Shown here: positions 1-38,662 of the stretch, piece after piece
Numbering within the stretch: position 1 is the first letter of the stretch
How the letters are laid out: the number at the start of each line of letters is the position of its first letter
IMG/VR virus record: IMGVR_UViG_3300042524_000214
Location: 1 to 38,662 of that record
Origin: a virus
Taxonomy: Duplodnaviria > Heunggongvirae > Uroviricota > Caudoviricetes
Reading direction: 5' to 3' (one strand)
Length of the DNA stretch: 38,662 bases
Position numbers and translations under genes: made by a program
The notes under the pieces: generated by a model
What the model saw: only the letters and a program-made list of their open reading frames with translations
Database searches by the model: none
What the model was told of the DNA's origin: nothing

Positions 1-3000
1 TATTGTAAGGATAATTGGAATACAATATGTCTTTGTCAACAGTTTCTGTTTCTCTATACTTACGCATATCATATAACAGTCCTGAGGCTACTACACTTCT
101 ATCTAAACTAATATCTCCTCTAAATATTTCGTAACCAACTATTTTGTCTCTATCAGATTGTGTTAATAAGTTATTATCAACAGCAATATCTAAAAATAGA
201 TTTATAACTGTTTCATCTATTGTTACACCCAATGGAAATATGACTGTATTACCAAATTTAGCTTGTGGTAAGTCATACATAAAAGGTGCTACACTATTAT
301 CCGGAAATTTAAAATGCCTTATATTTCTACAAGTAAAATCGGCTACTTTTTTAGTTTCCCCATTCCATGGCTCTGTCTTAAATAAGTAGTTCCCGTTTAT
401 CGTAGCTGCACTATCTGTAAACACATCTTCAAATTCTTTTAGTATATCAATGTTTAAAGCTCCTTGAGTTACAAGGTTAGATAGTTTAGCTTTGTTTATT
501 TTTAAAGTTGAGGAATCAAATAACTCTGGGTTATCTGGATACTTCTCTGTACTTTCCCAATATGCAAAACTGCCCTTTTCAAAAGGAAACACTTTACATG
601 ACTGAGCAATAGGTTGTTCAAATTGACAAATAGTCTTATATGTACAAACCTTTTTTAAATATATTGCATCCCAAGATACTTCTACTCTTGAGTTTTCTGG
701 GTACCTTTTAGATACAGTATAACAACCATCTGTAGGAGATGCTATATATCTTACTTCTGGAGTATAGTTTTCAATAGGGCTAGTCCAAGAAAAATCTGCA
801 CCAGCATTGGTGTCAACAGTTTTTGTATTTATAGGTGTATCTATTGTTATATAATAGTCTCCTGAGTTAAACCAAGTTGCTGGAGGTAATGGTATTATCG
901 CACCGGTACTTCCCCTAGTTATTTCTACTGAACTTAATACTTTTTTTATATAAAACATCTCCCCTACAGAAACATCAACTAAAGCTGAGTATATAGCTGA
1001 AGGAGTTGTACAACTTTTAAAAATAGACATTCTAACAAGAGTGTTATCTCCTATATTTATATCATCATCACCATCGGCATCCTTTTGTTTAGCTATATCA
1101 ATTATGAACTCTGTAAGTGATTCTGTTTTACCTTTAAACCACAAAGCATTAGTATGAAGTTTTGTGTCAAATTTACTTGTGGTAGATAAAGTGAATGGGG
1201 TAGTTGTCTTAGTTGTTAATAAATCATTTAAAACTGTACTATACTTATAGTTATTAAAATAAGCTGTTGCATTATTTTGTGATGTGTCTGGATTATATAT
1301 TATATCTTTTGCATATAAACAAAGCTCGTTTTGAAAATCAGAATCTCTTTCATAAACTGGGTAGAATACATCAGCATCAGTTGCATTTGGTATATAACCT
1401 AAAGGTAAATTCATATCTTTCTTAGGTGCACCTGGAGTTGTTCCTGGGTCATTACCTGTATAATCTATCTTATATATTTGACAAAGCTTTGCTGCTGTCA
1501 TTAAAGTATATTCTCCAGGAAAAATCTTTCTGATTGTCTCTGTAACTTCTCCTTCTATTTTGTCTATTAATATTTCACAAGTTGGTGTATCTGGTGTTTG
1601 GCAATTTAATCCCTCAAATAGTTCACCGTTTGCATTACAATCTGCACCTGGGTATGTTTGTGTCAAATAACTACAAATGTCTACATTATTGTCTGTAATT
1701 AAATATGTAGGGTCTTCTAAACAATCTTTAGCATGAAGGTCTATATAATCCGCTAAGTCTGTATACCCAGTGTTATCCAATGGTATTGTAATCTGCCCAC
1801 TAGGTACTATTTCTCCCACACCAACTAAAGGTGTTTCGCAAATTCTTGTAATCTCTTCAAATACTGTTTCTGTTTGTATTGCTTCACTAGAATCACAAAA
1901 CCCATCGTCTTTTGTTGCTGTGTTATAGTATTGCCATCTGTAAACTCTTTGTGTAGAGTTACAGGAAACTTTATTTTCTAGTATAGATTTTATATCACTA
2001 CTGTCTGCGTAACGCTCTGTAGGAACTCCCCCAGAAACAACCTCTTCAAAATCATAAACATTGTCTGGTCGTAGTGGGTCTTGTTCTTTTGGTACTCTAG
2101 CTATAAAAGGATAGATAGAAGATTCATATCCCCCATCAAATAAAAATCTTATACTAAAAGGTACTATTTCGTCTCTATTGTAACCTCTGTTTTGGTATCC
2201 TAAAACACCGTCATCATATAAATCTTCTTTTCCTATTGTAGTTTGCCATTTTAGAAACTGCCCCAAAAAGTTTATTACTGGTTGTAGGTTAAGTTCCTCT
2301 TTTACATCTATCCCGTATTGAAATAAAATATTATTAGAGGCAGTTAATCCTTCTGTTCTTTCTACGTGGAGTTTGTCAACAAGTATTTTATCAACCGATG
2401 TTGCTATTTTATTTTGCTCAGTTGTGTATAAAATAATATTGTCGTTTATGGTATGTAAACCTTCTACAAAATATCTTGAAGCTCCCTCTATATCAGCAGT
2501 TTGTATTACTACTACTTTGTAGTGGGTGTACCTTTTATCTAAATTAAAGACATCTAACTTTATTGCATAGTTAGTCCTATCAGCCAATTCTGGCTGTTCT
2601 AATATATTGTTATTTTTATCAAATACTGCTATAGGTTGTGTTATAGAGTAGTAAGGAGAAATCTCATTACCCCCTGCATCTGCGTAAGCTAGTAAAAACT
2701 CATACATACCCATTTTTAGCCTACCTCCTAATTCTAAGGAAGAAGCTTTTATTTCTGGTATTTGATAAAGTTTAAATATTCTTAGCTCATTGAAGTCTAT
2801 ACAACTTGTTGGATAATCTGGTTGACAAGGTACGTTTTGTATATAGTAATCCCCTATATTGGTAATATCAATATGTCTCGGTGGATTTAGGTTATCAGTG
2901 AAGTAAGTGTTTTTTCCAGTTTTTTCATTTTTGATAACTATTTTTTTTATAGGGTATTCTTTATCAAAGTTAAAACCTAGTTTTTTATCTATATAAGCCT

Positions 3001-3493
3001 GGTCTGTATAGTGTAGACAGACTGCTGGTGTAACAGAGGTATCCAATGCGTACTCATCTGATATTAGAGTGTGGTAAGCATTCGGGTTAAGTGGGTTTTG
3101 TGGTAGTTGTTCTAAAGGTGTTGCTAATTCTTTTATCTCATCACAACCATTACCGCACAACGCTGTTATGTCTTGTAAATTTATTACGTTTTGGTTGTCT
3201 TCTATGTACCCAAATTCCCCTACCCCAGTTGTTGGATTTACCAACATTACATAGGTATCGTTAGATAACAAATCATTCTCATACCCTATTACTACAAACC
3301 CTGGCTTATACCTTGTTATAAGCATATTAGACCTCTCGTTTGTAATGTTTAGACTATTACCACTTTCTGTCTCTACATTGGCGTTAAAAGCATGCGTGTA
3401 TTGTGTTTCATCTAACTGTGAAGGGTGAGTATCTTTATTCATCCCAACTTTCGCTAAAGAAATATTCACTTTATTGTTTGGTTGTTCTGCCAT
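1..3493 (-). CDS. Tail muzzle / tail stabilization protein (P22 gp10-like, crAss-type), 3'-partial, >1164 aa
   Basis: Not in the ORF track because it has no stop inside the window. ATG at 3493 (MAEQPNNKVNISLAKVGMNKD...). I read the frame by hand over 1-2760 and 3200-3493 and found no stop. It has crAss muzzle-type motifs GGRLKMGMYEFLLAYADAGGNE, GYNRDEIVPFSIRF, FAYWESTEKYP, IRHFKFPDN and IFPLGVTID, and follows a ring gene as in crAss-like genomes. Confidence 0.88.
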   Translation of the reverse strand, partial: MAEQPNNKVNISLAKVGMNKDTHPSQLDETQYTHAFNANVETESGNSLNITNERSNMLITRYKPGFVVIGYENDLLSNDTYVMLVNPTTGVGEFGYIEDNQNVINLQDITALCGNGCDEIKELATPLEQLPQNPLNPNAYHTLISDEYALDTSVTPAVCLHYTDQAYIDKKLGFNFDKEYPIKKIVIKNEKTGKNTYFTDNLNPPRHIDITNIGDYYIQNVPCQPDYPTSCIDFNELRIFKLYQIPEIKASSLELGGRLKMGMYEFLLAYADAGGNEISPYYSITQPIAVFDKNNNILEQPELADRTNYAIKLDVFNLDKRYTHYKVVVIQTADIEGASRYFVEGLHTINDNIILYTTEQNKIATSVDKILVDKLHVERTEGLTASNNILFQYGIDVKEELNLQPVINFLGQFLKWQTTIGKEDLYDDGVLGYQNRGYNRDEIVPFSIRFLFDGGYESSIYPFIARVPKEQDPLRPDNVYDFEEVVSGGVPTERYADSSDIKSILENKVSCNSTQRVYRWQYYNTATKDDGFCDSSEAIQTETVFEEITRICETPLVGVGEIVPSGQITIPLDNTGYTDLADYIDLHAKDCLEDPTYLITDNNVDICSYLTQTYPGADCNANGELFEGLNCQTPDTPTCEILIDKIEGEVTETIRKIFPGEYTLMTAAKLCQIYKIDYTGNDPGTTPGAPKKDMNLPLGYIPNATDADVFYPVYERDSDFQNELCLYAKDIIYNPDTSQNNATAYFNNYKYSTVLNDLLTTKTTTPFTLSTTSKFDTKLHTNALWFKGKTESLTEFIIDIAKQKDADGDDDINIGDNTLVRMSIFKSCTTPSAIYSALVDVSVGEMFYIKKVLSSVEITRGSTGAIIPLPPATWFNSGDYYITIDTPINTKTVDTNAGADFSWTSPIENYTPEVRYIASPTDGCYTVSKRYPENSRVEVSWDAIYLKKVCTYKTICQFEQPIAQSCKVFPFEKGSFAYWESTEKYPDNPELFDSSTLKINKAKLSNLVTQGALNIDILKEFEDVFTDSAATINGNYLFKTEPWNGETKKVADFTCRNIRHFKFPDNSVAPFMYDLPQAKFGNTVIFPLGVTIDETVINLFLDIAVDNNLLTQSDRDKIVGYEIFRGDISLDRSVVASGLLYDMRKYRETETVDKDILYSNYPYN

Positions 3494-3504
3494 TGGTTTT
3501 TATA

Positions 3505-4368
3505 TTAAAGATTAGGGAACATTCTTTCAAATCTGTTTGTTTCCGCAATCATTTTCCGTTTAAGTTTTTTATCCCAGTTTCCTAAACCTTCCATCTTAAC
3601 TTGGGTCATAGCTAATCCTAGGTATTCTTTTTCTTGACCTTTTATATATTGAAGTTTGTTTATTAAATTAACATCATCATCATTAATCCAAAGACCTTCC
3701 AGTATCTTTCTTTTTGCGTAATACATCAAGTACTCTTGAAGACTTCTTACATCTGGAATATAAATATCCCCCAACTCATCTGTAGGAAGAGCATTGTATT
3801 GCATGTAGATAAAACCATTTTTAAAGTTTGTCTGAAGTATGTTGCCTAGAATATTAATTTCGTACTGTGAGGAAGCTGTAAGACTTTGTTGTATGTTCTT
3901 ACATCCCGGTGCACAAAACTCTTTCTTAAAACCTTTAGTTAGCTTTAAAAAAACGGGTTCTCTGTAATGTATGTTTGTTACTCTATCTTTGAAAAAAACT
4001 TTCTCTGATACTGTTTTGTAGTTTTCCTGTTTATGCGACTGAGATTGATTATCCCACACATAATTTGTTGTAGTGCTTTGTTTGTAAAATTGTGAGTCTT
4101 GTACATACTCTCTATCTTCAGAGTGTTCTCCTTCCCAATCTCCTTGTTTGCATTTAACAGCTAAGTGTAGTGTCCAAAAATCCTCAGGTAATTCTACTTT
4201 ACCCTCTTGCACCTCTAATACTTTCTCCGTAAGGATAGTTACATTGGCACCAAACCTTTTTAACTCATTTTTAATCCACATATTTAAAGAGCGATAGTCT
4301 ATAAGACCACTTTCATCATATTGTCTTAAATCAGTCAAGATTTCTGCTATTAATTGTTTTCTCGTCAT
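3505..4368 (-). CDS. Tail ring / tubular protein (P22 gp4-like, crAss ring protein 1-like)
   Basis: 287 aa. N-terminal MTRKQLIAEILTDLRQYD, then VELPEDF, IYMQYNALPTDELGDIYIPD and LQEYLMYY. Lies directly upstream of the muzzle gene, as in crAss-like synteny. Confidence 0.75.
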   Translation of the reverse strand: MTRKQLIAEILTDLRQYDESGLIDYRSLNMWIKNELKRFGANVTILTEKVLEVQEGKVELPEDFWTLHLAVKCKQGDWEGEHSEDREYVQDSQFYKQSTTTNYVWDNQSQSHKQENYKTVSEKVFFKDRVTNIHYREPVFLKLTKGFKKEFCAPGCKNIQQSLTASSQYEINILGNILQTNFKNGFIYMQYNALPTDELGDIYIPDVRSLQEYLMYYAKRKILEGLWINDDDVNLINKLQYIKGQEKEYLGLAMTQVKMEGLGNWDKKLKRKMIAETNRFERMFPNL

Positions 4369-4380
4369 TTCTATATATGT

Positions 4381-4719
4381 TTATAGTATAGCTAATTTTT
4401 CGTGGTACTCCGCTTTTAAGGCTTCCCTTTCTTCTAAAATCTCTTTTGGTATTTCGGTGCCGCTAATTACCTTTTTTTGCACATGTGTTGATACTACATT
4501 GTCTATTTTTTTAGAATACTCTTCTCGTAGAACTTCTATTTTTTTAGATTTTATTTCCGCTAGCTTTTCAATATCTGCCCCTTCTATCCAAGAATTGTCT
4601 ACAAATTTTGGTATAGTTAAGTTACTAGGTATTTCCACTGTAGTACTTAATTCTCCTACTGCTACTGCAAATGGTGTTGCATACAATACAAAACCATTTT
4701 TGTCTATTACTATGTTCAT
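4381..4719 (-). CDS. Putative tail-fibre assembly/chaperone-like protein
   Basis: 112 aa. PKFVDNSWIEGA followed by a helical EIKSKKIEVLREEY segment resembles fibre-chaperone (Tfa/DUF4376-like) proteins. Lies downstream of a fibre-like gene. Confidence 0.45.
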   Translation of the reverse strand: MNIVIDKNGFVLYATPFAVAVGELSTTVEIPSNLTIPKFVDNSWIEGADIEKLAEIKSKKIEVLREEYSKKIDNVVSTHVQKKVISGTEIPKEILEEREALKAEYHEKLAIL

Positions 4720-4720
4720 A

Positions 4721-5272
4721 TTAGTTTATTTTTTTTAATATAACCCCTGTTGTTGTTAAAGTGTTTGTGCCTGTTATTTGATTAACTGAACCTACTACTA
4801 TTATATAATTATCTTTAGTTAGGTCTATTGTGTAGTTGCCATAAGTATTCCCCCAATTAAAATCACTAAAAAAAGAAATCAATTTATTGTTCTGAATCAT
4901 AATTTGAAGTATACTTCCATTAGATGCACCTAAATAACTATTATTATTAGTATAAAGACTAGAGTCTGAAACAGATAAAGGAGTGGCTCCAATTAGACTA
5001 TTAGACGAGTTTATATAAGTTCTTAATTGCGTATTAACAAAATTTTCTGTAAAATTCCAATAATTATAAACAAACAATTCTAAACAATCATTGTTTTTAA
5101 AAGTATTTGCAGGAATAGTTAAAACTCTGCTAATTACCTCTACATTTCCGCCTATAATAGGAATTGTAACAGTACTGTAGTCAGATACTTCAATTGAAGT
5201 CTTTTTGTTCTCTAGTCTGGTTACTTTTGCAATCAGATTTTTTACGTTTGCTTTTAGTTCAAGTGTTGTCAT
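4721..5272 (-). CDS. Putative small fibre/virion protein
   Basis: 183 aa. Short N-terminal coiled coil (LKANVKNLIAKVTRLENKK) followed by an N/T/I/S-rich beta-type domain. Confidence 0.4.
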   Translation of the reverse strand: MTTLELKANVKNLIAKVTRLENKKTSIEVSDYSTVTIPIIGGNVEVISRVLTIPANTFKNNDCLELFVYNYWNFTENFVNTQLRTYINSSNSLIGATPLSVSDSSLYTNNNSYLGASNGSILQIMIQNNKLISFFSDFNWGNTYGNYTIDLTKDNYIIVVGSVNQITGTNTLTTTGVILKKIN

Positions 5273-5280
5273 AATTTTTT

Positions 5281-5844
5281 TTATATATCGTTACCTATTT
5301 TTCTTAGTTTGTTGAAGAATAAAGAAGCATTAAAGCTGTACTTTTTTCCAGAATTTAATTTGTTACAAAGCTCTTTTTTTATAGCTCTACTAAAACTATA
5401 ATCAAAAACCCATGGTCTTAGCAAGCTGTCTTTTCCTATTGGTACGAAAGCTATGTTATATATTATATTGTCTGTTTTTGTATTTATTTTAAGTTCTCCT
5501 GTTTGTCTACTGTGGGTTAACTTCTTTTTCATTTCTTGTATGATTCCAAAGTACCCTAGCCCATCTAAAAATATTCCCCCACTAGCCTCTGTTAGTTTTT
5601 CTCCGGCAATTCTATAGAACTCAGATATTATTTTTCCGTGTTCTACATAGTTAGCTACATCTTGTCTATTAGCTAGTTTAGAACTCTCTTTATAATACTG
5701 GTATGCTTTGTGGTCTGTTATCGAAAAGCTGCCTCCTAAGACTCCTATTGTTTGTTTCCTACCTCTCCATCTTCTACTAAACTTAAAAGCTTTTTCTGAA
5801 AGGTTATTACTGCTTTTCGTTGTTGTTTGAATTTGGGTTTTCAT
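5281..5844 (-). CDS. IHF/HU-like protein (crAss tail-region IHF homolog)
   Basis: 187 aa, basic. AYQYYK...IISEFY...GGIFLDGLGYFGII...FDYSFSRAIKKEL...GKKY pattern. Sits between two ring genes, as crAss IHF-like genes do. Confidence 0.65.
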   Translation of the reverse strand: MKTQIQTTTKSSNNLSEKAFKFSRRWRGRKQTIGVLGGSFSITDHKAYQYYKESSKLANRQDVANYVEHGKIISEFYRIAGEKLTEASGGIFLDGLGYFGIIQEMKKKLTHSRQTGELKINTKTDNIIYNIAFVPIGKDSLLRPWVFDYSFSRAIKKELCNKLNSGKKYSFNASLFFNKLRKIGNDI

Positions 5845-6481
5845 CTCTAGGTATTTGCTTAGACATTGCTATTTCTTTTATGGTCTCGCCAACAATAGCT
5901 TCTTCTAATTTATCTGGTACATTAAATTCATATTCCCAAAGACTCTTACATTCATCATTATCTTTGCATCCACATCCTTCTTCCAAAGAATCTATTTCCA
6001 TACTAATTAAGTACAAACTGATTAATTCAATTTCTGTATCAAGTAAATACAAATAGCCATCTTTAACATAGAAATAAATGTAATCCGATTTCTCTACTCT
6101 ATTTTTATCTCTTCTGTATTGAGAAGGGGTGATTGGTTTAAATTCTTTTTCTCCGTCTACTGTAATTACTTCTTTTAAAGAACTACCGTATCTGCTATAA
6201 ATTAGTTTTGGTAATTTACATTTTGATTTCATTATTGATTTGCATCTTCTGAATTCTAAAATATCACATCTAACTACATCTACTGACTCCATTTCAAAGC
6301 AGTCTAATGTTTTGTATAGGTTATCTTCTCTAAACAAGCTTCTGTCGTTTAGTTTTTGTGAAATTAAAAAAGTAGCTTTTTGTTTAGCTACATGTAGTAT
6401 ATATCTACGGGATATTCTATCGTCTTTACTTATAGAGTTTAATCCATTTCTTACTCTAGATACTATTTCAGCGTTAGTCAT
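5807..6481 (-). CDS. Tail ring protein (crAss ring protein 2-like)
   Basis: Track ORF 5807..6502 starts at a TTG inside the promoter. The ATG at 6481 (MTNAEIVSRVRN, 224 aa) is the likelier start. DDRISRRYI, CKLPKLI, YFYVKDGYLYL and FNVPDKLEEAIV fit crAss ring proteins. Confidence 0.7.
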   Translation of the reverse strand: MTNAEIVSRVRNGLNSISKDDRISRRYILHVAKQKATFLISQKLNDRSLFREDNLYKTLDCFEMESVDVVRCDILEFRRCKSIMKSKCKLPKLIYSRYGSSLKEVITVDGEKEFKPITPSQYRRDKNRVEKSDYIYFYVKDGYLYLLDTEIELISLYLISMEIDSLEEGCGCKDNDECKSLWEYEFNVPDKLEEAIVGETIKEIAMSKQIPRDENPNSNNNEKQ

Positions 6482-6499
6482 TTTCTTGTATTTAAGTTG

Positions 6500-6539
6500 C
6501 AAAATTAATGAAAATATATATAATCTCCAAATTGGTTAA
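6500..6539 (-). promoter_or_regulatory. Bacteroidota sigma-A type promoter with upstream TTAAC element
   Basis: Minus strand TTAACCAATTTG (TTTG = -33, 6528-6531), 20-nt spacer, TAATTTTG (-7, 6500-6507). Lies 19 nt before the ATG at 6481. Confidence 0.8.
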
Positions 6540-6549
6540 AAATTGTTAT

Positions 6550-6576
6550 AAAAAAGAAGAGGAGCCTAAGCTCCTC
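6550..6576 (-). terminator. Rho-independent terminator
   Basis: Minus strand GAGGAGC-TTAG-GCTCCTC followed by TTCTTTTTT. Confidence 0.8.
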
Positions 6577-6776
6577 CTCACCCAACAGAAAAAGAGGAAA
6601 CCAAAAAACCTCTATTCTTATATATTATTAAAACCGGAATCTTGGGGGTTCTTACTAAGCCTTCTCTGAGCAAGCTCGTTCAAAGGACTTTCTTGTAGTA
6701 CTTAACTCATTAAAATCACTCCACCTAAGCTTCGTTCAAAAAATTTCATTAGCGTCTTATCACCCCCTATTTCCAG
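6577..6776 (-). other. ORF-free ~200-nt element, possibly a structured RNA/3'UTR
   Basis: No ORF longer than about 25 codons. Closing pairings CTGGAA/TTCCGG and GGGGGT/ACCCCC, direct repeat TTTGAACG(A)AGCTT, GAG-CTTG-CTC hairpin. Confidence 0.35.
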
Positions 6777-8048
6777 TTATGTATGTTTAAATCTTATTTT
6801 TGTAAATTCTTTCGAGTCTTTTATATAGTCATATTGTACTACTGAACCAGGTTTAAAATCAATAGGTTTTATTGCTGAAGAAGGCAAACTTGCTACCATT
6901 TTCAATTTACCTAATGCTGGGCTTATAAACTTTTCTTCTCCTACTGTAATTTCAATATGAAACTGTAGATATACAAAGGCACTATCTAAATTATACCGTT
7001 TACCAGAAAACCCTGCTTCTCCTTGAGCATAAGTTTGTCTACTTTGAGAATATCTTTTTTTAGTACCCCTAGTCTCTAAAATTTTTCTAAAAGCTTCTCC
7101 ACCCAATGATGGGTAACTTTGAAAACCCTGACTAGTCCTAAAATAGTGCTCTTGCCCAAAATCTATAACTTGGTATCCTTTTTTTATGGGAACTCTTGTT
7201 AATCTAACTGGGTCTTTGTCTTTGCTAAATTTAAAACTACCCTTCCTATATGTTGTCTCTGGAAAATATTCTAATTGGCTTCCAGGAATAAGCTCTGGAT
7301 TATATGTATGCTTTTTTATAGTAGGTGTGTATTTTGAAATAACTACTACTGGGTTATAGTCTTTTATTTTTTCAAACCCTTGTATTTTTATACCTAAGTT
7401 GTAAATATCTGCTTCTATTAAAACAGGTTTTTTTTCATTTACTGGTGGGTGAATTACTTCATTTGTAGTTGTGTTTAAATAAGGTTTGCCACAACCAATA
7501 AAACCACCTCTTCTATATACATTATCTGTAACACCCAATGTTGGGCTTTGCGGTTTCTTTCTTAAAATATTTCTTGAGTCTTTCCAATCAAAAGACATAC
7601 TAATTTTTTTAAGAGCCTCTTTTGCTGGCTCTGAAATTTCAATCTCTTTATCTGAAGATGATACTTTTATAACTATTGAATCACTTATTGATTTTATTGT
7701 ACGTATCTCTTTTAACCCTTGTAGATTAGTTTGTGCATCTAGTATTCTGTAAGACTGCATTCCATCTCCTATATTTATCAAACCAAAAGATTGAGGTGAG
7801 ACAGGGGATGTGGAAGGAGTCGTTGGGTTTCTTACTGGTAGTGGTTCTCCTAGTACTTGACAAATAAAAGCATCTAATTGCTCAATTAAATCTGTAAGTA
7901 TAGTTCCACTTTTTATTCCAGAACAAGCTAAATCAGCTCCTGTATATAATACACAGTCTGTGGATAAATCCTTTACTGGACATGAGCAATCATTTGATGT
8001 ACAAAGTGGTTGTTGATTGCAATCGTGACATGTTGAGTTTCCGCACAT
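6777..8048 (-). CDS. Putative tail fibre/virion protein with Cys-rich N-terminal module
   Basis: 423 aa. 9 Cys in the first 63 aa, with a C..YTG.DL.C motif. The basic C-terminal domain is not recognised. Confidence 0.55.
   Translation of the reverse strand: MCGNSTCHDCNQQPLCTSNDCSCPVKDLSTDCVLYTGADLACSGIKSGTILTDLIEQLDAFICQVLGEPLPVRNPTTPSTSPVSPQSFGLINIGDGMQSYRILDAQTNLQGLKEIRTIKSISDSIVIKVSSSDKEIEISEPAKEALKKISMSFDWKDSRNILRKKPQSPTLGVTDNVYRRGGFIGCGKPYLNTTTNEVIHPPVNEKKPVLIEADIYNLGIKIQGFEKIKDYNPVVVISKYTPTIKKHTYNPELIPGSQLEYFPETTYRKGSFKFSKDKDPVRLTRVPIKKGYQVIDFGQEHYFRTSQGFQSYPSLGGEAFRKILETRGTKKRYSQSRQTYAQGEAGFSGKRYNLDSAFVYLQFHIEITVGEEKFISPALGKLKMVASLPSSAIKPIDFKPGSVVQYDYIKDSKEFTKIRFKHT
7860..8033 (-). 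repeat. Copy A of a 174-nt duplicated N-terminal module (copy B at 9628-9801)
   Basis: 49/58 aa identical between copies. The 30-nt block ACAAAGTGGTTGTTGATTGCAATCGTGACA is identical at 8001-8030 and 9769-9798. Confidence 0.9.
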
Positions 8049-8049
8049 A

Positions 8050-9825
8050 TTATAGTATTTTTGTAAGTGTTAATGTCGATATATTAAAATATATACAGTT
8101 TGATATTAGCCCTGCTGCTATTGCGTTAGCATCACTACTATAAGAAGGTAATGTATTATACATTGCTCCATTTATAGTTGCTATATTCGCTGAAGGTAGT
8201 AGGTAGTCTGTTAATGGTAAGCCTTGCTTAACTAAAATTAGGCTACTTTGGTCAGACCAAACATATTTTTGAGTTGATAAAGGTATTGAACCTGTGTACT
8301 TAAAAGTACCGTAAACTGCATCCCTAGAATATACTGCTGATGCGTTTACATTAGTGAGCTCTACTATACCTGTTGCTTTATCTATTTGTACCAAATTTTT
8401 TGGAAATTCTAAATAGAACTCTCCGCCTTGTACTAACAGTGTGCTATCGCCTACCGTTCTAAAGATTGCACTTTGCCCACCAGCATTTGCCGGGTGGTTT
8501 GTTTGTTCAAAGTTTCTAACCCTCACCCAACTTGATGACCTACCTATAGGATTTGTTGGATAATCATTATCTACAATTATGTTACAAACTGTATCACTGT
8601 TTAGATAATCTACTCCATTAAATGTACTATAATTTCTTCTATTACCATTATAATCCATTATTAAGTTATAAGCTCCACCAGTGGTGTTTTTAAAGTATAA
8701 AGCACTACTTGTTGTAGGGTAAACTTTACAGTCATTAAAAGTAAATGTGCCATCATTAAACCAAGCTACGTTTTCACTTTTTATCATATAAGCATCTCCT
8801 GGTATTGTGTTTTGTGCATACACCGGTGAACCAAAGTGGGTTTGTCCTGTATTAATGTAAGCTGAACTATTTCCTATTTGCCAAGTTGCATCATTAAATT
8901 TACACTTAGTAAAAGACATTCCTGAAGTATTCTGAAAACCTGAAAATGTAGGTGAGGTATAAGATAAGTTATATACAAACTTATTTGTGTAAGCTGTTGC
9001 TATAATTACATTGTTAAACTCCATTTTTATATCGTAGTCTAGTTTTCCTGATATACTTTTTGGGTCTAGCCCAACTAAGTAAGCTGTAGAAATAAAATAG
9101 TCTTGATTACCGTAATAAGATATAGAAAAACCATTTCCTTCTATTTTTAACCTATTTACGGATATATAAGGTAAATCGCTGAATACATTCACATCATTCA
9201 ATAATTCTATTACCCCAGTGTACCCATAAATTGGTGCTAAAATTGTACCTCCATTTGGAGCATCAATAAAAGCATCAATAGCTTTTTTTAGAGTTTTATA
9301 AGGTTTAGCTCTACTACCTGTTTCTATGGCACCATAATAATAAGGGTCAACATAAAAAGTTTTTACATTTGTTACACCAGGGACTTCAATATTTATATTA
9401 TCCCCATCGTCTGAAAAAGTCAAGGTATCACTATCTAAACTTTTTGCTGTTATTAATAAACCATTCTGTGTATCATAGCTGACATCTTTTAGTATTTCTG
9501 CTACTTTTCTTCCAGAGTTTTCGGTTTTTATTGTTCTTATTTTTTGCTTACCTGTTGGGTCTACTCCGGCATATACCGGCTCTCCTTCTCCTACGCTTAA
9601 AAATTCAACACCTGAGCCTAATGCTATGCAAATAAAATTATCAAGTTGTTGTATTAATTCAGTAAGTATTGTTTTATCTTTTATTCCAGAACATTTTAAA
9701 TCCCCACCAGTGTATAAAATACAATCCGTGGATAAGTCTTTTACTGGGCAAGAGCAATCATTTGATTCACAAAGTGGTTGTTGATTGCAATCGTGACAAG
9801 TTGTATTTTGGCAATTGCTGCACAT
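8050..9825 (-). CDS. Putative tail spike/fibre with Cys-rich N-terminal module and beta-helix-like body
   Basis: 591 aa. 10 Cys in the first 66 aa. FYVDPYYYGAIETGSRAKPYKTLKKAID is typical of the start of pectin-lyase-like beta-helices, followed by N/G/F-rich strands. Confidence 0.65.
   Translation of the reverse strand: MCSNCQNTTCHDCNQQPLCESNDCSCPVKDLSTDCILYTGGDLKCSGIKDKTILTELIQQLDNFICIALGSGVEFLSVGEGEPVYAGVDPTGKQKIRTIKTENSGRKVAEILKDVSYDTQNGLLITAKSLDSDTLTFSDDGDNINIEVPGVTNVKTFYVDPYYYGAIETGSRAKPYKTLKKAIDAFIDAPNGGTILAPIYGYTGVIELLNDVNVFSDLPYISVNRLKIEGNGFSISYYGNQDYFISTAYLVGLDPKSISGKLDYDIKMEFNNVIIATAYTNKFVYNLSYTSPTFSGFQNTSGMSFTKCKFNDATWQIGNSSAYINTGQTHFGSPVYAQNTIPGDAYMIKSENVAWFNDGTFTFNDCKVYPTTSSALYFKNTTGGAYNLIMDYNGNRRNYSTFNGVDYLNSDTVCNIIVDNDYPTNPIGRSSSWVRVRNFEQTNHPANAGGQSAIFRTVGDSTLLVQGGEFYLEFPKNLVQIDKATGIVELTNVNASAVYSRDAVYGTFKYTGSIPLSTQKYVWSDQSSLILVKQGLPLTDYLLPSANIATINGAMYNTLPSYSSDANAIAAGLISNCIYFNISTLTLTKIL
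9628..9801 (-). repeat. Copy B of duplicated Cys-rich N-terminal module
   Basis: TCHDCNQQPLCESNDCSCPVKDLSTDCILYTGGDLKCSGIK... versus copy A TCHDCNQQPLCTSNDCSCPVKDLSTDCVLYTGADLACSGIK... Confidence 0.9.
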
Positions 9826-9852
9826 AACTGTATTGGTTTTATAGGTTTTTTA

Positions 9853-10107
9853 TTATGAACAACAATTATCTACTTGTATTTGTAAAGCATCAATTTGTGT
9901 TCTTAAATCTGTAATTAAATTATTCTGGTTTGTCAGCGATAATACTAAAGCTGCTACCACGTCTGATAAAAGTGTATTCCCTAATGGAAATCCCAAAGCT
10001 CTAAGTGGTGGTTCGTGTATTAAGCAAGTAGTGGGTGTGTATATCCCATTGCAAGGTTCCGTTGTAGGATTTAATACCGGTGTGTTTGTTTGGCTACATG
10101 AACTCAT
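9853..10107 (-). CDS. Small Cys-containing coiled-coil tail-associated protein
   Basis: 84 aa, 5 Cys, C-terminal heptads (ITDLRTQIDALQIQVDNCC). TAA stop, within the fibre cluster. Confidence 0.5.
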   Translation of the reverse strand: MSSCSQTNTPVLNPTTEPCNGIYTPTTCLIHEPPLRALGFPLGNTLLSDVVAALVLSLTNQNNLITDLRTQIDALQIQVDNCCS

Positions 10108-10117
10108 ATTTGTGGTT

Positions 10118-10552
10118 TTAAGGTGTTGTGTTATCTAATAAGTATCCTAGCAATTCTCCTAATGTAGAGAAAGTTCCTCCACATGGGTTATCTGGCAATG
10201 TTAAACCACAGTTTGTAATATCCATATCGCATATTGCTGTTGTCTCTAAGGTATTTACCCTATCTTTTAAATCACAAATTTCTTGTTCTAATTGTAGGAT
10301 AACATTTTTTATTATTAAACCTTGTCTACTTGGTGGGTAGTCTATGGTAGGACAATTACCCAATGCCGACATATCTATTTCAGATAAGATTTCTGCTAAG
10401 ATATTATACTGGTCTTCAGTAGTTTCCTCTAAAGTAATACAATCTTCTCCTACTAAACTAGAAAAATCTGGAACTTCTAATTCGTAGTATACGCATGTAG
10501 CATAGTTTTTTTCAGCACATGTATGTTTTATTTTATTCCCACAGTTTTTCAT
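10118..10552 (-). CDS. Cys-rich tail-associated protein
   Basis: 144 aa, 9 Cys, CVYY motif related to the fibre N-terminal module, short coiled coil. Confidence 0.55.
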   Translation of the reverse strand: MKNCGNKIKHTCAEKNYATCVYYELEVPDFSSLVGEDCITLEETTEDQYNILAEILSEIDMSALGNCPTIDYPPSRQGLIIKNVILQLEQEICDLKDRVNTLETTAICDMDITNCGLTLPDNPCGGTFSTLGELLGYLLDNTTP

Positions 10553-10692
10553 CCTTGCCCTTTGTTTAGTTTTTTGTAATTTTTTGAAGTTTTTAGTTTT
10601 GAAGTCTTGCTCTTAGCATGAATTCCTGGTCTTTTTCTTTTAGACTTTTCTCTAAAAGTTTCTGAACTAATGTTTTTATTCTTTGCTGCCAC
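10549..10692 (-). CDS. Unannotated 47-aa highly basic peptide
   Basis: GTG start after an A-rich leader. MAAKNKNISSETFREKSKRKRPGIHAKSKTSKLKTSKNYKKLNKGQG (16 K/R, 2 E). Its TGA overlaps the next ATG (ATGA coupling at 10549-10552). Confidence 0.7.
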   Translation of the reverse strand: MAAKNKNISSETFREKSKRKRPGIHAKSKTSKLKTSKNYKKLNKGQG

Positions 10693-10724
10693 TTTTTTAT
10701 ATTTTATGTTGTTAAAAATTAAAG

Positions 10725-11420
10725 GAGAGAAGAGCCCTTTATGCTATAAAAGACTCTTAGTATCTATTGGTACTAACTATAGTAAGATATACCAATCCTG
10801 TGTCTCTCTCTTTCGGAAATAAAATTCAGAACTTATTTTAAACACCCTTACGAATGCCGGAGTAATTTATCTCTAAACTACTTCACTTTCTAGACTGCTC
10901 CATCACCAAGTTTCTACGATTAGGTTATTAGCCCGAAGACCCCTATTAACCAGAGTCCCCTCGTTTCCACTCGTTAGTTTATGGCATGCACCCATTTCAG
11001 AACTGCTAAACTAGTAAGAAATCTTAAATCATTCTTCTATTTCCAGAAAACCAAACTAGTCAAAAAAGATATTCAACCTTACAAAATAACTCAAAGAGTT
11101 ATTAATTAATCTGTAACTCAACTTGCTCACAAAGGGGCAAGCCCCGATGCGAGTTCAAATTACATGGGCGAACCCACGCAACTATCAAACATATTTCACT
11201 GTCCTTTTTTAAGTTGCTGCCTCCCGTCCTGTCAAGGATAGAGAAACAATTAAAGCGTAAAGCCTACAACTTCATTTTTTAACTATCTACAAATAAGCCT
11301 GACTAAGCAGTCCTGCGACCTCACGTGCCGCTTACCTCGAAACCGAGAGTTTTGCACCTTTCGGTAACAAATGTTTAGTAGCAAATAGGTGGTTTACCCT
11401 CCCTATCAGTTCTAGTCTTC
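10725..11420 (-). ncRNA. Candidate large structured non-coding RNA (~700 nt)
   Basis: ORF-free and visibly GC-richer than its flanks. On the minus strand only: GNRA loops (ACC-GAAA-GGT, GCGGCAC-GTGA-GGTCGC, GGCATTC-GTAA-GGGTGTT), two UUCG loops, a CUUG loop, 8-13 bp helices with G-U pairs, and a long-range pairing of 11407-11414 with 10998-11005. Confidence 0.75.
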
Positions 11421-11431
11421 TTTTAATATTT

Positions 11432-12274
11432 TTATGCTTGTTGTTCTACAACGTCTTGCCCCGGTAAAGGTCTCTTTTTATCTACTGGAAGTACCTCTAT
11501 AATTTTTTCTAATCTGCCTTTAGCAATAATTAAATTGTCTAATACTGGTTTTAAGTTTGTATAAAGTCTTTGTCTATATTCTGATACCCCTAATACCCCG
11601 GTAGTCTCATACATAGTTACTAGTTCTTTTGTTGCCTCAAGCACGCCTGATTTATTTAGCGTTTCCAATAGAAATAGTTCTCTATCTATAACTACGGACA
11701 CCCCTAAAGTTTGTTTTTTTATTGAGGATAATCTTCTAATAGCTCTTTCTGCATTTAGTATCTCCCCTTCTATTTTATCTAATCCCTCTTTTAATTTAAT
11801 AGTTGTTGCTCCAACTTCTCTTAGGTATACCTCTTCAAAAATATTTTCCTCTATGGTGATTATATCTAATGTATAACTAGAGTCTTTTTTTGGTGCTTCT
11901 GTAAAGTAGAAACTCGTAAAAATATAAGGTGTTTGTCCGTTTGCTACTCTATTTAATATAAAGTCATTTAATAATTCATTATCATCTGATATTGTAACAA
12001 ATGATGTTTTTTTTCCATCAATGACTAGAGATAATGATAGACTAAAATATACTACTTGGTCTAATAGTTCTGGTACGTCAAAACTTAATGACTTAGATAA
12101 GTTTTTTTTATTTACTTTTCCTATTTTTTTTACTAATATCTCTCCAAAATCATTCCAAACAAGTATGTCATAGTCTACTATAGAGGACATGTTGTCTAAT
12201 GCTCCCAAATTAAATTCTGGGTGCTCGTAGATATTTATGTTTAATTTTTTTGTTTTGCTGTCAGAACTAATCAT
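11432..12274 (-). CDS. Hypothetical protein (tail region)
   Basis: 280 aa. Beta-rich N-terminal half and helical/coiled-coil C-terminal half. No motif recognised. Confidence 0.6.
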   Translation of the reverse strand: MISSDSKTKKLNINIYEHPEFNLGALDNMSSIVDYDILVWNDFGEILVKKIGKVNKKNLSKSLSFDVPELLDQVVYFSLSLSLVIDGKKTSFVTISDDNELLNDFILNRVANGQTPYIFTSFYFTEAPKKDSSYTLDIITIEENIFEEVYLREVGATTIKLKEGLDKIEGEILNAERAIRRLSSIKKQTLGVSVVIDRELFLLETLNKSGVLEATKELVTMYETTGVLGVSEYRQRLYTNLKPVLDNLIIAKGRLEKIIEVLPVDKKRPLPGQDVVEQQA

Positions 12275-12275
12275 T

Positions 12276-12668
12276 TTATTTAAAGTTTTTTATTGATGTT
12301 ACTATACCGTTTTTTATTGATGCTTTACTGTTACCGAGTATAAATGTACCTGTTACTCCTCTTTGTTCCGAAACTATCCTATCTAATTCAGATATTTTTT
12401 GTTCCATTATTTCTATAATTCCTATTAAAAACTCTATAGCATCATTATGCGTAGTTGTCTTTTTAATACTTTTAAGAATCCTATCTGTATGCTTTGTTGA
12501 TGCTACTTGATTTTCTATGTCATATAGTGTTAACTCTTTGGTTTCTTTTACGGTGCCCCCCTCGGATAAAAATTTTACGTATTCTTTATAAGCTGGGTTA
12601 ATGTCCTCCATTATAAGCCTTTCTCCATCTACAGCTATTGTGCCTTGTCTATTTATAGTATATTCCAT
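12276..12668 (-). CDS. Putative tail-fibre-associated protein
   Basis: 130 aa. YKEYVKFLSEGG resembles fibre-chaperone N-termini, and GVTGTF...IKNGIVTSI resembles tail-protein C-terminal motifs. TAATG coupling to the upstream fibre gene. Confidence 0.45.
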   Translation of the reverse strand: MEYTINRQGTIAVDGERLIMEDINPAYKEYVKFLSEGGTVKETKELTLYDIENQVASTKHTDRILKSIKKTTTHNDAIEFLIGIIEIMEQKISELDRIVSEQRGVTGTFILGNSKASIKNGIVTSIKNFK

Positions 12669-14824
12669 TAGCTTGATATTGCGTTTCTTTTAGTTGCTAT
12701 ACATCCGTAATCTTTAATACTACATGCTCCTGATACAGCTGTATTGTTACCTATCCAAAGAAAAGGATAATAGCTTGCACCTGTATTGTAATCACTTGTA
12801 ATACTATAAGAAGTGCTTGTTACAACTCCTGTTGAGTTTACTATCTTAGTCAATTCAATAAAAATTACTGGTACTTGAAAAAGTTTGTATATTCTTAGTT
12901 TGTATGTGCATGTTGTATCAGTTCCTAAAAATCCTGAACCTAAGTCTATACTTGATGCTGTTCCTGTAGCATCATTCCATACAAAAAATAAATTTGGTGA
13001 ACCTTGTAATTTTGCTACTCCTATAGAGTTTATAAGAGTTGTTGGCTCTACATTAGTTGGGGCTGTCGTGTTATATAATGATGATATTCCTACGAATAAC
13101 CTTTGTGCTCCATTGTTAGTGTTTACTCTAAATTTTCTAATTATTTCAAATTGAAAGCCGACACCTAAATAGCCTGAGCCTCCAAATGGATTACCATATA
13201 AACCGGCTGCTGAACCAACTGCTGTTGCTGTTGTATATAAAACCCCCATTGGATTTTCACTTAGTGAAGTTGCTGTACCAAAACTTGTCAATGTTCCACC
13301 AACTCTTAATGTATCATAAAATGTAATACTATCCATTGGTAAGAAGTAAGCAAACTGGTTTGTCATAAACTTGTCGTACAAAAATGTACTGTCGTTTGCT
13401 GGAGTATATCCTAACCATGCAGCTATTGTCTTGTTTACCCAAAGTGTTCCATTAAATCCTAATACATCTCCATTTACTGGGATTGTAGTCTTTAAGTCCA
13501 CATTATGTAGCTCTTCTATCTCAAATCCGTTTTGTACCTTAACAAAAATTTCTCCATTACCGGCACTAACTTTTGTTACTATTCCTATGAATACTAGATG
13601 AGCCGGTGCGTAAGGTTTCCCTACTAATCCATAGATTAACGCTCCATTTACCCCTAACCATACTGGGTCTCCTGCTGTTTGTCCTGCTGTATTTAATCCT
13701 CCTAAAAGACCTTCAGTAACTACAAATCCTGTTTGTGTTCCACCGGTAGTTGTAATATCGGATTGCATCAATCCTATAGTCTTACTTGAGGTGGCTTCAG
13801 AAGTGTTGCTCGCTGCTCTTACAAGTATGTTGGTTCCATTTGCTCCTGTAGAATATACTGGAGTACCTTTTGTTATTAAGGCAGTTCCGTCATTTTTTAC
13901 AATGTGTTTTACTACAGAAGTCCAATCAGCATAATTTTCTTGCCAAGTAGCGTTATAATCTGTAGCATCTACTTTTGTAAGTATCTGTCCTGCTGTACCT
14001 CCTGGTGGTAATGTTCCAACAGTTAATGGTGCTAAATCTGCAAAGGTTACGTAGTTACTTACACCATTACCATTATTTATAAATGAGGATGTGCTTGTAG
14101 GTCTATTCCTTAAAAAGGATGAACCTGATGTAGCTGCCCAATCTGTTTGTTCTTGGTCTATTAAATTTCCTACTCCTAAATCTGTCCAGTATAAATTTCC
14201 ACCTATTGCTGGTGTAATACTGTCGTTATTAAAATTAGCTCGAAATATATGACCAGAATAGTAAACTAATGTTCCTGCTAAATATGGATTACCTGTTGCT
14301 GCTATGTGGTTTGTTGTCCACTCTGTTGCTGCTAATGCCGATGGTGGTATGGATGCTGCTGTTATATAACCTGCATCATTAACCAATTCTGAAATATTAT
14401 CTCCTGGCTGTATTGCACTATTAATTAGTGCTTGTAATGTTCCAGAAATTTGTAACTCTAAAGCTGAAGATGTACTTACTATATCTATAGACCCATCTGG
14501 GCTAGTTATAGGCTTTACAAAGAGCTTTCCGTCACTCGTGGCTATCTCTAATAGATTTCCTAATTCGGAGCTCTTAAAAGTGCTTATATCAATTATTGGG
14601 TTTACTGGACTTCCTGTTACCCCTGTTCCGGTTACTGATTGTACAGTTCCTGTTCCTCCTCCACCGCCCCCGGTTAAATCCACTAAAGGATAAGGAAAAC
14701 CGTTTTGGTCTGTTATATATGTTTTAACAGTACTTTGAGAAGTTGCTTTTACATAATACACAGAGTTTGGTCTGGGTAATGTAGGTAGGCTTTTTACTTT
14801 ATAGTGTTTTACTTCTTCTTGCAT
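12668..14824 (-). CDS. Tail fibre protein
   Basis: 718 aa, G/T/A-rich, with a Gly linker (TGGGGGGTG). Modular segments (ISELVNDAGYIT; KGTPVY...GLLGGLNT...KPYAPAHLVFIG...NGEIFVKVQNG) are common in aquatic phage fibres. Confidence 0.75.
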   Translation of the reverse strand: MQEEVKHYKVKSLPTLPRPNSVYYVKATSQSTVKTYITDQNGFPYPLVDLTGGGGGGTGTVQSVTGTGVTGSPVNPIIDISTFKSSELGNLLEIATSDGKLFVKPITSPDGSIDIVSTSSALELQISGTLQALINSAIQPGDNISELVNDAGYITAASIPPSALAATEWTTNHIAATGNPYLAGTLVYYSGHIFRANFNNDSITPAIGGNLYWTDLGVGNLIDQEQTDWAATSGSSFLRNRPTSTSSFINNGNGVSNYVTFADLAPLTVGTLPPGGTAGQILTKVDATDYNATWQENYADWTSVVKHIVKNDGTALITKGTPVYSTGANGTNILVRAASNTSEATSSKTIGLMQSDITTTGGTQTGFVVTEGLLGGLNTAGQTAGDPVWLGVNGALIYGLVGKPYAPAHLVFIGIVTKVSAGNGEIFVKVQNGFEIEELHNVDLKTTIPVNGDVLGFNGTLWVNKTIAAWLGYTPANDSTFLYDKFMTNQFAYFLPMDSITFYDTLRVGGTLTSFGTATSLSENPMGVLYTTATAVGSAAGLYGNPFGGSGYLGVGFQFEIIRKFRVNTNNGAQRLFVGISSLYNTTAPTNVEPTTLINSIGVAKLQGSPNLFFVWNDATGTASSIDLGSGFLGTDTTCTYKLRIYKLFQVPVIFIELTKIVNSTGVVTSTSYSITSDYNTGASYYPFLWIGNNTAVSGACSIKDYGCIATKRNAISS

Positions 14825-14850
14825 TGTTGGTTTTTATAAAGAGTTTTTTG

Positions 14851-15195
14851 TTACCATTCATTCTCTGCCCAATCGCAACACTCTGTTATTTCTTCAGAGT
14901 TTTCATGTCCAAAATGATGGTTATAAATTCTTGGGTCTTTTAGCTTGTGTTTATATTTTAGATTTTCTAGTTCCCCATTAATCTTTTTCCAAACCCAGTC
15001 TATCAACTCACATTCGTTTGTGCATAAAATATTGTGAAACATTTGTGAATGTCTTACTTTATCCATGTTTACTTCATCCCCTACTCCAAATTTTTTATTT
15101 AGATATAGTAAGTCTGCCTGGTTTAATAAGTCTTTTTCAAACTTATCAAAATAGTTTTCTTGGGTAAGTGTTAAAAAATTTTCTTGTCCTGGCAT
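14851..15195 (-). CDS. Putative tail hub protein
   Basis: 114 aa, helical with Cys pairs. Adjacent to the other hub-like gene, as in crAss-like synteny. Confidence 0.4.
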   Translation of the reverse strand: MPGQENFLTLTQENYFDKFEKDLLNQADLLYLNKKFGVGDEVNMDKVRHSQMFHNILCTNECELIDWVWKKINGELENLKYKHKLKDPRIYNHHFGHENSEEITECCDWAENEW

Positions 15196-15196
15196 C

Positions 15197-15745
15197 TTAA
15201 ATACAATCTTTACAGTCGGATAATGTTTTTAGGAGTTCTTTTGCTTGCTGAAAAAATCTATCGGCTTTTACAAAGTCTCCTACTTTTGCGTGAGATTTAG
15301 CTACTTTTATTAGCCAATCAATATCATATATTTTATTTCTAAAATCTTTGTCGTTTTTTGAATATTCAAATCCGTGCTTAATTATAACTTTAGAAAGTTC
15401 TAGTTCTGTACGGTCAGTCTTCAAATAGAATTTGCTTTTTTCAAATCCTACAAAAGAACTCTTTAAACAGATGGTATAAATACCGTCTGGTAAATCCCCA
15501 TATACTTCATCTGTGCAATCCCCTTGTAAACAACTCACTCCAAGATTGTGACTATTAAATGAGTTTATGGCATTCTTTTTAAAAGAAAAAACCAAAGCTT
15601 TCTTTGAGCCAGGAAGAGTTATTAAGATTTGTGCTGGTAGGTTTGTTGTAGATAGCCATTGGCTACTATCCCCTATCCAAAGTGTCTGTACTGTTGACTG
15701 TATAACGTCAAAATCTACTTTTATTTGTCCTGCTAAGTTTGGCAT
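15197..15745 (-). CDS. Putative tail hub protein (crAss hub-like)
   Basis: 182 aa. Ig-like N-terminal half with DLPDGIYTI motif and helical C-terminus ending in DCKDC, typical of crAss fibre-attachment hub proteins. Confidence 0.6.
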   Translation of the reverse strand: MPNLAGQIKVDFDVIQSTVQTLWIGDSSQWLSTTNLPAQILITLPGSKKALVFSFKKNAINSFNSHNLGVSCLQGDCTDEVYGDLPDGIYTICLKSSFVGFEKSKFYLKTDRTELELSKVIIKHGFEYSKNDKDFRNKIYDIDWLIKVAKSHAKVGDFVKADRFFQQAKELLKTLSDCKDCI

Positions 15746-15749
15746 TGGT

Positions 15750-16382
15750 TTACTTTTTTATGTCGAAAATTTTTACTTTGGCACCAATATAGTAGTTACT
15801 TCTTGTGTCGGCACCTACTGTTAGTATTGTACCTCTTCTATTTTGTATACCCACCTCAGCTTTTACTCCTAAGTTATTTAGATTTGCATTATTTATTAGC
15901 TCTAATCCCCCATACATAGCAAATACTGTTTGTTTTAATGGTACGTCTACTTTTACCTCTGTTGGTTTTATTGTATACTTAGGTTTTATCTCTAATAGTT
16001 CTCCTCTAGTCTTTGTGTAAATTTCTAGCTTTAGGTCTTTATTATCATATACGTAGGTTCCATCTTTTTCTTGAATGGCATCTAAGTATAGTTTTAATCT
16101 TTTTATGCTATCAGTGGCTTTTAAATAATCATCTGCTAACTGTTTGTTTATAGGATTCTCAGTATAAATTGTCTTACCGTTTTTATAAACTATAGAATCT
16201 TTTTTTGCAACCCCTGGAATTACTTCTGTAGGTTTTTCAAAACTTCCACTTTTAGCCGGTGTTTCTATTGTTACCGGGATTGTTTGTTTAGGTTCTGAGC
16301 ATTGTTTTATTAATGTAAACAAATAGATAACAAAAAATGCACCTATTACATAGAATACATTTTTTAATGGTCTTCTGTTCAT
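15750..16382 (-). CDS. Spanin-like membrane protein
   Basis: 210 aa. N-terminal hydrophobic helix followed by KQC, a coiled coil, and C-terminal amphipathic beta-strands. Immediately follows holin and endolysin. Confidence 0.5.
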   Translation of the reverse strand: MNRRPLKNVFYVIGAFFVIYLFTLIKQCSEPKQTIPVTIETPAKSGSFEKPTEVIPGVAKKDSIVYKNGKTIYTENPINKQLADDYLKATDSIKRLKLYLDAIQEKDGTYVYDNKDLKLEIYTKTRGELLEIKPKYTIKPTEVKVDVPLKQTVFAMYGGLELINNANLNNLGVKAEVGIQNRRGTILTVGADTRSNYYIGAKVKIFDIKK

Positions 16383-16383
16383 T

Positions 16384-16800
16384 TTATATATTTTTTAATT
16401 GAAAGTGCATTCCGTCTTTTCTAGTCCATGTTCCGCCCCAATCAAAACCTGCATCTGTAAAACATTTTACAAATCCTGCTGATAAAACTGGTACTTTATT
16501 AAGACCATTCCATGCTGCATTGACATCAATTGCTATTCCCCAAGAATGTAAAGACATTGAAGATAAACCTCTTTTGTTTCGGATATTAAAACATCCATCC
16601 CAAGTTTTTAGTTCTTTTACAAAACCTGTAGATATTAAGTTTTTAAAAGCTGCTGTTAATGGTGCTACCATATCTTTATTACAATAAAGTTTTTTTGGTA
16701 GTACACCTATTTCTAACTCTTTTGGTACATCCCATACAACCATACTACGTTCTAGTGTTGGGTCTCCATACTTTTTTAATGCTTGTGCACTTGTTACCAT
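16384..16800 (-). CDS. Endolysin, peptidase M15 family
   Basis: 138 aa. GCFNIR...SLHSWGIAIDVN...WGGTW...DGMHFQ carries the Zn ligands of the M15 (M15C) peptidases. Confidence 0.9.
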   Translation of the reverse strand: MVTSAQALKKYGDPTLERSMVVWDVPKELEIGVLPKKLYCNKDMVAPLTAAFKNLISTGFVKELKTWDGCFNIRNKRGLSSMSLHSWGIAIDVNAAWNGLNKVPVLSAGFVKCFTDAGFDWGGTWTRKDGMHFQLKNI

Positions 16801-16813
16801 GGTTTTTCTGTTA

Positions 16814-17245
16814 TTATGGTTTTAATACGTCTATGTCTTCTTTAATTTCTGCACTTCTTTTCAGAAACTTTTTAAGCATCTTTAGTACATCTACATTAAA
16901 CGCTTGTTCAAAATTTTCTTTTATACTAACTGCTTCTATAAATATCAATATAATTGTTACAACTTTTGTAAAGAAATATGGTATTGAAAACCACATTTTA
17001 AAAAACTCCCCTAACAAAAATGTATCTATGGTAAATATTAATAATACTGCTGCTTGATATAAAACAAATTTTGAAACTATATTGCTTAACTTTCTAGAAG
17101 TTATTGCTTCTCCTATTTTTACTGATTTTGCTATTCCAAAAATTGTATCTAGTGCTATAGCTGTTCCTACTGATATTAATAGCCCTTGTATTGGTGCGAA
17201 AAATAGTAGAAGGGTTGTAAAAAAATAAGCTATGTATGTCTTCAT
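16814..17245 (-). CDS. Holin (phage holin 4 / toxin-secretion-like)
   Basis: 143 aa. Three hydrophobic segments, DTIFGI, EAVSIKEN and a charged C-terminus. Upstream of the endolysin. Confidence 0.8.
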   Translation of the reverse strand: MKTYIAYFFTTLLLFFAPIQGLLISVGTAIALDTIFGIAKSVKIGEAITSRKLSNIVSKFVLYQAAVLLIFTIDTFLLGEFFKMWFSIPYFFTKVVTIILIFIEAVSIKENFEQAFNVDVLKMLKKFLKRSAEIKEDIDVLKP

Positions 17246-17272
17246 TTATCTTTCGATTTTTAATAGTTAAAT

Positions 17273-17304
17273 AAAAAAAGGAGGAGTGTTTTGCTCCTCC
17301 TTTT
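17273..17304 (-). terminator. Rho-independent terminator (possibly bidirectional)
   Basis: Perfect inverted repeat AAAAGGAGGAG / CTCCTCCTTTT, with T7 on the minus strand and T4 on the plus strand. Confidence 0.8.
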
Positions 17305-17317
17305 AGTTTTATTATTT

Positions 17318-19324
17318 TTAGTAGCCTGCTACTAATGCTGGTAAAGTAATACCGTTTCCAGCTGCTAATGTTGTTAACAAACCATGTATTGCTGTAGATT
17401 TACCTACTTCTACTAATATGTGGTAATCAAAGTTTTCAACTACTTCGCCTGAGAATGATTGTGCAAATCTGTTTGTTCTAACGCTAACTACGTAGTCTAC
17501 GTATTGAGAAGTAGATTTCAAATGAGATTCTTGACCTAATACTAATTTACCAAAGTTGTTACCTGCTAATCTCTGACGATTTTCAAAATAAACTCTAGTT
17601 CTTTCTTCTAAGTCATAGAATTTTCCTCCTATTGATTCTGGCTCAGTTGCGATAGATAATAATTTTACTTTAAATCTACCATTAGTCCCCATATTGAATG
17701 ACTCAGTAATTGCTCCTGGAGCTACATTTGCAATAGATAACCTTGTAGAGCTATATACGAATGGAATATCATCTCTGTATTCTTCACTTCCTGCAAAAAT
17801 GTTCACTTTACCTTTTAAACGGATTCCCATTAAAGCGGTAGAACTGTAAACTGTAGGTGCTGCTACCCAATGAACTCCTTGGAAAGGTGCTGGGTCAACA
17901 GCTGTAAATAGGTCTCTTAATATTGGAGAACACTCTTCGCATACTACATTAGAAAGAACTTCTGCTCTGTAGACAGTTTGACATCCACCAGTGGTTGCTG
18001 TACCTACATTAGTCAAAACTCCAACTGTTGCTGCTAAACTATTTGTTGCATCTAAAGATACTGTATAAAATCCTTCAGCTAAATCTGTAAAAGTAATTAC
18101 TCCTAGTAATGATGTTACTGTTGCTCCTGTAGCTAAAGCTATAGCTGCTGCTCTGTTTGTTACAAAAGCTGCTGCTGTTGTTGCGGCATCTACTGTAAAA
18201 GCTTGAGTGTACGTAACTCCACCTAATGATATAACTAAACTTCCAGTAGTACCTGTTATAGTAACTGCTTGAGCCCAGTTTGGACTTATTGTGTCAACTA
18301 ATATGTTCAAATCAGGATAAGCTGCTTTTACTGCTGCTAACTTATTTGTTAAAGAGTTGTTACAATCTGTGTCTTTTAATTGTAAAGTGTAAGTCTTTTG
18401 AATTGCTGCACAAGAAGCTCCTGCTACCCAAACAATTGATGTTGGAGTTGTAGTTAATTCAGGTATACCATCACAATTAGCATCTGCTAAAGAAGCTACT
18501 GATAATGAGTAAGCTGTTGGTAATGCTGAACCTATTACAACATAAGTTGAAACCCCTGCTTCGGCTGTTCCTGGTGTATAAGTTTCTCTTTTTACTACTA
18601 ATGTAGGGTATTGTGCTTGAACTAATCCAAGTGCGGTATGATTACCTTTATCTTTTACTGTCAACTTGTAAAAAGTAGAAACTACATCATTTTGTGCTAT
18701 AGTAGCTGCTGATGCGTTTGTACTATTTACTGGAGTAATATCAATATAATTTAAGATAGATACTCCACCTACCAAAGTTACATTTTTCAAACGTTTAACT
18801 CCTTCTTCAATAATTTGGTGCATTGTAAAAGAACCTGTGTTTGGTGCTTCTAAATAAAGTTTTACAGTTACTTTTGCATCTGAGTATCCTAACATTCCGA
18901 TAGCTTCTCCAGACAAAGTAATGTCAATTACTTCATTATCTCCATTGCTCATTACAATTGCTGAGCTTGCGTTGATTCCATCATATCCAATCAAGAATTC
19001 GTCAACAGATACTCCCATTTTAGGGTAGTTAACTTTTACGTCAACAATCTCTGATAATTTAAAAGGTACTGTAGAATATGCTTTGTTTGATTGAGAACGA
19101 GTTGGTGTCAAAGGTGCGATACCTAATCTTAGTTCATACAATCTGTTTCTGTCTGTTGCGATTGATGTTACAGAAGTAACTACAGGCATACCAGCTGCTG
19201 TTGGTACTCCTCCTTTATCAACAAGACCGATTTGTCCTTTAGCGATTCTTGTAGAACCACCTGAGGTTGATACCGAACCTTCGTTGGTAACAAAAAATAG
19301 TGTTTGCGGTGCGTGACTTGCCAT
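17318..19324 (-). CDS. Auxiliary capsid/structural protein (crAss gp36/gene 73-like) with central insertion
   Basis: 668 aa, T/A/V-rich. C-terminal GIRLKGK...YVDYVVSV...YHILVE pattern and position three genes after the MCP-adjacent gene match the crAss structural block. Confidence 0.55.
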   Translation of the reverse strand: MASHAPQTLFFVTNEGSVSTSGGSTRIAKGQIGLVDKGGVPTAAGMPVVTSVTSIATDRNRLYELRLGIAPLTPTRSQSNKAYSTVPFKLSEIVDVKVNYPKMGVSVDEFLIGYDGINASSAIVMSNGDNEVIDITLSGEAIGMLGYSDAKVTVKLYLEAPNTGSFTMHQIIEEGVKRLKNVTLVGGVSILNYIDITPVNSTNASAATIAQNDVVSTFYKLTVKDKGNHTALGLVQAQYPTLVVKRETYTPGTAEAGVSTYVVIGSALPTAYSLSVASLADANCDGIPELTTTPTSIVWVAGASCAAIQKTYTLQLKDTDCNNSLTNKLAAVKAAYPDLNILVDTISPNWAQAVTITGTTGSLVISLGGVTYTQAFTVDAATTAAAFVTNRAAAIALATGATVTSLLGVITFTDLAEGFYTVSLDATNSLAATVGVLTNVGTATTGGCQTVYRAEVLSNVVCEECSPILRDLFTAVDPAPFQGVHWVAAPTVYSSTALMGIRLKGKVNIFAGSEEYRDDIPFVYSSTRLSIANVAPGAITESFNMGTNGRFKVKLLSIATEPESIGGKFYDLEERTRVYFENRQRLAGNNFGKLVLGQESHLKSTSQYVDYVVSVRTNRFAQSFSGEVVENFDYHILVEVGKSTAIHGLLTTLAAGNGITLPALVAGY

Positions 19325-19354
19325 TTTTAATTTTAATTTTAGTTGTTATTTTTA

Positions 19355-19810
19355 TTAATTGAAAATTTCTATTGAAATAGGTGTGTTTGTAAATAAACTG
19401 TTTGTTAACGTTGGTGTTGTTCCTATAGTTGCACTTGTTATTGTTATAACAGTTGTACTTGTTACTACTGCTGTAATTGCAACTCTATTTTCGCCTGTGC
19501 CTATTACTACATGTGTTTTACCAGCTGTAAATATAGGTAACGCACTTGTTATTGTATAAGTACCAACTGCACTATAACCAAAAGTTATAATTGAGTTTGT
19601 GGTATTTTTTGATACCCCTGCTGCTACTGGTGCTGGTGCTGAAGTGTTTGCTTGAGAAAAAATAGTTTTGTAAACTAAAGGGTTTTTTTCTATTGCTGCA
19701 ACTCTTGCTTCAAGAGCTACTGATTTTGTTTCTTGTGCTGTTACTCTTTCTGGGAGTCTCCCCCATATATTACCTGTAGGTAATGGGAATCTATTAGCGT
19801 AGTTTTTCAT
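19355..19810 (-). CDS. Putative head fibre/decoration protein
   Basis: 151 aa. Short coiled coil (ALEARVAAIE), then a T-rich beta domain with YSAVGTYTIT. Confidence 0.45.
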   Translation of the reverse strand: MKNYANRFPLPTGNIWGRLPERVTAQETKSVALEARVAAIEKNPLVYKTIFSQANTSAPAPVAAGVSKNTTNSIITFGYSAVGTYTITSALPIFTAGKTHVVIGTGENRVAITAVVTSTTVITITSATIGTTPTLTNSLFTNTPISIEIFN

Positions 19811-19828
19811 TTGTTATTTTTATTTATG

Positions 19829-20497
19829 TTAAAGTTGCTCAGTTGCTCTCATTCTATCAATCTGGAATTTTGGGTTCTCTACGTTAACCTCAAACTCACT
19901 AGATGCTAAAGATAATATTCTATCCAATAATAAGTCGTCAAACTCTGGATTAACAGAAGGAGTAAATTGACTCTCTGGATTATCTGGGTCTATTAGACTT
20001 ATTTGTTTTGGGTATCTATAATAAGATAAGAAAAGTTTTGTGTGTGTAAAATCTTCTTTGTATAAAAAGATTCTATTGTTTCCCATAGAAAGTGGTGCTT
20101 CTCTGGCAATAAATGAAGGCTTGTTAAACTCATCTTGTAATATTTCAGTCTTGTTATCGTCTTTAATATCAAAAAGTGTTATTTTAACACCATCACAATT
20201 ACCTTTTGTTGCTGTCGAGTAAGCTGATGAGAAATTTAGTAAATCATCTGGCATCAAGAATACATCGGCATCAATTATTGAAGTTTCTCTTGAGATTTCT
20301 TTATTAGGTACTAGTATGTTTTGTATATACGTGTAGTCGTCTGTACCTTTTTTGCTGAGTATAAACTCAACCATTTTATTCTGAGCTTCGTTAAATATTA
20401 TAACAAATCTACCTCTGTCAATACCTATCTTAGAACTCTCATAAGTTTCATTAACTTTAATCTGAAATTTTATAAAGGCTTGTTCTGTAGTGGTCAT
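19829..20497 (-). CDS. Head-tail ring/adaptor protein (crAss gene 74-like)
   Basis: 222 aa. FIKFQIKVN...FVIIFNEAQNK...FLMPDD...LSYYRYPKQI...ILSLAS pattern of crAss ring proteins. Confidence 0.7.
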   Translation of the reverse strand: MTTTEQAFIKFQIKVNETYESSKIGIDRGRFVIIFNEAQNKMVEFILSKKGTDDYTYIQNILVPNKEISRETSIIDADVFLMPDDLLNFSSAYSTATKGNCDGVKITLFDIKDDNKTEILQDEFNKPSFIAREAPLSMGNNRIFLYKEDFTHTKLFLSYYRYPKQISLIDPDNPESQFTPSVNPEFDDLLLDRILSLASSEFEVNVENPKFQIDRMRATEQL

Positions 20498-20514
20498 CTT
20501 TGTCTTTTAAATAA

Positions 20515-20536
20515 TGGGGAGCCGGGTGACTCCCCA
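20515..20536 (-). terminator. Strong hairpin, probable terminator or mRNA-stabilising stem
   Basis: Minus strand TGGGGAGTC-ACCC-GGCTCCCCA followed by TTATTT (weak U-tract). Confidence 0.55.
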
Positions 20537-20548
20537 ATTAATATTTTC

Positions 20549-21532
20549 TTACTCTAGAAGAGTTGCAAAGATTTGTTTTAGTTCTTGGTCTACTCTAACT
20601 TTTGCTGCTGAGTTCTTCCAACCATTTTCAACATAAACATCATCCAACCACACTTCTCCGTTTTTATATTTAACTTTCCCTTTGATGTAAAGCTCTTTTA
20701 ATTTTGAGTGTATGTAAAGCTCTTCAGCTCCGTCTTCTGTTTGATATTTTTCTACTGCATCAATAAACACTTTATCGTTTTGGAATTTATCTTCTTTTGA
20801 ACCAATAAAGTTTCCAAAGACTGTATATAGTACAGCATCATCGCTAGATTTTGTTGCGTTTATTCCTAGGTACTCTAAAACTTGTAATAAACCATCACGG
20901 TTTGTTGTTAGTAAAGTGTAGAATAAGGCAGAAGCTTTCGCTTTTCTCATTTCTTTTTCAGCCTCTCTACTCATTGAGCTGTCTTTATCGACAATACAAT
21001 ACATTGAAATTGGCTGTTTGAATTCTGGATGAGATTCCATCTCTTTTGGAGTGACTCTTTTGTGCACTAATAAAAGATATAGTCTTAACAAATCTTCTGT
21101 TTTAGCAGTATCAAAAAGTTTACCTCTGTGGCATTCTACTCTAAAAGCATCCCAGAAATGATTATTTGCTGAGGTGTGATTTAAAATATCATCTCCTTTT
21201 TCCTGTTCAATAGGAAGTACAATATTTGTTTTTAGGGATTTTAATGCTAAGGTTCTAGCATCAATATCAGGTATCGCTCTTGCTAAAGCTTTTGAAGTAG
21301 GGTACAAACCCGTATCCCAAATTCCTCTTTCTTCATCAAAAATTGCTCCAGGAAAAGTATCAACTACTAAATCACTTAGAACTTTTGTTGTGTTAAATTC
21401 CTTAAAACCATCTGGTGCTGAGGTATCTAACTTTTCTTTTATTTCGTAAAGCGTGTCTTTTTTAATCTCAAAATCATAGATTTTTAAGATAACATTGCTT
21501 TCCTCCTTTTTACTTTTTGCTATTGGAGCCAT
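20549..21532 (-). CDS. Conserved crAss-like protein downstream of MCP (gene 75-like)
   Basis: 327 aa. WDTGL...NNHFWD...YCIVDKD...KAKASALF pattern. Synteny directly after the MCP. Confidence 0.6.
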   Translation of the reverse strand: MAPIAKSKKEESNVILKIYDFEIKKDTLYEIKEKLDTSAPDGFKEFNTTKVLSDLVVDTFPGAIFDEERGIWDTGLYPTSKALARAIPDIDARTLALKSLKTNIVLPIEQEKGDDILNHTSANNHFWDAFRVECHRGKLFDTAKTEDLLRLYLLLVHKRVTPKEMESHPEFKQPISMYCIVDKDSSMSREAEKEMRKAKASALFYTLLTTNRDGLLQVLEYLGINATKSSDDAVLYTVFGNFIGSKEDKFQNDKVFIDAVEKYQTEDGAEELYIHSKLKELYIKGKVKYKNGEVWLDDVYVENGWKNSAAKVRVDQELKQIFATLLE

Positions 21533-21623
21533 TATGTCTTAATTTTTTGGTTACTTAACTTCTTTTTCTGTTGTTGGGTTGGTTGTATTATTGCAGAATA
21601 TTTATTGGTTTAATTCTGTGATG

Positions 21624-21663
21624 CAAAAGTACGAATTGTTTTTTATATAAACAAATAGGTTAA
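21624..21663 (-). promoter_or_regulatory. Bacteroidota-type promoter with upstream TTAAC element
   Basis: TTAACCTATTTG, 20-nt spacer, TACTTTTG (21624-21631). Confidence 0.8.
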
Positions 21664-21668
21664 ATTTC

Positions 21669-21694
21669 TTACCCCACCGTTTATAGTGGGGTAA
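21669..21694 (-). terminator. Hairpin after MCP stop (terminator or stabiliser)
   Basis: Perfect 9-bp inverted repeat TTACCCCAC / GTGGGGTAA. No classical U-tract. Confidence 0.5.
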
Positions 21695-21716
21695 AGAATA
21701 TTTAACAATTTTTATA

Positions 21717-23411
21717 TTAGTTAAAGCCTTTTCTTGCTGCTTCGTCTAATTCAATCATAACGAAACGAGTTAAGTCTCTAACGTGAATATCACAAATGTT
21801 GAACGCCCAGAACTCTTGTCCTATTTGTTTCATTGATGACATTACATCTCCTGCTTTTCTATAGTCGTAACGACCATTAGTAGTTCCCCAGTAGCACATT
21901 TCGCCTTGTGGTTTTACTAAATAAATGTTAGCTCCCATATTTCCTCCGTCAACCAAAGTAGCACCTTTTGGTAACTGTTTGTTGTTAGAGTATTGTTGGT
22001 CATCCACATCCCAAATTACCATTGAGTAAGCAGTTGGTGACAAGTTTTCTGGGTGGAAACCACCTGCTAAACGGTCAACTCCTTCCATCATGTTCAATGA
22101 TGTGTCTTCTTCAATTTCGATGTTTCCAATACCAGGAATGAAAACTTTTGTAAAACGAATTGGCACGTATTCCAAATTGAATGGGTCGTTACCACGAACT
22201 GGGTTAGGTATAGTTCTTTCAACTCCTAAGAATGTATTCAATGCAGAATTTTGTGCATTTACTTCATCAGAGAAGATTGACAAGATATTTTGATAAGCGT
22301 ATTTACCACATTTGAATTTCAAACGTCTTTCAACATCTTGTTTGAATGGGTTAATACGGAATACGTATTCAGCTGATTCTTTCAAGTGGTCACGAGTAAT
22401 TCCTCCTGGACGACCATACTTAATAAGTTTACCTCTACGTAATTGGTGCCATAAACCTTCGTTTAATCTAGCAACACCGTTTGAATCACGAACTGTAGCA
22501 GCACGTTGGAACAAAAGTTTTTGAGCAGTTAAACGCTCTAATTCTCTCATTGTTAAGAATTCCATTGTAGCTCCAATTCTAGCTGTTTTCAAGTCTGGCA
22601 TTTTTTTACCGTTCTTAACAGTCATGTTAGCTAAAATAGCATATTCATTCCCTTCAAATTCCGATTGTAATTTGTCTAAATACATTTTAGATTGAGCATC
22701 AGCACCAGAGAAAGATTTAGAATCCGCCAAACCAGTGATGTAAGCTTCAACCCCAGATGCAGAACCTAAACGGAATTCACATCTCATTGAACCTACTGTA
22801 TCAGGCATATCAAAGTGAGAGAAGTTTGTACCTCTTTCTCCTAAGATTGCATGACCTACTTTGAAGTATTGGATACCTTTAGCTAAGTTAGAAGGTAAGA
22901 ACCAAGTGTTCTTGTCATTATCTGCTAATTTAACTGTGTGTTCCCAACCTTCTCCTACTGCAACTACAGGTACTTCACCAGAAACGATTACTTGTTGTCC
23001 GTAGTATTTGTTGTTTGTTAATACATCTCCGGTAGTGTAAGCTTTGTTCAAAGTAATTTTGAATGCTCCACCATCTACTCCAGGGTAAGCCTGGTTAGAC
23101 ATATCACGAGTTGTGTAACAACCTTTGTACTCTTCAACTGGAATATCATAAGTAAATCCACCGTCCCATCCGTTAACTTCAAGGATTGATTTGTTTTGTA
23201 ATAATTCACGAAGAATACCGTAGCTTCTTACTGCTTGTTTACCCCATAAGTTCATCAAACCTAAGTGGTGTTTGTTTGGGTCTTCTTTATACCATGAATA
23301 AAGTGAAGGTAAATCTTGTGCACCGTTGATAGAAGAAACTGTCTTCTTATCGGTAAACATTATTACTTGGTCTCCATTCACAATGAAAGGGATGTTTTGT
23401 TGTTGTACCAT
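21717..23411 (-). CDS. Major capsid protein (crAss-like, HK97 fold)
   Basis: 564 aa. Position after portal and scaffold-like gene, strongly biased high-expression codon usage, and motifs NEGLWHQLRRG, FTKVFIPGIGNIEIEED and DLTRFVMIEL. Confidence 0.88.
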   Translation of the reverse strand: MVQQQNIPFIVNGDQVIMFTDKKTVSSINGAQDLPSLYSWYKEDPNKHHLGLMNLWGKQAVRSYGILRELLQNKSILEVNGWDGGFTYDIPVEEYKGCYTTRDMSNQAYPGVDGGAFKITLNKAYTTGDVLTNNKYYGQQVIVSGEVPVVAVGEGWEHTVKLADNDKNTWFLPSNLAKGIQYFKVGHAILGERGTNFSHFDMPDTVGSMRCEFRLGSASGVEAYITGLADSKSFSGADAQSKMYLDKLQSEFEGNEYAILANMTVKNGKKMPDLKTARIGATMEFLTMRELERLTAQKLLFQRAATVRDSNGVARLNEGLWHQLRRGKLIKYGRPGGITRDHLKESAEYVFRINPFKQDVERRLKFKCGKYAYQNILSIFSDEVNAQNSALNTFLGVERTIPNPVRGNDPFNLEYVPIRFTKVFIPGIGNIEIEEDTSLNMMEGVDRLAGGFHPENLSPTAYSMVIWDVDDQQYSNNKQLPKGATLVDGGNMGANIYLVKPQGEMCYWGTTNGRYDYRKAGDVMSSMKQIGQEFWAFNICDIHVRDLTRFVMIELDEAARKGFN

Positions 23412-23441
23412 TTTTAATTTATTTATTTAATTTATTAATTG

Positions 23442-24575
23442 TTATTCGTCAAAATTTATTGTTTCAAAAGGTGTAATAGGAGATGTCTCCTCTTTCTTTT
23501 GTTTTTCAACTCTAGAGCTGTCTTGTACAATTTTGATTCTTTTTAAGTTATCTAATTGGACATCTTTCTTAACTGTTGCTGTTACTTTTTTAAGGTAGTT
23601 CTCCTTGTCTAGCATAAAGTAAATTAATTCTTTTGCTTTTTTGGGGTCACTCATCCATTCGTCATAAATGGTATCAATTTCATAATTACCTGTCTTATCT
23701 GTTTTTGTAGCTACATCAACAAATTTTCTTGTTAGATTTTCTGATAATCCTTCTTGTTTAAGTTCAGAAGCTAAGTTTTTTCTGTACTCCTTAACAGTTT
23801 CTTGCTCTTTAGCTTTTTCTGCTATTATTTGCTCCTCTCTGTTTTTTAAGTTTGTGTAGAATTGGTTTCTTTGGTAATCCACAATTTTCTGTGCTTTTAC
23901 ATCAAGAGTTAAATCTTCTTTAGAAGCTTTTACTAAAGCCGCAGCTTCTTTTGCACTATGACCTAATCCTTTTTGGTAGTACCATTCAAGTACATCCTCA
24001 TTGTGGTCATCATTCTCATTGTCGTAACCTTGGAAAGGTTCTTGTAAAGCGGCAGGGTTTTGGAATAAAGCTTTTGCTAATTCTAAGTCTCCCTCTTTTA
24101 CAATATTGATTAATCGTTTTTTAACTTCGTCTAATCCATCAACAGAAACATACTTTTCTTTAAATTCAGTATCTTTTTGAGTTTTGATTTCTTTCTCTAA
24201 AGCTTTGAATGTGTCTTTGTCAATATCTTTTAAATCAGAAAGTTTTACTTCATTACCCTCTTCATCTTCGATAACTAAGTCATCCCATTCTCCTGAGTCT
24301 AATCTTTCTTTTACAATGTCTAGATAAGTGTTGTCAGAATTATCTAAGGTAATCTTAGTCTCTGGCTCTTTTGGCTCATCTTTCTTTTTGTCTTTTTCTA
24401 AATCGTCATTAGGATTTAAAACTACTTCTTTTGGTTCATCGTCATCATCTTCATTACTCAACGTAATATCAGTTTCGATTTCTTCCTCTTTTTTACCATT
24501 ATCTTCTAAGCTGAAATTGTTAAATTCCATTAACTGCTCAAATGATAACTCTTCTTGGTTTTGGTTTGTTTTCAT
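23442..24575 (-). CDS. Acidic scaffold-like protein (crAss gene 77-like)
   Basis: Very D/E/K-rich and helical, between portal and MCP. Start moved to the ATG at 24575 (377 aa) because the track's longer N-terminus overlaps a promoter. Confidence 0.6.
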   Translation of the reverse strand: MKTNQNQEELSFEQLMEFNNFSLEDNGKKEEEIETDITLSNEDDDDEPKEVVLNPNDDLEKDKKKDEPKEPETKITLDNSDNTYLDIVKERLDSGEWDDLVIEDEEGNEVKLSDLKDIDKDTFKALEKEIKTQKDTEFKEKYVSVDGLDEVKKRLINIVKEGDLELAKALFQNPAALQEPFQGYDNENDDHNEDVLEWYYQKGLGHSAKEAAALVKASKEDLTLDVKAQKIVDYQRNQFYTNLKNREEQIIAEKAKEQETVKEYRKNLASELKQEGLSENLTRKFVDVATKTDKTGNYEIDTIYDEWMSDPKKAKELIYFMLDKENYLKKVTATVKKDVQLDNLKRIKIVQDSSRVEKQKKEETSPITPFETINFDE

Positions 24576-24584
24576 TTTCTGGTG

Positions 24585-24624
24585 CAAAATTAATAAAGTT
24601 TTTTCGATATACAAAATTGATTAA
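24585..24624 (-). promoter_or_regulatory. Bacteroidota-type promoter with upstream TTAA element
   Basis: TTAATCAATTTTG, 19-nt spacer, TAATTTTG (24585-24592), 10 nt before the ATG at 24575. Confidence 0.75.
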
Positions 24625-24681
24625 AATCTTGTGTACGCCTGACTTTGTTTGTTAAATTTTATTTAATAGGTTAAAGAATAT

Positions 24682-27459
24682 TTAATTTTTATTTACTTCG
24701 GCTATATATCTGTTGTTAGCCATCTCTTTATCTTTCTGGTCTAGCTTTCTAAGCTCTACTTGTAACTGCTTATCCATTAGGGCTAGCTTATTAGCATCTG
24801 TAGAATTTTGTGAGTCTAGTTTATCCTGGTTTAATTGAATATCACTATTGGTCTTCATTTCTTTTAATGCCATATCAGTTTGCTTACTAATATTTTGAAA
24901 AGATGCTTGGTCTGCTTTTTTATCGGCAGCTCTACCTTGTGCTTGAATCTCTTCACGCATAATTCCAGCCTCTCTATCTCTCTGATTTTGGTCAGCATCC
25001 CAAGCCCTTTGTTTATCTGTCTCTTCTGCTGCTCCTTGTATTTGTTTATCTGCTAGTTCTTGTTCATGTTGTCTTTGTGCTTCAACATCTTTCTGTTTTT
25101 CTGTACGCCCTTTTCTTCCAATAGCTACAAGTTCTGTCATAGTATCTGCTGAGAATAACTCTGCATAATCTAATAAGTCATTTCCTAAAGTGTTCATGTT
25201 TAGGAGAGCTTGCTTCATTGTTTCCAATTCTCTTCGTTTCTTAGGGTCATTAACTGGTAATATACCAATTCTTCTAAGAGGAAAATCTGGGTCAGAAAGG
25301 TGCATAAAGTTTTTATCTCCGTCTGATGAAGAAAAAACAAAATCTACATCTAGATATTCTTTTTGACAATATTGAGCAACTGCCAAATGCAATTCCATAG
25401 CTTTTCTTCTTGCAACAGACATATTGTTGAAAATATCAGCTGTTTGCATGTAAGATGCCTCTGTACCTTGCTTAACTCCAGTAGCTGTTTCGTATGCTGT
25501 TGGTTGTCCTAATCTTTGTGGTGTTATACCAATTTGCTCTAAAGCTTTTCTTAAATAATACTCCGAAAGCTCCATTCTACTTTTGATTTGTTTGTCAAAA
25601 GATACGTCTTGTACCATAAAAGTATTCATGCTTTGGTTTGCACCGCCCATGTTTTGTTTTGTGGTATCCAATGGAACTAATCCTATATCCTTAGCGTGGT
25701 CTCTTAATTTTTCAAGAGATTCCTCGATTGTACCGTAGTCTTTATACTCGGAAGGCAAGAAGTTTATATCAAATAGGAAGAACATTCCAATCTCTTTCTC
25801 TAATAGATTAAATATCTGATTTAAGCAAATATTATAACCAATTTGATAAGGTCTAAGTTTTTGTGCTACTGAGTTTGCTATAATACCAGCTATAGGTATT
25901 TTAACATCAAAAATATTTGATTCCCCTCTAATTTGGTATTCAAGGGGTTCTACTCCTAGGTATAAGTTCTCTGTTAAGAAAGAGTTACCGGCATTAATCT
26001 TAATACCTTTCCAGATTTCTGGTGCCCAAAATTCATACATAGTATTCACTTCAAGATTTTTTTGTATATCTTTTAGTGTCTTTGTACTTATTTTTACAAT
26101 ATTATTTTCTTTGATAAATTCTGGTAAAATATCATCTGTTACAATTGCTGTATCTGTGTAGCCTTGCTCTGTCTCGTAATTTAAAAACCACATTCTTTTC
26201 CAGCTTCTCCAGTATGCTTCTGTAACCTGTAATAAATCTTTTCTTACTACAATATCTTCCCTTTGTAAAGAGCTGTATCTATATCCTAGGTGGTTTTGAT
26301 TTTGCATTGGGCTTAACCAGGAAGGTATTCTTTGTTGCCCATCTGGGGTATCCATAAGTACTTCCCCCATAGGAATATCCAATGAGTTCTGTATCTGTAA
26401 TCCCAAATCATAATCGTAAAAATTGTGGAAAGGTATTGTTTGAACTTGTCCAAACATACCGTTATTCATTTCTTGTTTCCAGTTATGTACTGCTGAATCA
26501 TAACCTGCGTTACCTACAGTACCGTAATTTTTATTTATTTTCTTAATCTCATCAGGCTTTAGCAAGTGAGCATATCTCTTAATAATATCTGAAGGTGCTA
26601 TGTAGAAAACTCTACCGGCATACTCCCCGTCTTGAGGGTATTCGGCAATTACATCCCTAGCAAAGAATGTTTCTAAAGGAGACCATCTCTCTGGTTTGTA
26701 GTGGTCGTATCCAATATAGTAATGTCTAAAAAATCTTCCTGTAAGAACATAGTCTTCCATCTCTTGTTTATCCAACTTGTCCATATAGAACCTCTGTTGG
26801 TCTTTTTCGATGACATGTTCTCCCCATTCAGCAGCTTTAGTCTTCCAATCCTTCATCTCTTTTTCGATTTCAGCTGGAGACACTATTTTTGCTTTTTCTT
26901 GCTCTAACATCTGCATATACTGCTGACGTTCTTCCTCAGATTTAAAATCCTGTTTGTTGGTGTCAATGCCGGCTTTCATTAAAGATATTTCTAACTCTTT
27001 GTTAAAAGTTTCTAAAGCATAGTCACGTACTTTTTTAGTTCTTTCACGTAGAAACTCATTCTGTGAAATATCATCTATACAGTCAACTTTAAAGTCATCT
27101 TTTTGTTCTAACCACTCTCCTACTAATTGTCTGGTTATAATACCAATAAAATCATAGTGCTTAACAAATGTAGGTATTCCTACACTGTCTCCTAACTCTC
27201 TTACTCTGTTTAAAACTTGGTTATCTGGTTCGTAATCTGAATAGGCTAGTCTTCCTTCTAACATTTTATATAAGTCTCTAAACTTAATATTATCTGCTAG
27301 TTGGGATATACCTATAGATTCAAGTGCATCCATACACTTTTTTTGCCACTGAGGAGAATCTTTTATAGAATCCTTTACTGTTTGTGTAGGCAATGAGTGT
27401 GTTGTCGAAACCGAAGTTCCGACACCGTTATAAGAAGAGTGTAAGTTATGACCGTCCAT
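24682..27459 (-). CDS. Portal protein (crAss-like)
   Basis: 925 aa directly after terminase. FVKHYDFIGII, RFFRHYY, PYQIGYNI and IGITPQRLGQ motifs, with a long charged C-terminal coiled coil. Confidence 0.88.
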   Translation of the reverse strand: MDGHNLHSSYNGVGTSVSTTHSLPTQTVKDSIKDSPQWQKKCMDALESIGISQLADNIKFRDLYKMLEGRLAYSDYEPDNQVLNRVRELGDSVGIPTFVKHYDFIGIITRQLVGEWLEQKDDFKVDCIDDISQNEFLRERTKKVRDYALETFNKELEISLMKAGIDTNKQDFKSEEERQQYMQMLEQEKAKIVSPAEIEKEMKDWKTKAAEWGEHVIEKDQQRFYMDKLDKQEMEDYVLTGRFFRHYYIGYDHYKPERWSPLETFFARDVIAEYPQDGEYAGRVFYIAPSDIIKRYAHLLKPDEIKKINKNYGTVGNAGYDSAVHNWKQEMNNGMFGQVQTIPFHNFYDYDLGLQIQNSLDIPMGEVLMDTPDGQQRIPSWLSPMQNQNHLGYRYSSLQREDIVVRKDLLQVTEAYWRSWKRMWFLNYETEQGYTDTAIVTDDILPEFIKENNIVKISTKTLKDIQKNLEVNTMYEFWAPEIWKGIKINAGNSFLTENLYLGVEPLEYQIRGESNIFDVKIPIAGIIANSVAQKLRPYQIGYNICLNQIFNLLEKEIGMFFLFDINFLPSEYKDYGTIEESLEKLRDHAKDIGLVPLDTTKQNMGGANQSMNTFMVQDVSFDKQIKSRMELSEYYLRKALEQIGITPQRLGQPTAYETATGVKQGTEASYMQTADIFNNMSVARRKAMELHLAVAQYCQKEYLDVDFVFSSSDGDKNFMHLSDPDFPLRRIGILPVNDPKKRRELETMKQALLNMNTLGNDLLDYAELFSADTMTELVAIGRKGRTEKQKDVEAQRQHEQELADKQIQGAAEETDKQRAWDADQNQRDREAGIMREEIQAQGRAADKKADQASFQNISKQTDMALKEMKTNSDIQLNQDKLDSQNSTDANKLALMDKQLQVELRKLDQKDKEMANNRYIAEVNKN

Positions 27460-27477
27460 ATTTTGTTTTTAAAACCG

Positions 27478-27517
27478 CAAATTTACGAATAAACTAGTTT
27501 ATTACCAAATTAGTTAA
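27478..27517 (-). promoter_or_regulatory. Bacteroidota-type promoter with upstream TTAAC element
   Basis: TTAACTAATTTG, 20-nt spacer, TAAATTTG (27478-27485), upstream of the portal ATG. Confidence 0.8.
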
Positions 27518-27520
27518 ATT

Positions 27521-30280
27521 TTAGAAGTATTTTTTTGTCCTGGTTGAGGCACCATAAAGTCTTTCCGCCATAGTTTTTTCAGGCTTTTTCTTTTGGCTAT
27601 CCTCTTGTTTAGGTCTTCTATTAACAGTGCTTGGCAGCATATAATTGTTGAAAAGATAAAACTCATACCCAAGACATGACATAAAAGATGTCATTCTATC
27701 TACGTTATTGTCTTTCTTAAATGAAATCATCTCATCTAATAATCCAATATCATTTATCATCTGTACTCCAAGTATGGTCTTTTCATTACCTTCCTCGTCT
27801 TTTATTACAAATTCCTGCCTAGCATAGTTTTTAAGCAGCCCAAATAGAAATCTAATATTTTCTGGTGTTGGTGCCCAACCATAACGTCTTTTACCTTGAG
27901 AACGTTGAGTCATGTCAGATTTAAAATCCATAGATTCAACTAACCATAGGTCTGTAGCTCTTTTTCTATCTAAGTACTCTTTGAACCCCATATCGGCATT
28001 CTCCATAAATACTTTGGCATTAAATGCTTGCATTAACAGAAAAATTTGTCTATACAATTTATTATGTGGGTCTGGTCTTGATGCAATAGATGCTACAATT
28101 CTTCCACACCATTTATCCATCCCAATATTAACTTTGTAGATATGAAATGAACCAACAGAGTCTGTTCCAGATTCTTCTTGCTTATAATCATCAAATCCCC
28201 CTACATATAGATAGTCTACTGGTTTTTCACCTGGCAATTCTTCATATAAAACTATCGGTGCATCTACAAATCCTCCTTGATGTGGGTATTCTGCAAGTTC
28301 TTTATTATTTAGTTCATAAAATATCTTTCCGGTACCATCTTGCATTAAGGTAACTCTTTTTCCTGTATCTCCTGATTCTATTAAGAAGTCCTTATGTCTT
28401 TTTGCTTCTAATGCAGGGAAAGGGTTATCTTCAGAAGACATAAAACAATCTTCTGGGTCTAATGGAAACTGTACTCTTTTTTGCTGCTCTAATAATTGAC
28501 CTTTTGAACCACCAATCTTTTTTGCTTCTTCAACTACTCCTTTTAATAACTTACTGTTATTTTCCCAGTTAGTTGTGTGTATCATTATCTTATCCAACTC
28601 ATCCGCATCTTCTAAATCTAAGAATCTAGAAAAAGCTTGTTGTTTTTTGATAAAGCCTTCCTCGTATGCCATCTGTCCTGGGAAAAAAGTTGCAAATTTC
28701 CTTCTCTTCCATGTAATAAATTCTGGGTCTATTTTATTTTCTAATAAGTCCCAATCCATAGGAAGTAAATCATAAGCTTCAGGATTTGATAGTACATCAA
28801 TAGCATCCTTTGATAAATCAGCTTCTCCACCGGTTCCTGCTAGTACTGTAATACATTTAAAACCGTATGGTGTCTTAAACGATGGCAATGCGGCAAGATA
28901 AGGTTTTAAGAAGGCATACTTACCTATCTCATCATAAATAGACACTGACGGAGCTAAACCGGCTGTCTTTTGTGTCTTTGATTTTGCTCCAGACTCTAAA
29001 TTCTGCACGATAAGTGTTGAAAATATAATCGGGTTTGAAGCATCTTCTTTTATTCCAAATGTTGTCTCCCCATTATCCCACTCTTGCTTTAAAATATCAA
29101 TCTGCAATGGCTTATCAATGTAAGTCATAGAAGTCTTAATCTTACTAGTCAAAGCATTAATATCGGAAGAGCTACCTCCAATAACTGAACCAAAGGAGTT
29201 GAACTTTGTTATCGTTCTCCAGTGAGCTAATGATGCTAATATTACAGATTTACCAAAACGTCTAGTGCCATACATTAATAGAGCTTTTGAGTAGAAATTT
29301 GCATTATCTTTATTGATACAACTAACTAAGTTTTCTGCAAAAAACCATTCGTTATCCCTCAAGTCTGGCTGAATATTTGGTTCACTACCGTCTATTTGTG
29401 GGATAGGTGTTCTAAAAAAGTTGAGGTGAAAATATAACCAAGGGTGCATAAAATACCCATTTATGTTAACCCCATGTTTTATTTTATTTAACTCTTCTGA
29501 CCAGAATTGTATTGCTACTGGGTCTTGGTCAAAAAAATGTTTATTTGGATTCCATTTAGGTATGTCTCTTGGGTTCATATTTATGAACATCTCTTTCGAT
29601 GTTCTTAGTGACCAATCAACCGGTATCCTATCTACTATTTCTTTTACGTCTTCCCTTACTAAACATAAAGGCTCTCTCATTAGTAAAGATGCCTTTTTCT
29701 TATTAAAGAATTCAATATTAGCCCCGTCTAACTCATTGTTGATATTTAGTTTAGCTAATTTTTCCTGTATTTTTATTTTCTCATTAAAGACTAAATCTTG
29801 AAATACAATCTCATAAGATTTATACTCTACTTCATCTTCTGTATCAACTTCTTGTGTCAAAACATCCATGTTGTATTTTAAATAATCATCACACTTTTTT
29901 AAATGTAAGTCGATTATTTCAACTGTTTCATCTATAAAGCTTTGTCTTTTTTCTAAACCACGGTCTCCTTCTGATTCAGATATAAACACAGAAAGCCTAC
30001 CAAGTATAGACGTGGTAAGCTCGTTTTCCTGTTTAAATAAAGCCTCTTTAGTTTTTTTAGAGGATTCGACAAAAGAGCGTATTTCTTTTTCAAGTTTTTC
30101 TAGCTCTTTTCCCTTTTGTTTTGGGTCTGAGGTTTCTATTGATGCTACCTGAGTAGCAAAGCTTTTTAAACCTTTTTCGTGTCTTGTATTATCATTCCAA
30201 TAGTTACTTTCAATAACTTTATGGTTCCTCTTAAAGTACTCACGATGGCTTTTTATAAAACTATCAATGTACTCTGACAT
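27521..30280 (-). CDS. terL: Terminase large subunit with long N-terminal helical extension
   Basis: 919 aa. Walker A-like YGTRRFGKS, Walker B SIYDEIGK, coupling motif GTGG, nuclease acidic motifs YVGGFDDY and NVDR. Confidence 0.92.
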   Translation of the reverse strand: MSEYIDSFIKSHREYFKRNHKVIESNYWNDNTRHEKGLKSFATQVASIETSDPKQKGKELEKLEKEIRSFVESSKKTKEALFKQENELTTSILGRLSVFISESEGDRGLEKRQSFIDETVEIIDLHLKKCDDYLKYNMDVLTQEVDTEDEVEYKSYEIVFQDLVFNEKIKIQEKLAKLNINNELDGANIEFFNKKKASLLMREPLCLVREDVKEIVDRIPVDWSLRTSKEMFINMNPRDIPKWNPNKHFFDQDPVAIQFWSEELNKIKHGVNINGYFMHPWLYFHLNFFRTPIPQIDGSEPNIQPDLRDNEWFFAENLVSCINKDNANFYSKALLMYGTRRFGKSVILASLAHWRTITKFNSFGSVIGGSSSDINALTSKIKTSMTYIDKPLQIDILKQEWDNGETTFGIKEDASNPIIFSTLIVQNLESGAKSKTQKTAGLAPSVSIYDEIGKYAFLKPYLAALPSFKTPYGFKCITVLAGTGGEADLSKDAIDVLSNPEAYDLLPMDWDLLENKIDPEFITWKRRKFATFFPGQMAYEEGFIKKQQAFSRFLDLEDADELDKIMIHTTNWENNSKLLKGVVEEAKKIGGSKGQLLEQQKRVQFPLDPEDCFMSSEDNPFPALEAKRHKDFLIESGDTGKRVTLMQDGTGKIFYELNNKELAEYPHQGGFVDAPIVLYEELPGEKPVDYLYVGGFDDYKQEESGTDSVGSFHIYKVNIGMDKWCGRIVASIASRPDPHNKLYRQIFLLMQAFNAKVFMENADMGFKEYLDRKRATDLWLVESMDFKSDMTQRSQGKRRYGWAPTPENIRFLFGLLKNYARQEFVIKDEEGNEKTILGVQMINDIGLLDEMISFKKDNNVDRMTSFMSCLGYEFYLFNNYMLPSTVNRRPKQEDSQKKKPEKTMAERLYGASTRTKKYF

Positions 30281-30717
30281 TACTTAGTTACTTGTTCTAG
30301 CATACCTTTAAAGAAATCGCTTTCAACAAAATCTTTTCTGGCTTTATCTAAAACACCTAATTCAGTTTCTACTAATTCCCCTTTCTCTAAAACAAACACC
30401 TTTTTTGGAGACCAGGTTTTCATTTCTTTATAGAAAGTTGTTATTTCTTCATTTAAAGGTTCTTTAGAGAACTCCAAATATGTTTCAATATTTGTAACTA
30501 ACCTAAAAAACATAATTTGTAAATCCTTGTTATACAAGATAGCATCTACATAAATGTGTAATAATACATCTCTTACTTCATCTACATTTTTATCTTTAAT
30601 AATATCTTTTACAGAAGTTTTCTTTTCTGTAATAGCTTTATTTTTTTCTTTTACTACTTCATCAAACTCTTTGTACTCTTTGTACAAACTAATGATTTTT
30701 TCTTCTAGTTGTTTCAT
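30280..30717 (-). CDS. Hypothetical helical protein (possible packaging accessory)
   Basis: 145 aa, charged. TAATG-coupled to terL. Confidence 0.6.
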   Translation of the reverse strand: MKQLEEKIISLYKEYKEFDEVVKEKNKAITEKKTSVKDIIKDKNVDEVRDVLLHIYVDAILYNKDLQIMFFRLVTNIETYLEFSKEPLNEEITTFYKEMKTWSPKKVFVLEKGELVETELGVLDKARKDFVESDFFKGMLEQVTK

Positions 30718-30718
30718 A

Positions 30719-30913
30719 TTAGTTTTCTTTTTCTTGTATTTTTGCTTTTTCTATTGCAGAGAAAATCTCTTCATCAGAAAGTATTAATAAGTCTGAAATT
30801 TTTTTAGCTCCGGTTAATCTTATTGCACTATAAAGTATTTCTCCAAGACTATACTCTGGAAACTCTTTTGCAAAATTTGGTAATTCTCTAAGTGCGTTAT
30901 TTTTAAAGTTCAT
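30719..30913 (-). CDS. Hypothetical protein
   Basis: 64 aa. TAATG-coupled to the upstream gene. EYSLGEILYSAIR motif. Confidence 0.6.
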   Translation of the reverse strand: MNFKNNALRELPNFAKEFPEYSLGEILYSAIRLTGAKKISDLLILSDEEIFSAIEKAKIQEKEN

Positions 30914-31233
30914 TATTCTACTATTGTTCCTTTTAAATGGAAAGTTATTAATTTTTGTTCGTTTTTGTTATCTACTACTCTTTCTAATACTACTTGCGAT
31001 ATTACTCCAATTTTTTGGTTGTCGTACTCTATTGTAAGTGTGAAGCCGCCCTCTGGCAAAAGTGCTATTGTTGGCATTGTGCATCCACAACTTTTTGTAA
31101 CAGATAAGTGGTTAACCTCACTAAAGTTTATTACTGCTTTTGTATCGGAGCCTTTTTTTATTGTTCCGTAATTAATGTCGTAGTTTTCGTTTTCTACGTT
31201 TTGTACTAATTTGAATCTGCTTTCTATTTTCAT
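30913..31233 (-). CDS. DUF1573-like Ig-fold protein
   Basis: 106 aa. INYGTI...VTKSCGCTMP...LTIEYD matches the DUF1573 SCGCT signature. No signal peptide visible. Confidence 0.65.
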   Translation of the reverse strand: MKIESRFKLVQNVENENYDINYGTIKKGSDTKAVINFSEVNHLSVTKSCGCTMPTIALLPEGGFTLTIEYDNQKIGVISQVVLERVVDNKNEQKLITFHLKGTIVE

Positions 31234-31239
31234 TTTTTA

Positions 31240-31551
31240 TTATTTTATATTATCCCATTTTTTTAGTGGGCACATATTTTCTGGGTCTTTCTGAGAACTT
31301 TTAAAAATTAGGTTACACCCACAAGAAGTGCATATTGAATCATCATCTACACTAACATTCATAATAAAGTTTAGCATTTTGTTTAACCTCATTTTTAATG
31401 TATCCATTAAAGATAATTGCTCTTTATTGTCAGAATTTAATGGACAATCTTTACAAATAGCTAACCTTTTTTTCTGTAGGGTGGTTAATACTCCTTTGTG
31501 TTCTCTTCTACTTTTTATAGCTAAATGTGCCTTTTTAAAAATACTGCTCAT
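31240..31551 (-). CDS. Small Cys-rich putative Zn-binding protein
   Basis: 103 aa. RLAICKDCP...CTSCGC...K...CPLKKW pattern of small phage metal-binding proteins. Confidence 0.65.
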   Translation of the reverse strand: MSSIFKKAHLAIKSRREHKGVLTTLQKKRLAICKDCPLNSDNKEQLSLMDTLKMRLNKMLNFIMNVSVDDDSICTSCGCNLIFKSSQKDPENMCPLKKWDNIK

Positions 31552-31996
31552 GGTCTTTGTTATGTTTATCTTCTAATATTTTCCAGTTTTTGTAAAATGT
31601 ATTTATAATATTCCTGGGAGTTTTGTTAAGTAAATTATAAGTCAATGTACTTACAATAGGCTTGTTAAAATTTTTTAATTTATTTCCATTTTTTACTATC
31701 AGCATACTGTAAAGATAATTGACTCTATCTTTAAGGTCTTCTTTTAGTTTATTATTATTTGTTCTGGCTATAGAACAACCACCAAGATAGTAATTGAATA
31801 ACATTTTCCCAAAATTAGGGAAACTTACTACTACAATTTTCTCATCTTCAGATATTGATTTTTTTAAATAAGAAATGTTTTGTTTTATAATGTCCGCCAA
31901 AAGTACTTTGTCTTTACCCGTTTTGGCTACCAATTCCTCAAGAATATCATCAGTGAAATATATTGCTTTACTTGTCTTTTTGAAAAAGTAGGACAT
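31535..31996 (-). CDS. HU/IHF-like DNA-binding protein
   Basis: ILEELVAKTG...IIKQ...LKKSI...VSFPNFGK is an HU-like signature. The ATG at 31996 is preferred to the TTG at 32020. Confidence 0.55.
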   Translation of the reverse strand: MSYFFKKTSKAIYFTDDILEELVAKTGKDKVLLADIIKQNISYLKKSISEDEKIVVVSFPNFGKMLFNYYLGGCSIARTNNNKLKEDLKDRVNYLYSMLIVKNGNKLKNFNKPIVSTLTYNLLNKTPRNIINTFYKNWKILEDKHNKDHEQYF

Positions 31997-32327
31997 AGAC
32001 TTCTTTTTTATTTGTAACAAAACTTTCTCGTATACTATTCATATCTGGGGAAAGTATGCTCATTCTTAAATTATTTGGGTGATTTTTTAAATAGCCTTTA
32101 TCTCTTAAATGTACATCTGCAACCCTAATATCCCCATCTTTTTTTCCAGTATCCTCTTTTATAAACTCTTTTGTTTCTTTGTTGTAACCATTTCTGATAT
32201 AATATATTAAAATCAATCTTTCAAAATTTCTCAAGGGTTTATCCTGAGATATTGAGTAAACTCTTAGTATCTTATCAATAAGGTCTATTTCGTTTTTATA
32301 ACTATTTCTTAATGTTGGAAAATTCAC
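31968..32327 (-). CDS. Putative winged-helix DNA-binding protein
   Basis: 119 aa, GTG start. LRNFERLILIYYI...IRVADVHLRDKGYL resembles wHTH proteins found upstream of crAss terminase. Confidence 0.5.
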   Translation of the reverse strand: MNFPTLRNSYKNEIDLIDKILRVYSISQDKPLRNFERLILIYYIRNGYNKETKEFIKEDTGKKDGDIRVADVHLRDKGYLKNHPNNLRMSILSPDMNSIRESFVTNKKEVYVLLFQKDK

Positions 32328-32343
32328 GCTTATAATTTTTCTG

Positions 32344-32383
32344 CAAAGTTATAAACAATTTTTGAATAATCCTAATAAATTAA
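32344..32383 (-). promoter_or_regulatory. Bacteroidota-type promoter
   Basis: TAACTTTG at 32344-32351, TTAG at the -33 position, TTAA 32 nt upstream of the -7 box. Confidence 0.65.
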
Positions 32384-32395
32384 CAAATATTTAAC

Positions 32396-32680
32396 TTAAT
32401 ATTTATCCTGTATCTCTGAGATATTGTTTGTACCTGGTTGAAACCTAAACGTATGGAAGAAAAAAGATTCCACCATTCTTGAAATTAATCTTATCGTTAG
32501 ACAATTGTGCATTTGATATAATCTATACATATCAAATGTTAAGTTACTTACGAAATCTTCGTATTCGTCTAAGTAAGAAGTTGACACTATCTTTTCGGAA
32601 ACATCTTCCCAAACTAAATCGTAGAATTCCTCGTATGTTAATTCCTGGAACTCGTTGTATGAATAATCTTTTGTTGACAT
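32396..32680 (-). CDS. Small acidic hypothetical protein
   Basis: MSTKDYSYNEF... (94 aa). The track's longer start at 32770 runs through promoter sequence. Confidence 0.65.
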   Translation of the reverse strand: MSTKDYSYNEFQELTYEEFYDLVWEDVSEKIVSTSYLDEYEDFVSNLTFDMYRLYQMHNCLTIRLISRMVESFFFHTFRFQPGTNNISEIQDKY

Positions 32681-32705
32681 TTTTAAATATTTTTGGTTTA
32701 TGGTG

Positions 32706-32745
32706 CAAAGATACAAAATGCTTTTGATATTTCCAAAAATGTTAA
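32706..32745 (-). promoter_or_regulatory. Bacteroidota-type promoter with upstream TTAAC element
   Basis: TTAACATTTTTG, 20-nt spacer, TATCTTTG (32706-32713). Confidence 0.8.
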
Positions 32746-32753
32746 ATAAATAG

Positions 32754-32793
32754 TTAACTAATTTGGACATTTAAAATATTATATTTAATTTTG
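32754..32793 (+). promoter_or_regulatory. Rightward Bacteroidota-type promoter 1 (TTAAC class)
   Basis: TTAACTAATTTG, 20-nt spacer, TAATTTTG (32786-32793). Confidence 0.75.
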
Positions 32794-32813
32794 CAAAAAT
32801 ATTTTATAAAAAG

Positions 32814-32845
32814 CTTGCAGAATTAAAATATTATTTGTAATTTTG
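32814..32845 (+). promoter_or_regulatory. Rightward Bacteroidota-type promoter 2
   Basis: CTTG, 20-nt spacer, TAATTTTG (32838-32845). Confidence 0.7.
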
Positions 32846-32851
32846 CATTTT

Positions 32852-33140
32852 TAAATCATAAAATGGCGTGGGGCTACCTGAAAAGGTTCACGTTGCGGTG
32901 TAAAAACCTAAGCTAAATGGAAGAGGACATCATTTTTTGATGGAGACCGCCAGAGCATGGCTGTTTTAGGTTTCAGCCAAAGTTATACAAGTAGGTGTTC
33001 TAAAAACATAATGTCATCGAATAAGCAATAGGTCTTTCAATAACAAAACAAAAAATCTACAGTTGGTCTAATGGATTAGGTGTTTTTCCGCAACTGGTTT
33101 CCTTTCCTCTCTTTTAAAGAGGGGGAGGGGGGTGTTTTAT
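32852..33140 (+). ncRNA. Candidate structured ncRNA with pseudoknot (~290 nt)
   Basis: Lies between tandem promoters and a terminator, with no ORF over 24 codons. ACCT-GAAA-AGGT hairpin; GCGGT/ACCGC stem; GGCTG/CAGCC hairpin whose loop TTTAGGTTT is complementary to AAACCTAAG; CAGTTG/CAACTG stem. Confidence 0.6.
33098..33140 (+). terminator. Probable rho-independent terminator
   Basis: Pyrimidine arm TTTCCTTTCCTCTCTT pairs with AAGAGGGGGAGGGGGG (G-U pairs work only on the plus strand), followed by TGTTTTAT. Confidence 0.6.
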
Positions 33141-33233
33141 CCTTGTTTGTGTGTAGAGCAGTTGCAACTACTAGTAAGGGTATCAAACTGCCTAACCATA
33201 ATGTTAAATATTTATTAAATATTATGCTAATTA

Positions 33234-33265
33234 CTTGTGTATGTGAAACATAATTTGTACCTTTG
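33234..33265 (+). promoter_or_regulatory. Bacteroidota-type promoter of helicase
   Basis: CTTG, 20-nt spacer, TACCTTTG (33258-33265), 16 nt before the ATG. Confidence 0.75.
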
Positions 33266-33281
33266 CTTAAAATATTAAGAT

Positions 33282-34673
33282 ATGTATAAGTTAAGAAATT
33301 ATCAAGATGATTCTGTAAATGTAGGCGTTGAGATTTTAAGCAGTTCAAAAGCGAGAAGAGAATTATTAGTTCTTCCTACAGGAGCTGGAAAATCTATTGT
33401 CATAGCTAAAATTGTAGACCAGATAAATGAGCCTGTAATAATACTACAGCCCTCAAAAGAACTGCTTGAGCAGAATTATAATAAATTCATAAATGTTGGT
33501 GGAGAGGCTTCAATTTACTCTGCTTCAGCAGGAATAAAAGAAATCGGTCATGTTACTTTTGCTACTATTGGTTCTATTAAGAAAGAAATACAGAAATTAA
33601 AAAAATTAGGTAAAGTCAAAGTTATTATTGACGAAGCACATATAGGCGTAAAGTCCGGCTCACAATTAAGAACTTTCCTAAAAGAATTAGGCGTAAACAA
33701 TACACTAGGTCTTACAGCAACCCCTTTTGTTTTACAAAGTTCTATGAATGGTGCCGAATTAAAAATGCTAACAAAAATTAAAGGTAAGCTATTTACAACA
33801 ATAGCGTATGTTCATCAAATGAATACTATGTTGTCTGACAATTATTGGACACCAATTGAGTATAGAGTTATTGAGCAAGATGATGAGTTTTTGAAAGTTA
33901 ATTCTTCCGGTTCAGACTACACAGAAGACAGTATGCGTAAGTTTTACGAAGGTAATGACTTAAACTCACAGATTATAGACAATGTAAATTATCGTTTGTC
34001 TGAGGGCTCAAAATCAGTGCTAGTGTTCGTGCCAACTATACAAGAAGCAGTTTCTTTATCTTTAAAAATAGAAGGTTCCGAGGCAGTCAGTTCTTTAACC
34101 CCTAAAAAGGAAAGAGATAGGATTATAGAGGGGTTCAAGAACGGAGAAATACACGTTGTTATCAACGTGGGAATATTGACAACGGGTTTTGATTACCCGG
34201 AACTAGACACTATAATTTTGGCACGCTCAACAATGTCATTTGCACTGTATTACCAAATGATTGGTCGTGGAGTAAGAATACACGATGATAAAACAAAAAC
34301 TGTTGTCATTGATTTGAGTGAAAATTATAATAGATTTGGAAAGGTTGAAGATTTTACTGTAGACTTTGTAGAAGACTATGGCTGGGGACTTTTTAAAGGA
34401 GAAAGCCTTATTTCAAATTATCCAATTGAGGCAAAGCATAGACCACAAAAGAAAAATCTAGGTAAAAAAGTAAATGTAAACATCGCCACATCAGTAAATA
34501 CAGTAAAAGTTGGTGATAGCTTACTTCCAGTAGGTAAATATAAAAATAAATCAATAAGTTCTGTTTTAGCAGAGGATAAAGGTTATCTAGTATGGATGTA
34601 CGAAAACTTTACCTTTTACCCAAATCAAAAATGGCTAAAACTTGAAATAGCCCATTTGTTAAATTTAAGTTAA
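33282..34673 (+). CDS. SF2 DEAH-box helicase (RadD/YejH-like) with small C-terminal domain
   Basis: LPTGAGKS, IIDEAH, GLTATP, NVGILTTGFDYP and YYQMIGRGVR. C-terminal LPVGKYKNKSI...YLVW is a DUF3820-like motif. Confidence 0.9.
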   Translation: MYKLRNYQDDSVNVGVEILSSSKARRELLVLPTGAGKSIVIAKIVDQINEPVIILQPSKELLEQNYNKFINVGGEASIYSASAGIKEIGHVTFATIGSIKKEIQKLKKLGKVKVIIDEAHIGVKSGSQLRTFLKELGVNNTLGLTATPFVLQSSMNGAELKMLTKIKGKLFTTIAYVHQMNTMLSDNYWTPIEYRVIEQDDEFLKVNSSGSDYTEDSMRKFYEGNDLNSQIIDNVNYRLSEGSKSVLVFVPTIQEAVSLSLKIEGSEAVSSLTPKKERDRIIEGFKNGEIHVVINVGILTTGFDYPELDTIILARSTMSFALYYQMIGRGVRIHDDKTKTVVIDLSENYNRFGKVEDFTVDFVEDYGWGLFKGESLISNYPIEAKHRPQKKNLGKKVNVNIATSVNTVKVGDSLLPVGKYKNKSISSVLAEDKGYLVWMYENFTFYPNQKWLKLEIAHLLNLS

Positions 34674-34709
34674 AAAGTTTTAATATATAAATAATTTTTT
34701 GTACCTTTG
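34670..34709 (+). promoter_or_regulatory. Bacteroidota-type promoter of recA
   Basis: TACCTTTG at 34702-34709, weak -33 (TTTT), TTAA 32 nt upstream. Confidence 0.65.
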
Positions 34710-34730
34710 TACAGAATTAAAAAACTAAGT

Positions 34731-35717
34731 ATGGCAGAAGTAAAAGACCCATTATTGGACGTAATTGCTAGTATGGACAAACGTTTCGGAAAAGGGGCTG
34801 TAATCGTAGGAGACACAGTAATACAAACCGAAAGACAAAAAACAGGCTCACTAGGTATGGACATAATCACAGGTGGTGGTTGGGGAAAAGGTAGAATGGT
34901 CGAAATATTTGCACCGGAAAGCTCAGGAAAGACTACGCTATGTATTCACACAATGATACAAGCACAAAAAGATAATCCAGACCAAAAAGTTGCCTTTATT
35001 GATGCAGAGCACGCCTTTGATAGAAATTATGCAGAGCACCTCGGATTAGACATGTCTCAAGTGATTATATCACAGCCAGACAGTGGGGAACAAGCATTAG
35101 AAATAGCAGAAGCTTTGATAGCATCAGGTAAAATTTCAGTGTGTGTAATTGACTCTGTTGCAGCATTAACTCCAAGAGCCGAGATTGAAGGAGAGATGGG
35201 AGATTCTAAAATGGGACTGCATGCACGACTAATGTCACAAGCTTGTAGAAAACTAACTGGTGTTGTAAGTAAAACAAACACGGTTCTTCTTTGGACTAAT
35301 CAAATTCGTATGAAGATTGGAGTTATGTTCGGAAGTCCAGAAACAGTTCCAGGTGGAGAAGCCTTAAAGTTCTACGCATCAATTCGTGTAGATATGAGAA
35401 AGAGTAAAGGAGATGATGACAGTGATGGTAATAGAATCAATAGTAAAGTAAAAGCCAAAACTATAAAAAATAAATTAGCCGCACCTTTTCAAGTAACAGA
35501 ATTTGATATTGTATTTGGTGAAGGTATTGACAGAGCCAGTGAAATTCTAGCAATAGCAGAAAATATTGGGATAATCAAAAAAGGAGGCTCTTGGTTTAGT
35601 TATGGTGAAACAAAATTAGGACAAGGTGCTGCAAATGTAAAAGAACTTTTGAGAGATAACCCAGAATTATCTGATGAGATTGAATTCAAAATAAGAACCC
35701 ACTTTAATATTTTATAG
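34731..35717 (+). CDS. recA: RecA recombinase (bacterial type)
   Basis: APESSGKTT, IDAEHA, DSVAALTPRAEIEGEMGD and NQIRMKIGVMFGSPETVPGGEALKFYAS. ATG at 34731 preferred (328 aa). Confidence 0.95.
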   Translation: MAEVKDPLLDVIASMDKRFGKGAVIVGDTVIQTERQKTGSLGMDIITGGGWGKGRMVEIFAPESSGKTTLCIHTMIQAQKDNPDQKVAFIDAEHAFDRNYAEHLGLDMSQVIISQPDSGEQALEIAEALIASGKISVCVIDSVAALTPRAEIEGEMGDSKMGLHARLMSQACRKLTGVVSKTNTVLLWTNQIRMKIGVMFGSPETVPGGEALKFYASIRVDMRKSKGDDDSDGNRINSKVKAKTIKNKLAAPFQVTEFDIVFGEGIDRASEILAIAENIGIIKKGGSWFSYGETKLGQGAANVKELLRDNPELSDEIEFKIRTHFNIL

Positions 35718-36182
35718 ATGTCAGTATTAGGTTGGAATTATCAAGGTTATGACATAAACAGCATAACCGATATGCAAAGGTATTGCCCCAAAGTCTGGGG
35801 CTTTGTTTATAAGTTAACACTTAGAAAAAAGGGCACTTCTATAGTGGAGTTTGAGTACATAGGTAAGAAAAATGTTTACACAAAAAGAAAAAGGGTTTTC
35901 GGTAAAAAAGAAACTGCTGCTTTAGGGGACAAACGCAAAAAAGCTTATGAGCATGTAATTAAAGAGGGTGATTGGAAATCTTATGTTTCTAGTAACAAAT
36001 TTATAAAAGCCAACAGCTCAAAATTTGACATACATAGAGAAATATTACTTTTTTCAACAAACGATAATGACTTAACCTACCAAGAAGCAAAAGCAATTAT
36101 TTGTTCAGATGCTTTAGAAAATTGTAGGTTTTTAAATGACGGAGTTTCGATTAGGAGGTTTGGTAAAAAAATTATTGATTAA
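35718..36182 (+). CDS. GIY-YIG-family nuclease (T4 DenA/Seg-like small family)
   Basis: GFVY...YIGKK...GDWKSYVSSN...REIL...YQEA pattern of small phage GIY-YIG nucleases. Confidence 0.7.
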   Translation: MSVLGWNYQGYDINSITDMQRYCPKVWGFVYKLTLRKKGTSIVEFEYIGKKNVYTKRKRVFGKKETAALGDKRKKAYEHVIKEGDWKSYVSSNKFIKANSSKFDIHREILLFSTNDNDLTYQEAKAIICSDALENCRFLNDGVSIRRFGKKIID

Positions 36183-36184
36183 AA

Positions 36185-36874
36185 ATGAGAGCTACAAGAG
36201 AAAAAATAACAACTCCTAGAGAACCTAGAGTTTTGAAGAATGACATCAAGTATAAAGTAACTCTTGATGAAGACCAAAAGAAAGTAAAAGAATCCATATT
36301 TTCAAGTGAGATTGTGGTAATTACAGGATACGCAGGTTCAGGTAAGTCTTTAGTTACAGCCCAGACAGTTCTTGACTTAGTATTCAAAAAACAAGCATAC
36401 AACATATACGTTACACGCTCTGCGGTTGAGGTTGGAAAGTCCTTAGGGTTTTTGCCGGGGGAATTAGCCGATAAGTTTGACCCATATATTGAGGCTTTCC
36501 GAGATAACTTGTACAAATGTTATGATAAGGACAAAGTAGACAAGCATATTAAAGATGGTCAAATACAAGGGTTGCCAGTGCAGTATATCCGTGGTAAAAC
36601 TATTGATGGTGGACAAATACTAGTAGTAGAAGAAGCCCAAAACTTGACAAAACACGAAATGTTAGCAATTCTTACTCGTCTAGGAAAAGGGGGAAAGATT
36701 ATTATCAATGGTGATAATGAACAAAGTGATATTAAGGATACCTATACAGGCTTACACTATGTTATGGATTTAGCTAAAGCTATTCCAGAAATAAAGTGGC
36801 ATAAATTGAAATCCAATCACAGGTCTGAGCTTATTTCAAAAATTTTAGACTTTGAGCACAAAAAAAGTAAATAA
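36185..36874 (+). CDS. phoH: PhoH-family ATPase
   Basis: GYAGSGKS, TRSAVE, LGFLPGE...KFDPY, IRGKT, EEAQN, LTRLG and GDNEQSD. Confidence 0.93.
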   Translation: MRATREKITTPREPRVLKNDIKYKVTLDEDQKKVKESIFSSEIVVITGYAGSGKSLVTAQTVLDLVFKKQAYNIYVTRSAVEVGKSLGFLPGELADKFDPYIEAFRDNLYKCYDKDKVDKHIKDGQIQGLPVQYIRGKTIDGGQILVVEEAQNLTKHEMLAILTRLGKGGKIIINGDNEQSDIKDTYTGLHYVMDLAKAIPEIKWHKLKSNHRSELISKILDFEHKKSK

Positions 36875-36876
36875 AA

Positions 36877-36908
36877 TTTGGTAGTTTAAAAAATTATTCG
36901 TACCTTTG
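36877..36908 (+). promoter_or_regulatory. Bacteroidota-type promoter
   Basis: TTTG, 20-nt spacer, TACCTTTG (36901-36908). Confidence 0.8.
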
Positions 36909-36925
36909 CAAAAGAATTAAAATAT

Positions 36926-37111
36926 ATGAGTAAAGAAGTAAACTTTAAGTATTTTTACAACGGAGAAGAAGTTGAAAAATCCCAGATTAATTGGGAGTCA
37001 AATATTACCGTTAGAGTAGACAAAGACAAGGTGTATGTTACAACAACATCTCAAGGTCATTTATCAACAAGACACAAATACCCAGCAGGTGGGTTTAATG
37101 AAAGCAAATAA
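36926..37111 (+). CDS. Hypothetical protein
   Basis: 61 aa, directly after a promoter, abutting the next ATG. Confidence 0.6.
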   Translation: MSKEVNFKYFYNGEEVEKSQINWESNITVRVDKDKVYVTTTSQGHLSTRHKYPAGGFNESK

Positions 37112-37501
37112 ATGGAAGATTTTATTACAGTTACCGTAGTTTCTGGAAAACTAAAAAAAGAGGTAAAAGATAAGCTTACGGAGCTTACTGCAAAAGCAGG
37201 ATTTGCCGGAACAAAAAAAGATGACTTTGGCAGAGACGAACAGTACTATAGAGACTTAGGCGTTGAGCCACCACAAGAGTTTCAAGATGCAAAAGTTCCC
37301 GAATCCTTGGAAATTAAAAAAGAGGATTACGATATAATAGAAAAAATGGGAAAGGTTAAACCCAGTGTTATTACCTTCGTTGTAGATAACGATGATTTTG
37401 GTAGCACGCTTTACATTGATACAGATTTCACAATCACTGTAAAAGAAACCGCAGAAGAAATAGATATAAAAATTAAAAATTTAAAAGATGGCGTTAAGTA
37501 A
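37112..37501 (+). CDS. Hypothetical acidic protein
   Basis: 129 aa, operon-like spacing with its neighbours. Confidence 0.65.
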   Translation: MEDFITVTVVSGKLKKEVKDKLTELTAKAGFAGTKKDDFGRDEQYYRDLGVEPPQEFQDAKVPESLEIKKEDYDIIEKMGKVKPSVITFVVDNDDFGSTLYIDTDFTITVKETAEEIDIKIKNLKDGVK

Positions 37502-38216
37502 AAATTATTTGCAGTTAGAGTTCGGTTCAGGACATTTCTTTGATTACTCAAAGGAAGAAAAAGAAGGTTATGTAAAACATACCTCAACAAAAGGTAACGT
37601 AAGTTACAGAAAGTATTTTAAAGATGGTGTTAGCGGTATCTTGGAATCTGTTTCTATCTACGATGGAAAATTTGGTCAACAGATTTCTATGAATGTTAAA
37701 GATGGTGATGAAATTTACTATTTACCAGTTGACATCTATGACCAATCAAAACAAGTAGACAACACGTATGCTGAGAGTTTGATTAAACTTTTACCTTTAT
37801 TAGAAAAAGGACAAAATGTAACTGTTTCAGGCTACAATTTCAAACCAGATGACAGTAAGTACTCAAAAATAGGCTTTAGCATTAAGGTAAGTGGGGAAAA
37901 ACTAAAATCTGAAATTACTAACTCTTACTACAAAGATGTAGAACTTGTCCCAGGAGATGTTCCGGCTATCGTGTGGGTAGAAAAATTAGGAAAGAAAAAA
38001 CCGTCAGCCTCTTCAATAGAAGTAAAAGATGAATTTTTACTTTCTTTGTTAGAAAGAGAAGAAGCTAGGCTAACTTGGAAAAAAGAAAGCAGTAATGAAG
38101 CTCCAAAACAAGAAGAGCAACCAAAAGAATCTGCACCAAAAGTACAAACACCAGCACCAGCTGCAACAAACAGTACACCAACACCGTCAGATGACGATGA
38201 TGATTTACCATTTTAA
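37488..38216 (+). CDS. Putative single-stranded DNA-binding protein
   Basis: 242 aa. Beta-rich OB-like N-terminus, P/A/T/E linker and acidic tail ending DDDDDLPF. Confidence 0.7.
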   Translation: MALSKNYLQLEFGSGHFFDYSKEEKEGYVKHTSTKGNVSYRKYFKDGVSGILESVSIYDGKFGQQISMNVKDGDEIYYLPVDIYDQSKQVDNTYAESLIKLLPLLEKGQNVTVSGYNFKPDDSKYSKIGFSIKVSGEKLKSEITNSYYKDVELVPGDVPAIVWVEKLGKKKPSASSIEVKDEFLLSLLEREEARLTWKKESSNEAPKQEEQPKESAPKVQTPAPAATNSTPTPSDDDDDLPF

Positions 38217-38233
38217 TTAAAAACAAAAAAGAA

Positions 38234-38659
38234 ATGCAAGAAGAAGTAAAAAATCCGTTAAATTACGGATACTTAGGTGATGAGAAAATAGAAATCACTG
38301 CAAAAGAATTTATAGCAATGAAAACTGCTGTCGAACAAGGAATCAACTCTACTTTAGAGAGTTATTTACCAGAAGTTGTAAAGTATGTTAACATTGAAAC
38401 CTCTAAAATTGTAGAGAACCCTTCGCAAGAGGATTTACAATCAGGAAAAGTTACATTAGTAACAGACCGTGATGCTACATTTAGCCCGGCAAATGTTAAG
38501 TACCACTACTCTACAAAACTTACTCCCGACATGATTATGGGACAACAGTTAATTATGGAAATCCATGAGAGAAACGTAGAAACTGGAGTTGCCAAAAGCA
38601 TAGAAGAGTTACAAAAAGCAAGTGAGCTAACTTTAGTGTCAAATGACAAGCAAAAGTAA
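38234..38659 (+). CDS. Hypothetical protein
   Basis: 141 aa, A-rich leader, TAA stop. No motif recognised. Confidence 0.65.
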   Translation: MQEEVKNPLNYGYLGDEKIEITAKEFIAMKTAVEQGINSTLESYLPEVVKYVNIETSKIVENPSQEDLQSGKVTLVTDRDATFSPANVKYHYSTKLTPDMIMGQQLIMEIHERNVETGVAKSIEELQKASELTLVSNDKQK

Positions 38660-38662
38660 AAC

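Follow-up and report, generated by a model that had tools for sequence, protein, structure and literature searches.

A large structured RNA linked to a tail-fibre cassette of uncultured freshwater phages

The locus and its relatives

The window analysed here, 38,662 nt in length, covers the opening 38.7 kb of an IMG/VR phage record of 131,453 bp. Its widest gap is a stretch of 739 nt without an ORF (10693–11431), bounded by the stop codon of a 280-aa ORF (11432–12274, minus strand) and the GTG start codon of a 47-aa ORF. The neighbouring genes all lie on the minus strand. Upstream of the 280-aa ORF is the remainder of a tail-fibre cassette (12276–14824), with ORFs of 130 aa and of 718 aa, the latter fibre-like, in an order that is kept in the RNA-bearing relatives described below; downstream are the gene for the Lys/Arg-rich 47-aa protein (10549–10692), which starts about 30 nt past the RNA and has an ATGA overlap with the next gene, and that for a 144-aa virion protein (phrog_30281; 10118–10552), the homologue of which in Cellulophaga phage phi17:2, gp056, is annotated as structural. 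By comparison with the relatives, a structured RNA occupies positions 10721–11421 of the minus strand, from the 5′ strand of its first long-range helix, P1, to the 3′ end of the helix that closes its 3′ domain; it follows directly on the 280-aa ORF, which always accompanies it.

An earlier note, made from the sequence alone, had described this as the largest gene-free stretch of the virion module, GC-richer than its flanks, and both observations hold: all six frames are closed across the 739 nt, and the GC content is 0.36–0.40 versus 0.26–0.33 in the flanks. Since TAA and TAG both occur in every frame, and TGA in four of the six, no single stop-codon reassignment opens any frame. The note had named a conserved frameshifted ORF as a finding that would speak against an RNA; among the relatives no ORF of at least 25 aa was found at a conserved position, and with the stops in six frames this disposes of both alternative genetic codes and frameshifted ORFs. 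A search with ARAGORN found no tRNA or tmRNA within the 38.7-kb window. The folding energy, for which the note had proposed a z-score, was −197.4 kcal/mol for the minus strand (z = −3.5) versus −136 kcal/mol for the plus strand (z = −2.1).

Relatives were reached through homologues of the 280-aa protein (54–95% identity) and of the 144-aa protein in ENA/Logan contigs from lake metagenomes. In every contig with a homologue of the 280-aa protein the gene order was the same, a fibre-like gene (673–957 aa), a gene of 128–131 aa and one of 263–280 aa, followed by an ORF-free gap, a gene for a small basic protein and one of 143–146 aa, and nhmmer identified a homologue of the window RNA in the gap with E-values of 1e-80 to 1e-254. 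Beyond the window these contigs, from uncultured lake phages, provided six distinct full-length versions (L142/143, L076-78, L072/73, L071, L129 and L075), one copy nearly identical to the window (L070) and two 5′ fragments (L074 and L128). The RNA ranges among them from 520 to 735 nt, the shortest being that of L075 (~520 nt), and the variants share 68–87% nucleotide identity, with 67–87% in the adjacent protein genes. The conserved blocks AGAUAGUUAAAAAAUGAAGUU, UUGAAUAUCUUUUUUGACUAGUUUGG and GAGACACAGGAUUGGUA are present in the window and in all of the full-length relatives, as are the helices P1, P2/P2a and P3/P3b and a three-way 3′ domain.

Elsewhere the family was not encountered. A blastn search of 50,697 phage records for cultured-phage DNA gave zero matches, and two exact conserved-block patterns had no match in IMG/VR; a pattern for the 3′ domain had four matches there, all unrelated. 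Among JGI metagenome contigs there were 49 pattern matches, none of which nhmmer places in the family, and the four matches in GTDB genomes were all due to chance. A published catalogue of 10,006 viral structured-RNA candidates demanded three IMG/VR regions per family (PMC10690425).

The earlier note's description of the phage as crAss-like proved imprecise: the cultured phages nearest to it are phi17:2 and phi4:1 of Cellulophaga (Lightbulbvirus), to which it is linked by 47% identity in a major virion protein (564 aa). In phi17:2, where the homologue of the 144-aa protein is found, there is no gap at the corresponding position. Closer, uncultured relatives that lack the RNA (the L063 group, L134-141, and L144, with a Peptidase_S74 fibre) also keep the genes for the basic protein and the 144-aa protein, have other fibre cassettes upstream, and carry complete genes on both sides of a short spacer at the position of the RNA. 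The start codon of the gene for the basic protein is GTG in all genomes that carry the RNA and ATG in all that lack it. The RNA is thus present only with one cassette and absent with others, and we conclude that it is part of a swappable unit consisting of the fibre-like gene, the 130-aa and 280-aa ORFs and the RNA itself.

The 280-aa protein belongs to a small family, with 13 clusters among 1.84 billion representatives, and searches of PHROGs and Pfam with it returned nothing. Scans of IMG/VR with a profile of the family found only the contigs L010 and L011, which differ in phage backbone, have a tail-sheath gene downstream and encode homologues of 339 and 349 aa with ~26% identity and conserved N- and C-terminal regions. 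Directly 3′ of the 339/349-aa gene there is again an ORF-free RNA, of ~780 nt, which is structured (z = −4.1), exhibits compensatory changes between the two copies, and ends in a covarying intrinsic terminator before a new transcription unit. The covariance model of the 3′ half of the window family (R1) did not detect these RNAs. The RNAs of the two lineages are counterparts in position, if not demonstrably homologues. A short resemblance between AACGAGUGGAAACGAGG and AACGGUGGAAGCGAGG in the two lineages is confined to the window variant and may be due to chance.

As modelled by AlphaFold (pLDDT 68.5), the 280-aa protein has a beta-sandwich at its N terminus and helices towards its C terminus. 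Fold searches with it gave weak beta-sandwich or adhesin-like matches only, none of them significant, and no recognisable RNA-binding fold; the lack of such a fold in this neighbour of the RNA counts against the reading as a stable RNA or RNA–protein particle set out below.

Covariation and architecture

In alignments of the variants the unpaired blocks are invariant, junctions are conserved, the helices vary with pairing kept, and the insertions and deletions add or remove whole hairpins. For the 3′ half we built a model of 61 pairs by RNAalifold followed by covariance-model realignment, in which 96.7% of the cells are canonical and 16 of the 61 pairs have changes on both sides, versus 4.3±1.6 in column shuffles (none of 500 reached 16) and one to three in slid controls with the partners displaced by 1–3 columns. 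The 5′ half has 54 curated pairs, of which 15 show compensatory changes, and 94.8% of its cells are canonical. Of the 486 paired cells in the 3′-half alignment, 78 are G-U wobbles; read from the opposite strand these would become A-C mismatches, and this fixes the strand as minus. The earlier note's case for a structured minus-strand RNA, and the covariation that it had proposed to look for among homologues, are thus both borne out, the former also by the lower z-score of that strand. GNRA and UUCG loops are present, and the comparative helices, when imposed on the window sequence, cost 4.6 kcal/mol relative to the free MFE. With about six independent lineages, the covariation, though real, is thin, and the central junctions are drawn tentatively.

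P1 is formed by AGAAGACUAGA (11411–11421) and UUUGGUUUUCU (11045–11055), and is 12 bp long in every variant; three of its pairs are altered on both sides in L075 (AGGUAG/CUACCU). A pairing of the P1 5′ strand with AGUUGUAGACUCU, suggested by RNAalifold, was rejected, as it conflicts with the covarying P2a and stems from a misaligned L075. P2 and P2a, identified by comparison and the constrained fold, form a rod with a conserved internal loop, with 5′ strands AGUUAAAAAA (P2) and GGCUUUAC (P2a) at 11257–11284 and 3′ strands GUAAGGUU (P2a) and UUUUUUGACU (P2) at 11058–11082, and they extend P1 to a rod of ~35–45 bp. P2a covaries as CUUUAC/GUAAGG, CUCUAC/GUAGAG and CUUUAU/AUAAAG, and a GA/UC step of the P2/P2a rod is changed to GG/CC in L129. 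Directly past P1 begin P3 and P3b, which enclose the central domain and are identified by covariation; their 5′ strands, GGAAAUAGAA and GAUUUA, lie at 11025–11044, and their 3′ strands, UAAGUU (P3b) and UUUUAUUUCC (P3), at 10815–10835. In six variants P3 has double changes in five of its 10 pairs and is 98.8% paired, and in P3b a C-G pair is replaced by U-A. Comparison of the variants indicates that P1, P2/P2a and P3 are the real long-range helices of the RNA. The 8-bp long-range helix TAGAACTG/CAGTTCTG that the earlier note had proposed is not conserved, its partners being non-complementary in L072 and L078.

Two regions of the RNA are variable. The peripheral 5′ domain (11290–11407), with compensatory changes in H2, P1.1, H3, H5 and H6, is composed of H2 (11402–11407/11384–11389), P1.1 (11374–11377/11290–11293), the GAAA hairpin H3 (11351–11371), H4 (11336–11347), H5 (11315–11331) and H6 (11299–11310), and is reduced to one short hairpin in L071 and L075. 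The middle domain, inside P2a (11085–11256), has hairpins that form in the constrained fold at 11227–11238, 11178–11217, 11164–11177, 11126–11153 and 11085–11103. It is ~100 nt shorter in L071 and L072 and nearly missing in L129; one of its hairpins, Hm1 (UCCU/AGGA), is the same in seven of the sequences, with imperfect pairing in L075. With these domains swapped for single hairpins or mostly deleted in L071, L075 and L129, we consider both dispensable.

The central domain (10836–11024) contains the most conserved unpaired blocks, and its junctions are provisional; its hairpins are HL (10988–11006, with the loop CUGAAAU), Hx1 (10935–10960), Hx3 (10861–10882) and Hx4 (10841–10858). The 3′ domain (10721–10814) is a three-way structure in which the closing helix P4 (10805–10810/10725–10730) holds hairpin A (10766–10796) and hairpin B (10731–10757), the latter of 12–13 bp and terminator-like by a simple scan. 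A UCUAGA palindrome was considered as a dimerisation site and is unsupported, L075 reading UAUAGA.

An alternative pairing of 9 bp can form between UACUAGUUU (11008–11016), in the central domain, and GGAUUGGUA (10790–10798), and it competes with hairpin A, the 5′ strand of which overlaps GGAUUGGUA. In L129 as in L075, changes within GGAUUGGUA are matched by compensating ones at both of its alternative partners. This suggests two conformations that exclude each other, or else a pseudoknot by which the 3′ domain would be remodelled. Judged by these compensatory changes, we regard the predicted alternative pairing as real but unexplained.

Most of the helices drawn in the earlier note hold up. 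Counted covariation or conservation in the relatives backs ATAGG/CCTAT, ACC-GAAA-GGT, CTCG-GTTT-CGAG, GCGGC..GTCGC, TCCT-TGAC-AGGA, GGCATTC-GTAA-GGGTGTT, ATTGGTA/TACCAAT and the 13-bp 3′ hairpin, and a further set, GCAACT/AGTTGC, GTGGG-TTCG-CCCAT, CTCGCA..TGTGAG with GGGG-CTTG-CCCC, and AATAACTC/GAGTTATT, forms in the constrained fold and is kept in the relatives by eye, untallied. Three others have to be redrawn or dropped: for GACT/AGTC the relatives favour the register CUGC-NNNN-GYAG, in place of GGTTA..TTCG..TAACC (10923–10951) they back GGGGACUCU/GGGGUCUUC, and the closure of a subdomain by ACTAGT/ACTAGT is not conserved.

Expression and comparison with known RNA families

The stretch was found in lake and freshwater metagenomes of 13 studies, and two runs labelled as metatranscriptomes, from separate studies in 2017 and 2019, contained ~80% of the sampled words of the RNA. 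We compared the contigs of both runs with the window over positions 8500–14000, leaving aside two further RNA runs, X21 and X22, whose share of the words was 0.04. A contig of 605 nt corresponds to 10798–11402, and others correspond to 10798–11207 and 11186–11409, all with 0 mismatches; the depth over the RNA is 7–35, as read from contigs, which give no strand, true ends or level. A divergent second member of the family is present in the same metatranscriptome run. No metatranscriptome contig matched 8500–10707 or 11444–14000, flanks that two DNA runs do cover. Whereas carry-over of DNA would cover the flanks equally, the RNA contigs are found without them, and the RNA therefore appears to stand well above the neighbouring messages. 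The contig ends at 10798 and 11402/11409 are either real ends or assembly break points at blocks shared among co-occurring variants; position 10798 is also the first base of the segment involved in the alternative pairing.

The TAnnTTTG promoter box of the host type is absent from the minus strand between 11193 and 11836, and a sigma-70 scan gave results at chance level. With no promoter motif found upstream, we infer that the RNA is most likely made within a long late transcript of the virion operon.

The earlier note's overall picture, a large, ornate, ORF-free minus-strand RNA inside the virion/tail-fibre operon, agrees with all of the above, and a search of the whole window against Rfam 15 at the gathering score gave no match to a known family. 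At E≤10 with permissive filters, the window RNA, the minimal variant L075 and the second-lineage RNA gave chance-level matches only, and models for GOLLD, ROOL, OLE, group I and II introns, RNase P and riboswitches were missing from all of these lists. In particular, the GOLLD model (RF01998) had no gathering-score match in the window and none at E≤10 for the RNA or L075, and the same was found with the ROOL model (RF03087) on the window, the RNA and L075. The resemblance to a GOLLD sequence that the note had pointed to, and the kinship to GOLLD or ROOL that it had considered, thus found no counterpart in Rfam 15, even at E≤10.

To our knowledge, only a handful of very large and intricate bacterial or phage RNAs have been described (GOLLD, ROOL, OLE, raiA and HEARO), each of which has yielded new structural or biochemical principles. 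Like the present RNA, GOLLD is phage-encoded, several hundred nucleotides long and multi-domain. Its 3′ part is conserved and its 5′ part more variable, and it was initially sighted in lake metagenomes. GOLLD usually lies beside tRNA islands; this RNA lies within a tail-fibre cassette, and no tRNA occurs within the 38.7 kb of the window. The expression of GOLLD climbs late in infection (PMC12286853). ROOL is likewise large and ornate, occurs in phages and prophages and has no known protein partner (PMC12286853, PMC5737381), but its genomic context is different and so is its host range, the RNA here being found in freshwater phages of the Bacteroidota type. Both GOLLD and ROOL form RNA-only cages, and the function of both is open (PMC12286853).

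OLE (RF01071) resembles our RNA in its size of ~600 nt, its intricacy, its highly conserved unpaired blocks and the dedicated protein gene alongside, and acts as a ribonucleoprotein (PMC9723947). However, it is cellular, from Gram-positive extremophiles and from anaerobes, its model did not match, and the 280-aa protein is unrelated to the OLE-associated proteins. The earlier note's candidate roles were those of a packaged or scaffolding RNA and of an antitermination or processing element, and its idea of a virion-linked RNA brings to mind the pRNA of phi29, a phage-encoded structured RNA in the virion assembly machinery; but that RNA is ~170 nt long, is transcribed early, from one end of the genome, is represented in Rfam, and has no similarity to the RNA described here.

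Possible roles of the RNA

We consider it all but certain that the stretch is a real, selected and expressed structured RNA. The alternative, a spacer without function or the remains of a gene that happens to fold well, is disfavoured by the compensatory changes, by nucleotide conservation matching that of the coding flanks and by the selective accumulation in RNA libraries, and we give it hardly any credence. That the RNA represents a new family, outside Rfam, absent from the collections searched and linked to one cassette, is established.

As to its kind, we lean, by a modest degree of confidence, towards a large, stable, late-expressed phage non-coding RNA that is GOLLD/ROOL-like in character and a member of neither family. 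In the uncultured freshwater relatives of phi17:2 and phi4:1 that host it, the multi-domain RNA of ~520–735 nt would be transcribed along with the genes of the late virion operon and then be released from the long transcript, or outlast it, as a stable species. It may work late in infection as an RNA or RNA–protein particle, as proposed for GOLLD and ROOL, and its job would be tied to the one tail-fibre cassette with which it is apparently always co-inherited. Whether it acts as a free stable particle and not in cis we regard as an even question.

It would not be unreasonable to consider the RNA as a cis-acting element of the late operon, that is, a processing, stability or attenuation device that ends the fibre cassette and sets transcription or translation into the downstream virion genes through a conformational switch of the 3′ domain. 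The RNA is without a promoter of its own; its 3′ domain ends in the terminator-like 13-bp hairpin; UACUAGUUU/GGAUUGGUA and hairpin A are mutually exclusive and both kept by compensatory changes; the start codon of the next gene differs consistently between RNA-bearing and RNA-less genomes; and in the second lineage a covarying intrinsic terminator closes the RNA before a new transcription unit. On the other hand, 500–700 nt with conserved unpaired blocks is far more than any known attenuator or stabiliser requires, the RNA builds up by itself, with both flanking messages undetectable in the same RNA contig sets, and RNA-less relatives express the same downstream genes. We therefore hold a cis-acting device to be possible but unlikely. 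From its size, its patchy distribution and its recombination-prone cassette, the RNA might be suspected to be a mobile element, such as a self-splicing intron that is degenerate or lacks an ORF, but no group I (RF00028) or group II (RF00029, RF02001 and relatives) model matched three variants at E≤10. No gene is interrupted, the flanking genes being complete here and, around a short spacer, in the RNA-less relatives; the 5′ end, AAAUAUUAAAAG, is not GUGYG, there is no domain V-like hairpin, and spliced joints are absent from RNA and DNA contigs, all of which makes such an element extremely improbable.

A role in trans as an antisense RNA or sponge was suggested by exposed UACUA(G/U/A) motifs, which could pair with a UAGUAUG start module of ~21 early genes and so bring about their late shut-off. 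The part of the RNA most complementary to this module is the block around UACUAGUUU. Against the 21 module starts, the conserved block UUCUUACUAGUUUAGC ranks first and second of 240 16-nt windows in specific duplex energy, with a mean of −7.6 to −7.9 kcal/mol versus −3.9 kcal/mol at other starts, but the complementarity had been spotted before testing, and the test is thus not independent. TAGTATGAAA occurs four times in each of two RNA-less relatives, versus ~11–12 times in the present genome. The pairings are of 6–9 bp only, however, UACUA is unenriched in other members of the family (p = 0.3–0.7), and the central motif is altered in L129 and L075, so that late shut-off of early genes by this RNA seems to us very unlikely.

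A more specific proposal is that the RNA and the 280-aa protein together form a dedicated tail-fibre or assembly ribonucleoprotein, or that the RNA self-assembles as a multimer in the manner of ROOL and GOLLD. This was raised because, in two phage backbones that are unrelated to each other, a member of the 280-aa protein family is paired with a large structured RNA. Were it true, the fibre cassette would need an RNA part to work, and we think either form of it doubtful, decidedly more so than a plain stable RNA.

Inheritance of the RNA with a specific swappable fibre cassette and a specific neighbouring protein provides an unusually informative context. The RNA is abundant in lake metatranscriptomes and is without its own promoter, and the purpose of large phage RNAs should be more testable here than with those of tRNA islands. 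The natural minimal (~520 nt) and decorated (~735 nt) versions delimit a core, and thus a defined construct for structural work.

A large RNA on a second phage backbone

A second ORF-free structured RNA, approximately 780 nt in length, is found in a phage backbone different from that of the window, where it occupies L011:8680-9460 and L010:8795-9585 in two contigs of this second lineage. On its upstream side it directly adjoins the gene for a protein distantly homologous to the window's 280-aa protein; it ends in a covarying intrinsic terminator, after which comes a tail-sheath-like gene. Rfam contains no match to this RNA, and the covariance model of the window RNA family does not detect it.

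Variants and pairings of the window RNA

At L072:3560-3590 and at the equivalent site in L142, both lake-metagenome contigs that carry other versions of the window RNA, two copies of GGCAGGCAUGAAA, a tandem direct repeat, take the place of the conserved hairpin with the CUGAAAU loop. The lake RNA sample of metatranscriptome run X8 (aligned to window 10819-11409) contains, besides the window version, a second family member that is approximately 10% divergent; several variants of the RNA therefore seem to be expressed together.

In the window RNA, positions 11008-11016 can form an alternative 9-bp pairing with 10790-10798 that competes with hairpin A (10766-10796) of the 3' domain, and compensatory changes preserve both structures. 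Position 10798, the first base of the segment 10790-10798, is also where metatranscriptome contigs end.

The conserved UACUAGUUU block (11003-11020) shows complementarity of 6-9 nt to TAAAYTARYTAGTATGAAA, a start module of early genes located beyond the window at 49-88 kb of the genome, where TAGTATG precedes 21 ORF starts. The module is approximately three times as frequent in this genome as in two RNA-less relatives.

The small basic-protein gene and the cassette swap site

The 47-aa K/R-rich protein encoded downstream of the RNA (10549-10692) is kept at 44-47 aa in all relatives, including distant RNA-less ones, and is therefore the product of a real gene, with a core role independent of the RNA. 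Its start codon (window 10690-10692; L063:4871; approximately 2870 in both L134 and L144) is GTG in each of the seven lineages that carry the RNA and ATG in each of the three RNA-less lineages examined. Upstream of this gene lies a swap site (window 11432-14824, with equivalent positions in L063, L134 and L144) that is occupied by four or more different cassettes, of receptor-binding or fibre type, across phages in which gene order is otherwise the same.

Follow-up and report, generated by a model that had tools for sequence, protein, structure and literature searches.

To our knowledge, very few natural RNAs of bacteria or phages combine a length above 500 nt with a complex conserved fold; rRNA, RNase P, introns, OLE, GOLLD, ROOL and a handful more make up the list. 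A precedent among virion functions is the pRNA of phage phi29 (RF00044), a phage-encoded structural RNA serving virion assembly, which is ∼170 nt long, lies at a genome end and works on the packaging motor.

Three of the large RNAs, OLE, GOLLD and ROOL, were found by cryo-EM to form unexpected RNA-only assemblies (10.1101/2024.12.08.627333). GOLLD (RF01998) is phage-encoded and very large (often >800 nt), has many helices with a variable periphery and no known function; its location beside tRNA islands is typical, not strictly defining, and its 3′ part is better conserved than its 5′ part (10.1101/2024.12.08.627333). ROOL (RF03087), an ornate RNA of several hundred bases in phages and prophages, has no known protein partner or function. 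OLE (RF01071), an ornate cellular RNA of Bacillota with a length of ∼600 nt, is co-inherited with a neighbouring protein gene and acts as a ribonucleoprotein that includes the small basic protein bS21 (PMC12054373).

Here we describe an RNA of ∼700 nt encoded in the tail-gene block of a phage. That it is a real, functional structured RNA we regard as nearly certain, and the family it represents is very probably not yet in Rfam. The family is narrowly distributed and, although similar in general kind to GOLLD, ROOL and OLE, has no relation to them. In Rfam 15 no match was found for the window (defined below) at the gathering score, for positions 10400–11600 at E-values up to 10, or for five homologous loci (L017, L018, L020, L024 and L026) at E-values up to 1; this negative result covers GOLLD, ROOL, OLE, group I/II introns, RNase P, tmRNA and pRNA. 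Since no known RNA family matches, we consider it a new ‘ornate’ RNA. An earlier note on this DNA, made from the letters alone, had left the choice between a new family and a GOLLD/ROOL-like one; the Rfam searches favour the former and do not bear out the likeness to GOLLD suggested there.

With GOLLD the RNA has in common that it is phage-encoded, very large and rich in helices, with a variable periphery and with a 3′ part that is better preserved than the 5′ one. However, it is shorter, has no match to the GOLLD covariance model, is tied to one protein gene and is situated at 10.7–11.4 kb of the 131-kb genome, whereas the tRNA genes are at 41.1 kb and 71.4–72.1 kb, the nearest being ∼30 kb off. 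ROOL, a further ornate phage RNA of similar scale, differs in both secondary structure and genomic setting, again with no model match. Co-inheritance with a neighbouring protein gene is a likeness to OLE, but OLE is not a phage RNA and its model does not match either; the proteins next to the RNA belong to no Pfam family, and none is in common with OapA, OapB or OapC. The phi29 pRNA model gave no match, and nothing observed here points to a link of our RNA with packaging.

Genome setting of the gene-free stretch

The window, i.e. the whole stretch of 38,662 nt that was analysed, makes up the initial 38.7 kb of a 131,453-bp IMG/VR virus record (IMGVR_UViG_3300042524_000214) with an estimated completeness of 91%; the phage is uncultured and known from metagenomes only. 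The minus strand carries every gene of the window from 2 to 32,770. The major capsid protein (21717–23411) is closest, at 47% identity, to those of Cellulophaga phages phi17:2 and phi4:1 of the genus Lightbulbvirus; the ‘crAss-like’ label given previously is not supported. The RNA region sits in the tail-gene block between genes for proteins of 280 and 47 aa, the latter followed by homologues of phi17:2 structural genes:

11432 to 12274, minus strand: gene of the 280-aa protein, preceding the RNA in every locus with DNA obtained
10721 to 11421, minus strand: complete structured RNA (701 nt), bounded by the first base of P1 and the last base of P7
10549 to 10692, minus strand: gene of the 47-aa protein (pI 11), GTG start, 28 nt after the RNA

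The span 10553–11431 is the longest in the window without an ORF of at least 75 aa. TAA, TAG and TGA are each present in six of six frames of the RNA region; an alternative genetic code therefore opens no frame and was ruled out. GC content is 0.36–0.40 in the region versus 0.26–0.33 in the flanks, in agreement with the original impression of a large gene-free and GC-richer stretch. The minimum free energy (MFE) of the minus strand is −197 to −201 kcal/mol, with z-scores of −3.7 to −3.8 against dinucleotide shuffles; the same comparison gives −1.2 for the plus strand of the region, while eight coding control windows of equal length and strand have z-scores from −1.5 to +0.8. Folding is thus specific to the minus strand, as had been proposed.

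No promoter or terminator of its own was identified for the RNA. An imperfect A-rich 12-nt repeat is present on both sides of it.

Homologues of the RNA

The 280-aa protein has nine homologue clusters with 54–95% identity, and in every contig with DNA obtained its gene is followed by a homologous gene-free stretch. Loci reached via this upstream gene show the RNA to be conserved in at least six lineages besides that of the window. The homologous loci are L016 (98% identical), L017, L018 (equal to L019), L020, L021, L022–L025 and L026; apart from L016, they have 78–82% identity where alignable. The family sample consists of seven full-length sequences from six lineages, two of the sequences being nearly identical, plus partial ones. 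The length, ∼700 nt in the window, is 520–740 nt in close relatives. Contigs reaching far enough have a small ORF with a GTG start and then a 144-aa gene after the RNA.

Substitutions between homologues are spread evenly over the three codon phases (e.g. 51/55/49), and most indels have lengths not divisible by 3. The longest stop-free stretches vary in frame and strand from one homologue to another and form no shared ORF; a conserved frameshifted ORF, the coding alternative named in the earlier note, is absent.

No gap is present at the syntenic site of phi17:2. Twelve IMG/VR relatives, detected via the 144-aa gene (∼60% identity in the protein), have at most ∼165 nt before this gene, with no such gap and no match to the RNA in the whole records; several of them retain the small basic ORF, with an ATG start, directly after an unrelated gene. 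The upstream genes (718, 130 and 280 aa) were not found in these RNA-less relatives. As the upstream genes and the RNA are missing together, the element belongs to a variable cassette. A protein atlas gives weak indications of tail-fibre and Mtd_N-like proteins for the 718-aa product (scores <0.9, a lead only).

A blastn search with the RNA region against 50,697 phage records gave no match, exact-pattern scans with the conserved blocks in IMG/VR, JGI metagenomes and GTDB genomes produced chance matches only, and the 280-aa protein, used as a query singly or as a profile, recovered no IMG/VR locus. No description of the RNA was found in a literature search.

Secondary structure

The layout was derived from alignments A1–A4 together with RNAalifold, folds of single sequences and inspection by hand. 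The RNA divides into a 5′ half and a 3′ core, closed by helices P1 (11 bp) and P4 (10 bp), respectively, and a terminal 3′ three-way junction. The 5′ half contains one hairpin, the P2 five-way junction and nested long-range helices, with P5 around P3. In 5′ to 3′ order the elements are as follows:

11411 to 11421, minus strand: 5′ strand of P1, AGAAGACTAGA; pairs with 11045–11055 and closes the 5′ half (377 nt)
11384 to 11407, minus strand: hairpin H1, GATAGG/CCTATT with a 2-bp tip
11374 to 11381 with 11287 to 11293, minus strand: P2, CTAC-T-AAA/TTT-GTAG, enclosing the four hairpins H2–H5
11351 to 11371, minus strand: H2, inside P2, GAAA loop
11335 to 11348, minus strand: H3, inside P2
11315 to 11331, minus strand: H4, inside P2, GTGA loop
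11299 to 11310, minus strand: H5, inside P2
11275 to 11285, minus strand: 5′ strand of P5, TAGTTAAAAAA, within an invariant block; pairs with 11057–11067
11075 to 11264, minus strand: P3 domain; closing helix P3, GGCTTTACG/TGTAAGGTT, 11256–11264 with 11075–11083
11221 to 11243, minus strand: H6, inside the P3 domain
11126 to 11220, minus strand: lineage-specific insert of the P3 domain, three hairpins
11085 to 11103, minus strand: H8, inside the P3 domain
11057 to 11067, minus strand: 3′ strand of P5, TTTTTTGACTA; pairs with 11275–11285
11045 to 11055, minus strand: 3′ strand of P1, TTTGGTTTTCT; the 5′ strand of P4 is directly after it
10815 to 11044, minus strand: 3′ core; closing helix P4, GGAAATAGAA/TTTTATTTCC, 11035–11044 with 10815–10824
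11026 to 11030 with 10830 to 10834, minus strand: P4b, inside P4
11007 to 11018 with 10887 to 10897, minus strand: P6, inside P4
10988 to 11006, minus strand: Ha, a covarying hairpin inside P4
10938 to 10957, minus strand: Hb, inside P4
10920 to 10937, minus strand: Hc, inside P4
10862 to 10881, minus strand: Hd, inside P4, GAGA loop
10841 to 10858, minus strand: He, inside P4, GTAA loop
10721 to 10813, minus strand: 3′ three-way junction; P7 (10803–10813 with 10721–10730), P8 (10766–10796) and P9 (10731–10757)

P1 has 11 pairs, with 97% of the cells paired; the two A-to-G changes of the window pair as G-U. The helix is replaced by AGGTAG:CTACCT in L020 (whose strand was aligned by hand) and by AGAGTCTGAG:CTTAGACTCT in the MFE fold of the distant locus L055. 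The partner that RNAalifold initially assigned to the 5′ end (AACT with AGTT of GAAGTTGTAG) was dropped, because pairing with 11045–11055 is longer, tolerates the A-to-G changes of the window as G-U and covaries in both L020 and L055. Hairpin H1 (6 + 2 pairs, 100% paired) shows two double changes; its tip loop is TAAA in the window and GNRA in homologues, while H2, H4, Hd and He have GNRA loops in the window itself.

P2 covaries as GG:CC, AA:TT or GA:TC. It encloses four hairpins in most members, one GTGA hairpin in L020 and a bare TTCG loop in L017. P5, which encloses P3, has 11 pairs (98.7% paired); L016 and L026 have G-U changes in this helix, and in L020 it has a matched indel, the 5′ strand being one A shorter and the 3′ strand one T shorter. 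In L055 P5 reads TAGTTTTTT:AGAAAACTA, the A:T run being flipped to T:A.

Five of the nine pairs of P3 have double changes, and the layout of the P3 domain is identical in single-sequence folds of six lineages. Its three-hairpin insert (130 nt) exists only in the window, L016 and L024. The variable element is a short hairpin in L017, L018 and L020, and it is absent from L026, which has H8 alone.

The most conserved part is the 3′ three-way junction, with a mean column identity of 92%. Together with the hub strands around P1, P5, P3 and P4 it makes up the best-conserved blocks, which exceed the flanking protein genes in conservation; the hub and the junction are nearly invariant. All one-sided changes in P9 are from A-U to G-U, i.e. 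they keep pairing on the minus strand only. The closing helices are fixed; hairpins at the periphery, many of them GNRA-capped, come and go as modules between lineages.

Most of the local helices read previously from the single sequence are kept in homologues, many with compensatory changes: H1 (as ATAGG/CCTAT), H2 (ACC-GAAA-GGT), H3 (CTCG/CGAG), the GTGA-capped H4, H6 (TCCT/AGGA), H8 (AATAACTC/GAGTTATT), He (GGCATTC-GTAA-GGGTGTT), P8 (ATTGGTA/TACCAAT) and the 13-bp hairpin P9. Three more (GCAACT/AGTTGC, GTGGG/CCCAT and GGGG-CTTG-CCCC) fall within the insert of the window, L016 and L024, and pair in all three. Four further items of that reading exist in the sequence but find no support in the comparison. 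An 8-bp helix TAGAACTG/CAGTTCTG was thought to close a domain of ∼400 nt; its 5′ arm is in P1, while its 3′ arm is the 5′ strand of the covarying hairpin Ha, which it forms in homologues as CACTCCTG, CAGGCATG or CGATGCTG. The comparison gives the long-range helices P1, P5, P3 and P4 instead. For the proposed ACTAGT/ACTAGT closure, the first copy belongs to P5, and the second pairs with CTAG of AGTCTAGA to form P6. In place of GGTTA..TAACC all homologues have hairpin Hb, GACTCT/AGGGGTC, and for GACT/AGTC the homologues have the register CTGC/GCAG.

Support from compensatory changes

About 150 base pairs are supported by comparison. In three separate counts, 91–97% of cells are paired versus 35–58% when the partners are slid, and 54 pairs have double changes. 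The 5′ domain is 96.3% paired (slid controls, 39–46%), with double changes in 15 of 39 pairs. For the long-range helices and the 3′ junction, 514 of 528 cells are paired (97.3%; slid controls, 45–58%), and double changes occur in 18 of 76 pairs. The 3′ core is 90.7% paired (slid controls, 35–54%), with double changes in 21 of 51 pairs. Shuffle tests were run for the 5′ domain and for the 3′ core, and in each of them 0 of 500 shuffles were as high, a control that overstates significance given that the sequences are mutually related. The compensatory changes and the excess of folding energy bear out the central claim of the earlier note, a large multi-helix structured RNA on the minus strand of the tail-gene region.

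A new family adds one more large ornate RNA, with a secondary structure already well constrained by covariation. New for RNAs of this kind are the position in a tail-gene block and the strict linkage to one protein gene, which offer concrete handles on function; the size and the many GNRA loops make the RNA a good cryo-EM target.

Distant loci

A profile search among 1.84 billion representative proteins detected distant relatives of the 280-aa protein with 24–30% identity, having in common an N-terminal beta-sandwich and the C-terminal motif SEYRQ..YT.LK...DNL...KGRLE.I. Two distant loci were obtained, and in both of them the gene precedes a stretch that is free of genes and strongly structured:

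3272 to 4039 of L055: gene-free stretch of 768 nt, z-score −6.5
1059 to 1655 of L056: gene-free stretch, z-score −2.7

Neither stretch has significant sequence similarity to the main family in nhmmer or blastn searches. A covariance model of the 3′ junction (R1) hits L055 exactly at the junction, but the score of 9.7 bits (E-value 5.5) is noise; as the model finds neither L055 nor L056 above noise, position and layout are the only grounds for kinship.

The unaided MFE fold of L055 gives the layout of the main family with every long-range helix rewritten: a 10-bp P1 (span 246), an 11-bp P5 and, directly after P1, a 10-bp P4 (span 271). P4b is GGCTTA:TAAGCC, and the hairpin at the position of Ha has 16 of 17 letters as in L024. 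The three-way junction has a fully rewritten 10-bp P7 and a 12-bp P9. Judged by this predicted fold and without statistical support, L055 is a probable deep relative of the main family; L056, with the junction in common, is a possible relative, also without statistical support. The genes after the L055 RNA encode an acidic protein of 54 aa and then one of 502 aa, unlike those in the window; hence the constant neighbour is the upstream 280-aa gene.

Possible function and alternative explanations

The explanation towards which we lean as a whole, with moderate confidence, is an undescribed family of large non-coding RNAs, expressed late and acting through the fold. The RNA would be expressed from the minus strand along with the tail genes, and it is inherited as a block with the 280-aa gene, the last of the tail-fibre cassette. 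We infer that it works via its three-dimensional fold, being neither coding nor a simple switch for the next gene; it probably acts as a folded RNA, free or in an RNP, and not solely in cis. The size, invariant hub, many GNRA loops and modular periphery are typical features of architecture-dependent RNAs (ribozymes, RNP scaffolds and the GOLLD/ROOL cages). Most likely the RNA would be a stable late architectural RNA of the general GOLLD/ROOL kind, with self-association or a scaffold role; a neighbouring protein, either the 280-aa or the basic 47-aa one, may possibly be its partner.

An unlikely, still tenable alternative is a cis-acting leader or processing element in a polycistronic late mRNA, which would control stability, processing or translation of what follows, i.e. 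of the 47-aa basic protein and virion proteins. The RNA is oriented as the operon, no promoter of its own was found, and the 28 nt between its end and the GTG of the small gene leave room for a role in cis. The 47-aa gene is conserved in relatives with and without the RNA; it starts with GTG in all main-family loci bearing the RNA and with ATG in those lacking it. With its pI of 11 the 47-aa protein is, as predicted from sequence, a typical nucleic-acid binder and could feed back on the RNA, as happens with ribosomal-protein leaders. However, the GTG/ATG difference amounts to one event at the level of lineages, the A-rich start region stays outside the paired structure, and 700 bases with ∼25 helices are far above any known bacterial leader. 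In L055, moreover, a comparable RNA precedes quite different genes, and the 47-aa protein is absent after it. That the linkage to the upstream gene persists where the downstream genes differ speaks against a leader dedicated to the small basic gene.

The same linkage suggests a common function or complex with the 280-aa protein. The RNA could be a dedicated partner of this protein in an RNP for tail or tail-fibre assembly or another late function, in analogy to OLE with oapA or to guide RNAs with their nucleases; we treat such a partnership as a tentative option of low probability. The RNA follows the gene family in all loci with DNA obtained, from 95% down to 24% protein identity, and the RNA is missing from relatives without the protein. 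Within the protein, conservation is highest in the basic C-terminal helix motif. Overall, though, the protein is acidic (pI 5.1). Its structure model (pLDDT 59, a low confidence) combines a beta-sandwich at the N-terminus with long C-terminal helices and looks like a fibre or adaptor protein; neither a fold match at E ≤0.001 nor a recognisable RNA-binding fold was found for the model, and a protein atlas yielded no usable lead. An RNP with this acidic protein is therefore only a guess, and a single recombining cassette could explain the co-inheritance as well.

More specific versions of the late architectural RNA that we favour, in which it would be part of the virion-building programme as a scaffold, as an RNP of the tail-fibre cassette or as a new large ribozyme, are each speculative, and we hold even their sum to be rather improbable. 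Were the RNA part of such a programme, it would be unlike GOLLD and ROOL, which adjoin tRNA islands.

That the RNA is a divergent member of GOLLD or ROOL is very improbable. It is phage-borne, ornate, GNRA-rich and several hundred bases long, with a better conserved 3′ part as in GOLLD (10.1101/2024.12.08.627333), but neither RF01998, RF03087 nor any other model matches at the permissive E-values given above, and the tRNA genes are distant.

A self-splicing intron or other mobile ribozyme is just as hard to accept. The RNA is comparable in size and helix density to group I/II introns, which likewise combine long-range closing helices with GNRA loops and peripheral domains of modular make-up; the patchy presence among relatives and the flanking A-rich repeat would fit mobility. 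Yet the RNA is intergenic between two complete genes: the upstream ORF has its stop and a C-terminus that aligns across homologues, and the small ORF is whole in RNA-less relatives. There is no intron model match, no intron-encoded protein, no reverse transcriptase in the genome and no adjoining homing endonuclease.

A decaying gene or functionless spacer, for which one could cite the location at the edge of a variable cassette and the close relatives without the RNA, has a negligible probability in view of >50 pairs with compensatory changes, of blocks whose conservation exceeds that of the flanking genes and of the lack of any remnant of a reading frame.

A template RNA of a diversity-generating retroelement (DGR) was rejected, as the genome has no RVT_1 match and the region has no template/variable repeat pair; no repeat shared by the RNA and the fibre cassette was found. 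A CRISPR reading of the region was rejected as well. A terminator scan picks the P9 hairpin (10731–10757) in the window. P9 is probably not a plain intrinsic terminator: P7 encloses it, and the U run that follows varies between members. L017 and L018 have TTTGAC at this place, and in all members the bases after P9 pair back as P7.

Genes and repeats flanking the RNA

The 144-aa structural gene is immediately preceded by a conserved small gene, in relatives that bear the large structured RNA and in RNA-less relatives alike. In the window this small gene lies downstream of the RNA:

10549-10692, minus strand: gene whose 47-aa product is highly basic (pI 11, 16 K+R)

The stop codon of the 47-aa gene overlaps the start of the following gene (ATGA), and its product had no family match in Pfam or PHROG. 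The start codon differs between the two groups of phages: it is GTG in all RNA-bearing loci, whereas RNA-less ones have ATG.

An imperfect A-rich direct repeat flanks the RNA:

11420-11431, minus strand: copy at the 5' edge of the RNA, AAATATTAAAAG
10693-10706, minus strand: copy ahead of the GTG, AAATATAAAAAAG

Similar pairs are present in the homologues. The repeat could be the trace of an insertion event, or it could merely represent the usual A-rich start context of the genes of this phage.

On the other side, the RNA is preceded by three genes that form one cassette:

12668-14824, minus strand: 718-aa gene
12276-12668, minus strand: 130-aa gene
11432-12274, minus strand: 280-aa gene

Unrelated genes replace this cassette in close relatives. 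The 718-aa product showed a weak link, in a protein atlas, to tail-fibre and Mtd_N-like proteins. The cassette looks like a swappable receptor-binding module.

Duplication and contig-end sequence in homologous loci

Ha, a covarying hairpin in the 3' core of the RNA, is formed by all members except one lineage (loci L018 and L019), where the corresponding region lacks the hairpin and carries a direct duplication, with GGCAGGCATGAAAT present twice. The duplication sequence is shared by two independent samples and is therefore not an assembly error. In a further RNA-bearing locus, from a Logan contig (L022), the final 18 bases are GATCGGAAGAGCGTCGTG; they resemble an Illumina adapter, which would mean that untrimmed adapter was left at the contig end.

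Features elsewhere in the genome

The full genome (G000) contains, outside the window, two more stretches without an ORF of at least 75 aa, as well as a group of tRNA genes:

47515-48360: first such stretch, 846 nt
45567-46158: second such stretch, 592 nt
about 71.4-72.1 kb (1954-2622 of the extracted locus L053): tRNA gene cluster, Arg and two Met

The start of the 846-nt stretch gave a weak match to a CRISPR-repeat model (35.5 bits, below the cut-off of 48), and no repeat array was found there to back it. Between the tRNA genes of the cluster, the permuted tmRNA family RF04321 was matched with 57.3 bits (cut-off 47); ARAGORN likewise predicts a permuted tmRNA in this cluster.

Follow-up and report, generated by a model that had tools for sequence, protein, structure and literature searches.

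On balance, positions 32850-33140 on the plus strand of the window (the whole 38,662-nt stretch of phage DNA analyzed here) probably constitute the gene for an independent, stable, compactly folded and trans-acting non-coding RNA (ncRNA) of about 290 nt that belongs to an undescribed family; this is the reading that best explains the sequence. The source phage is a freshwater, Bacteroidota-type phage, and the RNA gene is present once in its genome. An initial annotation of this DNA had proposed a dedicated non-coding transcription unit making a structured RNA, and the comparative evidence, consisting of conserved promoters and strong covariation, supports that proposal. Transcription itself, as well as the start, end and abundance of the RNA, is predicted from sequence motifs.

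Promoters and coding potential of the locus

The following transcription signals surround the putative RNA gene.

32705-32713, minus strand: -7 box (TATCTTTGC) of a leftward promoter, serving a 94-aa gene that starts at 32680
32762-32793, plus strand: distal rightward promoter (TTTG, spacer, TAATTTTG), predicted start around 32798
32815-32845, plus strand: proximal rightward promoter (TTG, spacer, TAATTTTG), predicted start around 32850
33258-33266, plus strand: -7 box (TACCTTTGC) of a separate promoter for the helicase gene, from the motif scan

Two TAATTTTGC boxes, at 32786 and 32838 on the plus strand and each with TTTG about 20 nt upstream, represent the full Bacteroidota consensus, and the promoter motif is enriched in the window (25 found vs 10.7 expected). 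The promoter geometry was adopted from Flavobacterium, in which the -7 box spans -12 to -5 (PMC9723704). The tandem rightward promoters that had been placed at 32786 and 32838 proved to be conserved: the proximal box (about -17 to -24) is kept in 13 of 13 close homologs, and the distal box (about -75 from the start of the RNA model), which creates the tandem arrangement, in 11 of the 13. Boxes like the proximal promoter also lie upstream of the RNA in the divergent loci L275, L278 and L220, and in L220 a terminator followed by a promoter is located between the co-oriented upstream gene and the RNA. A minus-strand box at the position matching the leftward promoter (about -155) was found in clade-A homologs. 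Downstream, a plus-strand box is present 78-265 nt past the RNA in all 13 close homologs, and a -7 box precedes the downstream gene in the distant phage G001 as well; a -7 box like that of the separate helicase promoter previously suggested at 33258 thus precedes the downstream gene in all 14 loci checked.

In the alignment of close homologs, the roughly 290 nt between 32850 and 33140 hold no conserved ORF. The longest ORF on the plus strand comprises 24 codons (32957-33031), in agreement with the earlier statement that none longer exists here. Its start codon is missing in 6 of the 13 close homologs, and indels among these homologs have sizes that are not multiples of three.

A family of homologs in four phage lineages

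Homologs were collected in IMG/VR phage contigs by pattern scans plus a profile/covariance model. These searches returned 16 further distinct homologs, giving a family of 17 members from four lineages of Bacteroidota-type phages that can all be aligned by one covariance model, even though the RecA proteins across the four lineages are only 45% identical. Nucleotide identity is 59-84% for the RNA, compared to 61-73% for the helicase coding sequence and 23-50% for the spacer after the RNA.

No match at the gathering score was obtained anywhere in the window with Rfam 15 (4227 models), and hits at E<10 were not meaningful (best 11-17 bits vs gathering scores of 60-117). ARAGORN detected neither a tRNA nor a tmRNA in the window. 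Searching INPHARED cultured phages by blastn with the window, L275 and L220 versions as queries revealed no homolog, and the covariance model, applied with filters off to the tRNA-to-helicase gap of Cellulophaga phage phi4:1, found no match. The same was true of 45 loci around helicases of about 40% identity (L005-L049), most of which offer no room upstream of the helicase gene. Pattern scans of metagenome and genome contig collections with the P8 loop motif (see below) gave chance matches only, and eight loci recovered by a scan for AAAAAA...GGATTNGGNGTTTTTCC were discarded, as they did not match the model and look protein-coding. The RNA class is so far confined to uncultured phages with Bacteroidota-type promoters.

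Secondary structure of the RNA

The single-sequence fold of the window is by itself no better than chance (z -1.46). With 13 sequences aligned, 94.3% of the cells are paired and 30 of the 54 pairs show compensatory changes; with 17 sequences, 92.4% of the cells are paired and 39 of the 54 pairs have changed on both sides. None of 500 shuffles of the 17-sequence alignment reached the observed value, and slid controls yielded 10-15 pairs. Nine helices (P1, an inner P1 helix and P3-P9) are maintained via compensatory changes. The G-U pairs identify the plus strand as the RNA strand. Apart from P9, which is described further below, the structure is composed of the following elements.

32865-32894, plus strand: P1, an outer GGCGTG/CACGTT helix, an asymmetric internal loop (5' GGGCT), an inner ACCT/AGGT helix and a GAAA loop
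32895-32899 with 32946-32950, plus strand: P2 (GCGGT/ACCGC), enclosing an invariant single strand and P3
32907-32926, plus strand: conserved single-stranded block CCTAAGCTAAATGGAAGAGG, with the core AAATGGAAG in 17 of 17 sequences
32928-32942, plus strand: P3 hairpin (CATCA/TGATG)
32948-32955, plus strand: CGCCAGAG block, invariant in the 13 close homologs, with GCCAGAG retained in the four divergent ones
32958-32979, plus strand: P4 hairpin (TGGCTG/CAGCCA) with a U-rich 10-nt loop
32982-33049, plus strand: three-way junction domain P5-P7, in which P5 (GTTAT/ATAAC) encloses P6 and P7
32994-33018, plus strand: P6, whose A/U loop is conserved (UAAAUAAAUAAU type)
33023-33036, plus strand: P7, inside P5
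33045-33059, plus strand: A-rich linker (AAAACAAAAAATCTA), its AAAAAA run invariant in 17 of 17 sequences
33060-33096, plus strand: P8 (CAGTTG/CAACTG) with a 25-nt loop
33072-33089, plus strand: near-invariant P8 loop motif TGGATTNGGTGTTTTTCC, from the alignments

Three hairpins of the fold predicted initially are upheld by covariation. In P1 (GCGTG..ACCT-GAAA-AGGT..CACGT in that prediction), the outer and inner helices have 99% and 97% of their cells paired, with both-side changes in 8 of 10 pairs; in P3 (CATCA/TGATG), all five pairs have changed on both sides and the stem is swapped in other lineages for TGTATA/TATACA or other sequences; and in P4 (TGGCTG/CAGCCA), 99% of the cells are paired and four of six pairs are compensatory. 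The GCGGT/ACCGC stem (P2) of the same prediction stands on weaker ground: 83% of its cells are paired, and its second pair (C:G) is broken by uncompensated C-to-A changes in 5 of the 17 sequences. The three-way junction P5-P7 was absent from the earlier fold; its three helices are paired in 89%, 96% and 92% of the cells, with compensatory changes in 13 of 15 pairs. For the last stem before the 3' hairpin, a CAGTTG/CAACTG helix with an inner CTAA-TGGA-TTAG hairpin had been drawn, of which the outer stem (P8) covaries (97% of cells paired, five of six pairs compensatory), whereas the inner hairpin exists in the window's closest relatives only.

Among the close members, about 100 positions that are unpaired or in loops do not vary. 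They fall mainly into the blocks AAAUGGAAGAG and CGCCAGAG, a GUAG element, the A-rich linker, the P8 loop (GGAUUNGGUGUUUUUCC) and the G-rich 3' strand. The P8 loop motif does not vary in 13 sequences and hardly varies in L236, L275 and L278; L220 lacks it. Complex-folded RNAs in this size range that keep many unpaired nucleotides unchanged have usually proved to be ribozymes, riboswitches or the cores of RNA-protein machines; new classes of them are rare, and each poses an open biochemical question.

Candidate tertiary contacts

A 9-bp pseudoknot between 32904-32912 and 32965-32973, put forward in the initial annotation, is not conserved. It is confined to the window and the homologs L002 and L003, in which the duplex beats shuffled loops (-7.8 kcal/mol, p about 0.015); in the ten other close homologs it is at chance level. 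As a family feature it was rejected, given that a G-to-A change in the loop is uncompensated in L110, L127 and L130 and that the CCUAAG partner is gone in L236, L220 and L275.

The GAAA tetraloop/11-nt receptor module combines CCUAAG with UAUGG (bioRxiv 10.1101/2024.03.11.584472). The window holds a GAAA loop in P1 and CCUAAG...AAUGG in the P2-P3 strand, corresponding to 10 of the 11 receptor letters. This module was likewise rejected, as the loop reads AAUA or UAAA in L066 and L160 and CCUAAG is absent in L236, L220 and L275. For two further candidate pairings, GGAAGAG/UUUUUCC and CGAAU/AUUCG, the positions are invariant or the pairing is broken in some clades. A blind search for covarying unpaired columns returned signals that are all explicable by shared ancestry.

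The 3' hairpin P9

Two hairpins lie at and beyond the predicted 3' end.

33097-33140, plus strand: P9, a long hairpin of 17 pairs (terminator scan) in which the 5' strand is rich in pyrimidines and the 3' strand in G (GAGGGGGAGGGGGG), with TGTTTT behind it; the stem proper spans 33097-33133
33158-33191, plus strand: spacer hairpin GCAGTT...AACTGC, which reads GCTGTT...AACAGC in L003, a compensatory change

P9 is likely the 3' end or terminator of the RNA. The G-U-rich terminal hairpin with a T-run noted initially was recovered as a 17-bp hairpin with a short U run, and it covaries: the central pairs, U:A in the window, correspond to UUA:UAA in L130 and to AAA:UUU in both L181 and L236. The G strand is almost invariant, and the pyrimidine strand drifts in both sequence and length. 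P9 of the window passes the consensus terminator scan with the U tract UGUUUU, for which UGUUCU is found elsewhere and UGUUAG in L275; in L220, a separate U10 terminator is situated about 90 nt further downstream. Because the U run is short and interrupted, and in view of the additional L220 terminator, the 3' end placed at P9 is tentative, and transcription could continue into the helicase gene. The idea that P9 is the phage's generic terminator was dismissed: the other terminators in the genome are short C5/G5 hairpins with long T runs (5-7 uninterrupted T), and the double G run of P9 is unique in the genome.

Genomic context

Downstream of the RNA lie two genes of DNA metabolism.

33282-34673, plus strand: SF2 helicase, RadD-like (Pfam ResIII and Helicase_C; best solved relative RadD, E 1.4e-40)
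34707-35717, downstream of the helicase gene: RecA (E 1.3e-102)

The close homologs are fully syntenic, and the divergent ones retain the order RNA, helicase and/or RecA, PhoH. In every case, the RNA shares its strand with the helicase or RecA gene and precedes that gene by 110-320 nt. In G001, it directly follows an array of 18 tRNA genes on the same strand; in the clade of the window itself, it has no tRNA gene close by. The cumulative GC-skew of the 131-kb genome has its minimum at 32-33 kb, at the RNA, and its maximum near 95 kb, and the gene arms diverge at the RNA. The earlier placement of the RNA at a switch between the replication and structural modules is not a constant of the family, since the tRNA array intervenes in G001 and the upstream gene is co-oriented in L220.

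Proposed mode of action

We suggest that host sigma-A RNA polymerase would transcribe the RNA from the two tandem consensus promoters. Accordingly, it would be produced abundantly and from the onset of infection. Termination would occur at the long 3' hairpin or immediately downstream, and the hairpin would also shield the RNA against 3' exonucleases. The RNA would act in trans in its folded state, most likely as the specific binding partner of, or scaffold for, a protein, either within an RNP or as a decoy. A search of the phage genome for complementarity to phage genes returned only scattered 9-mers, without enrichment and with nothing extended, and the RNA therefore apparently does not operate by pairing with messages. 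The location in G001, at the end of the tRNA array, is in keeping with a "stable RNA" gene.

The constant position in front of the genes for the RadD-like helicase, RecA and PhoH suggests that a partner may be found in that module. A narrower proposal, which we consider tentative and rather unlikely, is that the RNA is a dedicated cofactor of this recombination/replication-restart module (RadD-like helicase, RecA and PhoH-like ATPase), serving as a protein scaffold or guide or, via its G-rich strand, seeding an R-loop for recombination-dependent replication. If this were true, phage DNA metabolism would include an RNA-protein system of a new kind, and PhoH, a gene widespread among phages, would gain its first RNA partner.

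Alternative explanations

The G-rich 3' strand could instead belong to an origin-linked primer or activator RNA, hybridizing persistently to its C-rich template such that the R-loop primes or opens an origin. Origin primer transcripts with a G-rich segment and a C-rich template include ColE1 RNA II, T4 oriF/oriG and mitochondrial CSBII. The locus shares with them a strong promoter (here in tandem upstream), a folded transcript and a G-rich segment, and it sits at the GC-skew minimum, at the divergence of the gene arms; in addition, the G strand (AGAGGGGG-N1-3-GGGGGUGUU) hardly varies among lineages with RecA proteins of 45% identity, and its pyrimidine partner drifts. The unvarying position directly before the helicase or RecA gene would be compatible with a link to an origin as well. 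We nevertheless hold this explanation to be fairly unlikely. The skew switch coincides with the gene-orientation switch, which alone can cause it. The RNA is no longer tied to the divergence point in G001, in which it lies about 5 kb away from that point and beyond the tRNA array, or in L220 with its co-oriented upstream gene. Unlike in the known primers, the G strand is locked in a covarying hairpin, arguing that the RNA helix of P9 itself is under selection. The sequence 3' of the RNA is unconserved and revealed no iterons, shared AT-rich element or conserved unwinding element, no antisense regulator is evident, the neighboring helicase resembles the repair helicase RadD and is not replicative, and eight further conserved helices would not obviously be needed.

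The constant strand and position, 110-320 nt upstream of the helicase or RecA gene, would also suit a leader acting in cis, be it a riboswitch, an attenuator or a processive antitermination element. The RNA would then form the 5' portion of a long early transcript, and its fold, alone or together with a ligand or protein, would decide whether polymerase passes P9 into the helicase, RecA and PhoH genes. Like riboswitches and attenuating leaders, the RNA is a structured 5' element with conserved junction nucleotides and a hairpin plus U run before a gene on the same strand; RNAs that bind ligands typically have many invariant unpaired nucleotides, as this one does, and termination at P9 may be only partial, as the U run is weak. 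This leader function appears improbable, however. A TAnnTTTG box, and with it a separate promoter, lies between the RNA and the downstream gene in 13 of 13 close homologs and in G001, and the spacer is unconserved. The alignment gives no sign of a conserved pairing that competes with P9, and thus none of a conserved antiterminator; P8 lies directly next to P9 without overlapping it, and a 17-20 bp hairpin would be hard to out-compete. GGAAGAG could pair with any pyrimidine run, but a matching sequence is not conserved. No known riboswitch class was matched, and the location at the end of the tRNA array in G001 resembles that of a stable RNA gene.

The multi-helix fold with its three-way junction, together with the large share of invariant unpaired nucleotides, might likewise indicate a new ribozyme or an RNA-only multimer like GOLLD or ROOL that works without a dedicated protein partner. 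GOLLD and ROOL are ornate phage-associated RNAs that form RNA-only multimers (PMC12286853). Our RNA resembles these and OLE in being an orphan complex fold defined by covariation, a type often encountered in phages or prophages from lake and gut metagenomes. It differs from them in architecture, and with about 290 nt, as opposed to 500-800 nt, it is far smaller than GOLLD or ROOL. As neither a ribozyme nor an ornate RNA family of Rfam was matched, no conserved self-complementary loop was found and the sequence does not reveal a cleavage site, we judge a catalytic or self-assembling RNA to be quite improbable.

That the locus is no RNA gene, but an element that works as DNA (origin hairpins or repeats bound by proteins) or the gene for a small peptide, as its many inverted repeats between divergent operons and the 24-codon ORF (32957-33031) might suggest, is very improbable indeed, considering that many of the conserved G-U pairs would turn into C-A mismatches if the other strand were transcribed or DNA cruciforms were formed, that the ORF suffers the start codon losses and frame-breaking indels described above, and that a conserved promoter stands in front and a conserved hairpin with a U run behind.

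Relation to known phage RNAs

As a presumptive trans-acting ncRNA, the RNA can be set beside T4 species 1 and 2 (rnaC and rnaD), stable RNAs of unknown function encoded in the phage tRNA cluster. By description, all are phage-encoded folded small RNAs that are neither tRNA nor mRNA, and the G001 RNA follows an 18-tRNA array; the RNA presented here is, however, about twice as long as the T4 RNAs, and in the window's clade it lacks a nearby tRNA gene. The phi29 pRNA (RF00044) is similarly a phage-encoded structured RNA with its own early promoter and is part of a protein machine, as the present RNA might be. The two differ in that the neighbors here are recombination genes rather than those for a portal and packaging ATPase, that no intermolecular loop-loop complementarity was identified and that there is no Rfam match.

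The covariance model and the 17-member alignment render the family searchable and make it a target for structure probing and partner pull-downs. The phage's own tmRNA and tRNAs are encoded elsewhere in its genome (G000, at 41 kb and 71-72 kb), and the presence of an orphan RNA in addition to a permuted tmRNA and tRNAs points to a greater reliance of these phages on ncRNA than is annotated.

A promoter-flanked non-coding interval ahead of the helicase gene

In the window, which covers the first 38.7 kb of the 131-kb IMG/VR virus record, some 600 nt that contain no credible ORF separate a leftward gene for a 94-amino-acid protein (start 32680) from a rightward helicase gene (33282). A nonamer that is over-represented in the window (25 found versus 10.7 expected) corresponds to the σA -7 box of Flavobacteria, spanning -12 to -5 (PMC9723704). 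Two rightward promoters and a separate helicase promoter had been proposed in the initial annotation, and their boxes are indeed present:

Promoter boxes around the candidate RNA gene
32786 and 32838, + strand: TAATTTTGC boxes, with TTTG about 20 nt upstream of each
33258, + strand: TACCTTTGC box, immediately ahead of the helicase gene
32705 (32705-32713), - strand: TATCTTTGC box, serving the leftward 94-amino-acid gene

Given the extent of the -7 box, transcription is predicted to start near 32798 and 32850. Between the divergent promoters lies a conserved block, GTTAAATAAATAGTTAACTAATTTGG (32741-32765), with a palindromic GTTAAC core, kept in the 11 clade-A homologs; the distal promoter's -33 TTTG lies within it, and the block could double as an operator. 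The leftward ORF can be read as 124 amino acids (32396-32770, - strand), but its start is most likely 32680, giving 94 amino acids (MSTKDY...), because homologs begin there and the leftward -7 box falls inside the longer reading. The sole match of this protein is phrog_38534, to which no function is assigned; its gene homolog adjoins the RNA in the divergent locus L220, in opposite orientation.

Homologs define an undescribed RNA family

The 290-nt stretch (32850-33140, + strand) matched no tRNA or tmRNA and, in the cmscan search proposed at the outset, no Rfam family. The fold energy of the lone window sequence is unremarkable (z -1.46), so that this sequence by itself is insufficient as proof of an RNA. 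Helicase relatives among viral contigs yielded three loci whose upstream regions could be aligned, and invariant-word scans with profile screening led to 13 distinct close members, all with complete synteny (94-amino-acid gene leftward; RNA, helicase, RecA, GIY-YIG endonuclease and PhoH rightward). A covariance model, R1, detected a single copy in the phage's own genome and none near 45 more distant helicases. Two further scans and R1 recovered four far more divergent members (L236 in the distant phage record G001, L275, L278 and L220), which score 76-100 bits with R1 over their full length and whose proteins share 25-47% identity with the window's (RecA, 45-47%). Searches of cultured phages and scans of metagenomes and prokaryote genomes turned up no member. 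In nucleotide identity, the RNA (59-84%) is on a par with the helicase coding sequence (61-73%), and the spacer 3' of the RNA reaches 23-50%. The RNA belongs to an undescribed family; GOLLD, ROOL and the T4 stable RNAs are precedents for orphan, complex-folded phage RNAs as a kind.

In the homolog-based covariation test that the initial annotation had advised, 92.4% of cells formed standard pairs and 39 of the 54 pairs had changed on both sides, in an alignment of 17 sequences from four lineages that was fitted to a covariance model and thus somewhat favours structure. The compensations were plain beforehand in unguided MAFFT alignments. None of 500 shuffles attained the observed pairing and covariation, and a shift of the partners by 1-3 columns left 35-50% pairing and 10-15 pairs with two-sided changes. 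Frequent G-U pairs identify the + strand as the RNA strand.

Helices of the RNA (all + strand)
32865-32894: P1, outer and inner, GAAA loop; supported
32895-32899 with 32946-32950: P2; weak (83% of cells pair)
32928-32942: P3; supported
32958-32979: P4; supported
32982-33049: P5, closes a three-way junction; supported
32994-33018: P6, inside the junction; supported
33023-33036: P7, inside the junction; supported
33060-33096: P8; supported
33097-33133: P9; supported

In P2, a C-to-A change lacks compensation in several members. Conserved unpaired blocks comprise AAAUGGAAGAG, CGCCAGAG, GUAG, CGAAU, an A6 linker, the P8 loop GGAUUNGGUGUUUUUCC and the P9 G strand. The fold first drawn from sequence had P1, P3, P4, P8 and the 3' hairpin right and missed the P5-P7 domain. 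The 9-bp pseudoknot it proposed, joining 32904-32912 to the P4 loop, does not hold for the family: real complementarity is confined to the window and the two members nearest to it, and in the other ten close members it is no better than with shuffled loops. Three members show an uncompensated G-to-A change, and three of the four divergent ones have lost the 5' partner by deletion. The inner CTAA/TTAG hairpin proposed within the P8 loop is, likewise, restricted to the window's sub-clade. The GAAA loop and a CCUAAG...AAUGG block were also compared with a tetraloop-receptor module (canonical receptor, CCUAAG with UAUGG); the match is not conserved.

The 3' hairpin may be more than a terminator

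The 3' hairpin and T-run noted initially correspond to the 17-pair P9, followed by TGTTTT. Covariation in its middle portion (the window has U:A, L130 has UUA:UAA, and L181 and L236 have AAA:UUU) identifies P9 as a true RNA helix. The pyrimidine-only 5' strand varies in sequence and length, whereas the G-rich 3' strand, which reads AGAGGGGG, then one to three letters and then GGGGGUGUU, hardly changes between members and is the same in L130 and L275. Such asymmetry is partly expected, as either C or U can pair with G, but this latitude does not account for the invariant GUGUU 3' of the stem. In addition, other terminators of the phage carry better U runs than the one after P9, and in L220 a distinct U10 terminator is found beyond the hairpin. 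Given the near-invariant 3' strand and the poor U run, P9 may be a functional domain in addition to, or in place of, a terminator. In about ten homologs (among them L130, L127, L160, L066, L179, L004, L170 and L275), an (AA)AACAC complement lies 5-20 nt after GUGUU(UU), making a small extra hairpin possible (site equivalent to 33134-33160); the window and its nearest relatives, L002 and L003, lack it.

A probably independent gene and its possible role

All 13 close members keep the proximal promoter, and 11 of them have both promoters in tandem; between the RNA and the downstream gene, a -7 box for that gene is found in these 13 and also in G001. In L220, the 94-amino-acid gene homolog lies upstream, co-oriented and ending in its own terminator, with a promoter then ahead of the RNA. 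In G001, the RNA follows an 18-tRNA-gene array on the same strand, with helicase, PhoH and a RecA-like gene downstream, and in L275 and L278 RecA comes directly after the RNA. The constant neighbours are therefore the downstream recombination genes and not the divergence point; the helicase is RadD-like.

We somewhat favour a stand-alone, abundant RNA that would act in trans, through its fold, by binding a protein partner. Its own strong promoters would drive a separate, abundant transcript, with ends, timing and abundance predicted from sequence, and the 3' hairpin would be protective. A compact fold of several helices in which many unpaired bases are invariant, the lack of detectable antisense targets in the phage genome and the behaviour as a "stable RNA" gene beside tRNAs in one lineage point the same way. 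An origin or primer RNA seems unlikely: the cumulative GC skew of the 131-kb genome has its minimum at 32-33 kb (maximum about 95 kb) and the P9 G strand would give a very stable hybrid, but the skew switch coincides with a switch in gene orientation, neither G001 nor L220 keeps the tie to the divergence point, and there is no conservation downstream of the RNA. A cis-acting leader or riboswitch is quite improbable, as a promoter intervenes between RNA and gene and no competing structure is evident. We see a slim chance of a ribozyme or RNA-only assembly, and hardly any of a DNA element or small peptide.

Further features of the genomic surroundings

The skew extremes delimit two genome arms, some 63 and 68 kb long, which diverge at the RNA locus. 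Between RecA and PhoH, in the window (35718-36182, + strand) and in relatives, lies a SegE-like GIY-YIG gene (Pfam PF19835), likely a homing endonuclease. The G001 locus (L309, G001:13000-27000; features at 2003-6035 and 11595-12449 of L309) holds 18-19 tRNA genes in one array, interrupted by an HNH endonuclease gene, with the RNA homolog directly after it; a downstream gene shows a match to the CBASS inhibitor Acb3 (Pfam PF25187, E 4e-37). The cultured Cellulophaga phage phi4:1 (L310, KC821632.1, ~90.9-92.3 kb) has the same order of tRNA array, gap and helicase, and RecA lies beyond them. The RNA is missing from its 1.4-kb gap, which holds ORF-poor segments flanked by promoters and terminators and a tRNA-like 3' end (GAGAGTTCGATTCTCTCC); these may be other unannotated RNAs. 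Outside the window, the phage genome encodes a permuted (two-piece) tmRNA at 71720-72105 with tag DNVYQLGGVQLRAVA (ARAGORN; region 71453-72122), three tRNA genes beside or overlapping it (Arg-tct, two Met-cat) and, at 41074-41150, one more tRNA (Ser, anticodon act).
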